64,000 nt of DNA from contig CAAGHJ010000014.1 in assembly GCA_900769635.1 (NCBI GenBank), positions 2,584 through 66,583 of the forward strand, written 5' to 3'. The position numbers and the translations under genes are program-made. Under the pieces are notes generated by a model. The model was not told where the DNA came from. It did not search any database and saw only the letters and a program-made list of their open reading frames with translations. Below, one piece after another: positions 1 to 64,000 of the stretch. How positions within the stretch are numbered: the first letter of the stretch is position 1; every line of letters begins with the position of its first letter. The stretch comes from Bacilli bacterium (GTDB taxonomy: Bacteria; Bacillota_I; Bacilli_A; RF39; UBA660).

Positions 1-1
1 A

Positions 2-658
2 GTAAAAATACCCAATCTATATAGAATAAGATTATCATCTATCGAAATAAACGAAATAACCCCCGAAATAATAAAATTAATTAAAACAAATCCCATTATG
101 GCCAAACATCTCCATATACCTCTCCAATCAGGAAGTAATCACATATTAAAAATGATGAATAGAAAATACAATGTAGACTATTACATAAATAAAATCAATG
201 AAATAAGAAAAGAAATACCCAATATATCTATTACAACAGATTTAATACTAGGCTTCCCAAATGAAACAGAAGAAAACTATCAAGAAACCCTAAATACCCT
301 AAATAAAATAAAATTCACTAAAATACACACTTTCCCATATTCAAGAAGAAAAGGAACATCAGCTGACAAAATGCCAAATCAAATCGATGGAAAAACAAAA
401 AAAGAAAGAGTAAGAGAAGTACTAGAACTATCAAATAAATATGAACAAGAATACTACACAAATAATCTAAATAAAGAATACGAAATATTAACCGAGGATC
501 ATAAAGATAAAACAATAGGCTATACAACAAACTATATTCCCATAGTGCTTCCAACTCATAAACCAAATAACCAAGTAATAAAAGTAACTTTAACTAAATT
601 AGATAAAGATACAAATCAAATTCTTGGTGAAATAAAAGAAGAAGTAGTAACTAAGTAA
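2..658 (+). CDS. MiaB-family radical-SAM methylthiotransferase (MtaB/RimO-like), C-terminal fragment; gene begins upstream of the window
   Basis: Frame is open from nt 2 with no stop. HLHIPLQSGS..ILKxMxR motif and a TRAM-like C-terminus are typical of the MiaB/MtaB family. Confidence 0.7.
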   Translation, partial: VKIPNLYRIRLSSIEINEITPEIIKLIKTNPIMAKHLHIPLQSGSNHILKMMNRKYNVDYYINKINEIRKEIPNISITTDLILGFPNETEENYQETLNTLNKIKFTKIHTFPYSRRKGTSADKMPNQIDGKTKKERVREVLELSNKYEQEYYTNNLNKEYEILTEDHKDKTIGYTTNYIPIVLPTHKPNNQVIKVTLTKLDKDTNQILGEIKEEVVTK

Positions 659-685
659 ATTAATAAGTAAAAAAATATAAATTCT

Positions 686-709
686 TACCCCCCCTTAGGG
701 CCCAAAAAA
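686..709 (+). repeat. GC mini-hairpin plus A-tract motif copy (TACCCCCCCTTAGGGCCCAAAAAA)
   Basis: Lies about 22 nt upstream of the -35 of the gyrB promoter. Confidence 0.4.
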
Positions 710-731
710 TACAAAAAAGTCCTAACTACCA

Positions 732-760
732 TTGATTGCCCCCCAAAATTGTGATAAAAT
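732..760 (+). promoter_or_regulatory. sigma-A-like promoter (TTGATT-17-TGaTAAAAT) upstream of the topoisomerase gene
   Basis: -35/-10 hexamers with extended TG, 30 nt upstream of the RBS. Confidence 0.4.
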
Positions 761-789
761 GTATTTTAGAAAGAGTGAGAGTGATATAA

Positions 790-2697
790 ATGAATAAAAG
801 TGAATATAACGAAAGTTCAATCAAAATATTAGAAGGATTAGAGGCCGTAAGAAAAAGACCCGGAATGTATATAGGTTCAACTGATAAAAGAGGCCTACAT
901 CACCTTGTTTGGGAAATAGTAGATAACTGTGTTGACGAAGCCCTAAACGGTTATGGCGATTACATAAAAATAGAAATGCACAAAGACGGATCAATAAGTG
1001 TAACTGACCGTGGCCGTGGAATACCAACAGGAATGCACCCTTCTGGCAAGTCCACTCCCGAAGTAATATACACAGTACTTCACGCCGGCGGTAAATTCTC
1101 TGATGGAGGATACAAAGTATCAGGAGGTCTTCACGGAGTAGGTGCTAGTGTCGTAAATGCCCTAAGCAGTTATATGGAAGTAACTACTCGTCGTAATAAA
1201 GAAGAATACTATATAAAATTTAGTAATGGTGGAAAAGTAGAAGTACCCCTTACCAAGATAGGTTCAACTACCAAAACAGGAACTACCGTAAAATTTAAGC
1301 CCGATAGCAGTATCTTTTCAGATACCAATTTCAGTTATTCCACAATATGTGAAAGAATGAGAGAATGTGCTTTTCTAATAAACGGTCTCACAATCGAAAT
1401 AATAAATGAAAATGATGGAAGAAGTGAAAAATACCAATACCAAAATGGCTTAGAAGCATTCTGTAAATATTTAAATGAAGATAAGACAACCCTTCACGAT
1501 ATACTATGCTTTGAAGGCAGTAAAGAAAAGATAAAAGTAAATGTTGCCTTACAATATACAGACAACTATTCAGAAAACATAATATCATTTGTAAATAACG
1601 TAAAAACATCTGATGGAGGTAGTCACGAAGTAGGTTTTAAAACCGCTATTACCAAAGTACTAAACGATTATGCTAAAGAAAACGGCTTTCTAAAAGGAAA
1701 AGACAAAAACTTTGAAGGAACCGATGTAAGAGAAGGACTAACAGCAATAATCGCCGTTCAAATACCTGAGAGTATTCTCCAATTTGAAGGCCAAACAAAG
1801 TCCAAACTAGGAACACCAATTGCTCGTAGTGTTGTTGAAGCAATTACTACCGAAAAATTAAAATTTTTCTTAGAAGAAAACAATGCCATTGCCACTAATA
1901 TAGTAACCAAAGCCCTAAAAGGAAAAGAAGCTCGTGAAGCCGCTCGTAAAGCCAAAGAAGAAACAAGAAAAGGCAAAGACAAAAGCAAACTAGAAAAAAT
2001 ACTAAGTGGTAAATTAACACCCGCTTTAAGCAAAAAATGGGAAGAAAAAGAACTATTTATAGTAGAAGGAGACTCTGCCGGAGGATCAGCTAAACAAGGA
2101 AGAGACCGTAGAACTCAAGCCATATTACCCCTTAGAGGAAAAGTAATAAATACGGAAAAAGCCAAAATAGAAGATATCTTTAAAAACGAAGAAATAAATA
2201 CCCTTATCCATACTATTGGAGCAGGCGTTGGAAATGATTTTGAAATAAAAGAAGCCCATTACGGAAAAGTAATAATAATGACCGATGCCGATGATGATGG
2301 TGCCCATATCCAGTGTTTACTATTAACATTCTTTTATAGATATATGCGTCCCCTTATTGAAGACGGAAGACTATTTATTGCAATGCCTCCATTATATAGA
2401 GTATTTTCTGCTGGAAAAGAAAAATATCTTTGGAGTAATGAAGAATTAAAAGAATATACAAAAGGCAAATCAAACTATAAAATACAAAGATACAAAGGAT
2501 TAGGTGAAATGAATGCTGACCAGTTATGTGATACAACAATGGATCCTAAAACAAGAAGTTTAATTAAAGTAAATATTACTGACGCTGCCCTTGCCGAAAA
2601 AAGAGTAAGTGTACTTATGGGTGATGCCGTTGAGCCAAGAAAAAATTGGATAAATGAAAATGTTGAGTTTTCTCTTGAAGACACCTACAAAATATAG
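790..2697 (+). CDS. gyrB: Type IIA topoisomerase ATPase subunit B (DNA gyrase GyrB or topo IV ParE)
   Basis: GHKL ATPase and TOPRIM motifs (PGMYIGST, EGDSAGGSAKQGRDR, QRYKGLGEMNADQL). No gyrA or parC is adjacent, so GyrB versus ParE cannot be resolved from context. Confidence 0.85.
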   Translation: MNKSEYNESSIKILEGLEAVRKRPGMYIGSTDKRGLHHLVWEIVDNCVDEALNGYGDYIKIEMHKDGSISVTDRGRGIPTGMHPSGKSTPEVIYTVLHAGGKFSDGGYKVSGGLHGVGASVVNALSSYMEVTTRRNKEEYYIKFSNGGKVEVPLTKIGSTTKTGTTVKFKPDSSIFSDTNFSYSTICERMRECAFLINGLTIEIINENDGRSEKYQYQNGLEAFCKYLNEDKTTLHDILCFEGSKEKIKVNVALQYTDNYSENIISFVNNVKTSDGGSHEVGFKTAITKVLNDYAKENGFLKGKDKNFEGTDVREGLTAIIAVQIPESILQFEGQTKSKLGTPIARSVVEAITTEKLKFFLEENNAIATNIVTKALKGKEAREAARKAKEETRKGKDKSKLEKILSGKLTPALSKKWEEKELFIVEGDSAGGSAKQGRDRRTQAILPLRGKVINTEKAKIEDIFKNEEINTLIHTIGAGVGNDFEIKEAHYGKVIIMTDADDDGAHIQCLLLTFFYRYMRPLIEDGRLFIAMPPLYRVFSAGKEKYLWSNEELKEYTKGKSNYKIQRYKGLGEMNADQLCDTTMDPKTRSLIKVNITDAALAEKRVSVLMGDAVEPRKNWINENVEFSLEDTYKI

Positions 2698-2920
2698 AAT
2701 TTATTACATCTAAGTTTACATATAACAAAAAAATTATAAAATTTCCAAAAATCCCATTTTTCTCGTAATTATGACCATTTTCTCTTGAAATAACACTCCT
2801 GAAATGTAAAGTTTGTGTAAAGTATCTAGTCAAACGTATAAATAAATGATATACTGAACTAGAAATGATACAAAGAGGATAAACGTGTCATTTCATTTAA
2901 AAACGAAAGCGGGGAATAAT

Positions 2921-5422
2921 ATGGGAAAAGCGAGTAAATTTATGAAAGTATTTATAGTTATATGTATGATCATTACACAATTATCGCCTACCATTAGTGT
3001 GTTTGCAGATACAACCACTATGCAAGACGTAGACGTAAATGTTGATGTAGCAAACGATAACTATACAATTACAGCCACAGATTTAGTTGTAAATCCAGAA
3101 GAAACCTATAGTATTGATTTAGTTGCTGAATTTATATACCAAAATGGTGAAGTTATCTATGCAAACGCTAATAAACCATATACTATTCAAAATATATTGG
3201 GTAGTGAGTTATTAGCGGGATATAAAATTAGTAATTTCAGTTCTATAGTAAGTACACTAGGATTTAACAATTGGACAGCTGGTTATGCGTATCAAGAAGA
3301 AAATGGTGAAACCATTTACTATAATGGTACATATAAGTTTACAGTTACAATTAAAAATAACAAAAATGAAGAAATAAGTATAGTCGAAACAACTAATAAA
3401 ATAGAAAGTGATATAACTGAAAAAACAGGATATACATACTATGCTTATGAAACAAACGATGGTGTAGTTGGAAATATAACAAATGACCAAGAACCAATCA
3501 ATTTAGGTGAAACTACGGAACAAATAACATTATATGGAAATCTTTATGAACCAAATGATGCTCCCCATACAATCTATAAAGTAAGTGGAGCAGGATATGA
3601 TGAAAGTAGAACATATACAAACTATCAGTTATTCAATGAAGACGGGATAATAACTTATAACTTTAAAGATAAACTACCAGGAACATACACATATAATGAA
3701 GTAGTAACCCTAACAAAAGAGGACGGAACTAGTGTTTCTTATCCCAAAGTATTAAAATTTAGGTATGGAACAAATTTAGATAGCATCCTTTCAAATGGAG
3801 AATATACATTTAAAGACGGTCTACTAATAACTGAAGGTTCATATAATAGTGTAATAAAAACTCGTAAAGGTTTAGTAGATTATGTAACAAATATAATAAA
3901 TAATAGTAACTATAATGTGTCCATAGTTAACCAATCAAATTTAAATGTATATGATGAATCAGCCCTAACAACAGATGATAAATTAATAATAACATCATTA
4001 ACAGATGAAAGCTATAATGAAACTTATAATGTTATAGTAAAATACGATTATGATAATGATGGACAAGTTACATACTCTGACTTAGAAAACATTATTAATG
4101 AAAAACTAGGAAATAAAGAAGTATCAAAACAAACAAATTTAGGAGATGCATCTCAAAATCCAACTAAAGACACCATAACAAACGTCCAAAAGAAAATAGA
4201 TAATGTTACAAATATTACAGAACCAACTAGTCCACTAGAAATAACAACTTCTAGTGCAAGTGAAGTAATAAACGGAGAAGAACTACGAGTAACATACAAA
4301 TTAAACGGCAAAACAGATACAATTTCAGGAATAAATGGAACCCTAAATTACGATAAAGAAAATCTAACCCTAACAGATATTATCGTAAGTGATACCCTAT
4401 CGGGAGCCATTAATACAAATACAGGTGAATTTCAGTACGTTGGTAATATAAATAATGGCGATGTACTAACCCTTGTATTTAAAACTAAAAAACCAGTTGA
4501 TAGTACAAATATAAGTATAAATAACTTAGAAATAAATAAATACGATTATACTTATAATTTAACAAATAATTCAAACTTAACATCAAATATTAAAATAAAG
4601 AAATCAAATAATGCTTATTTAAAAACCCTAACTATTAAAGAAGCAGAAATAAATTTCCAAAAAGATGTATTTGAATACAATATAACCATACCAACTGATG
4701 TAGATAAATTAACCATAAATTATGATGCTGAAATTGGTACATCATTAATTACATATAATAGTGATGATAACGGTAACTTTAAAATAAATGAAACCAAAAC
4801 ACTATATATAACTGTTTTAGCCGAAGACAATGTTACTGAACATACTTACAAAATAAACGTAACAAAAAAACAATCAAATGATAATAATATAAATGATATT
4901 AAAACAGATAAAGGCAATTTAAATTTTGATGGAAATAAACAAAGTTATACTGTAAATGTTGATGCAAATACCGACCATTTAGATTTAAATATAGTACTTA
5001 GAAATAACAAAGCAACATACACCATACTCGGAAATAGTAACTTTAAAGCCGGATTAAACCTTGTTACTATAAGAGTAGTTGCCGAAGATGGAACAATAAA
5101 AGAGTATTATATTAGTGTAAATAAAGCATCATCAGGTGTTGAACAAGGAAATACCACAACACCCACTAATAATAATGGTAATCAAAATCCTACCCAAACT
5201 CAAAATATTGCCGAAGAAGTAGTAGAAACCAAAACTGAAGACATCCAAAAATATACAAACGTTGATGATAAAGACAAAACAAGCAAAAAAGATAAAACAA
5301 AAATTAAAGAAGAGGATGCTGGAATTTCTCATATTATAATAATTATTTTAATACTACTTGTAATTGCTGGATTAATATATCTAATATTTAAAGATGATGA
5401 GGACGAAAAAAAACAAAAATAA
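2921..5422 (+). CDS. Large secreted N/T-rich surface protein with cadherin-like beta-sandwich repeats and a C-terminal TM anchor
   Basis: N-terminal signal peptide (MGKASKFMKVFIVICMIITQLSPTISVFA). Two YKINVTKK / YYISVNKA cadherin-like modules. C-terminal hydrophobic helix plus KDDEDEKKQK tail. No LPXTG. Confidence 0.6.
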   Translation: MGKASKFMKVFIVICMIITQLSPTISVFADTTTMQDVDVNVDVANDNYTITATDLVVNPEETYSIDLVAEFIYQNGEVIYANANKPYTIQNILGSELLAGYKISNFSSIVSTLGFNNWTAGYAYQEENGETIYYNGTYKFTVTIKNNKNEEISIVETTNKIESDITEKTGYTYYAYETNDGVVGNITNDQEPINLGETTEQITLYGNLYEPNDAPHTIYKVSGAGYDESRTYTNYQLFNEDGIITYNFKDKLPGTYTYNEVVTLTKEDGTSVSYPKVLKFRYGTNLDSILSNGEYTFKDGLLITEGSYNSVIKTRKGLVDYVTNIINNSNYNVSIVNQSNLNVYDESALTTDDKLIITSLTDESYNETYNVIVKYDYDNDGQVTYSDLENIINEKLGNKEVSKQTNLGDASQNPTKDTITNVQKKIDNVTNITEPTSPLEITTSSASEVINGEELRVTYKLNGKTDTISGINGTLNYDKENLTLTDIIVSDTLSGAINTNTGEFQYVGNINNGDVLTLVFKTKKPVDSTNISINNLEINKYDYTYNLTNNSNLTSNIKIKKSNNAYLKTLTIKEAEINFQKDVFEYNITIPTDVDKLTINYDAEIGTSLITYNSDDNGNFKINETKTLYITVLAEDNVTEHTYKINVTKKQSNDNNINDIKTDKGNLNFDGNKQSYTVNVDANTDHLDLNIVLRNNKATYTILGNSNFKAGLNLVTIRVVAEDGTIKEYYISVNKASSGVEQGNTTTPTNNNGNQNPTQTQNIAEEVVETKTEDIQKYTNVDDKDKTSKKDKTKIKEEDAGISHIIIIILILLVIAGLIYLIFKDDEDEKKQK

Positions 5423-5457
5423 GAAACCATTAACTGATTATAAAAATTTCTATATTT

Positions 5458-5496
5458 AAAGAAACAAATACTCAGTTTAATGAGTTTCTTTTTTTC
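5458..5496 (+). terminator. rho-independent terminator after the surface protein gene
   Basis: AAAGAAAC...GTTTCTTT stem followed by a T-run. Confidence 0.5.
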
Positions 5497-5526
5497 TTGC
5501 ATTATCTATAACAAATGTGTTAAAAT
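5497..5526 (+). promoter_or_regulatory. sigma-A-like promoter (TTGCAT-18-TGtTAAAAT) for uvrB
   Basis: Hexamers with extended -10. No GAAC-N4-GTTC LexA box seen. Confidence 0.35.
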
Positions 5527-5556
5527 ATATATAAACACGAAAGGAGTGTATTACAA

Positions 5557-7509
5557 ATGTTTGAATTAGTATCAAAATTTAATCCTAGTGGTGACCAACC
5601 CGAAGCCATAAAAAAATTAGTAGATGGAATAAAAAATGGGGAAAAAGAACAAGTACTACTAGGAGCAACCGGAACAGGAAAAACCTTTACCATAGCAAAT
5701 GTCATAAAGGAAGTAAATAAACCAACCCTAGTTCTTGCCCATAATAAAACCCTTGCAGGACAGTTATACTCCGAATTCAAAGAACTATTTCCGAATAATC
5801 ACGTATGCTATTTTGTATCATATTACGATTACTACCAGCCCGAAGCCTATGTACCAAGTACAGATACATATATAGAAAAAGATAGTAGTATTAATGATGA
5901 AATAGACGAATTAAGACATTATGCAACATCATCATTAATATCAAATAAAGATGTAATAGTAGTTTCCTCCGTATCTTGTATATATGGAATAGGAGAACCC
6001 GAAGAATATAAAAACAAAATGTTAACCCTTGCTATAAATGAAGATATAGAAAGAGATTATGTATTAAAAAAATTAGTAGATATGTTATATGAAAGAAATG
6101 ATATTGATTTAAAAAGAGGCACATTTCGTGCTAAAGGTGATGTCATAGAAATAATACCAGCCTCTGAAAGAAAAAGTGGAATAATGATAGAATTTTTTGG
6201 AGATACCATAGATAGAATAAGCGAATTTGATACCCTAACCGGAAAAATAATTAGAAACAAAAAATCAGTAAGTATCTTCCCAGCCTCTCACTTTGTAACC
6301 AGTGATGAAAAATTAGAAAAAGCCATTCAAAATATTAAAGAAGAACTAGAAGAACGCTTAAAATATTTTAAAGAAAATAATAAATTAATTGAGGAACAAA
6401 GATTAAGAGAACGAACCAATTACGATATAGAAATGCTTAAAGAAACAGGATTTTGTAGTGGAATAGAAAACTATTCTCGTCATATTGCTCTAAGAAAAGA
6501 AGGAGAAACACCCACGACGTTGATAGACTTTTTTGGAAAAGATTTTCTACTTGTAATAGACGAATCCCACGTGACTATACCCCAAGTAAAAGCAATGTAT
6601 AATGGAGATAGAGCTAGAAAACAAAATCTTGTAGATTATGGGTTCCGTCTTCCATCAGCTCTCGATAATAGACCCTTGAAATTTACCGAGTTTGAAGAAA
6701 AAGTAAACGATGTAATATACGTTTCTGCCACACCAGGAGATTATGAAATGGAAAAAGTACATAATAAAGTGGTAGAACAAATAATAAGACCAACCGGATT
6801 ATTAGACCCAACTATTGAAGTAAAACCAACTAAAAATCAAATTGATGATTTAGTTGAAGAAATAAATAAACGCATCGAACAAAACGAACGCATACTCATA
6901 ACAACCCTCACTATAAGAATGGCCGAAGAATTAACTGATTACTTAAAAAATATTGATATCAAAGTAGCATATCTTCATAGTGAAGTAAAAACCCTCCAAA
7001 GACTAAAAATAATTCACGATTTACGTTGTGGAATATATGATGTAGTAGTAGGAATAAATCTTTTGAGAGAAGGAATAGATATTCCTGAAGTATCCCTTAT
7101 AGCAATAATGGATGCCGACAAACAAGGATTTTTAAGAAGTACACGAAGTTTGATCCAAACAATTGGCCGTTGTGCAAGAAATAGTAAAGGCCACGTTATA
7201 ATGTATGCCGATACCATTACAGATAGTATGAATGAAGCCATAACAGAAACAAAAAGAAGAAGAACTATCCAAGAAGAATATAACAATAAGCACGGAATTA
7301 TACCAAAAACAATTATGAAAGAAATACGTGATGTCATAAGTAATGAAGACAGTACTAAAGAAAAAGAACAAAAAACAGTTCTAACTAAGGCTGAAACCCA
7401 AAAAATGATAGTAAATTTAACTAAGGAAATGAAAGAAGCAGCAAGTCATCTAGACTTCGAAAAAGCAACCGAATTAAGGGATATTATCTTTGAATTAAAA
7501 TCCAACTAA
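5557..7509 (+). CDS. uvrB: Excinuclease ABC subunit B
   Basis: Walker A GATGTGKT, beta-hairpin [10 protein letters not shown], helicase motifs, C-terminal UVR domain. Confidence 0.95.
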
Positions 7510-7556
7510 GATGATATTCTTTTTTGTTAAAAAACTCAAAAAATGAAACAAATGTA

Positions 7557-7585
7557 TTGACAAATCAAAAAAATAGTAATACAAT
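7557..7585 (+). promoter_or_regulatory. sigma-A-like promoter TTGACA-17-TACAAT
   Basis: Consensus -35 with near-consensus -10, upstream of the 7650 gene. Confidence 0.4.
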
Positions 7586-7649
7586 ATACAAGCAAGTTTA
7601 AAAAAGCCAACTAGTAAGACGAATCCTAGCAAATAAGGAGGTAATAAAT

Positions 7650-8606
7650 ATGAGAAAAAACAATGAAGAAATAATACAAAAAGAACAAGAATTAATAAAA
7701 AGTATAAATAACTTAAATAATAGTATCAATCAAAAGAAAACAGATATTGAGGAATTAGAAGTTACTCCCAAAATGAAATTTATAAGAGAACAAATAAAAG
7801 TATTAAAAGAAAAAAAATCTTTACTCAAAAAAGATGCTCGAAAGGACCCAGCATTTATGTCAACTAATGAAATAATACTATCACTAGGAGTAGCCCTTAT
7901 GATTACATCATTAATTGTTATTTTCCTAAAAAATCCAGTATTATATGCAGCAATAGTTATACCAACAACTATTGGAGCTATTAAGTTTCGAAAAAATATT
8001 AATTGGATTTTAAAATATTTTATAACAGATGTCAAGATGAATAGATTATCAGTAATTAATAACATTCTTACAAAAATAAGAAAAAATATGACAAAGAAAA
8101 TTACAAAAGAACACTATAATGAGTTACATAGATACGAAAAAATTAAAGAATTAAACATAAATGAGTTAGTAGAATTAAAAGAAAAACAACTAGAAACATA
8201 CAATAAAGAAAAAGAAAGAAGAGAAGAAGTAACAACTCTTGAAAAAGCCATAAATCTCATAGATACAATTGTCCTTAATAAAAGTTTCAAAAAAAATATA
8301 GAAGATATTAATAATGTTTCTTTAATGCTAAGTGGATATGTTAAAACATTAGATATACCAGTTCAATTAGAATTAACTGAAAGAATAGCATTCCATTATG
8401 AAAATGCTATAAAATTAGCTATAGAAAGTGGTGACTTAGACAAAATGACACTAAGAACAATTCATCATTCTTATATAACCAACATTTTACTAAATAACGG
8501 ATTATCAGTAAAAGAAATAAAAGAAAGTAAAAATATAACAGATACACTTATAAAAACATTACAAAAAGAACCAGTTAAATCAAAGACAAGAACAAAACAG
8601 AGGTAA
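7650..8606 (+). CDS. Hypothetical coiled-coil protein with a central transmembrane hairpin
   Basis: Strong RBS. Long K/E-rich coiled coils flank two hydrophobic helices. Shares an LIDTI(V/Y)L..SF..NI segment with the next ORF. Confidence 0.5.
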   Translation: MRKNNEEIIQKEQELIKSINNLNNSINQKKTDIEELEVTPKMKFIREQIKVLKEKKSLLKKDARKDPAFMSTNEIILSLGVALMITSLIVIFLKNPVLYAAIVIPTTIGAIKFRKNINWILKYFITDVKMNRLSVINNILTKIRKNMTKKITKEHYNELHRYEKIKELNINELVELKEKQLETYNKEKERREEVTTLEKAINLIDTIVLNKSFKKNIEDINNVSLMLSGYVKTLDIPVQLELTERIAFHYENAIKLAIESGDLDKMTLRTIHHSYITNILLNNGLSVKEIKESKNITDTLIKTLQKEPVKSKTRTKQR

Positions 8607-8608
8607 AA

Positions 8609-9175
8609 ATGAAAGAACTAAAAATTATAAAGTTACTAAAAAAATTAATTTTTAAACAAAAACTAACAGCAGAAGAAAATACAATCTCCCAAATTACAAG
8701 TCCTGAGGAAACAATAACATCAGTAAATAATCAAGTACATTCAGTAAATTCAAACCCAAATTATGATACCATAGATAAAATACAAACACTAGCTAATAAT
8801 TTACATTCAGAAGACCAAGAAAAATTAAAAAACATAATTCTTTTAATAGATACAATCTATCTAGAAGAAAGTTTTGCCGAAAACATAAAATATCTAGAAG
8901 AAATAAATGACCAAATTAGTAAAATAACAACTAACTTCAATCCCCAAAATAAAAAACAAATAGAAACAAAAATAACTGAAAAATACCAAGAAGCAATACA
9001 GGAATCCATTTTAAATAAAGACTTTGAAGAAAAAGTACTAAGAAAAATACCTACAAAATATATAATAAATATCTTTATGAAAAACAGTTCTACCGAAATA
9101 ACAGATCCATATAAAATAGTTGCCAAAAAAGTAGAAGAAGAACATACAAAAATGAAAGTACTAGGCCATTTCTAG
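8609..9175 (+). CDS. Hypothetical protein sharing a domain with the upstream 318-aa protein
   Basis: Translationally coupled, starting 3 nt after the upstream stop. Shared LLIDTIYLEESFAENI motif. Confidence 0.45.
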   Translation: MKELKIIKLLKKLIFKQKLTAEENTISQITSPEETITSVNNQVHSVNSNPNYDTIDKIQTLANNLHSEDQEKLKNIILLIDTIYLEESFAENIKYLEEINDQISKITTNFNPQNKKQIETKITEKYQEAIQESILNKDFEEKVLRKIPTKYIINIFMKNSSTEITDPYKIVAKKVEEEHTKMKVLGHF

Positions 9176-9248
9176 TATTTTTTTCTTTTTCAAAAGCCTT
9201 GCAATTAAATTTAACTTATGATATCATTATATTAGAAAAAATAAAGAG

Positions 9249-9818
9249 GTGACCATAGTGAAAGATCAAACCGATAAAAAAAATATGTATTATATAATAA
9301 TGCTCGTAATGACACTAATAATAATGCTAATAGGAGTAACATTTGCCCTTTATGGAATGCTAAAGTCCGCCGAAAAAGATTCCACTAAACTATATACCGG
9401 TAAAATAGAAATCAATTACAAAGACGGAACCTATATCAAAAATCCCAATTTATGGCCAACTACCGAACCATCTTTCTATGTAACATCGGATAAAGTATAC
9501 AAAAATAACTTTTCAGTAATAAGTAGTAGCACTATTGACCAAACAATAGACATAAAATTAAATATAAAAATTAACGAATTCTCTAATGATACCCTAAAAT
9601 ATGCCCTTTATAACTCCAAAGGAGATAAACTAAATACTGGAACTATTCCAAATACCGGAAGCATTACAATTTTATCAAATAACTATCTAGCCAAAGATGC
9701 AGTCGCCGACTACACACTAATAATATGGCTTGATGAAAAAAACTATAATCAAAATAACGAACAAGGAAAAAAAATACAAGCCACTATTGAAGTAAATGCA
9801 CAGCAAATCAAATACTAA
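9249..9818 (+). CDS. Hypothetical membrane-anchored extracytoplasmic protein
   Basis: RBS AAGAGGTG. Single N-terminal TM helix followed by a beta-rich Y/N/T-rich domain. Confidence 0.45.
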   Translation: MTIVKDQTDKKNMYYIIMLVMTLIIMLIGVTFALYGMLKSAEKDSTKLYTGKIEINYKDGTYIKNPNLWPTTEPSFYVTSDKVYKNNFSVISSSTIDQTIDIKLNIKINEFSNDTLKYALYNSKGDKLNTGTIPNTGSITILSNNYLAKDAVADYTLIIWLDEKNYNQNNEQGKKIQATIEVNAQQIKY

Positions 9819-9840
9819 GATTTGCTTTTTTCTTTTCTTT

Positions 9841-9851
9841 ATGGTATAATA
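9841..9851 (+). promoter_or_regulatory. Extended -10 element TGGTATAAT
   Basis: Perfect TGnTATAAT 24 nt upstream of the 9875 start. Confidence 0.35.
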
Positions 9852-9874
9852 CCTTCCTGCTAAGGAGGAAAAAT

Positions 9875-10573
9875 ATGAAAATAGATGTATCAAAACTAAA
9901 ACCATTAGAACACGGTGAAGGCAAATTTGGAAAATGCTATATATTAGATGAAGAAACTATCTATAAAGAATTTAAACCCGTTATAGAAGAAGAATTAATA
10001 ATTTGCAGAGAAAGTTTAGTACCGTTAGTTGAAAAAGAAAATGAAACATTTATATTACCAAGATACTTAAATTGTGAAGACAAAATATTACTTGGATATA
10101 CTATGAGATATATAAATGCTCCCTGTCTAAGAAGATTAGGCCATAACATATCCTTATCAAAATTAGCCCTTGCAACTCCAAAAGTATATCAAGATATAGA
10201 CAACTTATCAAATAACAAGATAATTACAGCTGATGTAAACGATAGAAATATACTATTTGATGAAAATATCCATATAATCGATTCAGATTTTTATACCATA
10301 GGAGATAACCCCTCTAAAATATTATTAGAAAATCGAAAAAATTATAACAACGCTATAATGTCATATATATGCGAAACAAGTATGACAAAAAATGAAATAG
10401 AAAAATTTATTATGAGTGACTTTTATCTAAAATACCTCTATAACCTTCTCGAAAGTGGAGGTTCCAAAGAAGCAATGGTGGAATTTCTTACAATTCTTAA
10501 AATGAAGGTAAGTGAGTATGCCGATAGAGAAGTCGATAACCTAAAAGACGTATATAAAATACTAAAAAAATAA
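9875..10573 (+). CDS. Small atypical protein-kinase-like fold protein (RIO/Kdo/spore-coat CotS-like)
   Basis: Glycine-rich loop GEGKFGKCY, a following lysine, catalytic-loop-like DVNDRNILFD and DFG-like IIDSDFY. Only 232 aa. Confidence 0.5.
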   Translation: MKIDVSKLKPLEHGEGKFGKCYILDEETIYKEFKPVIEEELIICRESLVPLVEKENETFILPRYLNCEDKILLGYTMRYINAPCLRRLGHNISLSKLALATPKVYQDIDNLSNNKIITADVNDRNILFDENIHIIDSDFYTIGDNPSKILLENRKNYNNAIMSYICETSMTKNEIEKFIMSDFYLKYLYNLLESGGSKEAMVEFLTILKMKVSEYADREVDNLKDVYKILKK

Positions 10574-10626
10574 TTTAGTATTTTTTTCTTCTCTATACAT
10601 ATATTTAACTAGAAAGGAATGATAAA

Positions 10627-10887
10627 ATGGAAACACTAAAAGTATCATCAAAGTCAAATCCAAGTTCAGTAGCTGGAGCATTAGCCAATGTTTTTAGAGA
10701 GAAAGACAGCGTAGAAGTGCAAGCTGTAGGAGCAGGAGCCCTTAATCAGGCCATAAAAGCTATAGCTATAGCTAGAGGTTTTGTTGCACCTACCGGAAAA
10801 AATCTCGTTTGCATTCCAGCATTTACCGATATAACCATCGACGGAGACGAACGAACTGCTATAAAACTAATCGTAGAGGCAAAATAA
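10627..10887 (+). CDS. spoVS: Stage V sporulation protein S
   Basis: 86 aa, near-identical along its length to Bacillus SpoVS (SKSNPSSVAGALA...IARGFVAPTG...CIPAFTDI). Confidence 0.9.
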   Translation: METLKVSSKSNPSSVAGALANVFREKDSVEVQAVGAGALNQAIKAIAIARGFVAPTGKNLVCIPAFTDITIDGDERTAIKLIVEAK

Positions 10888-10931
10888 CCTCTTTTTTTCA
10901 TATAATTGCCCATTCTCAAATCTAGGAAAAA

Positions 10932-10940
10932 CATACTATA
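10932..10940 (+). promoter_or_regulatory. Mother-cell sigma (sigK/sigE)-type -10 element CATACTATA upstream of cotJ
   Basis: Matches the CATAnnnTA sigma-K -10 consensus. The -35 partner is unclear. Confidence 0.25.
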
Positions 10941-10957
10941 TAGGGAAGGGAGAAAAA

Positions 10958-11455
10958 ATGAATAATTTTGAAAATTTTTTTAATATGTCGCCAGCTGGTG
11001 ATATGAATTATGTAACCGATATAAATAAAATGATGACAGATATGAACTACCAAAATATGCCAACTCAAATGCCTTATAAGCCCACTAGTTCAAGTACCGC
11101 TTCATCTTTAACCAATCCTGATATCGGTTTCAAACGAGGAAATATGTTTAACAATCAATATGAAGAGTATAAAGGATATATGCCCGCTTCGCTAAACCCT
11201 ACGGGAGCCCAAGAAAAAGAATTAAACACCCTAAGGGAACTAAAATTCGCTCTAGTTGATTTAGACCTCTATTTAGATACACATCCCAATGATACCGAAA
11301 CAATCAATATCTATAATACATATCTAAATGAAGAAAAAAGACTATGCAGTGAATACGAAAGAAAATATGGCCCCCTCACCCTAGATAGTCCCTATCTATT
11401 AAATAGAACGTGGCTTTGGAGTGAAGGAAAATGGCCTTGGGAGGCGAGAATATAA
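10958..11455 (+). CDS. cotJB: Spore coat protein CotJB with a ~80-aa N-terminal extension, possibly CotJA-like
   Basis: C-terminal half carries the CotJB signature LKFALVDLDLYLDTHP...WPWE. The N-terminal part has a Y/P/M-rich CotJA-like region. Stop overlaps cotJC (TAATG). Confidence 0.75.
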   Translation: MNNFENFFNMSPAGDMNYVTDINKMMTDMNYQNMPTQMPYKPTSSSTASSLTNPDIGFKRGNMFNNQYEEYKGYMPASLNPTGAQEKELNTLRELKFALVDLDLYLDTHPNDTETINIYNTYLNEEKRLCSEYERKYGPLTLDSPYLLNRTWLWSEGKWPWEARI

Positions 11456-12012
11456 TGTGGAAATATGAAAAAATGTTACAATATCCCGTAAATATAAAAA
11501 AGAAAAATTTAAAATTTGCTAAATATCTAATAACACAATACGGAGGCAGTAATGGTGAGCTAGCAGCAGCCCTAAGATACCTAAATCAAAGATATACAAT
11601 GCCAGATAGTAGGGGAAAAGCACTACTTACAGATATAGGAACAGAAGAATTAGGCCATGTTGAAATGATATCAGCAATGGAATATCAACTATTACAAGGA
11701 GCAACCCCCAAAGAATTAGAAGAAGCCGGTCTTGGAAGTAACTACGCTGAACATCGAACATCACTATATCCAACCGATTCAAATGGAGTCCCATTCACAG
11801 TATCATATTTTGCAACTACTGGTGATCCCATTGCTGACCTATCCGAAGATATGGCTGCTGAACAAAAAGCTCGAGCCGTATATGAAAGCCTAATAAATCT
11901 AACAAACGACCCCGATATCGTCGGACCACTTCTATTTCTAAGGCAAAGAGAAGTAATACACTTCAATAGATTTAAAGAATTATACGACTATTATAAAAAA
12001 ACCACCAAATAA
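11455..12012 (+). CDS. cotJC: Spore coat protein CotJC (manganese catalase family)
   Basis: MWKYEKMLQYPV..., di-metal ligands ELGHVEM and HFNRF. Confidence 0.9.
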   Translation: MWKYEKMLQYPVNIKKKNLKFAKYLITQYGGSNGELAAALRYLNQRYTMPDSRGKALLTDIGTEELGHVEMISAMEYQLLQGATPKELEEAGLGSNYAEHRTSLYPTDSNGVPFTVSYFATTGDPIADLSEDMAAEQKARAVYESLINLTNDPDIVGPLLFLRQREVIHFNRFKELYDYYKKTTK

Positions 12013-12017
12013 CAAAG

Positions 12018-12046
12018 AATTTTCTCAATAAGGGAAAATTTTTTAA
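12018..12046 (+). terminator. rho-independent terminator after cotJC
   Basis: AATTTTC/GAAAATT stem followed by TTTT. Confidence 0.5.
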
Positions 12047-12076
12047 TTACCACTTCCCGTAGGGCTCACCAAAAAA
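12047..12076 (+). repeat. GC mini-hairpin plus A-tract motif copy (TTACCacttCCCgtaGGGCtcaccAAAAAA)
   Basis: Member of the recurrent motif family. Lies 3 nt upstream of the -35. Confidence 0.4.
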
Positions 12077-12079
12077 CTA

Positions 12080-12113
12080 TTGAAAATATCCCCATACTAT
12101 GATAAAATGATAT
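12080..12113 (+). promoter_or_regulatory. sigma-A-like promoter TTGAAA-17-TAAAAT
   Basis: Hexamers upstream of the 12128 gene. Confidence 0.4.
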
Positions 12114-12127
12114 TAAAGTAAGGATAG

Positions 12128-14455
12128 GTGATACGTATGAATAATACCAATAATCAAAATCAGGTAGAGGAACAAAAAGGACTTTCTCCCACTCAAAATA
12201 TAGTAAAAGGGGACAAATACCGCTTTACCATATTAACACCAAGACTAGTAAGACTAGAATATAACAAAGACGGATACTTTATAGATAACCCCTCTAGTCT
12301 TGCTATAAATAGAAATCTAGGCATAAATAACTATAACGTTACCGAAAGCAATATACTTCTCGAAATAAAAACCCAGTATTTTACACTAACCTATGTAAAA
12401 AATAAACCCTTCAAAGTAGGAAAAATAGCCGGATCTTCTACCCTAAAAGTAGTTCTAAACGATACCGATAGAGAGTGGTACTATGATCATCCCGAAGCCC
12501 GAAATTTCGGAGCCTGCACTTATGACCTTGAAAAAGAAGGCCCCCTAAGACTAGATAAAGGCTTATATTCCCTCGACGGTTTTGCCAGTATTGACGACTC
12601 TAACACCCTAATTTTAGAAAACGGTTCGTATATCAAAAGACCCGAAGGAGGTACCGATATCTATCTCTTTATGTATAAACGCGATTTCGGATTATGCCTC
12701 GATGACTATTACCACCTAACAGGTTACCCAGCAAGTATTCCAAGATACGCTCTCGGACCATGGTGGTATAAAAACGATCGCTATACCGCTCCCGATATAG
12801 CAGATGTTGTCAAAAAGTTCAGTGATGAAAAGCTCCCCATTTCTGTATTTCTATTAGGTGATAAGTGGCATACCTCTCCCAATAACTATCAAATAGATCC
12901 AACTATTCTAGGTAGCGGTATTGAAGTAGCAAAATATTTGAAGCAAAACAATATAGCCCTTGGACTTACCATAGATCCATCTCTTCCCCTAACACCCGAA
13001 GACCCAAATTACGCTGAAATAAACAAATACATTCAAACATCCGGTCCCATCAACTTAACCCCAATGGATATGACAAAACTAACCCTATACATAAATAATA
13101 TTATATCTCCCCTCCAAAAAGTAGGTGTAAGTTTCTTCAATATCGATTACAATAATGAGAAAGATAAAAATACCCTTTGGCTTTTAGACCATTACCATTA
13201 TCAAAAATCACATCTCATTCTAACCCGTAACGCCGGCATCGCTCCCCATCGCTATCCCATTACATACACAGGAAAAACCAAAATCAGCTGGAATACCCTA
13301 AGTATCCTTCCATATTACAACCTATCCTGTGCAAACATCGGACTTTCTTGGATCGCTCACGCCATTGGCGGGTTTCATAATGGAATAGAAAATCCCGAAT
13401 TATACATAAGATATATTCAGTTCGGTGTCTTCAGTCCCATCTTCCTTTTAGCAAGCGAAACCGGTAAATACTACAAAAGAGAACCATGGAAATGGAATAG
13501 CCTCATTCAAAGCGTTATAAAAAAATATATGATTCTAAGAAATAGCCTCGTTCCATATCTCTTTTCCGAAGGACATAAGTACACAACCAAAGGCATAACC
13601 CTAATTAAACCCCTTTACTACGAAAATCCCAAAATCTATGACGAACCCAATTACAAATCCCAGTACTACTTCACTGACCAAATTCTTGTCTCTCCAATAA
13701 CAAAAAAGAAAAACCCCATTATGAATAGAGTAGTGCAAAAACTATATATACCAAATGGACTATGGTACGACTTTTTTACCGGAAAAAAATACCACGGCGA
13801 TAAATACTATAGCAGTTTCTATAAAGACGAAGATTATCCCGTTTTCTGTAAAGCCGGCACCATCCTGCCCCTGTCCCTAGATAACACCACTAGCCTTCCC
13901 CAAAATATGGAAATAACCATTTTCCCAGGAGCCTCAAACACTTATGAACTATACGAAGAAGTAGAAGGACGCCATCTTTTAACCATCATCACATACACCT
14001 ACGAAAAAAATAAATACACCCTCAACCTAAGCCCCAAAGAAGGAATGCCTGCCATCATTGGCAAAAGAAATTATACCCTTCGCTTCAAAAACATAAAACT
14101 AACCACAGGCATCACTGTAACATCCTCAGGTACATCCATAGAATTCACTCCTGAGGTCGATCATAACGATTTACTCATAAAAATAAAAGAAATTTCTGGA
14201 ACATCCATATTAAATGTCGTTATCACGGGTGAAAACATCGAAATAACAACCGAAAGAGTAATAAACGAAGAAATAGAAAGCATTCTCGAAGATCTAGAAA
14301 TAGAAACAAGTCTTAAAGAAAAAATAGATAGCATCATATTTAGCACCCTTTCCATAAAAAAGAAACGAATAGCCATTCGTAAACTAAAAAGAAAAGGCCT
14401 CGAAAGCAAATTCATAACAATGTTTATAAGCCTTCTCGAATATATAGAAGAATAA
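12128..14455 (+). CDS. Glycoside hydrolase family 31-like protein (tentative) with a charged C-terminal tail
   Basis: GPWWYKNDRY...LPISVFLLGDKWH resembles the GH31 N-terminal catalytic-domain entry, and NIDYNNE resembles the nucleophile region. Weak overall. Confidence 0.4.
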   Translation: MIRMNNTNNQNQVEEQKGLSPTQNIVKGDKYRFTILTPRLVRLEYNKDGYFIDNPSSLAINRNLGINNYNVTESNILLEIKTQYFTLTYVKNKPFKVGKIAGSSTLKVVLNDTDREWYYDHPEARNFGACTYDLEKEGPLRLDKGLYSLDGFASIDDSNTLILENGSYIKRPEGGTDIYLFMYKRDFGLCLDDYYHLTGYPASIPRYALGPWWYKNDRYTAPDIADVVKKFSDEKLPISVFLLGDKWHTSPNNYQIDPTILGSGIEVAKYLKQNNIALGLTIDPSLPLTPEDPNYAEINKYIQTSGPINLTPMDMTKLTLYINNIISPLQKVGVSFFNIDYNNEKDKNTLWLLDHYHYQKSHLILTRNAGIAPHRYPITYTGKTKISWNTLSILPYYNLSCANIGLSWIAHAIGGFHNGIENPELYIRYIQFGVFSPIFLLASETGKYYKREPWKWNSLIQSVIKKYMILRNSLVPYLFSEGHKYTTKGITLIKPLYYENPKIYDEPNYKSQYYFTDQILVSPITKKKNPIMNRVVQKLYIPNGLWYDFFTGKKYHGDKYYSSFYKDEDYPVFCKAGTILPLSLDNTTSLPQNMEITIFPGASNTYELYEEVEGRHLLTIITYTYEKNKYTLNLSPKEGMPAIIGKRNYTLRFKNIKLTTGITVTSSGTSIEFTPEVDHNDLLIKIKEISGTSILNVVITGENIEITTERVINEEIESILEDLEIETSLKEKIDSIIFSTLSIKKKRIAIRKLKRKGLESKFITMFISLLEYIEE

Positions 14456-14518
14456 CCCTTGCCATTAAGGCTCTTTTCCTCTATAATAGTATAGAAAGCA
14501 AAAAGAGGAAGTGATACA

Positions 14519-15148
14519 ATGAATTTTACCTATAATAACAGAACTTACCCCGTTAAAATAACCAAAAAAAATAACAAAAACACCTATCTAAGATACACAA
14601 ATGGTACCATAAACGTCACATCTCCCCCTTACGTAACCACCTTCGAAATAGAAAAAATAATCAAAAATAACGAAAAAACAATAATAAAGTGGATAGAAAA
14701 AGAGGCCCAGAACACTCCCGAATCCGGCACTATAACCATTTTCGGAAAAAAATATAAAGTCGTAATAGAAAATTCTCATAAGTTCTCTATCTTAGGTAAT
14801 AAAATATACACATCAAGCGAAAAAGAACTAACCAAATACATAGATAACTACCTCAAAATCACTTACCAAAATCACCTAGATTACTGGTATAATAAATACG
14901 AAGAAAAAATCCCCCTTCCCAATTTAAAAATAAGAAAAATGAAATCAAGATGGGGAGTATGCAATATAAAAAACAATAACGTAACCCTAAATAGCGAACT
15001 AATAAAATACAATATAGAATGCTTAGACTACGTCATAATTCACGAATTAAGCCACTTCATACACTTCAATCATTCCCAAGAATTCTGGAATCAGGTAGCA
15101 AAATATTGCCCAAACTATAAGAAAATTCGCCAAAATTTACGAAATTAA
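14519..15148 (+). CDS. YgjP-like metal-dependent hydrolase (DUF45/WLM, M48-like)
   Basis: HELSHFIHFNHSQEFW zinc-binding motif. Confidence 0.7.
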   Translation: MNFTYNNRTYPVKITKKNNKNTYLRYTNGTINVTSPPYVTTFEIEKIIKNNEKTIIKWIEKEAQNTPESGTITIFGKKYKVVIENSHKFSILGNKIYTSSEKELTKYIDNYLKITYQNHLDYWYNKYEEKIPLPNLKIRKMKSRWGVCNIKNNNVTLNSELIKYNIECLDYVIIHELSHFIHFNHSQEFWNQVAKYCPNYKKIRQNLRN

Positions 15149-15229
15149 AGAAAAAAACAAAAAAATATTTGCTTTTTCTCTTTTTTTGTGCTATTATAGA
15201 AATCGTTAAACTTTTAAGGGGGAATTATT

Positions 15230-16525
15230 ATGAAAAAAACACTAATGAAATTATTCACAATATGTCTTGCATTCTTAACCGTTGCACCAAGCATAGGTGC
15301 AGCTTCAAACGTACCAAGTACAATCACAGTACAGGAGCAACAAAGAACAAGTGCCTACTTAACAGGTGGAAAAGGAACAGGAGTATTATATAGGAAAGCA
15401 ACTAACGGAAACATCATTTACTGTATGACTTACGAAAGAACATCACCAGAAAACGGTATGAGCTTCAAGTTAGGTAGTGAGTTAGATGCAGGTCTAACAT
15501 ACATACTAGCAAACGGATATCCAAAAAAATCCTTTACAGGCGATAGTATGAAAGATTACTATATTACCCAAATGGCAATTTGGATATACCAAAGTGATAG
15601 CGGTCACAAAATATCAAATTTAGCAACAAAAGTAAAAAACGGAACCTATACAGGAGATGCAACTGGAACAGCAATGGCAAAACAAATTATGAACCTATAT
15701 AACGGTGCTCTAAAAGCCAAAAGTGCTGGATATGTAAAGCCAAGTTTCAGTGCTAATACAAAAAACTTAAACCTAACACTTGACGGAGATTACTATGTAT
15801 CAGAATTAGTAAAAGTAACAAGTTCAAATACAATAGATACATTTACAGTAGCAACAAATGATGCTCCCGATGGAACAATAATAACAAGTTCTAACGGAAC
15901 CAAAACCAATAACATTGCCGTAACAGATGGCTTTTATGTAAAAGTACCTGCATCAAGTGTAAAAGGCAAAACCATAAGTTTCGGTTTATCCCTAGCTACA
16001 ACAGGTGTAGTAGAAAAAGCATATCTATACCTATCAGGAAACTCATATCAAGATATGTCTGAGGCAGCAATATATCCCGAAAATACACCACTTTCAGATA
16101 ACATTACTGTAACAGCATCATCAAATGTAATTAAAATATCAAAACAAGATATAACAAGTAAAGAAGAACTACCAGGAGCAACACTAATAGTAAAAGATGA
16201 AAACGGAAATGAAATAGACAAATGGGTAAGTGGAAATGAACCACATTATATCTACAACTTAAAAGACGGAACATATACCCTAACAGAAATAGGGGCTCCT
16301 GATGGATATAAACTATCAACGGAAACAATAACCTTTGAAGTAAAAGACGGAAAAGTAACCGAAAATATAGTAATGTTCAATGAAAAGAAACCAGTAGAAA
16401 CACCAGAAGAAGTAATTGAAGTAAAGAAAACAGATTCAAGTGCCACTTTATTCTATACAGTATGCTCTTTAGTAGTTTTAGCGGGAATAGCACTAGTATA
16501 CAGATATAAAAATGCACAAAGATAA
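15230..16525 (+). CDS. Thioester-domain (TED) adhesin with a CnaB-type domain, sortase-anchored surface protein
   Basis: Signal peptide. Cys in IYCMTYERTSP and Gln in YITQMAIWIY match the TQxA(I/V)W thioester motif. YTLTEIGAPDGYKLSTETITFEV is a CnaB-type domain. C-terminal TM plus R/K tail. Confidence 0.6.
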   Translation: MKKTLMKLFTICLAFLTVAPSIGAASNVPSTITVQEQQRTSAYLTGGKGTGVLYRKATNGNIIYCMTYERTSPENGMSFKLGSELDAGLTYILANGYPKKSFTGDSMKDYYITQMAIWIYQSDSGHKISNLATKVKNGTYTGDATGTAMAKQIMNLYNGALKAKSAGYVKPSFSANTKNLNLTLDGDYYVSELVKVTSSNTIDTFTVATNDAPDGTIITSSNGTKTNNIAVTDGFYVKVPASSVKGKTISFGLSLATTGVVEKAYLYLSGNSYQDMSEAAIYPENTPLSDNITVTASSNVIKISKQDITSKEELPGATLIVKDENGNEIDKWVSGNEPHYIYNLKDGTYTLTEIGAPDGYKLSTETITFEVKDGKVTENIVMFNEKKPVETPEEVIEVKKTDSSATLFYTVCSLVVLAGIALVYRYKNAQR

Positions 16526-17147
16526 AATAATAGCACTACTAGGAGTTCTCCTTACTGTTGGAGGACTCTTCCTCATATCAAACCACTATTTAAACGAAAA
16601 AATAGATATTGCGTATGATATGAAAAACCAAAAATTATTTCAAAACGGTGAAACTACCGAAGAAAACCAAGAAGAAGAAAAAGTGGAAAGAGATGCAGGA
16701 ACAGGTATTGCAACTGCCAAAAAAGAAGAACCAAAATATTACTATATAGGTTACTTAGAAATACCAAGAATATCATTCTATCGTGGGTTTGTAGACCCAA
16801 ATACTAAGGGAAATGATATAAGTGTTAACATTGAAATAAATAAAGCCTCATCATTTCCAGATGTTAGTGGTGGAAACTTCATAATATCCGCTCACTCAGG
16901 AACAAGCTATAATGCTTACTTCCGTAATTTATATAAACTAGAAGAAGGCGACACAGCCTATGTCTATTATAATAATATAAAATATACATATATAATAGAC
17001 AATATATATAACGTACCAAAAGTAGGGAAAGCAACTATATACAGAGATACTAGTAAAAATACCCTAACGCTTATAACCTGTACTTATGGTGATGAAACAT
17101 CACAAACAATATATATTGCTTACTTAGATAAAACAGAATCATATTAG
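16512..17147 (+). CDS. Sortase (class B/C-like)
   Basis: N-terminal TM, HSG...LTLITCT catalytic TLxTC motif with upstream His. Confidence 0.8.
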   Translation: MHKDKIIALLGVLLTVGGLFLISNHYLNEKIDIAYDMKNQKLFQNGETTEENQEEEKVERDAGTGIATAKKEEPKYYYIGYLEIPRISFYRGFVDPNTKGNDISVNIEINKASSFPDVSGGNFIISAHSGTSYNAYFRNLYKLEEGDTAYVYYNNIKYTYIIDNIYNVPKVGKATIYRDTSKNTLTLITCTYGDETSQTIYIAYLDKTESY

Positions 17148-17163
17148 AAAAGGGGGGAGAAAT

Positions 17164-18060
17164 ATGACGAGAACAAGCATAATAGAAAAATTAAATTTAG
17201 TTAAAGATATGATAGCAGGACAAAAAGAGTTAATATTAGTATTTGCATTCTTTATGATATTAGGTATTCTATTATTTGCCTTTTCCAAAAAAAACAAATC
17301 CAAATACCTAAAAACATTCATTATTTCTTATATCCTCATACTAATAGCTCTTATAGCAGGCTATAATGTAAGTCTTTATAAATTAGTAGACTACTTTATA
17401 AATAACGTATTTTATCTACTAGTATTTCCAAACATTGCTGTATATACTGGTATGATAATAACAAGTAATATTCTCCTTTTAACAGGATTATTAAAAGAAA
17501 AAACACCTAAATTAGTAAAAATAATTAATGTAATATTTTATAGTGTAATAGGATATATGACCTTCTTAACCCTAGATGTAATAACAAAAGACAAAATAGA
17601 TGTATATTCAGAATTAGATGTATATTCAAATGAAACCCTTTTTGCTCTATTACAAATAAGTATGATAATATTCATAACTTGGATAGTAGTAAGAATAATA
17701 ATAAAAGCCGTAACTAAGTTTGGTAAAAAAGAAGTAGTGGAAAGTACTGTTCCTGTAATAGAAAATACTTCTCTCGTAGAAAAATTTGTAAATAACGCCG
17801 AAGAAGTACCAACTCCAGTTATGAATTTAGAAACTAGTAATTCAGAAAACACAGTGTATAATAATATTACTAATAATACAAATAATATAGCATCTCATAG
17901 TTCTAATCTAATAAACGAATTACCAACATACAAATATGAAGCTGTCCCAAACAATCCTTTACATAAAAGTAACAATATAGAGATATCATTCACTAAGGAA
18001 GAGTGGATGGGACTAAATGATATATTAAAGAGAGAACAAAACCGTAGTAACAATGGTTAG
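17164..18060 (+). CDS. Hypothetical polytopic membrane protein (about 5 TM) with an N/T-rich C-terminal tail
   Basis: RBS GGGGGGAG. Hydrophobic helices throughout the N-terminal 180 aa. Confidence 0.4.
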   Translation: MTRTSIIEKLNLVKDMIAGQKELILVFAFFMILGILLFAFSKKNKSKYLKTFIISYILILIALIAGYNVSLYKLVDYFINNVFYLLVFPNIAVYTGMIITSNILLLTGLLKEKTPKLVKIINVIFYSVIGYMTFLTLDVITKDKIDVYSELDVYSNETLFALLQISMIIFITWIVVRIIIKAVTKFGKKEVVESTVPVIENTSLVEKFVNNAEEVPTPVMNLETSNSENTVYNNITNNTNNIASHSSNLINELPTYKYEAVPNNPLHKSNNIEISFTKEEWMGLNDILKREQNRSNNG

Positions 18061-18096
18061 TTCTTTTTTTATTTCTCTTATCCCTTTATTTTTAAG

Positions 18097-18105
18097 AAAA
18101 TATCT
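18097..18105 (+). promoter_or_regulatory. Extended -10 TGCTATAAT upstream of mutS
   Basis: TGnTATAAT. Confidence 0.35.
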
Positions 18106-18142
18106 GCTATAATATATGAAAAAGAAAGGAAGAAAATGCCCA

Positions 18143-20680
18143 ATGAAATTAAGTGAAGTAGACATAAATAAAGTCTCACCAATGATGAGACACTATATAG
18201 AATTAAAACAAGAATACAAAGATGAAGTACTCTTTTATAGATTAGGAGATTTCTATGAAATGTTTTTTGAAGATGCTGAAGAAGTATCTCACACTCTTGA
18301 ATTAACTCTAACCGGAAGGAATGCCGGATTAGACGAAAGAGTACCAATGTGTGGCATTCCTTATCACGCCAAAGATATATATATAGATAGATTAGTAAAA
18401 CTAGGATATAAAATAGCAATATGTGAGCAAGTAGAAGACCCCAAAAGTGCCAAAGGAATAGTAAAAAGAGAAGTAACCGAAGTAATAAGTAGGGGAACCA
18501 TAACCGATTCTTCAAGTTTAAACGAAAAAGAGAACAATTATATAGGAAGTATTATAACCACTGATAATAACTATATTTTAACATATAGCGATATAACAAC
18601 AGGCGAACTCTATACCAAGACCATATTAAAAGATAGTGAAAAACTATTAAGTGAAGTTCAATTTTTAGACCTTGAAGAAATAATATTAGATACCAAAGTA
18701 GAAAGTGCAGTCAAAGCAAATCTAAAAGAAGTTCAAAAGTTAACCGTAACTGTGTTAGATAACATTTATGAAAAAGAAGACTATAATTATCTCTTTCAAA
18801 ACATAGAAAAAAAGGAAATAATTACCTCCATAAAACACCTCTTATATTACTTAGTTGTAGTAGGAAAGCGTAACCTTGCCCATTTAAGACTCCCCAAAAT
18901 AATAGAAGCATCTTCCACTCTAAAAATGGATATTCATACTAAGAGAAATCTTGAACTAACCGAAAACCTTAGATTAAAAGAAAAGACCTATTCATTACTT
19001 TGGCTCTTAGATAATACCAAAACCGCAATGGGAAGTAGAATGTTAAAAAAATATATTGAAACCCCTCTTGTCGATATAAATAAAATAAATGAAAGATATA
19101 ATGTTGTAAGTACACTGATGACACAGTTCTTAATAAGTGAAGAATTAAGAGAATACCTATACAAAGTATATGACTTAGAACGCTTATCAGGAAAAATAGC
19201 CCTTGAAACCGCCAATGGCAAAGACTTAATTCAATTAAGAAATTCTCTAAGTATTCTTCCCCAAATAAATAGTCTCCTAAAAGAATTAAATTATCAAACC
19301 CTTCCCAATTTAGAAGAGTTATACAATCTATTAAATACTTCTATATATGAAGAACCACCAACCACCATAAAAGAAGGATACCTAATAAAAGAAGGCTATA
19401 ATAAAGAACTAGACGAATTAAAAAGTCTCCGCAATGGTGGAAAAAACTTCATCGCCTCTTTTGAAACTTCCGAAAGAGAAAAAACAGGTATAAAAAATCT
19501 CAAAGTAGGTTATAACAAAGTCTTTGGCTATTATATAGAAGTATCCAAAGCAAATACATCTTTAGTAAAAGAAGAATACGGTTATGTAAGAAAACAAACA
19601 CTTGCTAACTGCGAAAGATACATAAACAATACCCTCAAAGAAAAAGAAGCCCTTGTTCTTTCTGCGGAAGAAAAAATAATAACCCTAGAATATGAACTAT
19701 TTACAAAAATAAGAAAACAATGTGCAAGTTACATACAGTCTCTCCAAGAAGCATCTCAAATAATAAGTGAAATAGATGTTTTACAAAGTTTTGCCAAAGT
19801 AAGTGAAAAGTACAAGTATGTAAGACCAACTCTAACTAAAGATCACATAATAAATATAAAATCATCACGTCATCCCGTTGTTGAACAAGTAATCAAAGAC
19901 CAGTATGTAGATAACGATATTCTAATGGATAAAGACACAAATATAATACTAATAACAGGACCAAATATGGCCGGAAAAAGTACCTATATGAGACAATTAG
20001 GAATAATAGTCATAATGGCCCAAATAGGATGTTTCATCCCTGCTAAAGAAGCAACATTACCGATCTTTGACCAAATCTTTACCCGTATAGGAGCTTCCGA
20101 TGACTTAGTAAGTGGTCAATCAACCTTTATGGTCGAAATGCTAGAATCTGCTAATGCCATCACCAATGCTACTCAAAATAGTCTTATACTATTTGATGAA
20201 TTAGGCCGTGGAACAGCGACCTTTGACGGAATGAGTCTTGCCCAATCCATTCTCGAATACATTTCCAAAAAAGTCAGATGCAAAACAATGTTCTCAACCC
20301 ATTATCACGAATTAACTGACCTCGAAGAGAATTTAACCAATTTAAAAAACTACCACGTATCTTGCATCGAAAAAGACGGCAATCTAACCTTTCTCCATAA
20401 AGTCAAAAAAGGATGTGTCGATAAAAGCTACGGTATAAATGTAGCCCGTCTTGCCGGATTACCACCCGAAGTAATAGAACGAGCTAACGAAATACTAAAA
20501 ATATACGAAGCCAAAGAAGAAGGCCGTGATGTAATTATTCAAACAACCCTTCCCCTCGATTTCAAAGAAGAGAAAAATAATATTGAAGAAAAAATCAAGA
20601 CTTTAAACATCCTCGATATGACGCCAATGCAAGCCCTAAATACCCTTTACGAACTTCGTGAGGAGGTCATTCAAAAATGA
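18143..20680 (+). CDS. mutS: DNA mismatch repair protein MutS
   Basis: MRHYIELKQEY...GDFYEMFFEDA mismatch-binding domain, Walker A GPNMAGKST, MutS signature. No mutL follows. Confidence 0.95.
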   Translation: MKLSEVDINKVSPMMRHYIELKQEYKDEVLFYRLGDFYEMFFEDAEEVSHTLELTLTGRNAGLDERVPMCGIPYHAKDIYIDRLVKLGYKIAICEQVEDPKSAKGIVKREVTEVISRGTITDSSSLNEKENNYIGSIITTDNNYILTYSDITTGELYTKTILKDSEKLLSEVQFLDLEEIILDTKVESAVKANLKEVQKLTVTVLDNIYEKEDYNYLFQNIEKKEIITSIKHLLYYLVVVGKRNLAHLRLPKIIEASSTLKMDIHTKRNLELTENLRLKEKTYSLLWLLDNTKTAMGSRMLKKYIETPLVDINKINERYNVVSTLMTQFLISEELREYLYKVYDLERLSGKIALETANGKDLIQLRNSLSILPQINSLLKELNYQTLPNLEELYNLLNTSIYEEPPTTIKEGYLIKEGYNKELDELKSLRNGGKNFIASFETSEREKTGIKNLKVGYNKVFGYYIEVSKANTSLVKEEYGYVRKQTLANCERYINNTLKEKEALVLSAEEKIITLEYELFTKIRKQCASYIQSLQEASQIISEIDVLQSFAKVSEKYKYVRPTLTKDHIINIKSSRHPVVEQVIKDQYVDNDILMDKDTNIILITGPNMAGKSTYMRQLGIIVIMAQIGCFIPAKEATLPIFDQIFTRIGASDDLVSGQSTFMVEMLESANAITNATQNSLILFDELGRGTATFDGMSLAQSILEYISKKVRCKTMFSTHYHELTDLEENLTNLKNYHVSCIEKDGNLTFLHKVKKGCVDKSYGINVARLAGLPPEVIERANEILKIYEAKEEGRDVIIQTTLPLDFKEEKNNIEEKIKTLNILDMTPMQALNTLYELREEVIQK

Positions 20681-21387
20681 AAGCCCTAATAACCGGAATA
20701 ACATCCGATCTTGGTCTTGCCTTTGCACGAAAACTAGTTGAGGAAGGGTACACTATTGTAGGTACATACCATAATAACCAAAACAAAGCCCTTGCTATAA
20801 AAGAAGAAATAAAAGACAAAATAGAACTATATAAAGTAGATTTAACAAGCGAAGAAGAGATCAAATATTTATGTACCACCATAAGTGACATAGATGTACT
20901 AATAAATAATGCCTGTACATATCACGATTGTTCCCTCGAAGAAAAAACCAAAACCAATTTTATAGATACACTCGAAGTAAATCTCATAGCTCCCTTCCTA
21001 TTAATAAAATACCTATCCCCAAATATGCAAAAAGGCCATATCATAAACATATCATCAACTGATGCCATAAATACATACAACGAAATAAATTTCGATTATG
21101 CCAGTTCCAAAGCCGGACTAATAACCCTAACCAAAGCCCTTAGTCAAAGTTTACCCAATATAAAATTATATACCATAACGCCCAATTGGATAAATACCCA
21201 AACTACTAAGGAATTATCACCATTCTATCTTAAAGAAGAACTAAAAAAATCCGGTCAAACTAGACTAATAGAACCCACAGAACTATCACAAATACTATAT
21301 AACATAATAAAAGAAAACACCCTAAAATCAGGAACCAATATAATAGTAGACATAAAAAACAAAAAATTGGAGGTCAAATATGAATAA
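20677..21387 (+). CDS. SDR-family oxidoreductase
   Basis: TGxxxGxG (ITGITSDLG) and YASSK catalytic motif. ATGA overlap with the mutS stop. Confidence 0.8.
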   Translation: MKALITGITSDLGLAFARKLVEEGYTIVGTYHNNQNKALAIKEEIKDKIELYKVDLTSEEEIKYLCTTISDIDVLINNACTYHDCSLEEKTKTNFIDTLEVNLIAPFLLIKYLSPNMQKGHIINISSTDAINTYNEINFDYASSKAGLITLTKALSQSLPNIKLYTITPNWINTQTTKELSPFYLKEELKKSGQTRLIEPTELSQILYNIIKENTLKSGTNIIVDIKNKKLEVKYE

Positions 21388-22621
21388 AAATACCCTAGAA
21401 TACATTCAAAAATGTGAAGAAAAATTACAAAAAAAATATCAAGAAATAGATAATATAAGTTTATACAATAGTAATAAAGTATTATCAGCTTTTCAAAAAA
21501 ATAAAGTTTCAGAATCCCATTTTAACGGAACAACCGGTTATGGTTATAACGATGAAGGAAGAGATATCATTGAAAAAGTATACAAAGACATATTTGCAGC
21601 TGAGGATGCCCTTGTTAGAACACAGTTCATCTCTGGAACTCACGCCATATCCACGACCCTTTTTGCCCTATTAAGACCAAATGATATAATGCTATCAATT
21701 TCCGGTAAACCTTATGACACTCTCGATGAAATAATAGGATTAAAAGAAAACCCTTCCTCCCTTAAAAGTTACGGTATAAAATATATGGAAATAGATTTAA
21801 TAGAAAACGATTTCAATTACGAAAAAATAAAAGAAGTCCTTACCCATAATAAAATAAAACTAATTGAAATCCAAAGAAGTAAAGGTTATTCCACAAGAGA
21901 AAGCCTAAGTATTGAAAAAATAGAAAAAGTCATAAAATACATAAAAAATATCGATAAAGATGTAATAATTATGATTGATAATTGCTATTGTGAGTTCGTA
22001 ACAACCAAAGAACCAATTGAAGTAGGTGCTGATATAGCTGTTGGTTCCCTAATCAAAAATTTAGGTGGTGCTCTTGCCTCAAACGGAGGCTATGTTGTAG
22101 GAAGAGAAGACCTAGTAAATCTAGTATCAGAAAGATTAAATCCCCCTGGACAAGGCAAAGAAGTAGGACCATCACTTGGTGCCAACAAAGGGGTATTACA
22201 AGGACTGTTCCTTTCCCCAAATGTCGTAGCATCAGCTCTAAAAACAGCCCTCTTAACATCCCTAGTGATGGAAGAAAAAGGCTATAAAACCTCTCCAAAA
22301 AGTACCGATGAGAGAGTAGATATAGTACAAAATATAATCTTTGAAGACGCCAGTAAACTAATAAAATATTGCAAGTTAGTTCAAGCATCAAGTCCCATAG
22401 ACTCCTTTGTTACTCCAGAGCCCTCTCCAATGCCAGGCTATACAGATAAAGTAATAATGGCTAGTGGTTCCTTTACACAAGGATCATCCATAGAACTTTC
22501 TGCTGATGGCCCCCTAAGACCACCATACATAGCTTACCAGCAAGGAAGTATAACTTATGATTACGGAAAACTAATGGTTATGAAATTATATGAAAATATT
22601 GAAAAAAATATTGGCAATTAA
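21380..22621 (+). CDS. PLP-dependent methionine gamma-lyase-like protein (aluminium-resistance/YnbB family)
   Basis: GTTGYGYNDEGRD...FISGTHAIS family signature. Confidence 0.65.
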   Translation: MNKNTLEYIQKCEEKLQKKYQEIDNISLYNSNKVLSAFQKNKVSESHFNGTTGYGYNDEGRDIIEKVYKDIFAAEDALVRTQFISGTHAISTTLFALLRPNDIMLSISGKPYDTLDEIIGLKENPSSLKSYGIKYMEIDLIENDFNYEKIKEVLTHNKIKLIEIQRSKGYSTRESLSIEKIEKVIKYIKNIDKDVIIMIDNCYCEFVTTKEPIEVGADIAVGSLIKNLGGALASNGGYVVGREDLVNLVSERLNPPGQGKEVGPSLGANKGVLQGLFLSPNVVASALKTALLTSLVMEEKGYKTSPKSTDERVDIVQNIIFEDASKLIKYCKLVQASSPIDSFVTPEPSPMPGYTDKVIMASGSFTQGSSIELSADGPLRPPYIAYQQGSITYDYGKLMVMKLYENIEKNIGN

Positions 22622-22650
22622 AAAAAAATATGATATAATTAACTTGTAGT

Positions 22651-22736
22651 GCCAGCCTGGCGGAATTGGTAGACGCGATAGACTCAAAATCTATTATCAA
22701 TTTGGTGTGAGGGTTCGAGTCCCTTGGCTGGTACCA
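22651..22736 (+). tRNA. tRNA-Leu (anticodon CAA)
   Basis: Cloverleaf folds. Anticodon loop CTCAAAA, long variable arm, GGTTCGAGTCC T-arm, CCA end. Confidence 0.85.
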
Positions 22737-22749
22737 ATTAAGAGTTATA

Positions 22750-22774
22750 AAGCCCTATAAAACGGGGCTTTTTA
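22750..22774 (+). terminator. rho-independent terminator after tRNA-Leu
   Basis: AGCCC...GGGCT stem followed by TTTTT. Confidence 0.5.
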
Positions 22775-22837
22775 TTGCAGTTTACAAACCAAAAATTGTG
22801 GTATCATTATAACTACACAAAAGAAAGGAAGATAACA

Positions 22838-24250
22838 ATGAAAAAAACCAAAATAATATGTAGCATAGGCCCAGCAAGCACTAACTGGGAAACATTCAAA
22901 TCCCTAGTCCTTGCCGGAATGAATGTTGCACGTATAAATTTCTCTCATGCTAGCCTAGAAGAAAGAGAAACCGTAGAAAAACTAATAAAAAGAGCAAGGG
23001 AAGAACTAAAAATACCCATTGCTACCCTATATGATACCAAAGGACCTGATCTAAGAACAGGAGACTTTGAAGGCGGAAAAATCGATCTCGTAAAAGGAAA
23101 TACCATAAAACTATATGAAAAGCCCGACGAAGAAAAATTAGGAACCAATAAAGAAATATACCTAAACTATAAAAATGTCCTAAAAGATATAAAATTAGGC
23201 CAAACAATACTTCTTGATGATGGCTTCTATAAACTAATAGTAACAGGAATAGAAGAAAGTGGAGTAGAGTGCCTTATCCAAAATTCCGGTACCATAAAAT
23301 CCCGAAGAGGTGTATGTATGCCAGGAATGCACTTAAATATTCCCTTTATATCCAAAGAAGACGAAGAAGACATCAAGTATGCTTGTGAAAAAGACGGTGA
23401 CTTCTTAGCCGTATCCTTCGTAAATACAGCTGCTGAATTAAGAGAAGTAAGAGAACTATGCAAAAAGTACGGTCGTGAAGATATGCAAATAATAGCCAAA
23501 GTCGAAACCCAATTTGGTGTAGACAATCTCGAAGAAATCGTTCAAGAAAGCGATTACATAATGGTAGCTCGCGGAGATTTATCAATCGAAACCGGTGTCG
23601 AAAACCTCCCTCTCTATCAAGCACGAATGATAGATATGTGTCACGACTACGGCAAAGGCGTAATCGTAGCTACCCAAATGATGTACTCAATGAAGACCAA
23701 TATCAGACCAACAAACGCCGAAGTAACCGATGTAGCCGGAGCCGTAATGGCTGGATGTGATGCCATTATGACCAGTGACGAAACAACAATCGGTTCATAC
23801 CCCGTTGAAACCGTCAAAACAATGACTTCCATCTGTGAAAACGTTGAAGAAATAACCAAATACAATCTCGAAGATTACAAATTAAGAGGAACAGATATCC
23901 ATAATACCATTGCCAAATGTGCAACTAAGGCTACTACTGAACTAAATATCAAAGCCATTGTTGCAAGTACCCTAACCGGCAAAACAGCTCTCGACATCTC
24001 ATCCCTTCGCCCCTCATCATTTATCGTTGCTACCGTAACTAGCGAAAAAGTAGCTCGCCTTCTTTCCCTAAAATGGGGTGTATATTCATATATCGTTCCC
24101 CTAGCTAGCACTACCGATAACATAGTAAAACAAGGAGTAGACGCTGCCAAAACCCTCCTCGATTTAGAACCAAAGGACCTCGTTGTTGTAGTCGGAGGTT
24201 TCCCAAAAGAAGCCCACACCAACTTCCTAAAAATTCAAGAAATAAATTAA
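22838..24250 (+). CDS. pyk: Pyruvate kinase
   Basis: MKKTKIICSIGPAS, MVARGDLSIE and other full-length PK motifs. Confidence 0.95.
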   Translation: MKKTKIICSIGPASTNWETFKSLVLAGMNVARINFSHASLEERETVEKLIKRAREELKIPIATLYDTKGPDLRTGDFEGGKIDLVKGNTIKLYEKPDEEKLGTNKEIYLNYKNVLKDIKLGQTILLDDGFYKLIVTGIEESGVECLIQNSGTIKSRRGVCMPGMHLNIPFISKEDEEDIKYACEKDGDFLAVSFVNTAAELREVRELCKKYGREDMQIIAKVETQFGVDNLEEIVQESDYIMVARGDLSIETGVENLPLYQARMIDMCHDYGKGVIVATQMMYSMKTNIRPTNAEVTDVAGAVMAGCDAIMTSDETTIGSYPVETVKTMTSICENVEEITKYNLEDYKLRGTDIHNTIAKCATKATTELNIKAIVASTLTGKTALDISSLRPSSFIVATVTSEKVARLLSLKWGVYSYIVPLASTTDNIVKQGVDAAKTLLDLEPKDLVVVVGGFPKEAHTNFLKIQEIN

Positions 24251-24261
24251 GATACCCCTAA

Positions 24262-25107
24262 TCAAGGGTGCCTTTTTAGTGTGCCATTCATAAAAATCCC
24301 AATCAGTTCCACGCAAATGTCTCGCGTCCTATTATCTATATCTAAAAGAGGATTAAATTCAACTATGTCTAGCGACACAACTTCCTTTTTTGCTTGTATT
24401 ATATCCATTACCCTACGGGCACTCTCTAAATCAATCCCCCTATCTTCTGGAATAGACACCCCCATAGCAATATCTGGATCAATAACATCCATATCAAAAC
24501 TAATATGAATAAATTTACATTTAAGATAATCAAAAGCCTTAAACATAGCCTTTACAATCCCAATCTCTCTAATCTCCTCATCACTAATAACCATTATTCC
24601 CGCATCTCTAATATTAACAAGTTCCTTCTCATCAATACTTCTCGTCCCAACCATCACCACATTCTCTCTCTTAATAAAATTATCACTAATACCATTTCTA
24701 AGAACACCATTTCCATATCCACAGAGTGTAGCTAGAGGCATCCCGTGAATGTTCCCCGTTTCACTGCTCTCAAAAGTATTAAAATCAGCGTGAGCATCTA
24801 TCCATATAATCCCAACATCCCCATAAAAATCCAAAGCAGCTAACCCAGACCCAATCCCTAAACTATGATCACCGCCCAAAATAATCGGAAAATTACCATT
24901 TCTAAAAGATTCCCCAACATCCCTATATAAATCCCCATTAACCCCATTGATTCCGGCAATATCATTCTTAGAACCCATAGAGTTAACATCATAAATCTTC
25001 GCAAACCCCTCCAAATCCAGTCTCTCCCTAATCACTCTCGGTCCCATCTCTGTTCCCATAACATTAACGCCCAAACTACTGTTCACACAAATTAAACTAT
25101 ATTTCAT
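24262..25107 (-). CDS. Arginase-family ureohydrolase (arginase/agmatinase/formiminoglutamase)
   Basis: GGDHSL, DAHAD and SFDMDVIDP Mn-binding motifs. Confidence 0.8.
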   Translation of the reverse strand: MKYSLICVNSSLGVNVMGTEMGPRVIRERLDLEGFAKIYDVNSMGSKNDIAGINGVNGDLYRDVGESFRNGNFPIILGGDHSLGIGSGLAALDFYGDVGIIWIDAHADFNTFESSETGNIHGMPLATLCGYGNGVLRNGISDNFIKRENVVMVGTRSIDEKELVNIRDAGIMVISDEEIREIGIVKAMFKAFDYLKCKFIHISFDMDVIDPDIAMGVSIPEDRGIDLESARRVMDIIQAKKEVVSLDIVEFNPLLDIDNRTRDICVELIGIFMNGTLKRHP

Positions 25108-25112
25108 AATCC

Positions 25113-25138
25113 TCCTAAAAAAAAATCCCTAACGGATT
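25113..25138 (-). terminator. Terminator for the minus-strand tRNA-Arg
   Basis: AATCC/GGATT hairpin followed on the minus strand by a T-run. Confidence 0.45.
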
Positions 25139-25144
25139 TAAAAA

Positions 25145-25221
25145 TGGCGTCCTTGGGCAGATTCGAACTGCCGACTTTCCGCTTAGGAGGCGGATACTCT
25201 ATCCTGCTGAGTTACAAGGAC
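25145..25221 (-). tRNA. tRNA-Arg (anticodon CCT)
   Basis: Reverse complement folds as GTCCTTG...anticodon loop CTCCTAA...GGTTCGAATCC...CAAGGACGCCA. Confidence 0.85.
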
Positions 25222-25307
25222 CTGACTAAACACATTATAGCACACATTCCCCTTAAAATACAAGAGAAAATGCAAAAGTTTACAAAAAATTTACACTTTA
25301 ACACTGA

Positions 25308-25319
25308 CCCTATCGGGGG
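25308..25319 (+). repeat. CCCTATCGGGGG mini-hairpin (variant of the GC-hairpin motif family). Second copy at 38089-38101
   Basis: Identical 12-mer in two intergenic regions of an AT-rich genome. Confidence 0.35.
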
Positions 25320-25422
25320 CAAATACCCAAAATTATCAAAACAAAAAATATCATTAACAAATAGTAAATAATCAAACAAATAAACAAAAACTGTGATATA
25401 ATGAAAGAAAGGAGTGTGAAAA

Positions 25423-26079
25423 ATGCAAAAAAACAATCTAGTATGGGGCCTAGCCCTTGTCCTAATAGGAATAATCATTATGTTAAATGCCTTAAACATC
25501 ATAAACATAAATCTCCTATTTACAGGTTGGTGGACTCTCTTTATCATCATACCAAGCCTTATCGGACTCATAAAAGATAAAGATAAAACCGGAAGTATCA
25601 TCGGCCTATTAGTAGGAGTATCCCTATTACTATCCGTAAGAGGAATAGTAAAAATTGACCTAATATTAAAACTAATATTACCAAGTCTACTAATAATAAT
25701 AGGCCTATCAATGATGCTAAAAGGAACATTTACAGCAAAAACCAAAACAAATGCTACTACCAATAACCATTACTGTGCTACCCTTTCCGGACAAAAAATA
25801 TCTCTTCCCAAAGAAAAATTTACCGGCTGTAAAGTAGATGCCATTTTTGGCGGCATAACCCTCGATTTAAGAGAAACAATTATTAAGGAAGACGCCATAA
25901 TAGAAGCAAGTGCTATCTTCGGAGGAATAGATATCCTTGTTCCCGAAAACACAAATATAGTTTCCAAAGGAACCGCAATTTTCGGTGGAACCAATATAAA
26001 AAAAGAAAATGACGATACCAATAAATATACCATAACCATAAACGCAACCTGTATGTTTGGAGGCATTGACGTAAAATGA
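25423..26079 (+). CDS. LiaF-like membrane protein with a C-terminal toast-rack (DUF2154/DUF4097) domain
   Basis: Four TM helices followed by repeated AIFGG beta-repeat units. Confidence 0.5.
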   Translation: MQKNNLVWGLALVLIGIIIMLNALNIININLLFTGWWTLFIIIPSLIGLIKDKDKTGSIIGLLVGVSLLLSVRGIVKIDLILKLILPSLLIIIGLSMMLKGTFTAKTKTNATTNNHYCATLSGQKISLPKEKFTGCKVDAIFGGITLDLRETIIKEDAIIEASAIFGGIDILVPENTNIVSKGTAIFGGTNIKKENDDTNKYTITINATCMFGGIDVK

Positions 26080-26876
26080 CAACCACTCAAAAAATAATCA
26101 AAGCCTTTGCTATCATCCTTGCCATAGCCATAATAAGCGGTATCATATCAAGTATCATCAATATAGTAAGTTACTTCCTTCCCGAAAAAGAAACCATAGT
26201 AACCCCATCCGATACCCAAGAATTAATACAATTATCCAATATAAATAACATAGAAATAGAACTAAATAGGGGCAAATTAAATATAGAAACAATACCAACT
26301 TCCCGTCCCCAAATAAGTATAGAAAATAAAAATATCAAATATACCGAAAAAAATGGAGTACTAAAAATAACCGAAAAAGGCCTAAACATTACCAAAGAAA
26401 ATACCATCCTTTTAAGGCTCCCCCAAAACACAGCACTAAATACAATAAAAATAAATTCCGGAGCCGGTGCCATTTACCTAAATAATGTAACAACCCAGTA
26501 TCTAGATTTAGATTTAGGAACTGGCAAAGTAAACATAAATAACATAAAAGTAACAAACGAAGCCGATATCGATGCCGGAGCCGGAAACCTTAGTATGACC
26601 AATTACTACATAAACAAACTAGATTTAGACTTAGGAGTAGGAAACACAACCCTATTAGGCCTATTAGGAGCCGAATCCAAAATAGATTGTGGCCTCGGAT
26701 CTCTTAACCTTACCATACCAGAATCATTAACAAAATATGCCCTTGATATCGAAAAAGGAATTGGAGAAATAACCCTAAATGATGAAAAAATAACCCAAGA
26801 AGAATACCAAACAAATGGAGAAATACCCCTCGAAATAGAAGGAGGAGTAGGGAACATAACCATAAAAACAAATTAG
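26076..26876 (+). CDS. DUF4097 toast-rack domain protein (YvlB-like putative adhesin), membrane-anchored
   Basis: N-terminal TM. Repeated LDLDLGxG / IDAGAGN beta-helical repeats. ATGA overlap with the upstream gene. Confidence 0.45.
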   Translation: MTTTQKIIKAFAIILAIAIISGIISSIINIVSYFLPEKETIVTPSDTQELIQLSNINNIEIELNRGKLNIETIPTSRPQISIENKNIKYTEKNGVLKITEKGLNITKENTILLRLPQNTALNTIKINSGAGAIYLNNVTTQYLDLDLGTGKVNINNIKVTNEADIDAGAGNLSMTNYYINKLDLDLGVGNTTLLGLLGAESKIDCGLGSLNLTIPESLTKYALDIEKGIGEITLNDEKITQEEYQTNGEIPLEIEGGVGNITIKTN

Positions 26877-26891
26877 AAAGAAGGAATAATA

Positions 26892-28115
26892 ATGGATAAA
26901 GAATTACAAAAAGCATTAAAATTAGAAAGAGAAAGACAAGAACAAAATATCGAATTAATAGCATCAGAAAACTACGTTTCTAAAGAAATACTAACCCTTC
27001 AAGGAAGCATTTTAACCAATAAATACGCCGAAGGATATCCCGATAAAAGATACTATGGCGGATGTCAGTATATTGATATCTTTGAAAAAAAAGCCATAGA
27101 ATACGCTTGCAAACTATTCAATTGCAAGTATGCAAACGTTCAGCCCCATAGCGGTTCATCAGCCAATATGGCAGTATATAAAGCCCTATTAAATCACGGT
27201 GATAAAGTAATGGGAATGAATCTAAGTCACGGTGGTCACTTAACCCACGGCTATAAACTAAATTTCTCCGGTCAAGACTATGAAATAGTAAGTTATGACC
27301 TCGATAATAAAACCGAAGAAATAAACTACGATGAACTAAAAAAACTTGCCCTAAAAGAAAAACCAAAGATGATAATCGCTGGAGCTAGTGCCTATTCAAG
27401 AACTATCGATTTCCAAAAATTTAGAGAAATAGCTGACACTGTTGGAGCCTACCTAATGGTCGATATGGCCCATATTGCTGGCCTTGTCGGAGCAGGATAC
27501 CACCCATCACCATTACCATTTGCTGATGTCGTTACAACAACAACCCATAAAACATTACGCGGACCAAGAGGCGGATTAATCCTAACCAATAACGAAGAAA
27601 TAGCAAAGAAAATAAATAAAACCATTTTCCCAGGTATTCAAGGAGGACCCCTAATGCACGTCATAGCAGCAAAAGCCCAATGCTTCTATGAAGCCCTAAA
27701 ACCAGAATTCACTACCTATATAGAAAATGTCCTCAAAAATATAAGAGCAATGAGTGAAGAATTTCAAAAATTAGGATATAAAGTAGTAAGTAATGGTACA
27801 GATAATCACTTAATACTACTTGATGTAAAAACCAGTCGCGGGCTTACCGGAAAAGAAGCCGAAGAACTATTAGACAAAGTCCATATAACAGTAAACAAAA
27901 ACACAATCCCAAATGAAACCGAGAAAGCAACCATATCAAGTGGTATCCGTATCGGATCTCCAGCAATGACAACTCGTGGTCTAAATGAAGACGATTTTAG
28001 ACAAATAGCTAGACTAATAGATAAAGCCCTAACAAATAAAGACAAAGAAGAAAAATTAAAAGAAGTAGAAAACGAGGTACTAACCCTAACCAAAAAGTAC
28101 CCACTACCATATTAA
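26892..28115 (+). CDS. glyA: Serine hydroxymethyltransferase
   Basis: Full-length SHMT with the PLP-lysine region [14 protein letters not shown]. Confidence 0.95.
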
Positions 28116-28124
28116 GGAGGAATA

Positions 28125-29108
28125 ATGGCCAAATTCGATAAAGACTATATAGAATTGTGTAAAAAAATAATAAATGAAGGTACTTGGGCCCATAACCGTA
28201 CGGGAAACGACACCATAATGATACCAAGTTATAATTTAGAATTCAATTTAGAAGAAGAATTCCCAATCTTAACCACTAAACAAGTATACATAAGACAAGC
28301 CGTATTAGAAATGCTTTGGATATGGCAAGTCCAATCCAATGATGTAAGATGGCTTCAAGAAAGAAATGTCAATATTTGGAATGAATGGATGGTTGATAAA
28401 GACGGCATATACCGTACCTATACCAAAGACGAAAAATACAACAAAGATAAAGAAGTACCCGTATTAAATCTAAATAATGTCCACGGTATAAAGAGGGGAG
28501 TACTCCATTACACTAAAGGCCTAATCGAAGGAAAAAATATAAAAACAGCCAAATACTTTGGCCGAAAATACGCCTATACAATAGGAGCTGCTTATGGATA
28601 TATCGTAAAAAAATACAAACTAATGGATACCCTTCTAGATACCATAAAAAACAATCCTACCGATAGAAGAATGGTCAAAAGCCTTTGGCAAGATGCCGAT
28701 CTAAAAGAAGCCGTTCTCCCATCTTGTGTATGGAGTACAGAATGGGATGTAACGGACGGAAAACTAAACCTAATGGTTCATCAAAGAAGTTGTGATGTCC
28801 CCCTTGGACTACCATTTAACGTAACCCAGTATGCATGTCTCTTAGCAATGATTGCTAAGACAAATAACCTAAAAGCCGGTACTATAAATTGGAGTATAAA
28901 GAACGCCCATATTTATAAAGATCAATTAGACCAAATCAAAGAACAAATAAAAAGATATGAAACCCTTGAAGATTTACCAGCCCCAAAACTATGGTTAAAT
29001 CCCAAAGTAAAACACTTTTATGATTATGACAATTCCCAAGAACTAAAAGACGTCAAACTAATAGACTATAAACACCACGGAAAACTAAGTTTTAACATAA
29101 CCCAATGA
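28125..29108 (+). CDS. thyA: Thymidylate synthase (long ThyA form)
   Basis: HNRTGNDT, LPSCVWSTEW and HQRSCDVPLGLPFNV motifs. Confidence 0.9.
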   Translation: MAKFDKDYIELCKKIINEGTWAHNRTGNDTIMIPSYNLEFNLEEEFPILTTKQVYIRQAVLEMLWIWQVQSNDVRWLQERNVNIWNEWMVDKDGIYRTYTKDEKYNKDKEVPVLNLNNVHGIKRGVLHYTKGLIEGKNIKTAKYFGRKYAYTIGAAYGYIVKKYKLMDTLLDTIKNNPTDRRMVKSLWQDADLKEAVLPSCVWSTEWDVTDGKLNLMVHQRSCDVPLGLPFNVTQYACLLAMIAKTNNLKAGTINWSIKNAHIYKDQLDQIKEQIKRYETLEDLPAPKLWLNPKVKHFYDYDNSQELKDVKLIDYKHHGKLSFNITQ

Positions 29109-38988: not shown

Positions 38989-39594
38989 GTGATAATAATG
39001 GACAAAAAAGATATAGAAAAGTACATAAAAAAAATTAACAAGACACCCAAAACAAAGCCCCCCCTTTTAACAAGAATACTAACCAAAATCCTTGTTTGTC
39101 TAGTTCTCTTCCTCTCTATTTCCATACTCTATAAAACAAACCCAACTTTTCAAGAAAACTTTACCAAAAACTTCTATAAAAATATAAACTTTGCTAAAGT
39201 CAAAAAACTATATAACAAATACTTAGGAGGTATCTTTCCTCTTGAAAAATTTCCCACTAAAACCGAAACCGTATTCAGTGAAAAACTAAAATATATATCA
39301 AAGGAGCCCTATAAAGACGGTGTCAAATTAGAAGTCGATAACAACTATTTAGTACCCACTATAAATTCAGGAATGGTAGCCTTTATTGGAGATAAAGAAG
39401 ACTACGGAAAAACCATTATAATAAAAGGAGAAGACGGCATCGATATATGGTATGCAGGCATAAATAACCCTGCCGTGAAACTATATGACTATGTTGAAAA
39501 AGGAACATTCCTCGGTGAAACCACCACTAACACTCTATATCTAGTTTTTAGCAAAGACTCCGAAATACTAAACTATGAAAAACATCTCGATTAA
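38989..39594 (+). CDS. SpoIVFA-like protein with a degenerate LytM/M23 domain
   Basis: N-terminal TM. C-terminal M23-like fold with catalytic His replaced. Overlaps the M50 protease gene, as spoIVFA-spoIVFB does. Confidence 0.55.
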   Translation: MIIMDKKDIEKYIKKINKTPKTKPPLLTRILTKILVCLVLFLSISILYKTNPTFQENFTKNFYKNINFAKVKKLYNKYLGGIFPLEKFPTKTETVFSEKLKYISKEPYKDGVKLEVDNNYLVPTINSGMVAFIGDKEDYGKTIIIKGEDGIDIWYAGINNPAVKLYDYVEKGTFLGETTTNTLYLVFSKDSEILNYEKHLD

Positions 39595-40348
39595 GTTCCA
39601 TTCCACTTTCCTAATAATGGCCCTCGGCTTTGTTTTAACAGGATACTTCGTAAACCTTCTAATTCTCCTTAATATAATACTAGTCCACGAACTAGGACAT
39701 TACATCATCTGTTTAATCAAAAAATATCCAGTAAAAAACCTAACTATTTATCCCTTCGGGGGCCTCTTAAAAATAGAAGAATTTATAAATAGAGATATAG
39801 ATGACGAATTACTATTAGCAACTATGGGTATAATATTCCAGTCTCTATATTTTTTAATTATCCATTATCTGTATATACACGCAATAGTAAGAGAATACAT
39901 CTATGATATTTACAAAATCTACAATTATAGTATCCTTGTATTTAATATATTACCAATCTATCCCTTAGACGGAGCCAAAATCCTAAATCTCCTCTTATCA
40001 AAGAAACTAAGTTATAAACTATCCAATAACATAACCATATACATTTCCCTTATAACCTTACTCATAATGATGATTATAGGCTATTACAAATTAAACTATA
40101 CCTATATATTAGTATTAATAACCCTATCAATAAATATATATACCTTTTATAAGAAAAGAGAATACCTCTTTTACCGTTTTCTCCTTGAAAGATATCTCTA
40201 TAACATAACTTATAATGACATTAAAGTAATAACAAAAAAAGAAAAAATGCACAAAAACACAACCCATATCATAAAAACTGCTCAAAAATACCTTCCTGAG
40301 GCCAAGTATTTAAAAAAACTATTTGACAAAGCCCATAATATATGGTAA
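39575..40348 (+). CDS. Site-2 protease (M50 family), SpoIVFB-like
   Basis: HELGH zinc motif in a TM helix. Polytopic. Upstream of rplU as in Bacillus. Confidence 0.7.
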   Translation: MKNISIKFHSTFLIMALGFVLTGYFVNLLILLNIILVHELGHYIICLIKKYPVKNLTIYPFGGLLKIEEFINRDIDDELLLATMGIIFQSLYFLIIHYLYIHAIVREYIYDIYKIYNYSILVFNILPIYPLDGAKILNLLLSKKLSYKLSNNITIYISLITLLIMMIIGYYKLNYTYILVLITLSINIYTFYKKREYLFYRFLLERYLYNITYNDIKVITKKEKMHKNTTHIIKTAQKYLPEAKYLKKLFDKAHNIW

Positions 40349-40461
40349 AATTGGATATGTTTGTAAGACCTCTTAGTTGTTCATACAACCGCACTAAAAA
40401 GGTATAAACCATATAGGTACCTTCAAGGCGAGTCTTATAATAAAATGTAAGGAGGTAAGAA
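40349..40461 (+). promoter_or_regulatory. Putative L21 ribosomal-protein leader / promoter region
   Basis: 113-nt structured, GC-enriched leader immediately upstream of rplU. Firmicutes carry an L21 leader here. Confidence 0.3.
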
Positions 40462-40761
40462 ATGAAAGCTATTATCGAAACAGGTGGAAAACAATACTAC
40501 GTTAGTGAAGGCGATGTAATTTATATCGAAAAACTAGATGCCGAAGAAGGAAAAGAAGTTGTATTTGACAAAGTCCTTATGGCAGATGGAGTAGTAGGAA
40601 ACCCTTATGTAAAAGGTGCAAAAGTTGTTGGAGTTGTAGAAAAACAAGGAAAAGCCAAGAAGATAACAATATTTAGATATAAACAAAAGAAAAGATCTAC
40701 AAGAAAAAAACAAGGTCACCGTCAACCATATACCAAAGTTACTATTAAATCAGTAAAATAG
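40462..40761 (+). CDS. rplU: 50S ribosomal protein L21
   Basis: [18 protein letters not shown]. Confidence 0.95.
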
Positions 40762-40768
40762 GTGAATT

Positions 40769-41062
40769 ATGATAAAAGTATATAATTATAAAGACAAAAT
40801 AACCATAAGTGGTCACGCGAGTTATAATGAGAAAGGACAAGATATAGTTTGTTCTTCTGTAAGTAGCATTGTAATGACTACAATTAATGCTATAAATAAC
40901 CTTGAAGAAGGTGCAATAAAAAGTGTTGTAAAGGAAGGTTATACGGAGATAATTATTCTAAAAAATTCCCTTATAGTAACAAAACTATTAGAAAATATGA
41001 TTAATTGTTTAAAATCAGTAGAAAAAAATTATCCAAAAAATATAAAAGTTAAGGAGGAATAA
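40769..41062 (+). CDS. prp: Ribosomal-processing cysteine protease Prp (YsxB)
   Basis: Conserved GHA...CSSVS motifs. Lies between rplU and rpmA. Confidence 0.85.
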
Positions 41063-41063
41063 T

Positions 41064-41354
41064 ATGGCTAAGTTCTTAGAATTAGATATACAATTATTTG
41101 CTCATAAAAAAGGACAATCATCTACATCAAACGGTAGAGATTCAGCAGGTCGTAGACTTGGAGCAAAAGCCGCAGACGGTGAATACATTTCCGCAGGATC
41201 TATAATTTATCGTCAAAGAGGAACTAAAATACATCCCGGAGAAAACGTAGGAAGAGGAACTGATGATACTCTTTATGCAAAAACATCTGGATATGTAAAA
41301 TATGAACATTATGGAAAAGATAGAAAAAAAGTTAGTGTTTATCTCGAAAAATAA
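41064..41354 (+). CDS. rpmA: 50S ribosomal protein L27 (with Prp-cleaved N-terminal extension)
   Basis: [17 protein letters not shown]... Confidence 0.95.
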
Positions 41355-41368
41355 ACACTAATTTTTCT

Positions 41369-41396
41369 TTACTTTTATAAATTTAAAGTGTATAAT
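41369..41396 (+). promoter_or_regulatory. sigma-A-like promoter TTTACT-17-TGTATAAT for the paralog pair
   Basis: Extended -10. Confidence 0.4.
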
Positions 41397-41423
41397 AATA
41401 ATATAAGTAAAGGAGAGGGAAGT

Positions 41424-42644
41424 ATGTTAAGTTTTTTACTAGCTCTAACCCCCTGTGAACAACCCGATGTATTACAAATAATAAGAATTATAAAAACAAT
41501 AATGAAAATAATATGTATTGTAATACCAATATGCGTTTTCATATTTGTAACCATTGACTTTGCTAAAAATGTCATTGCTTCTGAAGAAAAAGATATAGAA
41601 GTAAATAAAAAATTAGCTCTTAAAAGGATACTAATGGGAGTAGCAGTATTTCTAGTTCCAACTATTGTTATGACAGTAAATAACATACTAGGTTCTCTTG
41701 GTGTAAATTATACAGACTGTTTAACCAATGCTACTGAAGATGGAATAGGACGAGCTAGAATAAATTACAGTGCTTATCAAAAAACATTAGAACTATCAAT
41801 CCAAAAAACACTGGAAGCATCTAAGCAAGAAAAACCATCATCAGGAGAAACAGTTGATAGAAGTAATGGTTTTGGTGAAATGAAAGGCCATAACACTGAA
41901 GAATCATCTGGCAATTCATCATCAGATACCCCCTCACAAACAGGATCATCTACATACTCAGGTAACAAAATATCTTGGAGTGAAGTAGATGGAAATAAAG
42001 TAAGAAGATTCATCCATAAAATGGAAGGAACAACAGATACTACCTGTAATAACAATACTGGCTATAAAGTAACGTATGATACCATCGCTAAAAGTGAAAC
42101 CACAGCTTACGGTATAACAAAAAAGTATACTATGAATACAATTCGTAGTTGTAGTAGACTATCAGACAGTGAAAAAAAATACTTTTCTGATTCTAATTTT
42201 GTAACAAATGCCTGTATATCAAAAAATATTATGGATAAAGCAGCTGATTGCATATACGACTCTCACGCATCTAGTATTGTTAACACCATTAAAAAAAATT
42301 GTGGCAGTGATGTAAAATTTACTGAAAATCAGTGGATAGCCATTATGGATGAAGCCAATAGTGGAATAGGTCACGCTACCGAATCATTTAAAAAGTACTG
42401 TTCAGCAGTTAAATCAGGAAAAAACGGAAACGACGCCCTTTTTTGGGAATACTTTAAAAGAAAAAGAATGAACCCAACTTGTGCTTATGTAGCCCGCCGT
42501 GATTGTGAAGCAAGATTATTCTTTGAGGGTGATGATACTTGTGGAGGACAAAGTCCTTATAATGCAAACTATAAATATAAATACGGTAAATATTTAGATA
42601 CAAGCGTTTATCGAATAACAAAAGACAATACTTGTAAAGGATAG
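41424..42644 (+). CDS. Membrane protein: conserved N-terminal two-helix module plus S/G-rich linker plus Cys-rich extracytoplasmic domain (possible lysozyme-like hydrolase)
   Basis: RBS AAGGAGAGG. Two TM helices. 10 Cys in the C-terminal domain. EG...YDT...AYGIT is faintly GH24-like. Confidence 0.6.
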   Translation: MLSFLLALTPCEQPDVLQIIRIIKTIMKIICIVIPICVFIFVTIDFAKNVIASEEKDIEVNKKLALKRILMGVAVFLVPTIVMTVNNILGSLGVNYTDCLTNATEDGIGRARINYSAYQKTLELSIQKTLEASKQEKPSSGETVDRSNGFGEMKGHNTEESSGNSSSDTPSQTGSSTYSGNKISWSEVDGNKVRRFIHKMEGTTDTTCNNNTGYKVTYDTIAKSETTAYGITKKYTMNTIRSCSRLSDSEKKYFSDSNFVTNACISKNIMDKAADCIYDSHASSIVNTIKKNCGSDVKFTENQWIAIMDEANSGIGHATESFKKYCSAVKSGKNGNDALFWEYFKRKRMNPTCAYVARRDCEARLFFEGDDTCGGQSPYNANYKYKYGKYLDTSVYRITKDNTCKG

Positions 42645-42655
42645 AAGGAGGAAAT

Positions 42656-43753
42656 ATGATAGACTTATTTTTAGCATTAAGCCCTTGTCAGCAACCAGAC
42701 GTACTACAAATAATAAGAATTATAAAAACAATAATGCAAATAATATGTATTGTAATACCAATATGCGTTTTCATTTTTGTAACAATTGATTTTGTCAAAA
42801 ATGTAATAGCATCAAGTGAAAAAGATATAGAAGGAAATACAAAACTTGCTATAAAAAGAATACTAATGGGAGTAGCAGTATTTCTAGTTCCAACTATAGT
42901 AATGGCTGTAAATAATATGCTTGGTTCACTTGGTGTTGACTATGCCTCTTGCTTAACCAATGCAACCAAAGACGGAATAGCCAAAGCCAAAGTAAACTAT
43001 AAAGCATATCAAGAGAGCCTAAATAATCAAATAAATAATACTATCAATAATAATAAAGAAGATAAACCATCATCAGGAGGAACAGTAAATAGAGATAACG
43101 GTTTCTCCAATCTAAAAGGACATAAGGAAGATAACAATTCTTCCGGTTCAGGTGGAAGCACTTCTGAAAGCGGTGGCGACGGTGCATCAGGAGGCGGAAC
43201 AGGTGGAACGAGAGGCGATAATAGTGATGGAACTAAAAAAGTTTTATATGTTGGTGACTCTCGTACTGTTGGAATGTGTAATGCAATGAAAATAACAAGT
43301 GATTGTATTGCCGAAGAAGGAAAAGGATTATCTTGGCTTAAAACCAAAAATGCTGACATAAAAAGAAAAACAAGTTCTAGTCAAACAACAAATCCATATA
43401 ATGTTGTAGTGTTTAATCTAGGAGTAAATGACTGCAAAGGGAAAAATAGTGCAGCTAATTATGCAGAATTTTATAATCAGTATGCAGAATATAACAAAAA
43501 TGTAAAAGTTGTAGTTACATCAGTTACACAAGTATTAAATTCCGTAGCCAAGAAAAACGGATATACTGTTATAAATGCTGATATAATAAGTTTTAATAAA
43601 GAATTAAAAAATAAGTTGAATAGTAATGTTCAGTATTGTGATGTATATGGTCCCATAACAGGACACGTGGTAAGTTCGGATGGAATGCATTATGATAATG
43701 AAACATACAAACTTGTATATGAAACTATCCAAAAATGCGTAAATGGTGGTTAG
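42656..43753 (+). CDS. Membrane protein: the same N-terminal two-helix module plus G/S-rich linker plus SGNH/GDSL hydrolase domain
   Basis: RBS AAGGAGG. SGNH block I YVGDSRTVG, block III GVNDC, block V DGMHY. N-terminal ~120 aa about 85% identical to the upstream paralog. Confidence 0.65.
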   Translation: MIDLFLALSPCQQPDVLQIIRIIKTIMQIICIVIPICVFIFVTIDFVKNVIASSEKDIEGNTKLAIKRILMGVAVFLVPTIVMAVNNMLGSLGVDYASCLTNATKDGIAKAKVNYKAYQESLNNQINNTINNNKEDKPSSGGTVNRDNGFSNLKGHKEDNNSSGSGGSTSESGGDGASGGGTGGTRGDNSDGTKKVLYVGDSRTVGMCNAMKITSDCIAEEGKGLSWLKTKNADIKRKTSSSQTTNPYNVVVFNLGVNDCKGKNSAANYAEFYNQYAEYNKNVKVVVTSVTQVLNSVAKKNGYTVINADIISFNKELKNKLNSNVQYCDVYGPITGHVVSSDGMHYDNETYKLVYETIQKCVNGG

Positions 43754-43760
43754 TATCATT

Positions 43761-43780
43761 AAACCCGAAAGGGTTTTTTT
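43761..43780 (+). terminator. rho-independent terminator (+ strand half of a bidirectional pair)
   Basis: AAACCC-GAAA-GGGTTT followed by a T-run. Confidence 0.55.
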
Positions 43781-43786
43781 GTATAT

Positions 43787-43806
43787 AAAAAAACCCTTTC
43801 GGGTTT
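43787..43806 (-). terminator. Terminator for the minus-strand tRNA-Ser
   Basis: Mirror hairpin AAACCC-TTTC-GGGTTT, preceded on the + strand by an A-run. Confidence 0.5.
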
Positions 43807-43818
43807 AATAAACATTAA

Positions 43819-43909
43819 TGGCGGAGACAGAGAGATTTGAACTCTCGCACCAGTTTCCCAGTCTACACCCTTAGCAGGGGCGCCTCTTCAACCTCTTGAG
43901 TATGTCTCC
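43819..43909 (-). tRNA. tRNA-Ser (anticodon GCT)
   Basis: Reverse complement reads GGAGACA...anticodon loop CTGCTAA...long variable arm...GAGAGTTCAAATCTCTC...TGTCTCCGCCA. Confidence 0.85.
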
Positions 43910-43976
43910 AAAAACGCTTACATACTAATTTTAACCCAAATTAAAGCGTTTGTCAATCCCTTTTTACAAAGTTTTA

Positions 43977-45083
43977 CTATCTTTTCGCCATCCACTGTTC
44001 AAAAGTCTCTCCACTATCATAAATTTCCTTAGCATAAACCTTACCAACATATCTATAATGCCAAGGTTCATACATATAACCAGTAATATATTCCTTATCC
44101 TTAGGATATCTCAAAATAAACCCATATTTATAAGAATTACTAATAAGCCAAGAATATTCCATCTCTCCATCCTCAATATAAGAAAAAGTACCATTCAAAA
44201 TATCAACAGCAAGCCCCGTCTGATGTTCACTATATCCCGCTCTTGCCGAATAAGTCTCAGCCTTATCAAACCCATCCATTAATACATACCTATTATACAA
44301 ATTATTCTGATAGTCATAACTCCTATAACCACTACCAATAAAAATATTAACTCCCTCTTTCTTAGCATCATCAGCCATAACCTTAAAAGCCTCATAACTA
44401 TCACTTCTCATATACTGATTTTTAACACCATAACTAAGACTAACACTAACAAGACCTTCAGGAACAAAACCACTATCAAGCTTATGATACTTATTAACAT
44501 ACACTAAAATATCATTCGGATTATTAACATCCATTACATTCGTATAATAATCATTATCAAGACCAATATTAACAAAAGTAACATTATCAATAAGCCCATT
44601 TTCCGGATGCATATTAGCATAATTAATATATCTCTCCAAATAACCACTAATATAATAATTACAATTCATAATCCTACTAAAATTCTCATTATACTTACTA
44701 CTAAGAAGATATTCAATATCCTTACTACTACCAACCCTATAAAACAAATTAATATCCCCATCACTGTATCCATTATCCAGAAAAAAATTAACCTCTTTAT
44801 TAAAATTATCCCTCTTAACATAACTAATATTAAGATAATCATCAAGGTAAACACCCTTATACAAATTATTACTAATAGCCCTCTCTAAAGTATCCGAATA
44901 CCCATTAACACTCTTTGCCAAATTCCTATCCGTAATATAATTAGCACTCCCCTTTGAGTATCCAATCCCCTCCAAGTAAAATTCACTAAGTTTACCACTA
45001 TTATAAACATAAATATATCCGCCCGTAATACCAATAAGGACCAAAAGCAAAATAAAACATTTCCTAATACTCATATTCTTCAT
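43977..45083 (-). CDS. D-alanyl-D-alanine carboxypeptidase (peptidase M15B, VanY-like)
   Basis: SGYRSYDYQ, SEHQTGLAVD and EPWHYRYVG zinc motifs. N-terminal signal-anchor. Confidence 0.85.
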   Translation of the reverse strand: MKNMSIRKCFILLLVLIGITGGYIYVYNSGKLSEFYLEGIGYSKGSANYITDRNLAKSVNGYSDTLERAISNNLYKGVYLDDYLNISYVKRDNFNKEVNFFLDNGYSDGDINLFYRVGSSKDIEYLLSSKYNENFSRIMNCNYYISGYLERYINYANMHPENGLIDNVTFVNIGLDNDYYTNVMDVNNPNDILVYVNKYHKLDSGFVPEGLVSVSLSYGVKNQYMRSDSYEAFKVMADDAKKEGVNIFIGSGYRSYDYQNNLYNRYVLMDGFDKAETYSARAGYSEHQTGLAVDILNGTFSYIEDGEMEYSWLISNSYKYGFILRYPKDKEYITGYMYEPWHYRYVGKVYAKEIYDSGETFEQWMAKR

Positions 45084-45187
45084 AATATCACCAACCATAT
45101 AACTATTATACACCAAAAAAGCAAATAAAATATACAATTATGTTGAAAAAATAAAAAAAGTCCTGTATAATGAAAGCGGTGATAAAA

Positions 45188-46087
45188 ATGTTAAAAGTTG
45201 AACACGTAACCAAAAAATACGGAACCCTAACCGCTGTAAATGATCTAAGCTTTACAGTTGAAGATGGAGAAATATTTGGACTTTTGGGCCTAAACGGGGC
45301 CGGTAAAACTACCACTTTTCGTATGATTCTGGGCCTCATCGATGACTATCAAGGCCAAATAACTATGGACTGTAAAAAGATAGACTATAATGTGACTGAT
45401 AAAATCGGCTTCTTAACTGAGGAACGAAGCCTTCTTACCAAATTAACCGTTATAGAACAAATAAAACTATATGGAGTTCTAAAAGGAATGAAAGAAGAAA
45501 CAATCGAAAAAGAATTAGATAAACTTCTAAGTAAATTTGGAATTACCGAATATAAAACCAAAAAAATAAAAGAACTATCCAAAGGAAATCAACAAAAAGT
45601 ACAATTCATATCAGCAATAATCCATAAGCCCAAACTACTCATATTAGATGAACCATTTTCCGGTTTAGATCCCATAAACGTCGAACTATTTAAAAAAATA
45701 ATCCTCGAACTACAAAAAGAAGGAACCAGCATAATATTCTCTTCCCATCGAATGGAACACGTCGAACTATTTTGCGAAAAACTAGTCGTTCTTGTCAAAG
45801 GAAAAAGTGTTCTTGAAGGATATCTAAAAGATATCAAATCCTCTTATAAGAAGAAAAATATCATTGTAAAAGGCGATATAAATAAGGAAGAATTAGAAAA
45901 AGAAGCAGGCGTTGTAAGTATAACTAAGGAAAAAGATACTTACCAAATCAAAATCAAAGACGATAGCTATGTAAGTAAAATATTCCAAAAAATTGCCAAA
46001 TATCCCAATATAACGGCCTTCAATGTCGAAGACGCTTCCCTTAATGAAATATTTATCGAGAAAGTAGGTGAAGTGTATGAAAAATAA
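45188..46087 (+). CDS. ABC transporter ATP-binding protein (ABC-2 type)
   Basis: Walker A GLNGAGKTT, signature LSKGNQQK, Walker B LLILDEP. Confidence 0.85.
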   Translation: MLKVEHVTKKYGTLTAVNDLSFTVEDGEIFGLLGLNGAGKTTTFRMILGLIDDYQGQITMDCKKIDYNVTDKIGFLTEERSLLTKLTVIEQIKLYGVLKGMKEETIEKELDKLLSKFGITEYKTKKIKELSKGNQQKVQFISAIIHKPKLLILDEPFSGLDPINVELFKKIILELQKEGTSIIFSSHRMEHVELFCEKLVVLVKGKSVLEGYLKDIKSSYKKKNIIVKGDINKEELEKEAGVVSITKEKDTYQIKIKDDSYVSKIFQKIAKYPNITAFNVEDASLNEIFIEKVGEVYEK

Positions 46088-47387
46088 ACTAAAATATCTA
46101 ATCAAAATGTCCCTTGATAAAAAAATTAAAACCAAGTGGTTTATAGTAGCCAATGTCATCTTCTTCATAGCTATTGCCGGCCTTGTAAATATAGACAATG
46201 TAGTAAAATTCTTTGGTGGCGATTTTGAAGAAACAACACATATAATGGTCCTTGATGAAGTTGGTGTATATGATACCTTTAGTGCAACCTATAAAAATGC
46301 CAGCAAATACATAGAAAATCTATCAAACACGAAAATAGAAAAATATACCAAAACCAAAAAAGACGGCGAAAAAGAAGTCGAAGAAGACAATGACAAAATA
46401 CTACTTGTCTTAGATAAAGACAAAAACAACTATCTCAAAGTCGATTTAATAAGTTATAACGGTGTTGATGCCTTAACCGAAACCGCCATAACAAGTACAT
46501 TAAACGAAGTAAAAGGTTCCCTAGTACTAGATAAATACAATACATCTCCAAAACTATTAGAAGAATTAAACACCAAAGTCGATGTAAATAAAGTAAGATT
46601 AGATAAAAAAGACACCGATAAATATACCGAACAAATAACAGGAGTAGTATTTCCCCTTATAATATTACCATTCTTTATGTTAAGTATGTTCTTAGTAGGT
46701 ATGATAGGGGCTGAAGTAAATGAGGAGAAAACCAGCAAAAGTATGGAAATCATAATATCAAACGTATCTCCAAAAGTTCACTTCTTCTCCAAAGTAATAG
46801 CCGGAAACCTCTTTGTTCTTATTCAAGGAGTATTACTCGTATTCTACGCCCTTGTTGGATTAGTAATAAGAATGCTTATATCAGGACCAAACCTATTAAG
46901 CACTATTCCAAGTGAAGCGAAAGAAATGGTAAATGTCATAACCCAAAGCGGAATAATGAGTAAAATAGGAATAATCCTACCAACAACCCTTATCCTAATG
47001 ATATTAACCTTTATAGGATATTCACTTCTAGCCGGAATACTCGCATCAATGACTACTAACCAAGAAGATTATCAACAACTCCAGACCCCAATTGTCATAA
47101 TTTCCCTTGTCGGATACTATATGTCAATGATGGCTTCTGTCTTTGAAGGATCAATCTTCATAAAAGTAGCTTCCTATGTCCCATTCATATCAGCATTACT
47201 TTCTCCAGTATTACTATTCCTAGGTCAAATAACATATATAGATGTCTTAATATCCCTCGGATTAATGATACTAGTAATATGGCTATTAATAAAATACGGA
47301 CTAAGAATATATAAAGTAGGAATACTAAACTACTCATCATCCAACTTGTGGAAAAAAATGTTCAAAGCCGTAAAAAATAAAGATTAA
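46068..47387 (+). CDS. ABC-2 family permease
   Basis: Polytopic membrane protein overlapping the ATPase stop. Confidence 0.7.
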   Translation: MKCMKNKLKYLIKMSLDKKIKTKWFIVANVIFFIAIAGLVNIDNVVKFFGGDFEETTHIMVLDEVGVYDTFSATYKNASKYIENLSNTKIEKYTKTKKDGEKEVEEDNDKILLVLDKDKNNYLKVDLISYNGVDALTETAITSTLNEVKGSLVLDKYNTSPKLLEELNTKVDVNKVRLDKKDTDKYTEQITGVVFPLIILPFFMLSMFLVGMIGAEVNEEKTSKSMEIIISNVSPKVHFFSKVIAGNLFVLIQGVLLVFYALVGLVIRMLISGPNLLSTIPSEAKEMVNVITQSGIMSKIGIILPTTLILMILTFIGYSLLAGILASMTTNQEDYQQLQTPIVIISLVGYYMSMMASVFEGSIFIKVASYVPFISALLSPVLLFLGQITYIDVLISLGLMILVIWLLIKYGLRIYKVGILNYSSSNLWKKMFKAVKNKD

Positions 47388-47393
47388 AAATAA

Positions 47394-47425
47394 AGTCCTT
47401 GACAATAGTGTCCAAGGACTTTTTA
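47394..47425 (+). terminator. rho-independent terminator
   Basis: AGTCCTTG...CAAGGACT followed by TTTT. Confidence 0.55.
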
Positions 47426-47473
47426 CTAATATTATAAGAAATATATACATATATTAATTATGAGGAACAAAAT

Positions 47474-47623
47474 ATGAACAAAATTATAAATAAAATAAGA
47501 AGTACCATAAGTAAAACAAACGAAGTAGATACAAAAGATTTCTTTACTCCTCGTGAATTAAAACAATTACAGTATCCTACCCCAAAAGAAGAGAGCAAAA
47601 TAAAGATAAAAATCGTAATATAA
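47474..47623 (+). CDS. Small ORF (49 aa, K/I-rich); possibly a leader peptide or small protein
   Basis: ATG 7 nt downstream of GAGG. Followed by the perfect palindrome TGCAGTTTTTCAAAAACTGCA. Confidence 0.25.
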   Translation: MNKIINKIRSTISKTNEVDTKDFFTPRELKQLQYPTPKEESKIKIKIVI

Positions 47624-47780
47624 CCCTTGCAGTTTTTCAAAAACTGCATAATACGAACTAGATAAGCTCCCCAAAAATAGGCATTTTAAGCCATAATTAC
47701 CTTACCAAAAATTTTCAAAATCTCTCTTTCAAAAAAATAAAAAATATAGGAAAAAATGTTTGCATTTTTAAAACAAGTGT

Positions 47781-47790
47781 GCTATAATAT
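47781..47790 (+). promoter_or_regulatory. Extended -10 TGCTATAAT upstream of typA
   Basis: TGnTATAAT. Confidence 0.35.
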
Positions 47791-47820
47791 GCTAGGTATG
47801 CAGAAAGAAGAGGTAATATT

Positions 47821-49635
47821 ATGGATAACAAAATAAGAAATGTAGCTATCATTGCTCACGTAGACCACGGAAAAACAACGTTTGTCGATAAACTATTACA
47901 AAAATCACACACATTTAGAGATAACGAAAACGTCGACGAAAGAGCAATGGACTATAACGATATAGAAAAAGAAAGAGGAATAACAATCCTTGCCAAAACA
48001 ACAGCAATAAAATATGACGGATATAAAATAAATATATTAGACACCCCAGGTCACGCTGACTTTGGTGGTGAAGTAGAAAGAATAATGAATATGGTTGACG
48101 GAGTAATGCTTTTAGTAGATGCTTACGAAGGAACAATGCCTCAAACAAGATTTGTATTAAAAAAAGCCCTCGAAGCTGGCGTAAAACCAATAGTAGTAAT
48201 AAATAAAGTAGACAAGCCAACTAGTAGAGTAAACGAAGTATTAGATGAAGTATTAGATTTATTCATTGAGCTTGGAGCCGACGATTCACAATTAGATTTC
48301 AAAGTATGTTATGTATCAGCTCTAAACGGAACTTGCAGTATGGATCCAGACGTATCTACACAAAGTGAAGACTATGACCAAATATTTAAACTAATAATAG
48401 ACGAAGTACCAGCTCCTAAGGTAGATCCTAATGCCCCATTAAAGTTTCAACCCGCTCTTTTAGACTATAACGATTATGTGGGACGTATAGGAATAGGACG
48501 CATTAAAGACGGAAAAATCAAAGTAAATGAAATGGTATCTTGCGTAAGATTAGATGGAAGTATTAAACAATTTAGAGTTCAAAAACTATTCGGATTTATA
48601 GGCCTAAAAAAAGTCGAAATAGAAGAAGCATCTGCCGGTGACATAGTAGCCGTTGCAGGACTTGCCGATATATCAGTAGGGGAGACTATTTGTAACCCTG
48701 GTAAGGAAGAAGCCCTTCCAATTCTTAGAATAGATGAACCAACTCTAAAAATGACTTTTATGACTAACAATTCACCATTTGCAGGTCGGGAAGGAAAATT
48801 CATAACAGCTTCTAAAATAGAAGAAAGATTAAATAAAGAAACCCAAAAAGATGTAAGTCTCAAAGTAGAAAAAGCCTCAAACGAATCTTGGACAGTATCT
48901 GGCCGTGGTGAACTACACTTAGGTATACTTATAGAAAATATGCGTAGAGAAGGCTTTGAATTACAAATATCAAAACCAGAAGTAATCATAAAAGAAATAG
49001 ATGGCGTAAAATGTGAACCCTATGAAGCCTTACAAATTGAAGTTCCCGAAGAATCTGTCGGCCCCGTAATAGAAGCCCTAGGATTACGTGGAGCAACTAT
49101 GGAAAATATGACTAATATAAATAACCTAGTTAGACTAAACTATACCATTCCATCAAGAGGCCTTATCGGTTTCTCTACCGATTTTATGACTATGACAAAA
49201 GGATACGGTATTCTAAACCATACATTCAGTGAATTTAAACCAGTTGAAAATATAAATATCGGAGAAAGAAAATTAGGTGTTCTCGTATCAATGGACAACG
49301 GAAAAGCTACCGCATACAGTATTGGTAACCTCGAAGATAGAGGAATAATGTTCATTTTACCAGGAACTGAAGTCTACGAAGGAATGATTATAGGAGAATG
49401 CAATCGTGAAAATGATCTTGCCGTAAACCCTGTTAAAGGAAAACAACTAACAAACACTCGTGCATCAGGTTCGGATCACACAGTTGTACTAAAAAGACCA
49501 CGTCAAATTACCCTTGAATATGCCCTTGATTATATAAACAGAGACGAACTCGTAGAAGTAACACCAGAATCCATTCGTCTTAGAAAAGAAGTATTAAATA
49601 CTGAAGCAAGAAAGAAAGCAGATAGTAGAAGATAA
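47821..49635 (+). CDS. typA: Translational GTPase TypA/BipA
   Basis: G-domain AHVDHGKTT, DTPGH and NKVD motifs. EF-G-like domains. Confidence 0.95.
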   Translation: MDNKIRNVAIIAHVDHGKTTFVDKLLQKSHTFRDNENVDERAMDYNDIEKERGITILAKTTAIKYDGYKINILDTPGHADFGGEVERIMNMVDGVMLLVDAYEGTMPQTRFVLKKALEAGVKPIVVINKVDKPTSRVNEVLDEVLDLFIELGADDSQLDFKVCYVSALNGTCSMDPDVSTQSEDYDQIFKLIIDEVPAPKVDPNAPLKFQPALLDYNDYVGRIGIGRIKDGKIKVNEMVSCVRLDGSIKQFRVQKLFGFIGLKKVEIEEASAGDIVAVAGLADISVGETICNPGKEEALPILRIDEPTLKMTFMTNNSPFAGREGKFITASKIEERLNKETQKDVSLKVEKASNESWTVSGRGELHLGILIENMRREGFELQISKPEVIIKEIDGVKCEPYEALQIEVPEESVGPVIEALGLRGATMENMTNINNLVRLNYTIPSRGLIGFSTDFMTMTKGYGILNHTFSEFKPVENINIGERKLGVLVSMDNGKATAYSIGNLEDRGIMFILPGTEVYEGMIIGECNRENDLAVNPVKGKQLTNTRASGSDHTVVLKRPRQITLEYALDYINRDELVEVTPESIRLRKEVLNTEARKKADSRR

Positions 49636-49748
49636 TCTCTTTCTTTTTTAATTTCTATTAAGACCAATATAAATATCAAATCAAAAACTTTTCTAACCCA
49701 TTTCTCCTAATCTATGGTATAATAAAATTAACAAATAAAAAACAAGTA

Positions 49749-49775
49749 TTAACCCCTAGTAGGGCCAAAAAGAAA
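49749..49775 (+). repeat. GC mini-hairpin plus A-tract motif copy (TTAACCCCtagtaGGGCCAAAAAGAAAA)
   Basis: Lies between an extended -10 (49714-49722) and the RBS, so probably in the 5'UTR. Confidence 0.4.
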
Positions 49776-49788
49776 AGGTGGTAATAGT

Positions 49789-51123
49789 ATGAAAATAATG
49801 GAAGCAAAACAAATTCTCGGATTAGATAAAGGACTCACAACCCTTCCTCTGTTAGAAGAAACCTACTCCAAAATAGAGCATAATAGCGAAATAACCGAAG
49901 CCTATGAAACATACAAAAAATACATAACTTCCCTAAGTTACCAAACCGGGGAAGAACTAATAAATAAAATAAGAAAATATATCGAACCCGTCGGAAAAAT
50001 ATCCGATAAAGAAATAAAAAGAATATTATTTAACCAAAACAATCTTTTAAATAGAGTCCTTTTAAGCATAACTAATCCCAGTAAAGAAAAAAGCACCCTT
50101 AATCTTTGGGTTGCTTATGACCTTTGCTATACAAAAATAGAAGAAAATACTACCTACATCTTAGACAAAATAATAGATACCTTTATCGAAGAAAACAAGT
50201 CCCTAATCAATTCAGATTCCCTTGATCAAAGCCTAAATACCCTAAGAGAAAAACAATTCACAAGAGTACTAAAAGGCGAAATATCCCTAACAAATCTAGT
50301 TATAATAATGACCCTTGAACTAAATAATATCAAACTCACCCTATACACAGAAAAATTAACTGCCATCGAAAAACAAGTAAGAGCATTCGGTCTAAACTCC
50401 AAAATCCAATCAGAACTCAAAGAAAAATACCTCGAAAAATACGTAAGAGACCACATAGATAGAAGTGCCGATTACCAAAAAGAACTAAAAGCCAGCCTTG
50501 CTATCATTATAAGTACTTGCGACAACCTAAAAATAATATTTGACTATAAAGGAATAAATAACGAAGTATATGAAGAATATAAAGAGGCCCTATTGGCACA
50601 TCCATCCATCTCTTCCCTTGAAACATTTTATCAAAAGGCCACATCCAATCTAAACATTGAAGACCTTCCCCTTATAAAATGCCCCAATAAATACTTTGAT
50701 GAAGTAGTGGAGACAACACTTAAAGTAGGGGACGTTGTCAAAATAAATAGAGCTGCCTTTCGTGTAACCACCAATATCGAAAGAAACAAAAAAAGCCCTA
50801 ACAATCTTGCTCGAGCTAAGAAAAATATAACCGCCTCTATATCTTCACTAAACCCCAAATATATGCCCGAAAACGATAAACACGCCCCATACTGTGCTAT
50901 TGATACCATAATAAAACTATATAACCCATCTATCGAAATCACTAAAAAAGGACCAATATATATATTAACTATATATCACGGTGAAACCAAAACAAAAATT
51001 CTTGAATTAACATCAAACAACCCCTCTCATCTACTCCTTAGTCTCGATAAACACTACCACGAGGTACCATTAAGCGAAATAGATCAAGAATTTTACCCAA
51101 CCAGCAACTCAAAACAAAGATAA
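49789..51123 (+). CDS. Hypothetical protein (444 aa), same frame as and immediately upstream of the AddB-like nuclease
   Basis: RBS AAAAGGTGG. No recognisable motifs. Confidence 0.45.
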   Translation: MKIMEAKQILGLDKGLTTLPLLEETYSKIEHNSEITEAYETYKKYITSLSYQTGEELINKIRKYIEPVGKISDKEIKRILFNQNNLLNRVLLSITNPSKEKSTLNLWVAYDLCYTKIEENTTYILDKIIDTFIEENKSLINSDSLDQSLNTLREKQFTRVLKGEISLTNLVIIMTLELNNIKLTLYTEKLTAIEKQVRAFGLNSKIQSELKEKYLEKYVRDHIDRSADYQKELKASLAIIISTCDNLKIIFDYKGINNEVYEEYKEALLAHPSISSLETFYQKATSNLNIEDLPLIKCPNKYFDEVVETTLKVGDVVKINRAAFRVTTNIERNKKSPNNLARAKKNITASISSLNPKYMPENDKHAPYCAIDTIIKLYNPSIEITKKGPIYILTIYHGETKTKILELTSNNPSHLLLSLDKHYHEVPLSEIDQEFYPTSNSKQR

Positions 51124-51138
51124 CAGAAAGGATAACAA

Positions 51139-53433
51139 ATGAAACCAAAGATAATAATATGCCCAAACGAAACCAAAAACTATAAATTAAAACACACCAC
51201 CGACTATACCCAAAACATAAAATACTTAACTCTAAGTGAAGTATATAAAAGTATCTATTTCACTTATGACCAAAAAGCAGTATATCACATAATGAATAAA
51301 TACCATATCAAATGCGAAGTTGCCCAAATATACCTAAAAAATCTTCACTATATCGAAGATAAAGACTATCAAAATAACAAATTAAATAAACTAGTTGCCA
51401 TAAAAAAAACACTCGAAGCCGAAAAACTACTAATATACGATAAATACTTCCCAAAACTATTACAAGGAAAAGAAATAATAATAGAGGGCTACCCATATCT
51501 AACCGAAGAAGACCATAAACTAATAAATAACTTACAAAAATACACTACAGTAAAAGTAAATGACCCCCAATCCCCAAAATACACTCCAACAACATTATAT
51601 ACATTCAATACCCCCGAAGACGAATTAGCCTTTGTTGCCACAAATATATGCAAACTAATAAAAGAAGGAACACCACTACAAAACATAATAATAACCAACC
51701 TTCCCGATAACTATAAAATAAGGATGCAACGCATAATGAACTTTTTCAACATAAAAACAAGTATAACATCAGAAGTAACCCTCTATGATATCCCCGAAGT
51801 AAAAAAATATCTACAAACCTTTAATCTATCCGATATAAAAGATACCCTTGTCAAAAGCAAAGTAGTAAATATCCTAAACAATTACACTTGGTCCTCTCCC
51901 AAAGAAGTCCAAGAACTCCTTATAAACGATTTCAAAACCACATCATATACTCCCCAAAAATACAAAAATACTATCCAAGTTGTAAACCTAAACACTTACG
52001 TTCCCCAAGATGAAGATCACGTATTTCTTCTTTCCTTCAATACCGACAACATCCCCACCATCCATAAAGATGAGGAATACATAACCGATAATATCGCTTC
52101 CAAAGTAGGGAAGAGTACCACTACAAAATTAAATAAATTAGAAAAAGAAGCCACTATAAATAAAATAAAAAGCATCAAAAATCTAATCATAACAAATAAA
52201 AAGAAAGACGGAACCACCGAATCATACCCATCCGTTCTCACCAGTATCCTTTCCTTAGAAACAAAATATCCAAACGAAGACTATACCTATTCAAATACAT
52301 ATAATAACTTAAAACTAGCCAGTAAACTAGACACTTATATAAAATATAGCGAAAAAACAATCGGTCTAATCCCCTTACTATCCCATTATAAAAATATAAA
52401 CTACCTAACCTATAACAATACATTTACAAAAGTACCATATCACCAAGATAATCTAACCCTTTCATATACTACAGTGGATACATACAATAAGTGTGCTTTC
52501 AGATACTACATAAATAATGTCCTCAAGTTAAGCATATACGAGGACACCTTTATGACCTATATCGGATCCCTTTATCATTACGTACTATCCCAAGCCTTTA
52601 CCGAAAACTTTGCCTTTGATAAAGAATACGAAGACTATATCCATAGCCATACCCGCATCTTTACAACCAAAGAACTCCATTTCATAAATAAACTAAAAGA
52701 TGAGCTAAAATACATCATAAAAATCATAAACAAACAATACACCTATACAACATTTAATAAAGCCCTATACGAGGAAGAAATAACCATTCCCCTTGCCGAA
52801 AACGTAACCTTTAAAGGAATAATAGATAAGCTCCTTTATAAAGAAGAAGAGAATGAAACTCTTGTCGCTATCATAGATTACAAAACCGGCAATCTAAAAT
52901 TAAATCTCAACAATATCATTTACGGCCTTAGCCTTCAACTTCCCGTATACCTATACTTAACCAAACACGGGACCAAATTAAAAAATCCCCTCATCGTCGG
53001 CTTCTATCTCCAAAAAATACTCCATAATGAAATTTCCCGTAGTGACAAAAAAACATATCAAGAACTAAAAGAAGAAAGCCTCAAATTAGGAGGATATTCC
53101 CTAAATAAAGAAAATATATTAGAAAAATTCGACACAAGCTATAATAATAGTAAGGTAGTAGCCTCTCTAAAAACAACCAATAAAGGCTTCTATCACTATT
53201 CCAAAGTATTAAGTGAAGAACAAATAAATAAAATCATAGACATAACTGAACAAAAAATACTTGAAGTCAAAGACAATATCCAAGCCGGTCATTTCCAAAT
53301 CAATCCCAAAAAAATAGGAAATAACAATTTAGGATGCGAATATTGCCAGTATAAAGACATCTGTTTTATGCGTCCCGAAGACATAATAAACCTCGAAGAA
53401 CACACAAATTTAGATTTTTTAGACCAAAACTAA
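51139..53433 (+). CDS. AddB/RexB-like PD-(D/E)xK nuclease with a C-terminal Fe-S cysteine cluster (short form, no Walker A)
   Basis: C-terminal AIIDYKTG...YGLSLQLPVYLYL and CEYCQYKDIC match the AddB nuclease domain with its 4-Cys cluster. Confidence 0.6.
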   Translation: MKPKIIICPNETKNYKLKHTTDYTQNIKYLTLSEVYKSIYFTYDQKAVYHIMNKYHIKCEVAQIYLKNLHYIEDKDYQNNKLNKLVAIKKTLEAEKLLIYDKYFPKLLQGKEIIIEGYPYLTEEDHKLINNLQKYTTVKVNDPQSPKYTPTTLYTFNTPEDELAFVATNICKLIKEGTPLQNIIITNLPDNYKIRMQRIMNFFNIKTSITSEVTLYDIPEVKKYLQTFNLSDIKDTLVKSKVVNILNNYTWSSPKEVQELLINDFKTTSYTPQKYKNTIQVVNLNTYVPQDEDHVFLLSFNTDNIPTIHKDEEYITDNIASKVGKSTTTKLNKLEKEATINKIKSIKNLIITNKKKDGTTESYPSVLTSILSLETKYPNEDYTYSNTYNNLKLASKLDTYIKYSEKTIGLIPLLSHYKNINYLTYNNTFTKVPYHQDNLTLSYTTVDTYNKCAFRYYINNVLKLSIYEDTFMTYIGSLYHYVLSQAFTENFAFDKEYEDYIHSHTRIFTTKELHFINKLKDELKYIIKIINKQYTYTTFNKALYEEEITIPLAENVTFKGIIDKLLYKEEENETLVAIIDYKTGNLKLNLNNIIYGLSLQLPVYLYLTKHGTKLKNPLIVGFYLQKILHNEISRSDKKTYQELKEESLKLGGYSLNKENILEKFDTSYNNSKVVASLKTTNKGFYHYSKVLSEEQINKIIDITEQKILEVKDNIQAGHFQINPKKIGNNNLGCEYCQYKDICFMRPEDIINLEEHTNLDFLDQN

Positions 53434-53448
53434 AAAAAATTCAAAAAA

Positions 53449-53501
53449 TTGCTAATTAATACTTGCATTTCTAAAAAAAATATGATATATTTAATTAGCA
53501 A
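53449..53501 (+). promoter_or_regulatory. 11-bp inverted repeat TTGCTAATTAA...TTAATTAGCAA bracketing the putative tRNA promoter
   Basis: Perfect 11-bp inverted repeat separated by 31 nt that contains TTGCAT...TATAT. Confidence 0.3.
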
Positions 53502-53510
53502 TGAGCATTT

Positions 53511-53587
53511 GGACCCTTAGCTCAGTTGGTTAGAGCACGCGGCTCATAACCGTGCGGTCATAGGTTCGAGTCCTATAGGGTCCACCA
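53511..53587 (+). tRNA. tRNA with CAT anticodon; the body resembles tRNA-Ile2 (lysidine) more than initiator or elongator Met
   Basis: GGACCCTTAGCTCAGTTGGTTAGAGC... anticodon loop CTCATAA. G1-C72 and a C29-G41 pair argue against initiator. Confidence 0.8.
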
Positions 53588-53592
53588 TCTAT

Positions 53593-53676
53593 GCGAGTGT
53601 GGCGGAATTGGCAGACGCGCTAGACTTAGGATCTAGTGGTATATCCGTGGGGGTTCAAGTCCCTTCACTCGCACCA
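53593..53676 (+). tRNA. tRNA-Leu (anticodon TAG)
   Basis: GCGAGTG...anticodon loop CTTAGGA...long variable arm...CACTCGCACCA. Confidence 0.85.
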
Positions 53677-53690
53677 TTAAAGATTATTAT

Positions 53691-53713
53691 CCCTTAGCAT
53701 ATAAGGGTTTTTA
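53691..53713 (+). terminator. rho-independent terminator after the tRNA pair
   Basis: CCCTTA-GCATA-TAAGGG followed by TTTTT. Confidence 0.55.
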
Positions 53714-53739
53714 TTATATAAAAAGAAAGGAAAAAAACT

Positions 53740-54228
53740 ATGAACCAAGATATTAAGATTGAAACACCCCATCAAAATTTCAAAATGCGTGTAGCAGCCA
53801 TTATCAAAAAAAACAATAAAATACTATTTACCAAGATGAACAACAACGATTTTTACTGCCTCCCAGGTGGCTATGCCTCTCTCGGAGAAACCACTAAGGA
53901 GGCCCTCGAACGAGAATTACAAGAAGAAATAGGAGAGTTAATAAAAGTAGAAACCTATCAAGGCCTTATCGAAAACTTTTTCCAAAATAACAAACAAAAA
54001 AACATTCACGAATTATCCTTCTATTATGAAGCCTCATCCCAAAACCTTCCCGATGAAAACTTTACCCACACAGAAATAGATCACGGCTTCGAAATAACAC
54101 AGAACCTCTTTTGGCTTGAAATAGAAAAACTAGATAACTATAACATAAAACCCCAAGAACTAATACCATTCTTAAAAACAAACAAACCCCTAAATCATAT
54201 CATCATAAACAAAACCAAAGACATCTAA
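53740..54228 (+). CDS. NUDIX hydrolase
   Basis: Nudix box GGYASLGETTKEALERELQEEIGE. Confidence 0.8.
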   Translation: MNQDIKIETPHQNFKMRVAAIIKKNNKILFTKMNNNDFYCLPGGYASLGETTKEALERELQEEIGELIKVETYQGLIENFFQNNKQKNIHELSFYYEASSQNLPDENFTHTEIDHGFEITQNLFWLEIEKLDNYNIKPQELIPFLKTNKPLNHIIINKTKDI

Positions 54229-54280
54229 GTCTTTTTCCTTTTACCAGTTCAATTTCTATGCAAAGAACCAATCCCCTTAT

Positions 54281-54304
54281 GTACCCCCCTTAGGGCCAAA
54301 AAAA
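54281..54304 (+). repeat. GC mini-hairpin plus A-tract motif copy (GTACCCCCCTTAGGGCCAAAAAAAA)
   Basis: Lies about 45 nt upstream of the extended -10 for recD2. Preceded by a second CCCCTTA. Confidence 0.4.
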
Positions 54305-54383
54305 AGAAAAAAATAACCAAACTTACCCTTTCGTTTGTATCCAAAATATGCTATAATGAAAAAAGAACAAAGCAGGTGATACA

Positions 54384-56552
54384 ATGAATTACATAATAGG
54401 CAAAGTAACCCATATAATCTTCCGAAACGAAATAAGTGGCTATACCGTAGGCGTCCTAAAAATCAAAGAAACAGACCTCTCGGTGACCAATACAACCCTA
54501 AATTTTGTTGGAAGTTTTCCCCAAATCAAAGAAAAAGAAACACATAAGTTTATTGGCGAATATAATAACCATACCAAATACGGAAAACAATTTGTTGTCG
54601 AAACTACCGAAAACATCCTTCCCACTCAAAAAGATGAACTAGTCGAATACCTATCCAGTGACATTTTCCCTATCGGCATCAAAACCGCTCAAAAAATAGT
54701 AGAAAGATTTACCTCCGAAACCATAGAAACAATCAAAAATGACCCCGATGCCCTAACCCAAATAAAAGGAATAAGCCTCGCTAAAGCCAAGAAAATCCAC
54801 GAAAAAATGCTCCAATACGACGCCACAAATCAAATCGCCCTAGATCTTGGCAAACTCGGCTTCACCACCTCGGAAACATTTACAATAATTAAACACTACG
54901 ACACCCGTGCCCTCGAAAAAGTGAACGAAAACATCTACGAAGTCGGCGAAAAACTCGAACTCCCTTTCAATACCATTGACCAAATCGCTCTACAAGGCCT
55001 AAAAATCGAAGCCACCGACCAAAGACGCATCCAAAGCACCATTACTCATATAATATCCGAAATGACCTTTAATACCGGAGACACTTACGTATCCCTAGAA
55101 GACCTAATAAAAAATCTCCTCCTCACCATACCCACATTAAACGAAGATGACATAGAATACAATCTCCTTTACCTCGAAAAAAAACAAAAAATAAACATCA
55201 ACGAAAAAGAAATACAACTAAAAAAATTCTATGAGGCCGAAAAAAATATAAGCAGTAGAGTAGCCCATCTCCTAAACCAAAAAACCAAACCCCAAAAAAA
55301 CATAAATACCCAAATAAACTATCTAGAAATAAAAAACAAAATAACTTACGATACTAGCCAAAAAGATGCCATATTAGGAGCCCTCAATAACAATATAATA
55401 ATCATAACTGGTGGCCCTGGAACCGGAAAAACCACCATCGTCAAAGCCATAATATATCTCCTAAAAGAACTATACAAAGCAAGTAACGATGAAATCGCTC
55501 TCCTCGCTCCCACAGGCCGTGCCAGTAAAAGACTAACCGAAAGTACCAACCTTCCTGCCCAAACAATCCATAGATACCTAGGTTGGGACAAAGACACCGG
55601 CCACTTCGAAGCCAATATCAATAATCCCAATAAAGAAAAATACATAATAGTAGACGAATCCAGTATGATAGACACCATCCTCCTCTCATCCCTTTTTGAC
55701 GGAACAAAAAAAGACGCCAAATACATATTCGTAGGCGACCACCACCAACTCCCCAGCGTAGGTGAAGGCCAAATCCTAAGAGACCTAATCGCTTCCCAAA
55801 CAATAAAAGTCGTAAAACTAAACTGTCTCTATCGACAAAACGAAGGATCCTATATAATCGATTTAGCTGACGAAATACGAAACAAAAACCTAAACCCCCA
55901 TTTTACAACCATAAAAGACGATTACAACTTCATCGAATGCCCATCCGACTATATCTCCGGTGTCATAACAACAGTAATCCAAAAAGCCCTAAGTAGAGGC
56001 TTCAAAAAAGAAGATATCCAAATCCTTGCCCCAATGTATAAAACCATTTGCGGTATCGATAACCTAAATAAACAAACCCAATCAATAATGAATCCACCAA
56101 GTCCCCACAAAAACGAAGTAACCACCGGTGATATAACCTACCGCGAAGGCGATAGAGTCCTCCAACTAGTAAACGACTCCGATAAAAACATCTATAACGG
56201 TGATCTCGGTTATATAAAAACAATCCATAAAACCAACAAAACCACCGAAATAACCATAGACTACGATGGAAATACCATAACATATACACCCAAAGACTAT
56301 CCCAACTTCACACACGGATACGCCATTTCTATTCATAAATCCCAAGGCGGAGAATTCCCCATAGTCATAATCCCATTCAGTAAATCCTTCAAAAGAATGC
56401 TCTATAACAAACTAGTCTATACCGCCGTAACCAGAGCCAAAAAAACACTCATTCTCGTCGGAGACAAAGAAGCCTTCATTTATGGCGTAAATAACAATTA
56501 CGGAAATCGCAAAACAAACCTAAAAGAACAATTAAAAAGTATAAAAAAATAA
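54384..56552 (+). CDS. recD2: RecD2-like ATP-dependent DNA helicase (YrrC)
   Basis: HhH region, Walker A GGPGTGKTT, GDHHQLPSVG, and a C-terminal SH3-like plus UvrD_C region. Confidence 0.85.
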   Translation: MNYIIGKVTHIIFRNEISGYTVGVLKIKETDLSVTNTTLNFVGSFPQIKEKETHKFIGEYNNHTKYGKQFVVETTENILPTQKDELVEYLSSDIFPIGIKTAQKIVERFTSETIETIKNDPDALTQIKGISLAKAKKIHEKMLQYDATNQIALDLGKLGFTTSETFTIIKHYDTRALEKVNENIYEVGEKLELPFNTIDQIALQGLKIEATDQRRIQSTITHIISEMTFNTGDTYVSLEDLIKNLLLTIPTLNEDDIEYNLLYLEKKQKININEKEIQLKKFYEAEKNISSRVAHLLNQKTKPQKNINTQINYLEIKNKITYDTSQKDAILGALNNNIIIITGGPGTGKTTIVKAIIYLLKELYKASNDEIALLAPTGRASKRLTESTNLPAQTIHRYLGWDKDTGHFEANINNPNKEKYIIVDESSMIDTILLSSLFDGTKKDAKYIFVGDHHQLPSVGEGQILRDLIASQTIKVVKLNCLYRQNEGSYIIDLADEIRNKNLNPHFTTIKDDYNFIECPSDYISGVITTVIQKALSRGFKKEDIQILAPMYKTICGIDNLNKQTQSIMNPPSPHKNEVTTGDITYREGDRVLQLVNDSDKNIYNGDLGYIKTIHKTNKTTEITIDYDGNTITYTPKDYPNFTHGYAISIHKSQGGEFPIVIIPFSKSFKRMLYNKLVYTAVTRAKKTLILVGDKEAFIYGVNNNYGNRKTNLKEQLKSIKK

Positions 56553-56615
56553 AAACAAACCATACTAAAAACGGTACCAAAAGTACCAGTCATAGACTCT
56601 AAAAGGGGTGATAAT

Positions 56616-56768
56616 GTGAATGCAAAAACCAGTATGGCTATGGTTGCCCTTGGAGTAGGGGGAACTCTACTATATCAAAATGTCAAAAACGGAAATGTAA
56701 AAAAATGGGTAAGAAATATGAATAAAGCCAAAACCAAAGCCATCGAAGACTTAGAAGATATGATGTAA
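56616..56768 (+). CDS. Small hypothetical protein (~50 aa): hydrophobic N-terminal helix plus charged tail
   Basis: GTG start 7 nt after AAGGGG. MAMVALGVGGTLLY helix. Followed by a terminator. Confidence 0.35.
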   Translation: MNAKTSMAMVALGVGGTLLYQNVKNGNVKKWVRNMNKAKTKAIEDLEDMM

Positions 56769-56773
56769 TAAAA

Positions 56774-56798
56774 GTAAGCCAATCAAGGCTTGCTTTTA
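56774..56798 (+). terminator. rho-independent terminator
   Basis: GTAAGCC-AATCA-GGCTTGC followed by TTTT. Confidence 0.5.
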
Positions 56799-56814
56799 TT
56801 ACACCTTACCCATC

Positions 56815-56845
56815 TGTATAAAAAATAACTTTCAATAACAAAATA
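56815..56845 (+). promoter_or_regulatory. Candidate forespore (sigF/sigG-type) promoter GTATA-18-CAAAATA upstream of sigG
   Basis: Resembles GnATA...CATnnTA. Imperfect match. Confidence 0.25.
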
Positions 56846-56862
56846 AAAAGAAAGGAGAAAAT

Positions 56863-57636
56863 ATGGCACGAAATAAAGTAGAAATAAGCAATCTAAACAC
56901 ATCAAATATAAAAGTATTAACTGATGAAGAGACCAAAAACCTCTTCCAAAAAATCAAAGAAGGTGACCCATTTGCCCGTGAGGATCTCATAAATGGCAAC
57001 CTCAAACTAGTACTAAGCTGTCTCAAAAAATTCTATGGGAAAGTAGATAACCTTGATGATCTCTTCCAAGTAGGTTGCCTCGGCCTCGTCAAAGCTATTG
57101 ACAATTTCAACACCAATTACGATGTAAAACTCTCAACTTATGCCTGTCCAATGATTTGTGGCGAAATAAAACGCTATCTCCGCGATAACTCCTCCCTAAG
57201 AATTTCCCGCAGTCTCAAAGATATCGCTTACAAGGCCCTAAAACTAAAAAACGAACACATCCTCACCACTGGCAAAGAGATGCCTGACAAAGACATAGCA
57301 GCAGCCCTTGATGTTACCGAATACGAAGTCACAAGTGCCCTTGAGGCCCTACGGGAACCCGTTAGTATGTATGAACCAATATACAACGACGGCGGTGACA
57401 CTATCTATCTTTACGATCAACTAAAAGAAAAAGAAAAAGACTACGATCTCGATTATCTCCTTGCTCTAAATAAAGCAATGGATAAACTAAAAGATAGAGA
57501 AATCCATATACTAAATGAAAGATATATAGTAGGCAAAACCCAAATGGAACTTGCTAGCGAACTAGGAATATCCCAAGCTCAAATATCAAGAATAGAAAAT
57601 AATTCCATAAAAGTCCTAAGAAAGAATATAAAGTAA
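56863..57636 (+). CDS. sigG: Sporulation sigma factor SigG (sigma-G/F family)
   Basis: MARNKVEISNL...DLINGNLKLVLS...DDLFQVGCLGLVKAIDNF...YACPMICGEIKRYLRD is close to Bacillus SigG. Confidence 0.8.
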   Translation: MARNKVEISNLNTSNIKVLTDEETKNLFQKIKEGDPFAREDLINGNLKLVLSCLKKFYGKVDNLDDLFQVGCLGLVKAIDNFNTNYDVKLSTYACPMICGEIKRYLRDNSSLRISRSLKDIAYKALKLKNEHILTTGKEMPDKDIAAALDVTEYEVTSALEALREPVSMYEPIYNDGGDTIYLYDQLKEKEKDYDLDYLLALNKAMDKLKDREIHILNERYIVGKTQMELASELGISQAQISRIENNSIKVLRKNIK

Positions 57637-57657
57637 TATACTTAAATAGGTGATACT

Positions 57658-57909
57658 ATGTACTTATCAGAAATCCAGAAAAAAGAAATAATAAATATCG
57701 ATACTGGCAAAAAAATAGGCACTATTATAGATGTGATAGTAAGTGAAGATGGCCAAATAAAATCCCTTCTTCTCGAAGAAAAAACTCGCAAAAAATTTTC
57801 CATTAAAGAAGAATACGAAGTAAAATGGAATCAAATAATAAAAATAGGGGATGATATAATCCTCATCGGTCCTTCTACCTATAATAAAAAAGAAAATTTT
57901 GGAATATAA
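57658..57909 (+). CDS. ylmC: PRC-barrel sporulation protein YlmC/YmxH
   Basis: Typical 80-aa PRC barrel. Downstream of sigG as in Bacillus. Confidence 0.8.
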   Translation: MYLSEIQKKEIINIDTGKKIGTIIDVIVSEDGQIKSLLLEEKTRKKFSIKEEYEVKWNQIIKIGDDIILIGPSTYNKKENFGI

Positions 57910-58501
57910 ATATATCTTTTAAAGAAAAAACTTTTCTTTCTTCAATTTCTTTAATCCAAAATCCATATCCAAGAATAAATATTTAATAATAATAGCCAAC
58001 ATCAATGCCTAACAATAATAATCAAAATTAAATATCAAAAAAAGCTATAAAAGGTAGTATATGATACAAATTCCATTTCGGATACAACAATATAAAAAGT
58101 AATAATATGTAAAAAAAAACTAAAAACTAAGTCATAAACAATTTTCAATTAATAACTAGGTCTTATTGAAGTTTTTCAAGTATGAAAGCCCAAAAAATAA
58201 AACCTAGTTTTTTTGACTATCTTCAAAAAATTATACGCACTATTTTTCAATTATATATATGTATAAAAAAAATCACTATTTTTCTTCCAATATCTTACTA
58301 TTCCTTATATTATCTATGCTAATTCCATTATTAAAAATATAACCTAATAATATAAATGTATAATATTATCTATTGTATCAAAATTAAGTATTATAAATAT
58401 CAAAAAAATAACAAAAAAACACTTGACACAATTAATAATAGTGTGATAAAATGCAAATGAACTTGACCGGCAACTTCAAAAAAAATAAACCATTATAGGG
58501 G

Positions 58502-59656
58502 GTGATAAAAATGTATAAAGCATACAAATTTAGATTATATCCAACTAACAATCAAAAAAACACAATAAATCAAACATTCGGTAATTTACGTTTCATATAT
58601 AACTATTATGTAAACAAAATTACAACCCAAGGTTATAAATCAGTCTATAACAATTACAATGATTGCGAAAAAGAATTACTACATAAGTATCCATTTCTAG
58701 AACAAACAGAAAAAAATCTTATTAAAAAGGTTCTTTATAGATTAGACGATAACTATAAGAAAAATCAATATAAGGGAATAAGCACTATAAAATACAAAAG
58801 CAAGTATGAAAAAAATAGCTATACAATTCCCGCATCCTATACTTATAATAAAGATTTAAAAGTCAAAAAATGTAATATAATTCCAAACTTGCCCAATCAA
58901 ACTCTTGAATTACCACAAATTGGTTCTCTAAAAATACGAGGCTATAAGAATAAACTCAAAGTAGTTGGTGAAATAAAAAATGTTACCATTACCAGAGAAC
59001 AAACAGGTAAATATTACATCATCATTCTTTGCAACATCCCAAATTTCCCAAAAGTAAACCCAAACACCATTATCGGCCTTGATATAGGTATAAAAAAACT
59101 AGTAACAACCTCGGACGGCCTAGTATATACCAATAATAAATATATAAATCAATATGAAACCAAAATAAAAAGAGAACAATATAAACTCTCTAAGAAACAA
59201 AAAGGCAGTAAAAATTATTATAAAAATATAAATAGATTAAATATTCTTTATGCCAAACTCAGAAATGCCCGAAAATATACAACTCACAAAATAACTAAGG
59301 AAATAACCGATAATTATGATATCATAGTTACAGAAACTTTAACCACAAAGAAAATGATAATGAACAAAGATAGTAACCTATCAAAGAATATAGCAGATGC
59401 AACATTCAGTGAAATAATAAGAGAACTAGAATATAAATCCAAAGAAAAAGGCAAATATCTCTATAAAATAAAAGCATATTACCCATCAAGCCAATTATGC
59501 AGCATTTGTGAAAACAGAGCCAAAGAGTATAAAGACTTAACTAAAAGAGTGTATGATTGCAGTTATTGTCAAAATACTCTTGATAGAGATATTAATGCTA
59601 GCATTAATATAATGTTTGAGGGACTAAAAATCTATTTAAAAGACCAGTTCTCATAA
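58502..59656 (+). CDS. tnpB: TnpB (OrfB) RNA-guided endonuclease of the IS605/IS1341 family
   Basis: N-terminal YKFRLYPT OrfB_IS605 domain, RuvC-like split motifs, C-terminal zinc finger CSIC...CSYC. Confidence 0.85.
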   Translation: MIKMYKAYKFRLYPTNNQKNTINQTFGNLRFIYNYYVNKITTQGYKSVYNNYNDCEKELLHKYPFLEQTEKNLIKKVLYRLDDNYKKNQYKGISTIKYKSKYEKNSYTIPASYTYNKDLKVKKCNIIPNLPNQTLELPQIGSLKIRGYKNKLKVVGEIKNVTITREQTGKYYIIILCNIPNFPKVNPNTIIGLDIGIKKLVTTSDGLVYTNNKYINQYETKIKREQYKLSKKQKGSKNYYKNINRLNILYAKLRNARKYTTHKITKEITDNYDIIVTETLTTKKMIMNKDSNLSKNIADATFSEIIRELEYKSKEKGKYLYKIKAYYPSSQLCSICENRAKEYKDLTKRVYDCSYCQNTLDRDINASINIMFEGLKIYLKDQFS

Positions 59657-59800
59657 TTAATAATATAAAATATGTACGGTAGCACCTATCGGAATTTATG
59701 TCTGTGGACGAAATTATAAATAATTTCTATGAAGCAGAAAATCCATATAGCTATTTAGTCATTCAATACGTCTTATTAACACCCTTATAGGGAATTTTCA
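59560..59800 (+). ncRNA. Putative omega-RNA (reRNA) of TnpB, spanning the tnpB 3' end and the right-end sequence
   Basis: Inferred from known TnpB biology. Structured non-coding tail ending in the hairpin CACCCTTATAGGG. Confidence 0.3.
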
Positions 59801-59879
59801 AAAAATATTCAAAAACCCTTTTATCAATATTTAAAATATGATACAATAAACATATAGATAAAGATAGTGAGGGAGAAAA

Positions 59880-61181
59880 ATGAATAATAATGTACAATCC
59901 AACACCCCTAACCAAGGGAATATTGTTAATATGGATAAGCCCAAAGTAGTACCAATAGTAGAGGAAAAAAATAAGACTTTTACTTATAAAGCCAGAGGTA
60001 AGGCAGGTAAAGTAATTAATGACACAGTAGAAGCAAGTTCTTTAGAAGATGCCAAAAACTATTTGCTGTCAAACGGTTTTCAAATAATCAAAATCAAAGA
60101 AGATAAATTAGCTAGCACCGTCAGAATAGGTGGTACGTCTAAACCAATGAAAACCGGAGAATTAGTTTTCTTCTTAACTCAACTTTCAACTTATATTAAG
60201 TCCGGCATCCCATTAACAGATGCAATGGCTATACTAAGTAGACAAACAAAGAAGAAAAATACCCAAAAAGTATTCTCTAAAATAGTGTATGAACTAAATA
60301 AGGGGGTACCATTTAGTAAATGCCTTGCTAATGAAGGGAAAGTCTTCCCTAAAATGCTAATAAACATGGCCCAAACAAGTGAGCTTACCGGAAATTTAAC
60401 AGAGGTATTAGATGAAATGGCCGAATACTATAAGAGAAAAGATACAAATAGGAAGCAGATTATCAGTGCTTTAACATACCCAACGGTAATACTAATATTT
60501 GCCGTCTGTATTCTGGCCTTCGTTATTATGTATATCGTTCCTGAATTTACAGATATGTATGGGCAATTAAACAGTGAATTACCAAAATTAACCAAAGCCG
60601 TAGTTGCATTTAGTGACTTCGTTGTGGCATATAAATTCATAATACTTTTTGGTATAATTGCAGTTGTACTATTTCTAAATGTAATGTATAAAAATATAAC
60701 ATCATTTCGCTACGCGGTTCAATATACTCTTATGCACATACCAGTTATAAAAGAAATCATAATATATAATGAACTAGTAATATTTACCTCAACTTTTGCA
60801 TCACTTTTAAAATATGACGTCTTTATAACTGATAGTATGGAGATACTAGGAAAAGTAAGCAATAACGAAATATATAAAAAGATGATAAAAAATGCTGTTT
60901 TAAATCTAAGTAATGGAGCTGGTCTTGCTCCAGCCTTTAAAGGCCAATGGGCATTCCCCGTTCCAGCCTATGAGATGTTATTAACAGGAGAAAAAACCGG
61001 TAAACTCGGCCCTATGATGGAACACGTATCCAAATATTATAGTGAAGAACAAACAAATATTATAACAAGATTAAAAAGCCTAATTGAACCAATTATGATA
61101 ATACTTCTTGCTATAATAGTTGGAGTAATACTTTTAGCTGTCGTTCTTCCAATGTTTAGTATATATAAGGAAATGGTGTAA
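59880..61181 (+). CDS. Type II secretion / type IV pilus platform protein (GspF/PilC family)
   Basis: Two T2SSF domains, three TM segments. Confidence 0.8.
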   Translation: MNNNVQSNTPNQGNIVNMDKPKVVPIVEEKNKTFTYKARGKAGKVINDTVEASSLEDAKNYLLSNGFQIIKIKEDKLASTVRIGGTSKPMKTGELVFFLTQLSTYIKSGIPLTDAMAILSRQTKKKNTQKVFSKIVYELNKGVPFSKCLANEGKVFPKMLINMAQTSELTGNLTEVLDEMAEYYKRKDTNRKQIISALTYPTVILIFAVCILAFVIMYIVPEFTDMYGQLNSELPKLTKAVVAFSDFVVAYKFIILFGIIAVVLFLNVMYKNITSFRYAVQYTLMHIPVIKEIIIYNELVIFTSTFASLLKYDVFITDSMEILGKVSNNEIYKKMIKNAVLNLSNGAGLAPAFKGQWAFPVPAYEMLLTGEKTGKLGPMMEHVSKYYSEEQTNIITRLKSLIEPIMIILLAIIVGVILLAVVLPMFSIYKEMV

Positions 61182-61184
61182 ACT

Positions 61185-61952
61185 ATGGACATAGTATTTA
61201 TAATAATATACTTCATTTTTGGAGCCGTTATGGCATCATTTTTCCACGTCGTAGCAACTAGACTCTCAACTGGACAATCAATAATATCTCCGCCATCTCA
61301 CTGTACTTATTGTAACCATAAATTATCCTGGTATGAACTAATCCCAATCGTATCCTATATTTCCTTTAAAGGAAAATGCCATCATTGTCATCATCGCCTA
61401 CCTGTAAGCTATCTTCTTATTGAAATAATAACAGGTATCCTGTATGCTGTGAATTATCATGTTTTTGGCCTTACCTTACAAGGAATAATATCTCTAATTT
61501 TTATATCAACTTTAATCACAGTAATAATAAGTGATATAGAGTATATGATAATATTAGATGAAGTACTTATAACGGGAGTAATTCTAATAATAATAACGAT
61601 GATATTTTCCATAGGACTATTTCCTACCTTTGAACACATCGGTTATGGCTGCTTAGCATTTCTAACAATGTACGCTGTTAAATTAGTAGGTGATTCACTC
61701 TTTAAAAAAGAATCACTTGGTGGCGGGGATATAAAATTAATGTTTCTCTTTGGCCTTGTTTTAGGATACCCAATAGCCGTATTAACAATCTTTCTTGCAA
61801 CATTCATAGCATTTCCCATTGCAATATACGTTCTATTTAGTAGTAAGGATAATCTTATCCCCTTCGGTCCCTTTCTATGTATGTCAGCAATTTTAATGAA
61901 TATATCAGGAGTTACTTTCACAGAAATAATAAATTTTATCATCCAAATTTGA
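61185..61952 (+). CDS. Prepilin peptidase (A24 family, PilD/ComC)
   Basis: N-terminal Zn-binding CxxC...CxxC (HCTYCNHKL...KGKCHHCHH) and the two catalytic Asp regions. Confidence 0.85.
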   Translation: MDIVFIIIYFIFGAVMASFFHVVATRLSTGQSIISPPSHCTYCNHKLSWYELIPIVSYISFKGKCHHCHHRLPVSYLLIEIITGILYAVNYHVFGLTLQGIISLIFISTLITVIISDIEYMIILDEVLITGVILIIITMIFSIGLFPTFEHIGYGCLAFLTMYAVKLVGDSLFKKESLGGGDIKLMFLFGLVLGYPIAVLTIFLATFIAFPIAIYVLFSSKDNLIPFGPFLCMSAILMNISGVTFTEIINFIIQI

Positions 61953-61957
61953 CAAAA

Positions 61958-61986
61958 CCGTGAAAATATGGTATAATTAATGTACA
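61958..61986 (+). promoter_or_regulatory. Consensus sigma-A promoter TTGACA-17-TGgTATAAT
   Basis: Perfect hexamers with extended -10, upstream of the 62023 gene. Confidence 0.5.
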
Positions 61987-62022
61987 TTTGGTTGATACAA
62001 AATATATAAGGGGGGATTATAT

Positions 62023-62439
62023 ATGAAAAATTATGTAATGGAGTATCTAAATGAAAACGAATTCAGAAAGAAAGAAAGAGCAGTAAAAAAATACAATATG
62101 CTTGCTTATAAGAAACTAATATTCGAATATTATCCATCACTTCGTGAAGGAGAATTTAAAGGAGTAATAGTATCAAAAAACACCAAAGAAAAAATAGATA
62201 AATATGAATTAAAGTTACCAACAGATGTAATGTTCTCAAAAGTACACGGAGATATCGTTCTTCACTATTCTGTATATAAAAATCAAAAAATAGTTATGCT
62301 AGATACAATAACTCCAGAAGAAATATTAAACGAAGGACACCAAAAAGAGTTAACAACTTATAAAGGTGTAATGGTATCAAAATCACACGCTGATAAAGAT
62401 ATGTTTAAAATAAATCTTCTAAACATGATGGAAAAGTAG
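62023..62439 (+). CDS. Hypothetical protein (138 aa)
   Basis: RBS AAGGGGGG. No recognisable motifs. Confidence 0.45.
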   Translation: MKNYVMEYLNENEFRKKERAVKKYNMLAYKKLIFEYYPSLREGEFKGVIVSKNTKEKIDKYELKLPTDVMFSKVHGDIVLHYSVYKNQKIVMLDTITPEEILNEGHQKELTTYKGVMVSKSHADKDMFKINLLNMMEK

Positions 62440-62495
62440 GGTAACTTTAGTTATTCTATTTTTTATGAAAAAAATAAAAAGAAAGAAGTGTTAAA

Positions 62496-63002
62496 ATGAC
62501 TATAAAAGAAAATGATCGTGAATTTCAAAATCTAATTTCTGAACTTATGGATAGTGAAGAATTCAAAAGATTAGAAGAATGTCGTCATCACGGTATTTCA
62601 AGAATGCTTCACTCTAAAAGAGTAGCATACTTCTCATACAAAATAGCCAAAAAATTAAAATTAGATTACCAAAGTGTCGCTCGTGGCGGTCTTCTTCACG
62701 ATTACTTCATAGATATAAACGCAACTTCAAAAGAAAAGCATCGTAACATCTTTATTCATCCTAAAACTGCACTTAACAATTCAACAAAGTTATTTAACCT
62801 AAATGATACAGAAAAAGATATAATACTATCCCATATGTTTCCACTTATGCCTGTATACGTACCCAAGTATTTAGAAAGTTGGCTCGTATCAATGGTTGAT
62901 AAAATAGTAGCTACTTATGAGTTTGGTATGACATTTTTCTGTCATTACAAATACGTAAATCAAATAGCTGTTCTCTTACTAATAATTGGAAGAAGGCTAT
63001 AG
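62496..63002 (+). CDS. HD-domain phosphohydrolase-like protein
   Basis: H...R...K and GLLHDY HD motifs. Confidence 0.65.
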   Translation: MTIKENDREFQNLISELMDSEEFKRLEECRHHGISRMLHSKRVAYFSYKIAKKLKLDYQSVARGGLLHDYFIDINATSKEKHRNIFIHPKTALNNSTKLFNLNDTEKDIILSHMFPLMPVYVPKYLESWLVSMVDKIVATYEFGMTFFCHYKYVNQIAVLLLIIGRRL

Positions 63003-63546
63003 TGTGGATATAGATAGAATATATATTGCTCAAGTACCCAAAGAATTCAACAAAAGACTATTTATAAAAAATGATAATGGTTTTTATGTTGATATCTTTA
63101 CCGGTGAAACATATCCCATTGTAATAGATATAATAAAATTTACACAATTCTATCGTTCTCGAAAATATCTAACTCCCGAAGAATTAAGAATATGTGTTAC
63201 AGAAATAAATGAAATATTTGCAAATAAAAATAAAAAAGTAGAACTCTATAGAGATATAAATATAAATCTAAATAATATGGGAATGAAAAATGCTAGTGGT
63301 TATATAGTAATAAAACCAGAGTATCATTTCATAAAAAAACTAGATAACGAAAATTATTTAGTATGCAAAGCTATTAAAGGAAGCAAAAACCTAAAATACA
63401 AATACGGAATTATAAACTATAGAGGAGTAGAAATATTTCCAACTGATCATCAAGATCCAAACGAAGATTACGTAAATAGTAATGGTGAAAAAAAACTTTT
63501 AGAAGATTTTACTAATTTAATAAATAATTATAAACTAACTAAATAA
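62986..63546 (+). CDS. Hypothetical protein (186 aa), overlaps the HD gene by 17 nt
   Basis: YKYGIINYRGVEIFP is faintly WG-repeat-like. Confidence 0.4.
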   Translation: MEEGYSVDIDRIYIAQVPKEFNKRLFIKNDNGFYVDIFTGETYPIVIDIIKFTQFYRSRKYLTPEELRICVTEINEIFANKNKKVELYRDININLNNMGMKNASGYIVIKPEYHFIKKLDNENYLVCKAIKGSKNLKYKYGIINYRGVEIFPTDHQDPNEDYVNSNGEKKLLEDFTNLINNYKLTK

Positions 63547-63578
63547 CGGTTAGTCTTTTTAATATAAAATATTCATAA

Positions 63579-63609
63579 GTACCAACCCCTGTAGGGCAAA
63601 ATAAAAAAG
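63579..63609 (+). repeat. GC mini-hairpin plus A-tract motif copy (GTACCaaCCCCtgtaGGGCAAAATAAAAAA)
   Basis: Lies 12 nt upstream of a perfect TTGCAA-17-TATAAT promoter. Confidence 0.4.
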
Positions 63610-63621
63610 TTTCACATATCA

Positions 63622-63650
63622 ATTGCAAAAAACATCGAAATTTGTTATAA
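63622..63650 (+). promoter_or_regulatory. Consensus sigma-A promoter TTGCAA-17-TGtTATAAT
   Basis: Hexamers with extended -10. Confidence 0.5.
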
Positions 63651-63673
63651 TACTAATATAGGAAGTGATAGGG

Positions 63674-64000
63674 ATGAATAAAATTACAAAAAAAATACTA
63701 TTAACACTTTTACTACTAGTACTTATACCAAATATATCTTACGCATCTGCACTAGGAATAGTAAACTGTACTGACGGACTTAGAGTAAGGACAAGCATAG
63801 ATACTTCTTCAACTAACAATATCCTAACATCTCTCGCCTTAGGTGACAAAGTAACAGTACTAAACACCAATGCCGGTTCCAATAACGCCTGCTCAATGTG
63901 GTATCAAGTAAGCTTAACTAAAGGAGGAAAAAATTATACCGGATACCTTTGTGGAGAATTCATAACTCTAGAAAATACTCCAAATCAAACCACTAGTGAT
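63674..64000 (+). CDS. Secreted SH3b-domain protein, N-terminal fragment (runs off the window)
   Basis: Signal peptide ending ISYASA. SH3b-like LRVRTS...LALGDKVTVL...WYQVSL...GYLCGEF. Confidence 0.6.
   Translation, partial: MNKITKKILLTLLLLVLIPNISYASALGIVNCTDGLRVRTSIDTSSTNNILTSLALGDKVTVLNTNAGSNNACSMWYQVSLTKGGKNYTGYLCGEFITLENTPNQTTSD

Follow-up and report, generated by a model that had tools for sequence, protein, structure and literature searches.

A GC-rich mini-palindrome of about 20 bases with a fixed TTACC/GTACC tag recurs between the genes of one uncultured gut bacterium, and we tentatively propose that it represents a lineage-specific, REP-like family of dispersed intergenic mini-palindromes that acts as a recombination seam and not as a regulatory switch. 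Among the origins suggested by the initial annotation, a miniature palindromic repeat is the best supported, as near-identical cores occur at unrelated loci, every copy carries the tag, the family is lineage-restricted and turns over, and two copies bracket a gene that is present or absent among strains.

A tagged mini-palindrome is enriched in intergenic DNA

The window, namely the whole 64-kb stretch of DNA analysed, amounts with its two 10-kb flanks to about 83 kb of a 1.3-Mb genome and contains eight intergenic copies, s1 to s8 (Table 1). The five sites first reported (s1 to s5) were all recovered at their positions, and three further members were recognized at 25304-25323, 38073-38094 (both inverted) and 59776-59805. 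The first two had been listed as related variants at 25308 and 38089 but prove to be complete, inverted members of the family that read on the minus strand (TTGCCCCCGATAGGGT and TTACCCCCGATAGGGC), and the variant at 59782 likewise fits the family pattern (TTAACACCCTTATAGGGA). No new copy was found in the 19 kb of flanking DNA outside the window.

The family unit reads [G/T]T[A/G][A/C]C, 0-4 nt, C3-7, a loop of 3-5 nt ending in TA, and then GGG(C), with a length of ~16-24 nt per copy. The 5′ tag is unpaired in 8/8 copies, being TTACC or GTACC with the variants TTAAC and TTGCC. A copy is present in half of the intergenic regions longer than 100 nt (8/16), and the copies occur singly, never closer than 3.8 kb to one another, with no head-to-head or tail-to-tail dimers; the 83 kb alone give an estimate of ~1 copy per 10 kb.

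Within the window, the motif is clearly more frequent than in a shuffled intergenic background, as the initial annotation had supposed: CCC-N3-5-GGG occurs 10 times in the 38 intergenic regions (4,415 nt), against 0.56 ± 0.73 expected from 1,000 dinucleotide shuffles (shuffle maximum 4), and the reverse arrangement GGG-N3-5-CCC occurs 0 times in the same regions. In the whole window, CCC-N3/N4/N5-GGGC has 6/5/7 matches versus ~1 expected, and 0 shuffles reached the observed numbers. Additionally, the tag plus C-run ([GT]T[AG][AC]C-N0-4-CCC) has 9 intergenic occurrences versus 0.4 expected; 8 of these are motif sites that continue as loop-TA-GGG, the half-motif TTGCCCCCC is the only one that does not, and the tag is absent from the coding-region CCC..GGG matches. 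The earlier statement that C or G runs of 4-7 are very unlikely by chance holds for the rare G-runs but not for C-runs, which form the majority of the ~190 stretches of at least four C or G in the window and are common because the plus strand has 17.8% C versus 14.5% G.

Table 1. Positions and settings of the family members and of two further features in the window
Feature	Position	Strand	Sequence	Setting
s1	685..703	+	TTACC-CCCCC-TTA-GGG-CCC	27 nt past the stop of a MiaB-like gene, upstream of the gyrB promoter (TG-extended -10; 732-760)
Half-motif	736..744	+	TTGCCCCCC	tag and C-run without the GGG arm, in the gyrB promoter spacer
s2	12047..12070	+	TTACC-ACTT-CCC-GTA-GGGC-TCACC	between an AT-rich terminator (~12018-12045) and the GH31 promoter (12080-12108)
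s7	25304..25323	-	TTGCC-CCC-GATA-GGGT-CAG	inverted; divergent region between tRNA-Arg (-) and a LiaF-like gene (+)
s6	38073..38094	-	TTACC-CCC-GATA-GGGC-AATTTT	inverted; starts 4 nt past the stop of the last pilus-operon gene
s3	49749..49766	+	TTAAC-CCC-TAGTA-GGGCC	5′UTR of a 444-aa gene, after its TG-extended -10 (~49716-49724) and before its ribosome-binding site
s4	54281..54297	+	GTACC-CCCC-TTA-GGGCC	downstream of the NUDIX gene terminator, upstream of the recD2 promoter
s8 (probable member)	59776..59792 (wider extent to 59805)	+	TTAAC-A-CCC-TTATA-GGG, then AATTTTCAAAAAA	between a conserved region 3′ of tnpB and the T2SSF promoter
s5	63579..63597	+	GTACC-AA-CCCC-TGTA-GGGC	between the terminator of the upstream gene (63551-63563) and the SH3/dockerin promoter (63623-63651)
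A-tract	63598..63608	+	AAAATAAAAAA	adjoins s5; belongs to the downstream promoter module and not to the repeat

Copies share near-identical cores and turn over among close relatives

Several copies at unlinked sites are nearly the same in sequence. An exact 16-mer, TACCCCCCTTAGGGCC, is common to s1 and s4, s6 and s7 match at 14/16 positions, and the s3 core CCCCTAGTAGGG is identical to the core of a true terminator at another locus (L007:3780), while the flanks are unrelated in all three pairs. We take this to show that the copies are related by descent and not by convergence.

Within the species, the CCC/GGG arms are invariant and the loops, the lengths of the C-run and A-run and the tails vary: the C-run of s1 is C6 or C7, and CCCTCC in one strain, and at s2 the loop base (G/C/A) and the tail change around fixed CCC and GGG; s3 is invariant in 11 strains. 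The invariant arms and the invariant s3 would also fit a selected function, a point that runs counter to the repeat reading. The probable member s8 is invariant in the sister lineages L152 and L153, as is the remainder of its intergenic region, and because the whole region is equally invariant s8 may instead belong to a TnpB guide-RNA region.

In wider relatives the family is absent from the region compared. In gyrB ± 10 kb of 79 related species (1.36 Mb in all), the motif lies upstream of gyrB in 0/79, synteny with this species is found in 0/79, and the few scattered CCC-N1-3-TAGGG matches amount to ~0.4 per 100 kb, versus ~12 sites in 64 kb here; because there is neither synteny nor motif in the 79 species, this comparison yields lineage restriction only. 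Sister lineages with the same odd C>G composition do have copies. At the orthologous recD2 site (s4) the copies of the sister lineages are eroded or lost: L152 has lost the tag and kept the palindrome, L153 has lost the GGG arm, and L154 has no copy. At s5, L152 keeps the tag and arms with a changed loop. A scan with the exact 16-mer gave no match in viral contigs, and in metagenomes returned the two known sites per genome plus 29 random matches in GC-rich DNA; with only two occurrences per genome, identical copies have not multiplied in a recent burst, which counts against the repeat reading. The family is evidently restricted to this species together with its sister lineages, and its copies decay over time.

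The A-run belongs to the promoters and the palindrome has no fixed relation to them

The initial annotation had taken an A-run into the consensus; however, A5-A7 tracts also precede the -35 of motif-less promoters (genes starting at 15230, 22775, 40462, 47821 and 58502), and the A-run is therefore a feature separate from the GC palindrome. Beside s1, for example, the A6 run at 704-709 is part of the upstream A-tract of the gyrB promoter. The A-run seems to follow the copies because they sit at the seam between a terminator and the A-tract of a promoter. A-tracts at ~-40 to -60 of sigma-70 promoters are what defines an UP element, and only the A-run behaves like one, being present at motif-less promoters too.

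An operator or UP-like element defining a regulon, as earlier suggested, is not borne out, given the variable spacing and position, the unrelated genes downstream and the erosion at recD2. The loops of 3, 4 or 5 nt do not give the fixed half-site spacing of an operator. The position relative to the promoter varies, as reported, with ~18-45 nt from GGG to the -35, one copy in a 5′UTR and two inverted, and the motif shows no helical phasing with the -35. The downstream genes encode GyrB, a GH31 protein, an unknown protein together with a PD-(D/E)XK nuclease, RecD2, an SH3/dockerin protein, a LiaF-like protein next to tRNA-Arg, the pilus T2SSF protein and an unknown 230-aa protein; they have no common function, so the idea of a DNA-metabolism regulon falls away. 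The ORF after gyrB is Cadherin-like and not gyrA. Coherent targets are not seen, nor is conservation at orthologous promoters: L152-L154 keep the recD2 promoter, yet their copy there is degraded or missing.

A promoter-associated DNA element, in line with the operator/regulon idea of the initial annotation, nevertheless deserves weighing; a bound protein, or a stiff GC/A-tract junction, at the upstream border of the UP region would tune or insulate the promoter. It would account for the placement of 7/8 copies directly against the A-tract of a downstream sigma-70-like promoter that has a TG-extended -10, for the invariance of the arms within the species, and for the better conservation of tag and arms at s5 in L152 than of the 25 nt to their left. 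We regard it as unlikely in view of the same variation in arm spacing and distance to the -35, the two inverted copies and the one downstream of the transcription start, the lack of a shared function among the downstream genes, and the loss of the recD2 site in sister lineages without promoter loss; furthermore, half of the comparable promoters have no motif, and the left copy in the cassette-bearing strains described below has no adjacent promoter.

Most copies fold weakly and are not intrinsic terminators

The hairpins are weak, with minimum free energies of -1.7 to -4 kcal/mol at 7/8 sites, where they are no better than those of shuffled sequences. The geometry is, as the initial annotation stated, wrong for an intrinsic terminator on either strand: instead of a stem of at least 5 bp and a direct U-tract, the hairpin is followed by an A-run or mixed sequence. 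A terminator scan reported 0 copies on the plus strand and only s3 on the minus strand, with three G-T pairs. Terminator identity was therefore rejected on geometry, energy and position. The same CCC-loop-GGG core does serve in real terminators of this genome, such as those at 43764 (aaaCCCgaaaGGGttttttt) and L001:4106, from which the copies differ in having no T-run and stems of only 3-4 bp and in occurring in divergent regions and a 5′UTR.

The small structured RNA proposed earlier is also weak, as the energies are like those of shuffles at 7/8 sites, Rfam gives no match, and two copies lie in divergent promoter regions. Rfam matches were absent at every copy at the gathering threshold, and under relaxed settings at E≤1 around s3 and s4 and at E≤5 around s8; a preQ1-like, boxB-like or other known RNA was rejected for want of such a match.

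An RNA-level element of the upstream transcript could take the form of a U-tract-less or back-up terminator, a 3′-end protective hairpin or a C-rich Rho-entry site, whose role would be to stop read-through into the next operon. In keeping with this, s1 and s6 are the sole hairpins after their upstream genes, s6 read on the plus strand is the only strongly folding copy (-9.7 kcal/mol, z = -3.1), family-like hairpins followed by a T-run resemble true terminators (L001:4106, CTACCCCCCATAGGGTAGTTTTT, and the left copy at the ABC cassette), and the C-run of s3 is able to pair with the ribosome-binding site. However, such a role is unlikely, since most copies fold no better than shuffles, s2, s4 and s5 are each preceded by a separate canonical terminator, neither strand has a gene upstream of s7 or of the right-hand cassette copy, both of which lie in divergent regions, an A-run and not a U-run follows, and no Rfam family matches.

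Two copies flank a transporter gene that only some strains have

The s5 site of the window is the empty form of an insertion site. Three strains (L133, L134 and L140) carry a 2.2-kb ABC-transporter gene precisely within s5, with a direct but diverged copy of the core on either side (left, GTACCAGCCCCGTAGG; right, TTACCAACCCCTGTAGG followed by GC). The A-tract AAAATAAAAAA remains with the right-hand copy and the SH3 promoter in these strains, and the left-hand copy leads into a T-run. The gene is foreign in composition (C 10% and T 32%, versus C 16-25% in the neighbouring genes), and its close homologues, at 94-95% amino-acid identity, are found in a genome of different composition (L168; C 9.6% and G 18%) and also in DNA with a different taxonomic label. 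In another species the homology ends 47 nt upstream and 3 nt downstream of the gene, and no motif is present at the gene ends there; a search of plasmids gave only distant ABC genes.

Crossover between the two copies could yield three products, and all of them (AA+T, AG+T and AG-T) are represented among the strains that lack the gene. A target-site duplication as the origin of the flanking copies was rejected because these differ at three positions and both internal variants recur in the empty alleles. Two copies have thus evidently served as recombination substrates that add and remove a gene.

No structural variation was seen at s1-s4 and s6-s8, in 2-13 strains each. An unrelated HTH/TM2/Ltp insertion lies at a terminator and not at a motif copy. 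The species has a further variable gene slot whose borders are ordinary terminator repeats and not motif copies, so that small hairpins of any kind may recombine in general, with nothing peculiar to the motif.

The cassette at s5 could suggest a dedicated attachment site, with the tagged palindrome as the core of hairpin-dependent integration and excision in the manner of integron attC or IS200/REP-type single-strand recombination, and a putative recombinase encoded elsewhere in the genome that would insert and remove gene cassettes. Two non-identical bounding copies are what recombination between a resident and an incoming site would leave, in place of a target-site duplication; the gene is foreign by composition, and all copies lie at transcription-unit boundaries. 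Even so, we consider this quite improbable, as only one cassette occurs among eight sites (2-13 strains each), the three empty alleles imply crossovers at three positions inside the repeat, which is typical of homology or slippage and not of a recombinase with a fixed cut, no recombinase is encoded in the cassette or the window, and the other cassette slot is flanked by ordinary terminator repeats. If the tagged mini-palindrome were the core sequence recognized by a hitherto undescribed system for hairpin-dependent exchange of cassettes in this small-genome gut Bacilli lineage, to which we give the same low credence, foreign genes carrying one copy would integrate at resident copies between terminator and promoter and later be excised, and the copies would be dispersed landing pads served by a trans-acting single-strand recombinase.

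The family shares some features with REP sequences

REP sequences are imperfect palindromes of 20-40 bp with stems of 5-13 bp, and the survey that describes them never mentions Firmicutes (PMC3733652). Like REPs, which carry a GTAG or CGTC tag and are mobilized by Y1 transposases (RAYT/TnpA-REP), the present copies are short intergenic GC-rich palindromes with a conserved, tetranucleotide-like unpaired tag at one end (KTAC(C) here, GT[AG]G in REPs), in heterogeneous sub-types with variable loops and a lineage-restricted distribution. REPs are also hot spots for rearrangement and for the insertion of foreign DNA. The differences are that stems here are 3-4 bp, below the REP range, that units are ~16-24 nt versus 20-40 nt, that the copies are singletons and not dimers (BIME/REPIN), and that the host belongs to a low-GC Bacilli lineage. 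All eight copies are tagged TTACC, GTACC, TTAAC or TTGCC, and none bears GTAG or CGTC. No Y1/RAYT transposase gene was found in the window or its ±10 kb flanks (~83 kb), where tnpB is the only IS-related gene.

Members of the IS200/IS605 family use hairpins near their ends and a tetranucleotide target on the 5′ side, for instance TTAC, and the tnpB of the window has the family-like palindrome s8 on its 3′ side, which recalls such ends and PATEs. However, this tnpB is fixed at its locus in all strains and sister lineages and has its own promoter, no tnpA is present, and the copies do not form left-end and right-end pairs, so that matching subterminal hairpins of an IS200/IS605 end or PATE are not seen. 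The proposed IS left end at 58490, CCATTATAGGGGG, is only the tnpB ribosome-binding site (GGGGGTGAT), with a palindrome that is not kept in the sisters; an IS605 left-end relationship was rejected because CCATTATAGGGGG is a ribosome-binding site, and derivation from IS605 ends is thus unsupported for the left end. A MITE was likewise rejected, since the unit of ~20 nt (versus 50-500 bp) has no TIRs and single copies have no flanking duplications.

Integron attC sites are comparable in that a gene is bounded by two related imperfect palindromic sites and occurs in cassette-present and cassette-absent forms, but the present site of 17-19 nt (versus 57-141 nt) has no R″/L″/L′/R′ boxes, there is no integron integrase, attI or cassette array here, and the crossover points vary. 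The GC clusters of yeast and other AT-rich mitochondria are similarly small GC-rich palindromic islands, dispersed through intergenic DNA that is very rich in AT; being lineage-specific and either mobile or recombinogenic, they are tied to deletions and rearrangements. They differ in their organellar eukaryotic context, their length of 30-40 bp or more and their flanking signatures, and have no sequence relationship with the copies described here.

Discussion

It remains to consider whether there is an element at all, and the notion that the copies arose independently, as a by-product of a sense strand unusually rich in C on which selection did no more than pair stray G-runs, is already disfavoured and highly improbable. 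It would fit the abundant plus-strand C-runs, the pairing of every intergenic GGG outside ribosome-binding sites with a CCC, and the 4-5 times greater number of GC mini-hairpins of every class here than in relatives, but it leaves unexplained the conserved unpaired tag, the loops always ending in TA, the exact 16-mer and the 14/16 identity between unlinked sites, and the duplicated core at the cassette.

Based on these findings, we propose how a REP-like repeat might behave in this genome. The copies would occupy a dispensable seam between the terminator of the previous gene and the A-tract upstream of the next promoter, and their spread and mutual recombination may proceed through transient single-stranded or hairpin DNA. 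The agent could be a trans-acting HUH/Y1-type enzyme, as for REP sequences, or alternatively short-repeat recombination and replication slippage stimulated by the palindrome. Effects on the neighbouring genes, such as a weak transcriptional roadblock or the masking of the ribosome-binding site at s3, would then be incidental and would not constitute a regulon. The tempting inference of a regulon of DNA-metabolism genes is thereby removed, and such sites should be passed over when annotation pipelines call operators or terminators.

If the REP-like reading holds, an unusually small tagged palindrome of the REP type exists in an uncultured and very common human-gut bacterium, whose GyrB protein is listed in 774 blocks of the sequence collection, REPs having been described chiefly from Proteobacteria. 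The strain series would then present the palindrome as the exact joint at which a horizontally acquired transporter gene was gained and repeatedly lost, and it therefore makes the gain and shedding of single genes without classical mobile-element machinery in small-genome gut bacteria directly testable.

Results

Eight copies of a tagged GC mini-palindrome, s1 to s8, lie in the window (Table). The five sequences listed by the initial annotation were all found exactly where it had placed them, and the enrichment it supposed over shuffled intergenic background was borne out for the window: in the 38 regions (4,415 nt) left as intergenic after crude gene calling, CCC-N3-5-GGG occurred 10 times versus 0.56 +/- 0.73 in 1,000 dinucleotide shuffles, and the opposite order, GGG-N3-5-CCC, did not occur in these 4,415 nt. 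A pair of ordinary convergent terminators (aaaCCCgaaaGGGttttttt at 43764 and its partner at 43794) accounts for two of these; the remaining eight are the motif copies, present in 8 of the 16 intergenic regions longer than 100 nt. Across the whole window, CCC-N3/4/5-GGGC gave 6, 5 and 7 matches versus about 1 expected, and no shuffle reached the observed count. Matches within genes (4404, 11205, 11237, 24411, 34563, 39752 and 57346) are without the flanking features of the motif and look like chance.

Coordinates of the palindrome copies and other features
Feature	Window	Comparison loci
s1, upstream of gyrB	685-703	
s2, upstream of the GH31 gene	12047-12070	
s3, upstream of the 444-aa gene	49749-49766	
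s4, upstream of recD2	54281-54297	
s5, upstream of the SH3/dockerin gene	63579-63597	
s6, inverted	38073-38094	
s7, inverted	25304-25323	
s8, probable member, upstream of the T2SSF gene	59776-59792	
s3 pairing segment	49753-49787	
ABC-transporter cassette	insert at 63579-63597	L133:13722-15986; L134:13722-15870; L140
Variable slot		L001:230-1320; L002:1180-1300; L006:1-1290; L007:640-800
1.7-kb insertion of some strains	38884-38988	L145/L147:3694-5530
IS605-type tnpB	58502-59656 (region 58423-59775)	
Gene-free A-rich stretch	57910-58420	
845-aa ORF	2885-5422	
L21 leader	40377-40445	
Look-alike downstream of gyrB		L011:12415-12455

With the GGG arms aligned, each of the eight copies has a 5′ tag, [G/T]T[A/G][A/C]C (TTACC in three, GTACC in two, TTAAC in two and TTGCC in one), followed by 0-4 bases, 3-7 C residues, a 3-5-nt loop ending in TA, and GGG, mostly with C next. 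Because CCC-loop-GGG is identical on both strands, orientation is set by the tag and loop, and six copies are on the + strand and two inverted. Intergenic DNA has nine instances of the tag plus C-run versus 0.4 expected; eight continue as loop-TA-GGG, and the ninth is a half-motif within the gyrB promoter spacer. Single-strand folding gave -1.7 to -4 kcal/mol, not better than shuffled sequence, with the exception of s6 on the + strand (-9.7 kcal/mol, z = -3.1), and Rfam returned no family match at any copy.

TG-extended -10 promoters lie downstream of s1, s2 and s5 and, judged by eye, likewise of s4, s6, s7 and s8. At s3 the promoter is upstream of the copy, which thus lies within the 5′UTR; its C-run has two possible partners, the copy's GGG arm and the 444-aa gene's ribosome-binding site AAGGUGGU, the second being used in the predicted minimum-energy fold, and a translational effect peculiar to this copy may follow. 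The A-run, initially taken as part of the motif, has to be removed from it: equally prominent A5-A7 runs precede the -35 at motif-less promoters (genes starting at 15230, 22775, 40462, 47821 and 58502), and the cassette junctions are direct evidence that the A-run moves together with the promoter and independently of the palindrome.

Among strains of the species the CCC and GGG arms are constant, and the loops (G/C/A in s2, C/T in s6, TGTA/GTA in s5), the lengths of the C-run and A-run and the bases following GGGC vary; the s3 region is identical in 11 strains. Strains L133, L134 and L140, from three separate metagenome assemblies, have 2.2 kb of additional DNA exactly inside s5, encoding a single ABC transporter (588 aa, - strand). 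Its left junction reads ...cataaGTACCAGCCCCGTAGG/(C/T)TTTTAT... and its right junction ...cttcTTACCAACCCCTGTAGG/GCAAAATAAAAAAG-promoter (slash, point of joining), so tag plus palindrome stands on both sides of the cassette, in direct orientation but not in identical form; a T-run comes after the left copy, and the promoter's A-run after the right one. The coding strand of the ABC gene has C 10% and T 32% versus C 16-25% in neighbouring genes, which marks the gene as foreign in composition. Its product has widespread variants (94-95% amino-acid identity), one from a MAG named 'Tenericutes bacterium', and the one variant examined lies in a genome (L168) of ordinary composition (C 9.6%, G 18%); RecD2, unlike the ABC protein, shows at most 59% identity outside the sister lineages. 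DNA homology of the cassette to one such genome (87%) extends only 47 nt beyond the gene on its upstream side and 3 nt past its stop. The non-coding cassette ends carry direct and inverted CGTATGTAAAA repeats.

Three empty alleles were found: GTACC-AA-CCCC-TGTA-GGGC (window and ten other loci), GTACC-AG-CCCC-TGTA-GGGC (four loci) and GTACC-AG-CCCC-GTA-GGGC (five loci). From their sequences, these are exactly the products that crossovers at three points between the left (AG, no T) and right (AA, plus T) copies would give. Target-site duplication is an unlikely source of the flanking copies, which are mismatched at three positions and whose two internal variants both recur among the empty alleles. 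Most likely, a copy arrived with the incoming DNA and underwent recombination with the one already resident; the gene would later have been lost several times by recombination between the flanking copies. This is the one motif-bounded cassette seen.

The gyrB protein is unchanged in hundreds of human-gut metagenome assemblies, including contigs of 1.28 and 1.38 Mb, and in GenBank MAGs labelled 'uncultured Bacilli bacterium'. Of 79 related species whose gyrB is 69-84% identical, not one has the motif upstream of that gene, and they have no gene order around it in common with this species. In their gyrB-flanking loci (1.36 Mb in all) CCC-N1-3-TAGGG sites are few and scattered, about 0.4 per 100 kb, versus about a dozen in the 64-kb window. 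The sole look-alike there, TATTACGGCAGTCCCTTAGGGATAATAAAAAATAGTTGACA, lies just downstream of the gyrB of one related species and combines a TTAC-tagged CCC-TTA-GGG palindrome with an A-tract and a -35. The exact 16-mer TACCCCCCTTAGGGCC, common to s1 and s4, had no match in viral contigs; in metagenomes it matched these two loci of this species only, 29 further matches being random GC-rich DNA. The 19 kb flanking the window yielded no new tagged copy, but did contain a true terminator whose core, CTACCCCCCATAGGGTAGTTTTT, resembles the family; in all, about 83 kb of the 1.3-Mb genome was readable, and every sequence is from a metagenome assembly.

Sister lineages, found via RecD2 homologues (92%, 87% and 83% identity), keep gene order and C>G skew (C 19-20%, G 12.5-14.5%). 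At s5, L152 keeps the tag and arms with a new loop (GTACCAG-CCCCC-AATA-GGGC). The recD2 copy is eroded or absent, L152 retaining the palindrome without the tag (acaactCCCATAGGGAACCCCCAAAAAT), L153 lacking the GGG arm (CCCATAAAAAAAT) and L154 having no copy.

The + strand of the window, bearing nearly all genes, has A 42%, C 17.8%, G 14.5% and T 25.5%, versus coding-strand values of about 10% C, 18% G and 32% T, the usual G>C pattern, in the 79 related species. The difference resembles a T-to-C shift on the coding strand peculiar to the lineage, and runs of at least four C are abundant in step with the skew. The gyrB gene is outside any dnaA-dnaN-recF-gyrB-gyrA cluster, with neighbours common to no related species; the 845-aa ORF right after it is not gyrA, its only Pfam match being Cadherin-like. 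A ribosomal protein L21 leader (Rfam RF00559, 43.6 bits) precedes the L21-Prp-L27 operon.

The tnpB gene, without tnpA, has an identical position in every strain seen and in the sister lineages (RecD2 83-92%), and its own near-consensus, TG-extended promoter (TTGACA-18-TAAAAT). What had been listed as a motif variant at the IS605 left end is its ribosome-binding site, and the initially suggested IS605 connection fails there; s8, in a strongly conserved stretch 3′ of tnpB, may still have one. About 120 nt past the stop (GTACGGTAGCACCTATCGGAATTTATGTCTGTGGACGAAATT...) are almost invariant, and the DNA upstream of the promoter is scrambled. The locus has the look of a TnpB that was domesticated together with a conserved guide-RNA scaffold, adjoining a pilus (T2SSF) gene; Rfam gave no match. 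The gene-free stretch upstream is unusually long (~590 nt) and highly divergent in sequence and length among sister lineages, with a 34-aa ORF called in some assemblies.

Discussion

The data are consistent with the copies forming one lineage-specific family, related by descent, of tagged palindromes of very small size that occupy insertion-tolerant ground between a terminator and a promoter A-tract, turn over on the sister-lineage time scale and serve as recombination seams. Their spread may have occurred through REP/Y1-type single-strand hairpin transposition or palindrome-stimulated short-repeat recombination, and for the deletions the variation among the three crossover points speaks for the second route.

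Such joints may be small hairpins in general, not the motif alone, since ordinary terminators form the joints of a variable slot that lies, about 9 kb upstream of the window, between genes for an ABC transporter and an amidase. Across strains it is empty or occupied by a D12 methyltransferase, or by an N4/N6 methyltransferase with DpnII, the insert being bounded by two allelic versions of one terminator sharing CTTAGTTCTTTTTA. The 1.7-kb insertion (HTH repressor, TM2-domain protein and PASTA/Ltp lipoprotein), probably a prophage remnant, has terminator T-runs at both junctions and no motif copy.

The operator defining a regulon, proposed initially, does not fit, because spacing, distance and orientation vary, the downstream genes are unrelated and orthologous promoters have lost their copies. 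Nor do the copies fit a terminator or another element at the RNA level, given the wrong geometry, weak folding, copies in divergent regions and the separate canonical terminators preceding s2, s4 and s5.

For the palindrome family, the closest described kind is the REP superfamily, palindromes of 20-40 bp with an unpaired GTAG or CGTC tag and stems of 5-13 bp, often in dimers and some with a RAYT transposase (PMC3733652). Although the present elements would work in REP-like fashion, they differ in stem length and dimer organisation among the tests run, and their conserved tag, unpaired as in REPs, reads neither GTAG nor CGTC. They are best called a new miniature variant, not a REP member.

Follow-up and report, generated by a model that had tools for sequence, protein, structure and literature searches.

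A pilin-like membrane module joined to lysozyme-like and SGNH hydrolase domains in tandem genes of a Bacilli bacterium

Introduction

Two adjacent genes of a Bacilli bacterium, here called A and B, encode proteins that begin with one shared membrane module and end in unrelated domains resembling hydrolases. To which family does the module belong, and what do the two proteins do? We addressed these questions in a stretch of 64,000 nucleotides (GCA_900769635.1, CAAGHJ010000014.1:2584-66583; hereafter the window, from whose first base all positions are counted). A preliminary description of the window had proposed that the module matches no family, that it resembles VirB2/TrbC-type pilins or holins, and that the pair may be linked to sporulation.

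Results

Organization of the locus

Both open reading frames (ORFs) were confirmed where the preliminary description had placed them, directly 3' of rplU-prp-rpmA. The features of the locus are as follows.

40377-41354, + strand: L21 leader, rplU, prp and rpmA, upstream of A (ORFs, Rfam match)
41368-41396, + strand: promoter-like site TTTACT-17-TATAAT between rpmA and A (consensus scan, 10/12 matches)
41424-42644, + strand: gene A, 406 aa; pilin-like module, linker and Cys-rich GH24-like lysozyme domain (ORF, RBS)
41424-41768, + strand: A N-module, aa 1-115 (hydropathy, family alignment)
41829-41978, + strand: A linker, disordered, Ser/Gly/Thr-rich, ~aa 136-185 (pLDDT <50 at 137-181)
41979-42641, + strand: A C-domain, aa 186-406; GH24-like lysozyme fold, 10 Cys
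42656-43753, + strand: gene B, 365 aa; pilin-like module, linker and SGNH domain (ORF, RBS)
42656-43000, + strand: B N-module, aa 1-115 (81% identical to the A module)
43061-43231, + strand: B linker, disordered, Gly/Ser/Asn-rich, ~aa 136-192 (pLDDT <50 at 136-192)
43232-43750, + strand: B SGNH domain, aa 193-365 (G200-D-S202-R, G256-V-N258-D, D342-G-M-H345, Cys328/Cys361)
43751-43816, no strand assigned: palindromic two-way terminator 3' of B (hairpins on both strands, 43761-43776 and 43806-43791)

The ribosome-binding sites (RBSs) claimed for both genes were located. The sequence AAGGAGAGG at 41410-41418 lies 6 nt ahead of ATG 41424, which is the most likely start of gene A (GTG 41388 is a less likely alternative), and GAAGGAGG at 42644-42651 lies 5 nt upstream of the start of gene B, which is separated from the stop codon of A by a gap of 11 nt. 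The claim that the pair has its own promoter stood only in part. The promoter-like site between rpmA and A is present, but such sites were not enriched in the window (27 found versus 26 expected from shuffled sequence), and a search for a terminator-like site between rpmA and A found none; an own promoter for A-B is therefore unproven. The two genes may instead form the distal end of the L21 leader-rplU-prp-rpmA transcription unit, whose leader upstream of rplU matched Rfam L21_leader at 43.6 bits (gathering score 36). The terminator 3' of B is followed by tRNA-Ser. Judging by Pfam content, the gene families of the window are housekeeping ones (mutS, gyrB/parE-type, pyk, glyA, clpP and thyA-type), and no T7SS, T6SS or T4SS genes were found in it.

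Genes for M23 (SpoIVFA-like) and M50 (SpoIVFB-like) peptidases lie 1.1-2.4 kb upstream of the pair, and a GH24-like enzyme together with an esterase could act on cortex, as expected if the pair were specific to sporulation and remodelled the cortex or the germ-cell wall. However, the order M23, M50, rplU, prp, rpmA is, as we assume from B. subtilis, the ordinary one in Bacilli. Further, A and B lie behind the L21 leader and ribosomal genes, and their relatives sit beside varied, unrelated housekeeping genes. The proposed link to sporulation and cortex was thus not borne out, and we regard it as very improbable.

The shared N-terminal module

BLASTP aligned A and B at E = 2e-68, with unbroken identity from residue 1 to ~155 and none beyond, in agreement with the proposal that one two-helix membrane module is attached to two unrelated hydrolase-like domains. 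The module had been put at ~120 aa. Over residues 1-115, identity is indeed 81%, for amino acids and nucleotides alike; the part shared by A and B, however, reaches ~155, and family-wide conservation is limited to approximately residues 8-113. In codons 16-45, nucleotide identity climbs to 93-96%, and a 27-nt stretch reported as identical was found in both genes.

The module is hydrophobic at residues ~20-47 and ~66-88, with a charged loop between. In A, an acidic N-tail containing Cys11 (net charge -2, from sequence) is followed by TM1 (Pro35, Asp45), a basic loop from Lys48 to Lys67-Arg68 (net +2; 6 K/R, 4 D/E), TM2 (Phe76, Pro79) and Cys99. AlphaFold2 predicted a confident helical hairpin in both A and B (pLDDT ~85-90; means of the whole models, 75.9 for A and 77.4 for B), followed by the disordered linker, and the anticipated arrangement of two TM helices, charged loop and S/G-rich linker was thus recovered. 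Cys11, Pro35, Phe76 and Cys99 are invariant in the family alignment and 93-100% conserved in 147 homologues found with HMMER, Cys11 and Cys99 reaching 98-99%. A DNA pattern of the family occurred at only two places in the window, the modules of A and B, where none was expected by chance. The module is conserved far beyond the need of a passive anchor, which hints at an additional function.

The same A-B pair was found at the same location in a second genome (L001, a MAG of an 'uncultured Bacilli bacterium') whose flanks are ~93% identical in nucleotides. Between the window and L001, module identity was 86% for A-A, 91% for B-B and ~80% for A-B, orthologues thus being closer than paralogues, and the linkers of the A orthologues were only 64% identical. 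Because L001 is independent, an assembly artefact, which the preliminary description had named among its possible refutations, is excluded.

Relatives of the module

Of the clusters built at 50% identity, 1,913 matched A with E<=1e-3, and tightening the threshold to E<=1e-10 left 343. Most matches cover only residues ~5-180. The family heads at least 1,900 clusters, and none of the cluster members looked up was named, nor was any of the 141 members, all from metagenome assemblies, of A's own 90%-identity cluster.

The leading Pfam family was PF18895 (T4SS_pilin), which was matched by 27 of 150 full-length homologues (best 6.9e-10) and, when homologous modules were isolated, by 30 of 51 (best E 5e-7), with no other family close. 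The 150 homologues aligned with the module of A at E values between 1e-13 and 1e-29. A and B themselves did not match PF18895 as full proteins at E<=0.1, nor did A's isolated module at E<=1; the family link is therefore transitive, via intermediates. The pilin-like NCBIfam model NF045849 reached only E 0.57, and no significant match came from NCBIfam or PHROGs. When PDB sequences were searched with the profile of the module, only GPCR and channel noise was returned, and no match to the module was found in a plasmid collection. In a word-indexed protein search, A's module retrieved one fragment, whereas the 51-sequence profile retrieved 26 proteins, mostly short and stand-alone; a genome scan for related loci with the single module found the sister genome L001 only. 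On these sequence comparisons, the module is a divergent, VirB2-like branch of PF18895. The claim that it matches no family was thus too strong, and the likeness to VirB2/TrbC pilins was correct at the level of the family. A short, hydrophobic hairpin is a type of sequence prone to spurious similarity; spurious similarity is argued against by the invariant polar and Pro/Cys positions and by the operon context of the relatives.

This context was examined in 118 metagenome loci, in which stand-alone module genes lie directly upstream of genes for a ~650-aa polytopic protein, a 2-TM protein, an ATPase of the VirB4 type (AAA_10 / TraG P-loop) and a coupling protein of the T4SS. The neighbours are thus VirB6-like, VirB3-like, VirB4 and coupling-protein genes, and PrgF, like further VirB2-like proteins from Gram-positive systems, has been described in the same arrangement (bioRxiv 10.64898/2025.12.18.695078). 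Tandem module paralogues are common (59/118 loci). In some loci (L004, L042, L117), a stand-alone module gene comes after Tad-like genes, and the Tad pilus locus of the window (33606-38069, 2.5 kb upstream) was therefore considered as a functional partner. We rejected this link, as TadA of the window is ~29% identical to those ATPases and the other operon proteins have no homologue here.

Some homologues carry a cleavable signal peptide directly ahead of the module (P0013, P0027, L032, L015) and others a large domain led by a signal peptide (L049, L096), which places the N-terminal end of the module outside. Both ends would thus lie outside and the loop in the cytoplasm. This orientation bears on the likeness to holins and on the idea that the pair is what is left of a phage lysis cassette, with an endolysin attached to a holin-like module. 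The fold of A is that of phage endolysins and the module superficially resembles a class II holin, but the module ends lie outside in the signal-peptide-bearing homologues. Further, tblastn gave no match in 50,697 phage records, the pattern was absent from 2.9 million viral contigs (IMG/VR) as against more than 120 matches in metagenome contigs, and neither phage genes in the window nor significant PHROGs matches were found. The likeness to holins is thus not supported, and absent phage homologues and context largely refute a phage origin, which we consider hardly credible.

The fused architecture differs from the stand-alone genes in its surroundings. None of 19 metagenome loci with fused genes lay within a T4SS cluster; their neighbours were mraY, ileS, fusA, PFOR and a phosphoglucosamine-mutase-type gene. 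Housekeeping neighbours were also seen in six fused homologues beyond these 19 loci, and fused homologues adjoin, among others, rpsL-rpsG, rpmF, dnaE and a PASTA kinase with rpmB. A 700-aa protein encoded beside some fused genes (L039, L061, L069, L077) was considered as VirB6-like and rejected, having zero hydrophobic segments. Homologues of the T4SS-operon proteins were found neither in the 64-kb window nor in L001.

These contexts bear on the idea that A and B serve as accessory components of a T4SS or conjugation machine encoded elsewhere in the genome. The module would dock on a VirB6 platform and the hydrolase domains would make a local opening in the wall, VirB2 and VirB1 functions thus being fused. 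In favour, the module shares homology with VirB2-like genes linked to T4SSs and is too strongly conserved for a passive anchor, and Gram-positive T4SSs require membrane-anchored peptidoglycan hydrolases (reviewed in PMC12857230). However, no T4SS gene was found in the window, which covers only 64 kb of the genome, or in L001; fused loci keep to housekeeping surroundings; and A and B follow ribosomal-protein genes with no terminator between. We therefore consider such a role unlikely.

By analogy with VirB2, the fused proteins might also still polymerise, forming a short wall-spanning tube or filament with the enzyme domains displayed outside on their linkers. VirB2-type geometry would accept a passenger attached C-terminally through a linker of 50 residues, the positions in loop and helices expected to make subunit contacts are invariant or nearly so, and in T4SS-linked relatives, too, the module bears large extracellular domains. 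If so, gut Bacilli would assemble short, wall-spanning pilin-like polymers in the absence of a conjugation machine, bearing lysozyme, esterase, CHAP or M23 heads on flexible tethers, and such an enzyme-decorated filament, its heads exchanged between strains by recombination in the linker, might serve remodelling of the own wall or attack on neighbouring cells. Against this, no VirB6-like base is encoded nearby, and a passenger of 170-220 residues on each subunit may clash sterically with tight helical packing. Polymerisation, and with it such a filament, appears distinctly unlikely to us.

The enzyme domains

The C-terminal domain of A had been described as a 10-Cys domain with a lysozyme-like pattern, and this reading held: a fold test indicated a lysozyme-like two-lobe alpha/beta fold, GH24-like, and the domain contains the invariant Glu201, the motif T-x-Y-G-x-T (227-232) and RRDCEARLFF. 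Glu201, Thr227 and Thr232 are invariant among A-type domains, in which the spacing is longer than E-x8-D/C-x5-T and the Asp is not conserved. Sequence comparison was far less informative. No relevant Pfam match at E<=10 was obtained for seven family members with A-type domains, and no PDB sequence match for the A domain; hhalign of the A-domain profile gave nothing with T4 lysozyme and, with P22 lysozyme, E 0.046 over 66 columns only, the P22 query being an approximate sequence.

The C-terminal domain of B is an SGNH/GDSL hydrolase domain, as proposed. Its GDSR, GVND and DGMH sequences supply SGNH blocks I (GDS), III (GxND) and V (DxxH), and a fold test indicated the three-layer alpha/beta/alpha SGNH fold. 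Lipase_GDSL_2 matched B at E 4.3e-7 (31.0 bits, slightly under the 32.9-bit cut-off), and 15 homologues passed E<=1e-3. Across 17 sequences, G200, D201, S202, G256, N258 and H345 do not vary, and D342 is present in B. The top structural neighbour of B was a sialic-acid esterase and not a peptidoglycan enzyme. SGNH folds serve many substrates.

Exchange of C-terminal domains

Among homologues, the module was found joined to more than 10 kinds of cell-wall-enzyme domain, and its partners were overwhelmingly of this class, including GDSL (15 homologues), CHAP (14), M23 (9), NlpC/P60 (4), VanY (4), ELLD (3) and glucosaminidase (2). Exchange was also seen between strains. Strains that share 91-98% identity in the module and 91-100% in the flanking proteins show 43-44% identity in the C-terminal domain of B, and this value is 44% where the modules are 98% identical; the shuffling of modules suggested earlier was thus confirmed. 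In the alignment of B with the homologue P0003, identity stops within the linker, and the breakpoint of the swap likely falls within 43061-43231. The swapped alleles retain the fold and the catalytic residues. Further, both genes of the pair evolve more rapidly than the genes around them. Fast evolution together with a domain swap in B is unusual for a plain housekeeping enzyme.

Such variation might be expected of antagonistic effectors resembling polymorphic toxins, wall-degrading enzymes presented on the surface or released, aimed at competing bacteria and built from a conserved delivery module with exchangeable toxic heads. The divergence of the B domain beside near-constant modules and flanks, the rapid evolution of both genes and the combination of the module with many different lytic domains would fit such effectors. 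However, the locus leaves no space for an immunity gene, given the 11-nt gap between A and B and the terminator and tRNA after B; no secretion system lies nearby, and the context is core housekeeping; and the swapped alleles keep fold and catalytic residues. An antagonistic role is, in our judgement, improbable.

Discussion

We propose that A and B are a membrane-tethered muramidase and a glycan de-O-acetylase that remodel the wall of their own cell, with a co-opted pilin module as anchor, and assign to this proposal a probability of about 0.6. In this lineage of gut Bacilli, a VirB2-like hairpin would have been taken over as an all-purpose N-terminal carrier of enzymes that act on the wall, and this common hairpin would hold A and B at the outer face of the cytoplasmic membrane, independently of a type IV secretion machine. 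The acidic N-tail with Cys11 would lie outside, TM1 would run inward, the basic loop would be cytoplasmic and TM2 would run outward, placing Cys99 outside, where it is probably disulfide-bonded to Cys11. A helix after TM2 and the flexible linker of ~50 residues would then give the catalytic domain access to the wall. A would be a GH24-type muramidase or lytic transglycosylase, stiffened by several disulfides, with Glu201 as the putative catalytic acid, and B an SGNH serine esterase (Ser202, Asn258, Asp342, His345) acting on glycan O-acetyl groups, its substrate most plausibly being O-acetylated peptidoglycan. The 6-O-acetylation of MurNAc blocks lysozyme-type enzymes. For this reason, the co-transcribed pair may act sequentially, B stripping acetyl groups before A cleaves the glycan strand, as the producing cell grows and divides.

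The combination of a pilin-like module with cell-wall enzymes is unreported and widespread among metagenome proteins. It defines a very large family in which a VirB2-like module carries cell-wall enzymes at core-genome positions of uncultured gut Bacilli, and offers a functional handle on many hypothetical proteins of the human gut microbiome as membrane-tethered wall hydrolases and esterases. Further, it adds a divergent, cysteine-rich family with the lysozyme fold that sequence models miss. The exchange of the B domain between strains suggests selection by phages, host lysozyme or competitors on wall acetylation. The family also poses the question of whether the pilin module is a mere anchor or a source of assembly or targeting properties for wall enzymes.

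Comparison with known systems

VirB2-like pilins of monoderm T4SSs (PF18895, PrgF of pCF10 and the pilin arrays of Patescibacteria) share with A and B two TM helices, a short charged loop and, as predicted for A and B, ends that lie outside. In Gram-positive bacteria they were recognised only recently, in a preprint of December 2025 that describes them as small, dedicated subunits of conjugation pili (bioRxiv 10.64898/2025.12.18.695078). In contrast to such small stand-alone proteins (~50-150 aa), A (406 aa) and B (365 aa) carry 250-290 extra residues that end in an enzyme domain, and they are encoded in a ribosomal-protein and housekeeping locus with no virB6, virB3 or virB4 neighbour.

The enzyme domains also depart from their known counterparts. 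Compared with GH24 lysozymes (T4, P22 gp19, DLP12 RrrD and SpmX), A has no detectable Pfam or PDB sequence match, contains ten cysteines and an insertion of 10-20 residues between the Glu and the beta-hairpin, and belongs to a group of domains in which the second acidic residue is not conserved. Compared with the OatA C-domain, PatB, Ape1 and CE2/CE3, B is set apart by a GDSR block, by an additional pair of conserved cysteines (328/361) and by its pilin-like anchor, in place of which OatA has an 11-TM acyltransferase domain. Polymorphic toxin systems likewise combine a conserved N-terminal region with a swappable C-terminal domain, but A and B have neither an immunity gene nor a dedicated secretion system.

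VirB1-like hydrolases (PrgK, pIP501 TraG, Tn916 Orf14 and CwlT) are encoded inside T4SS operons and are anchored by a single N-terminal helix or a lipoprotein signal rather than a VirB2-like hairpin, whereas the fused module family lies outside such operons. Like A and B, however, they are membrane-anchored, extracytoplasmic and modular, and the two groups draw on one pool of lytic domains, comprising muramidase/SLT, CHAP, LytM/M23 and NlpC/P60.

Organization of genes A and B

The preliminary description reported two adjacent open reading frames sharing an N-terminal module of ~120 aa (here residues 1-115, numbered as in A) and ending in unrelated C-terminal domains. Both frames were confirmed in the window, where they and neighboring features lie as follows.

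33606-38883: complete Tad-type pilus locus (two TadE-like genes, ParA/TadZ-like, TadA ATPase, TadB, TadC)
40377-40445: L21 leader RNA ahead of rplU (Rfam RF00559, 43.6 bits)
41424-42644, + strand: gene A, 406 aa, with module, linker and Cys-rich domain
42656-43753, + strand: gene B, 365 aa, with module, linker and SGNH domain (residues 193-365)
43751-43816: near-perfect 66-nt palindrome, with terminator hairpins on both strands, separating B from the converging tRNA
43819-43909: tRNA-Ser(GCU)
43977-45137, - strand: VanY-type D-Ala-D-Ala carboxypeptidase (Pfam 3e-40), converging on A-B

The start of A is favored at ATG 41424, with AAGGAGAGG just ahead; A then matches the start of B residue for residue. 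GTG 41388, chosen by gene callers, adds 12 residues that have no counterpart in B. The stop of A and the start of B (42656) are 11 nt apart, and GAAGGAGG precedes the latter. BLASTP comparison of A and B (2e-68) showed that the identity was unbroken to approximately residue 155 and that there was none beyond. Residues 1-115 were 81% identical, and the DNA identity of codons 16-45 was 93-96%. The module contains two hydrophobic segments according to hydropathy. AlphaFold2 models of A and B showed a helical hairpin (pLDDT ~85-90) and another helix that ends at approximately residue 135; in both proteins a disordered linker then leads to a globular domain modeled with confidence.

The same two genes occupy the same place in L001, a Hadza-gut MAG labeled "uncultured Bacilli bacterium", and the A and B orthologues of the two genomes are nearer to each other than the paralogues are. 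The pair in this independent genome and the closeness of its orthologues show that A and B arose by an old tandem duplication and are not an assembly artefact. The 90%-identity cluster of A comprised 141 members, all metagenomic and none named.

The VanY-type gene is a third wall-active enzyme close by and belongs to the less conserved flanks (91.5% identical to L001). The Tad-type locus is followed by a gene for a 230-aa protein with the N-terminus ...GATLAYFTA..., which may represent a signal peptide of the SipW type known from TasA and camelysin.

Relationship of the module to VirB2-like pilins

HMMER was used to search 1.84 billion cluster representatives exhaustively with A. At E<=1e-3, 1,913 proteins were detected, 343 of them at E<=1e-10; the match was confined to residues ~5-180 in nearly all cases. 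In 131 of 147 homologues, the module match started within 15 residues of the N-terminus of a 130-500-aa protein. Cys11, Pro35, Phe76 and Cys99 were invariant in the family alignment, Leu17, Asp45, Lys48 and Pro79 were nearly so, and Arg68 was conserved in 94% of the 147 homologues.

The module had been described as matching no family. This held for A and its isolated module, which gave no significant match in Pfam, NCBIfam or PHROGs, but not for the homologous modules. Of the 150 best homologues, 27 matched PF18895 (T4SS_pilin), more than matched any other Pfam family; pilins of type IV secretion systems (T4SSs) in monoderms and Patescibacteria are annotated by this family. When modules were scanned alone, 30 of 51 matched PF18895 (best E 5e-7), and the other families were scattered transmembrane noise. 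These matches place the module on a divergent branch of the VirB2-like pilins and bear out, at family level, the resemblance to VirB2/TrbC pilins suggested previously.

Several homologues carry a cleavable signal peptide directly ahead of the conserved Cys, and others an entire exported domain ahead of the module, which places the N-end of the module outside. Further, the N-tail of A is acidic and its inter-helix loop contains six Lys/Arg versus four acidic residues. The predicted topology is thus out, in, out, like that of VirB2 proteins, with the enzyme domains, Cys11 and Cys99 outside. The 98-99% conservation of both cysteines suggests a Cys11-Cys99 disulfide.

Genomic settings of the module

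A degenerate DNA pattern encoding P-x9-D-[FL]-x-K-x18-K-R-x7-F-x-[VIM]-P had no match in the window besides A and B (0 expected by chance). In metagenome contigs, the pattern detected at least 120 loci; among the matches listed, 118 of 120 encoded the module, and in half of these the module gene was present as a tandem pair or triplet. When neighboring genes were clustered, a fixed operon emerged around short stand-alone module genes; the same operon surrounds genes whose module is preceded by a signal peptide plus extracellular domain. In order, it encodes a 330-aa protein, the module pair, a ~650-aa polytopic protein, a ~107-aa protein with two TM segments, a 188-aa protein, a VirB4-type ATPase (AAA_10 / TraG P-loop) and, farther along, a coupling protein (T4SS-DNA_transf); an RcpC and TadA-like set often lies upstream. 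The VirB2-VirB6-VirB3-VirB4 order of this operon is shared with PrgF and other Gram-positive VirB2-like proteins, for which it was reported (bioRxiv 10.64898/2025.12.18.695078).

The A/B-type architecture, an N-terminal module followed by 120 aa or more of C-terminal domain, was found at 19 loci among the matches listed, and none of the 19 contained T4SS-operon clusters. Their neighbors were mraY, ileS, fusA, PFOR and a phosphoglucosamine-mutase-type gene; additional fused homologues precede rpsL-rpsG, follow rpmF or dnaE, or are near a PASTA kinase with rpmB. The window is likewise housekeeping chromosome, without homologues of T4SS-operon proteins, although its TadA ATPase shows generic similarity. 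Phage, plasmid and IMG/VR collections gave no match to A or to the module pattern, and a phage origin of the pair is not supported.

Other arrangements were observed among the related loci. In three metagenome loci (L117:1-14805, L071:1-13549 and L091), a single long same-strand operon combines a Tad-like pilus set (RcpC, TadA-like ATPase, two polytopic proteins, small 1-TM genes) with a monoderm conjugative T4SS (VirB2-like pair, VirB6-like, VirB3-like, VirB4, coupling protein); in L014 and L055, the pilin pair accompanies the Tad-like part, but the VirB4 side is missing. A reversed architecture (signal peptide, extracellular domain of 150-380 aa, C-terminal pilin-like module), often in the second gene of a T4SS-linked pair, occurs at the following loci, and its extra domains had no match in Pfam.

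L049:7123-8493, - strand
L013:35-1351, + strand
L023:4367-5431, + strand
L096:395-1582, + strand

Further wall enzymes, fused or adjacent, are encoded at L039:2947-3978 and L006:1427-2806. At L039, the domain fused to the module shows a glucosaminidase-like ...ESGW... motif; the gene is flanked by that of a 707-aa acidic protein and mraY/mscL. The gene for P0007, a homologue combining module and SGNH domain, is followed by one encoding Ig-like plus polysaccharide-deacetylase domains. At L017:1818-3815, a UvrD-type helicase adjoining a module gene holds an intein (Pfam Intein_splicing, Hint).

C-terminal domains and their exchange

Five clear homologues of the C-terminal domain of A were found, one of them on another N-terminal region with Ig-like repeats. 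Their alignment showed Glu201 invariant in an xEG motif, T-x-Y-G-x-T, RR-[DE]-C-E-A-x-L-[FY]-F and seven invariant cysteines. Foldseek listed GH24 lysozymes without significance. Sequence methods gave no link to known lysozymes, with one weak exception, a match of the C-lobe by hhalign (E 0.046) to a P22 lysozyme sequence. The domain has a lysozyme fold and belongs to a sequence family absent from Pfam; it could hydrolyze the glycan or act as a lytic transglycosylase.

Flanking proteins of the window and L001 were 91-100% identical, the module and C-domain of A ~85% each, and the module of B 91%, whereas the SGNH domains of B (window 43232-43750, L001:11821-12324) were just 43% identical. Similarly, the homologue P0003 was 98% identical to B in the module and 44% in the SGNH domain, and the SGNH domain of the window was slightly nearer to that of P0007 (49%), whose module is just 54% identical. 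Identity in the alignment with P0003 ends within the Gly/Ser linker. These comparisons indicate that the C-terminal cassette of B was replaced by recombination with a breakpoint in the linker, the fold and catalytic residues being kept. In codons 16-45 (90 nt; 41469-41558 in A, 42701-42790 in B), paralogues of the same genome differ at 5-6 sites and orthologues at 7-9, although orthologues are much nearer elsewhere; the numbers are small and hint no more than weakly at gene conversion within this stretch.

Proposed function and comparison with known systems

The most economical reading is that A and B would be a co-transcribed pair of membrane-tethered extracytoplasmic enzymes working on the cell's own wall. 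No terminator-like site was seen between rpmA and A; the pair may therefore share the L21 leader, possibly as the tail of the rplU-prp-rpmA unit. O-acetylation of MurNAc stops lysozyme-type cleavage, as established for the relationship between Ape and lytic transglycosylases. A de-O-acetylase (B) beside a muramidase (A) would thus form a coherent two-step unit. A sporulation role, proposed in the preliminary description, found no support.

Action on the cell's own wall leaves the strongly conserved anchor and the fast-evolving heads unexplained, and these two features keep three other explanations alive: that A and B serve a T4SS in trans, that they form a self-assembling polymer bearing enzymes, or that they act in antagonism.

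Within the literature searched, there appears to be no description of the combination of a VirB2-like module with GH24 or SGNH domains, of its abundance or of its occurrence in housekeeping instead of T4SS loci; each part, the VirB2-like module, the GH24 fold and the SGNH fold, is already a known kind.
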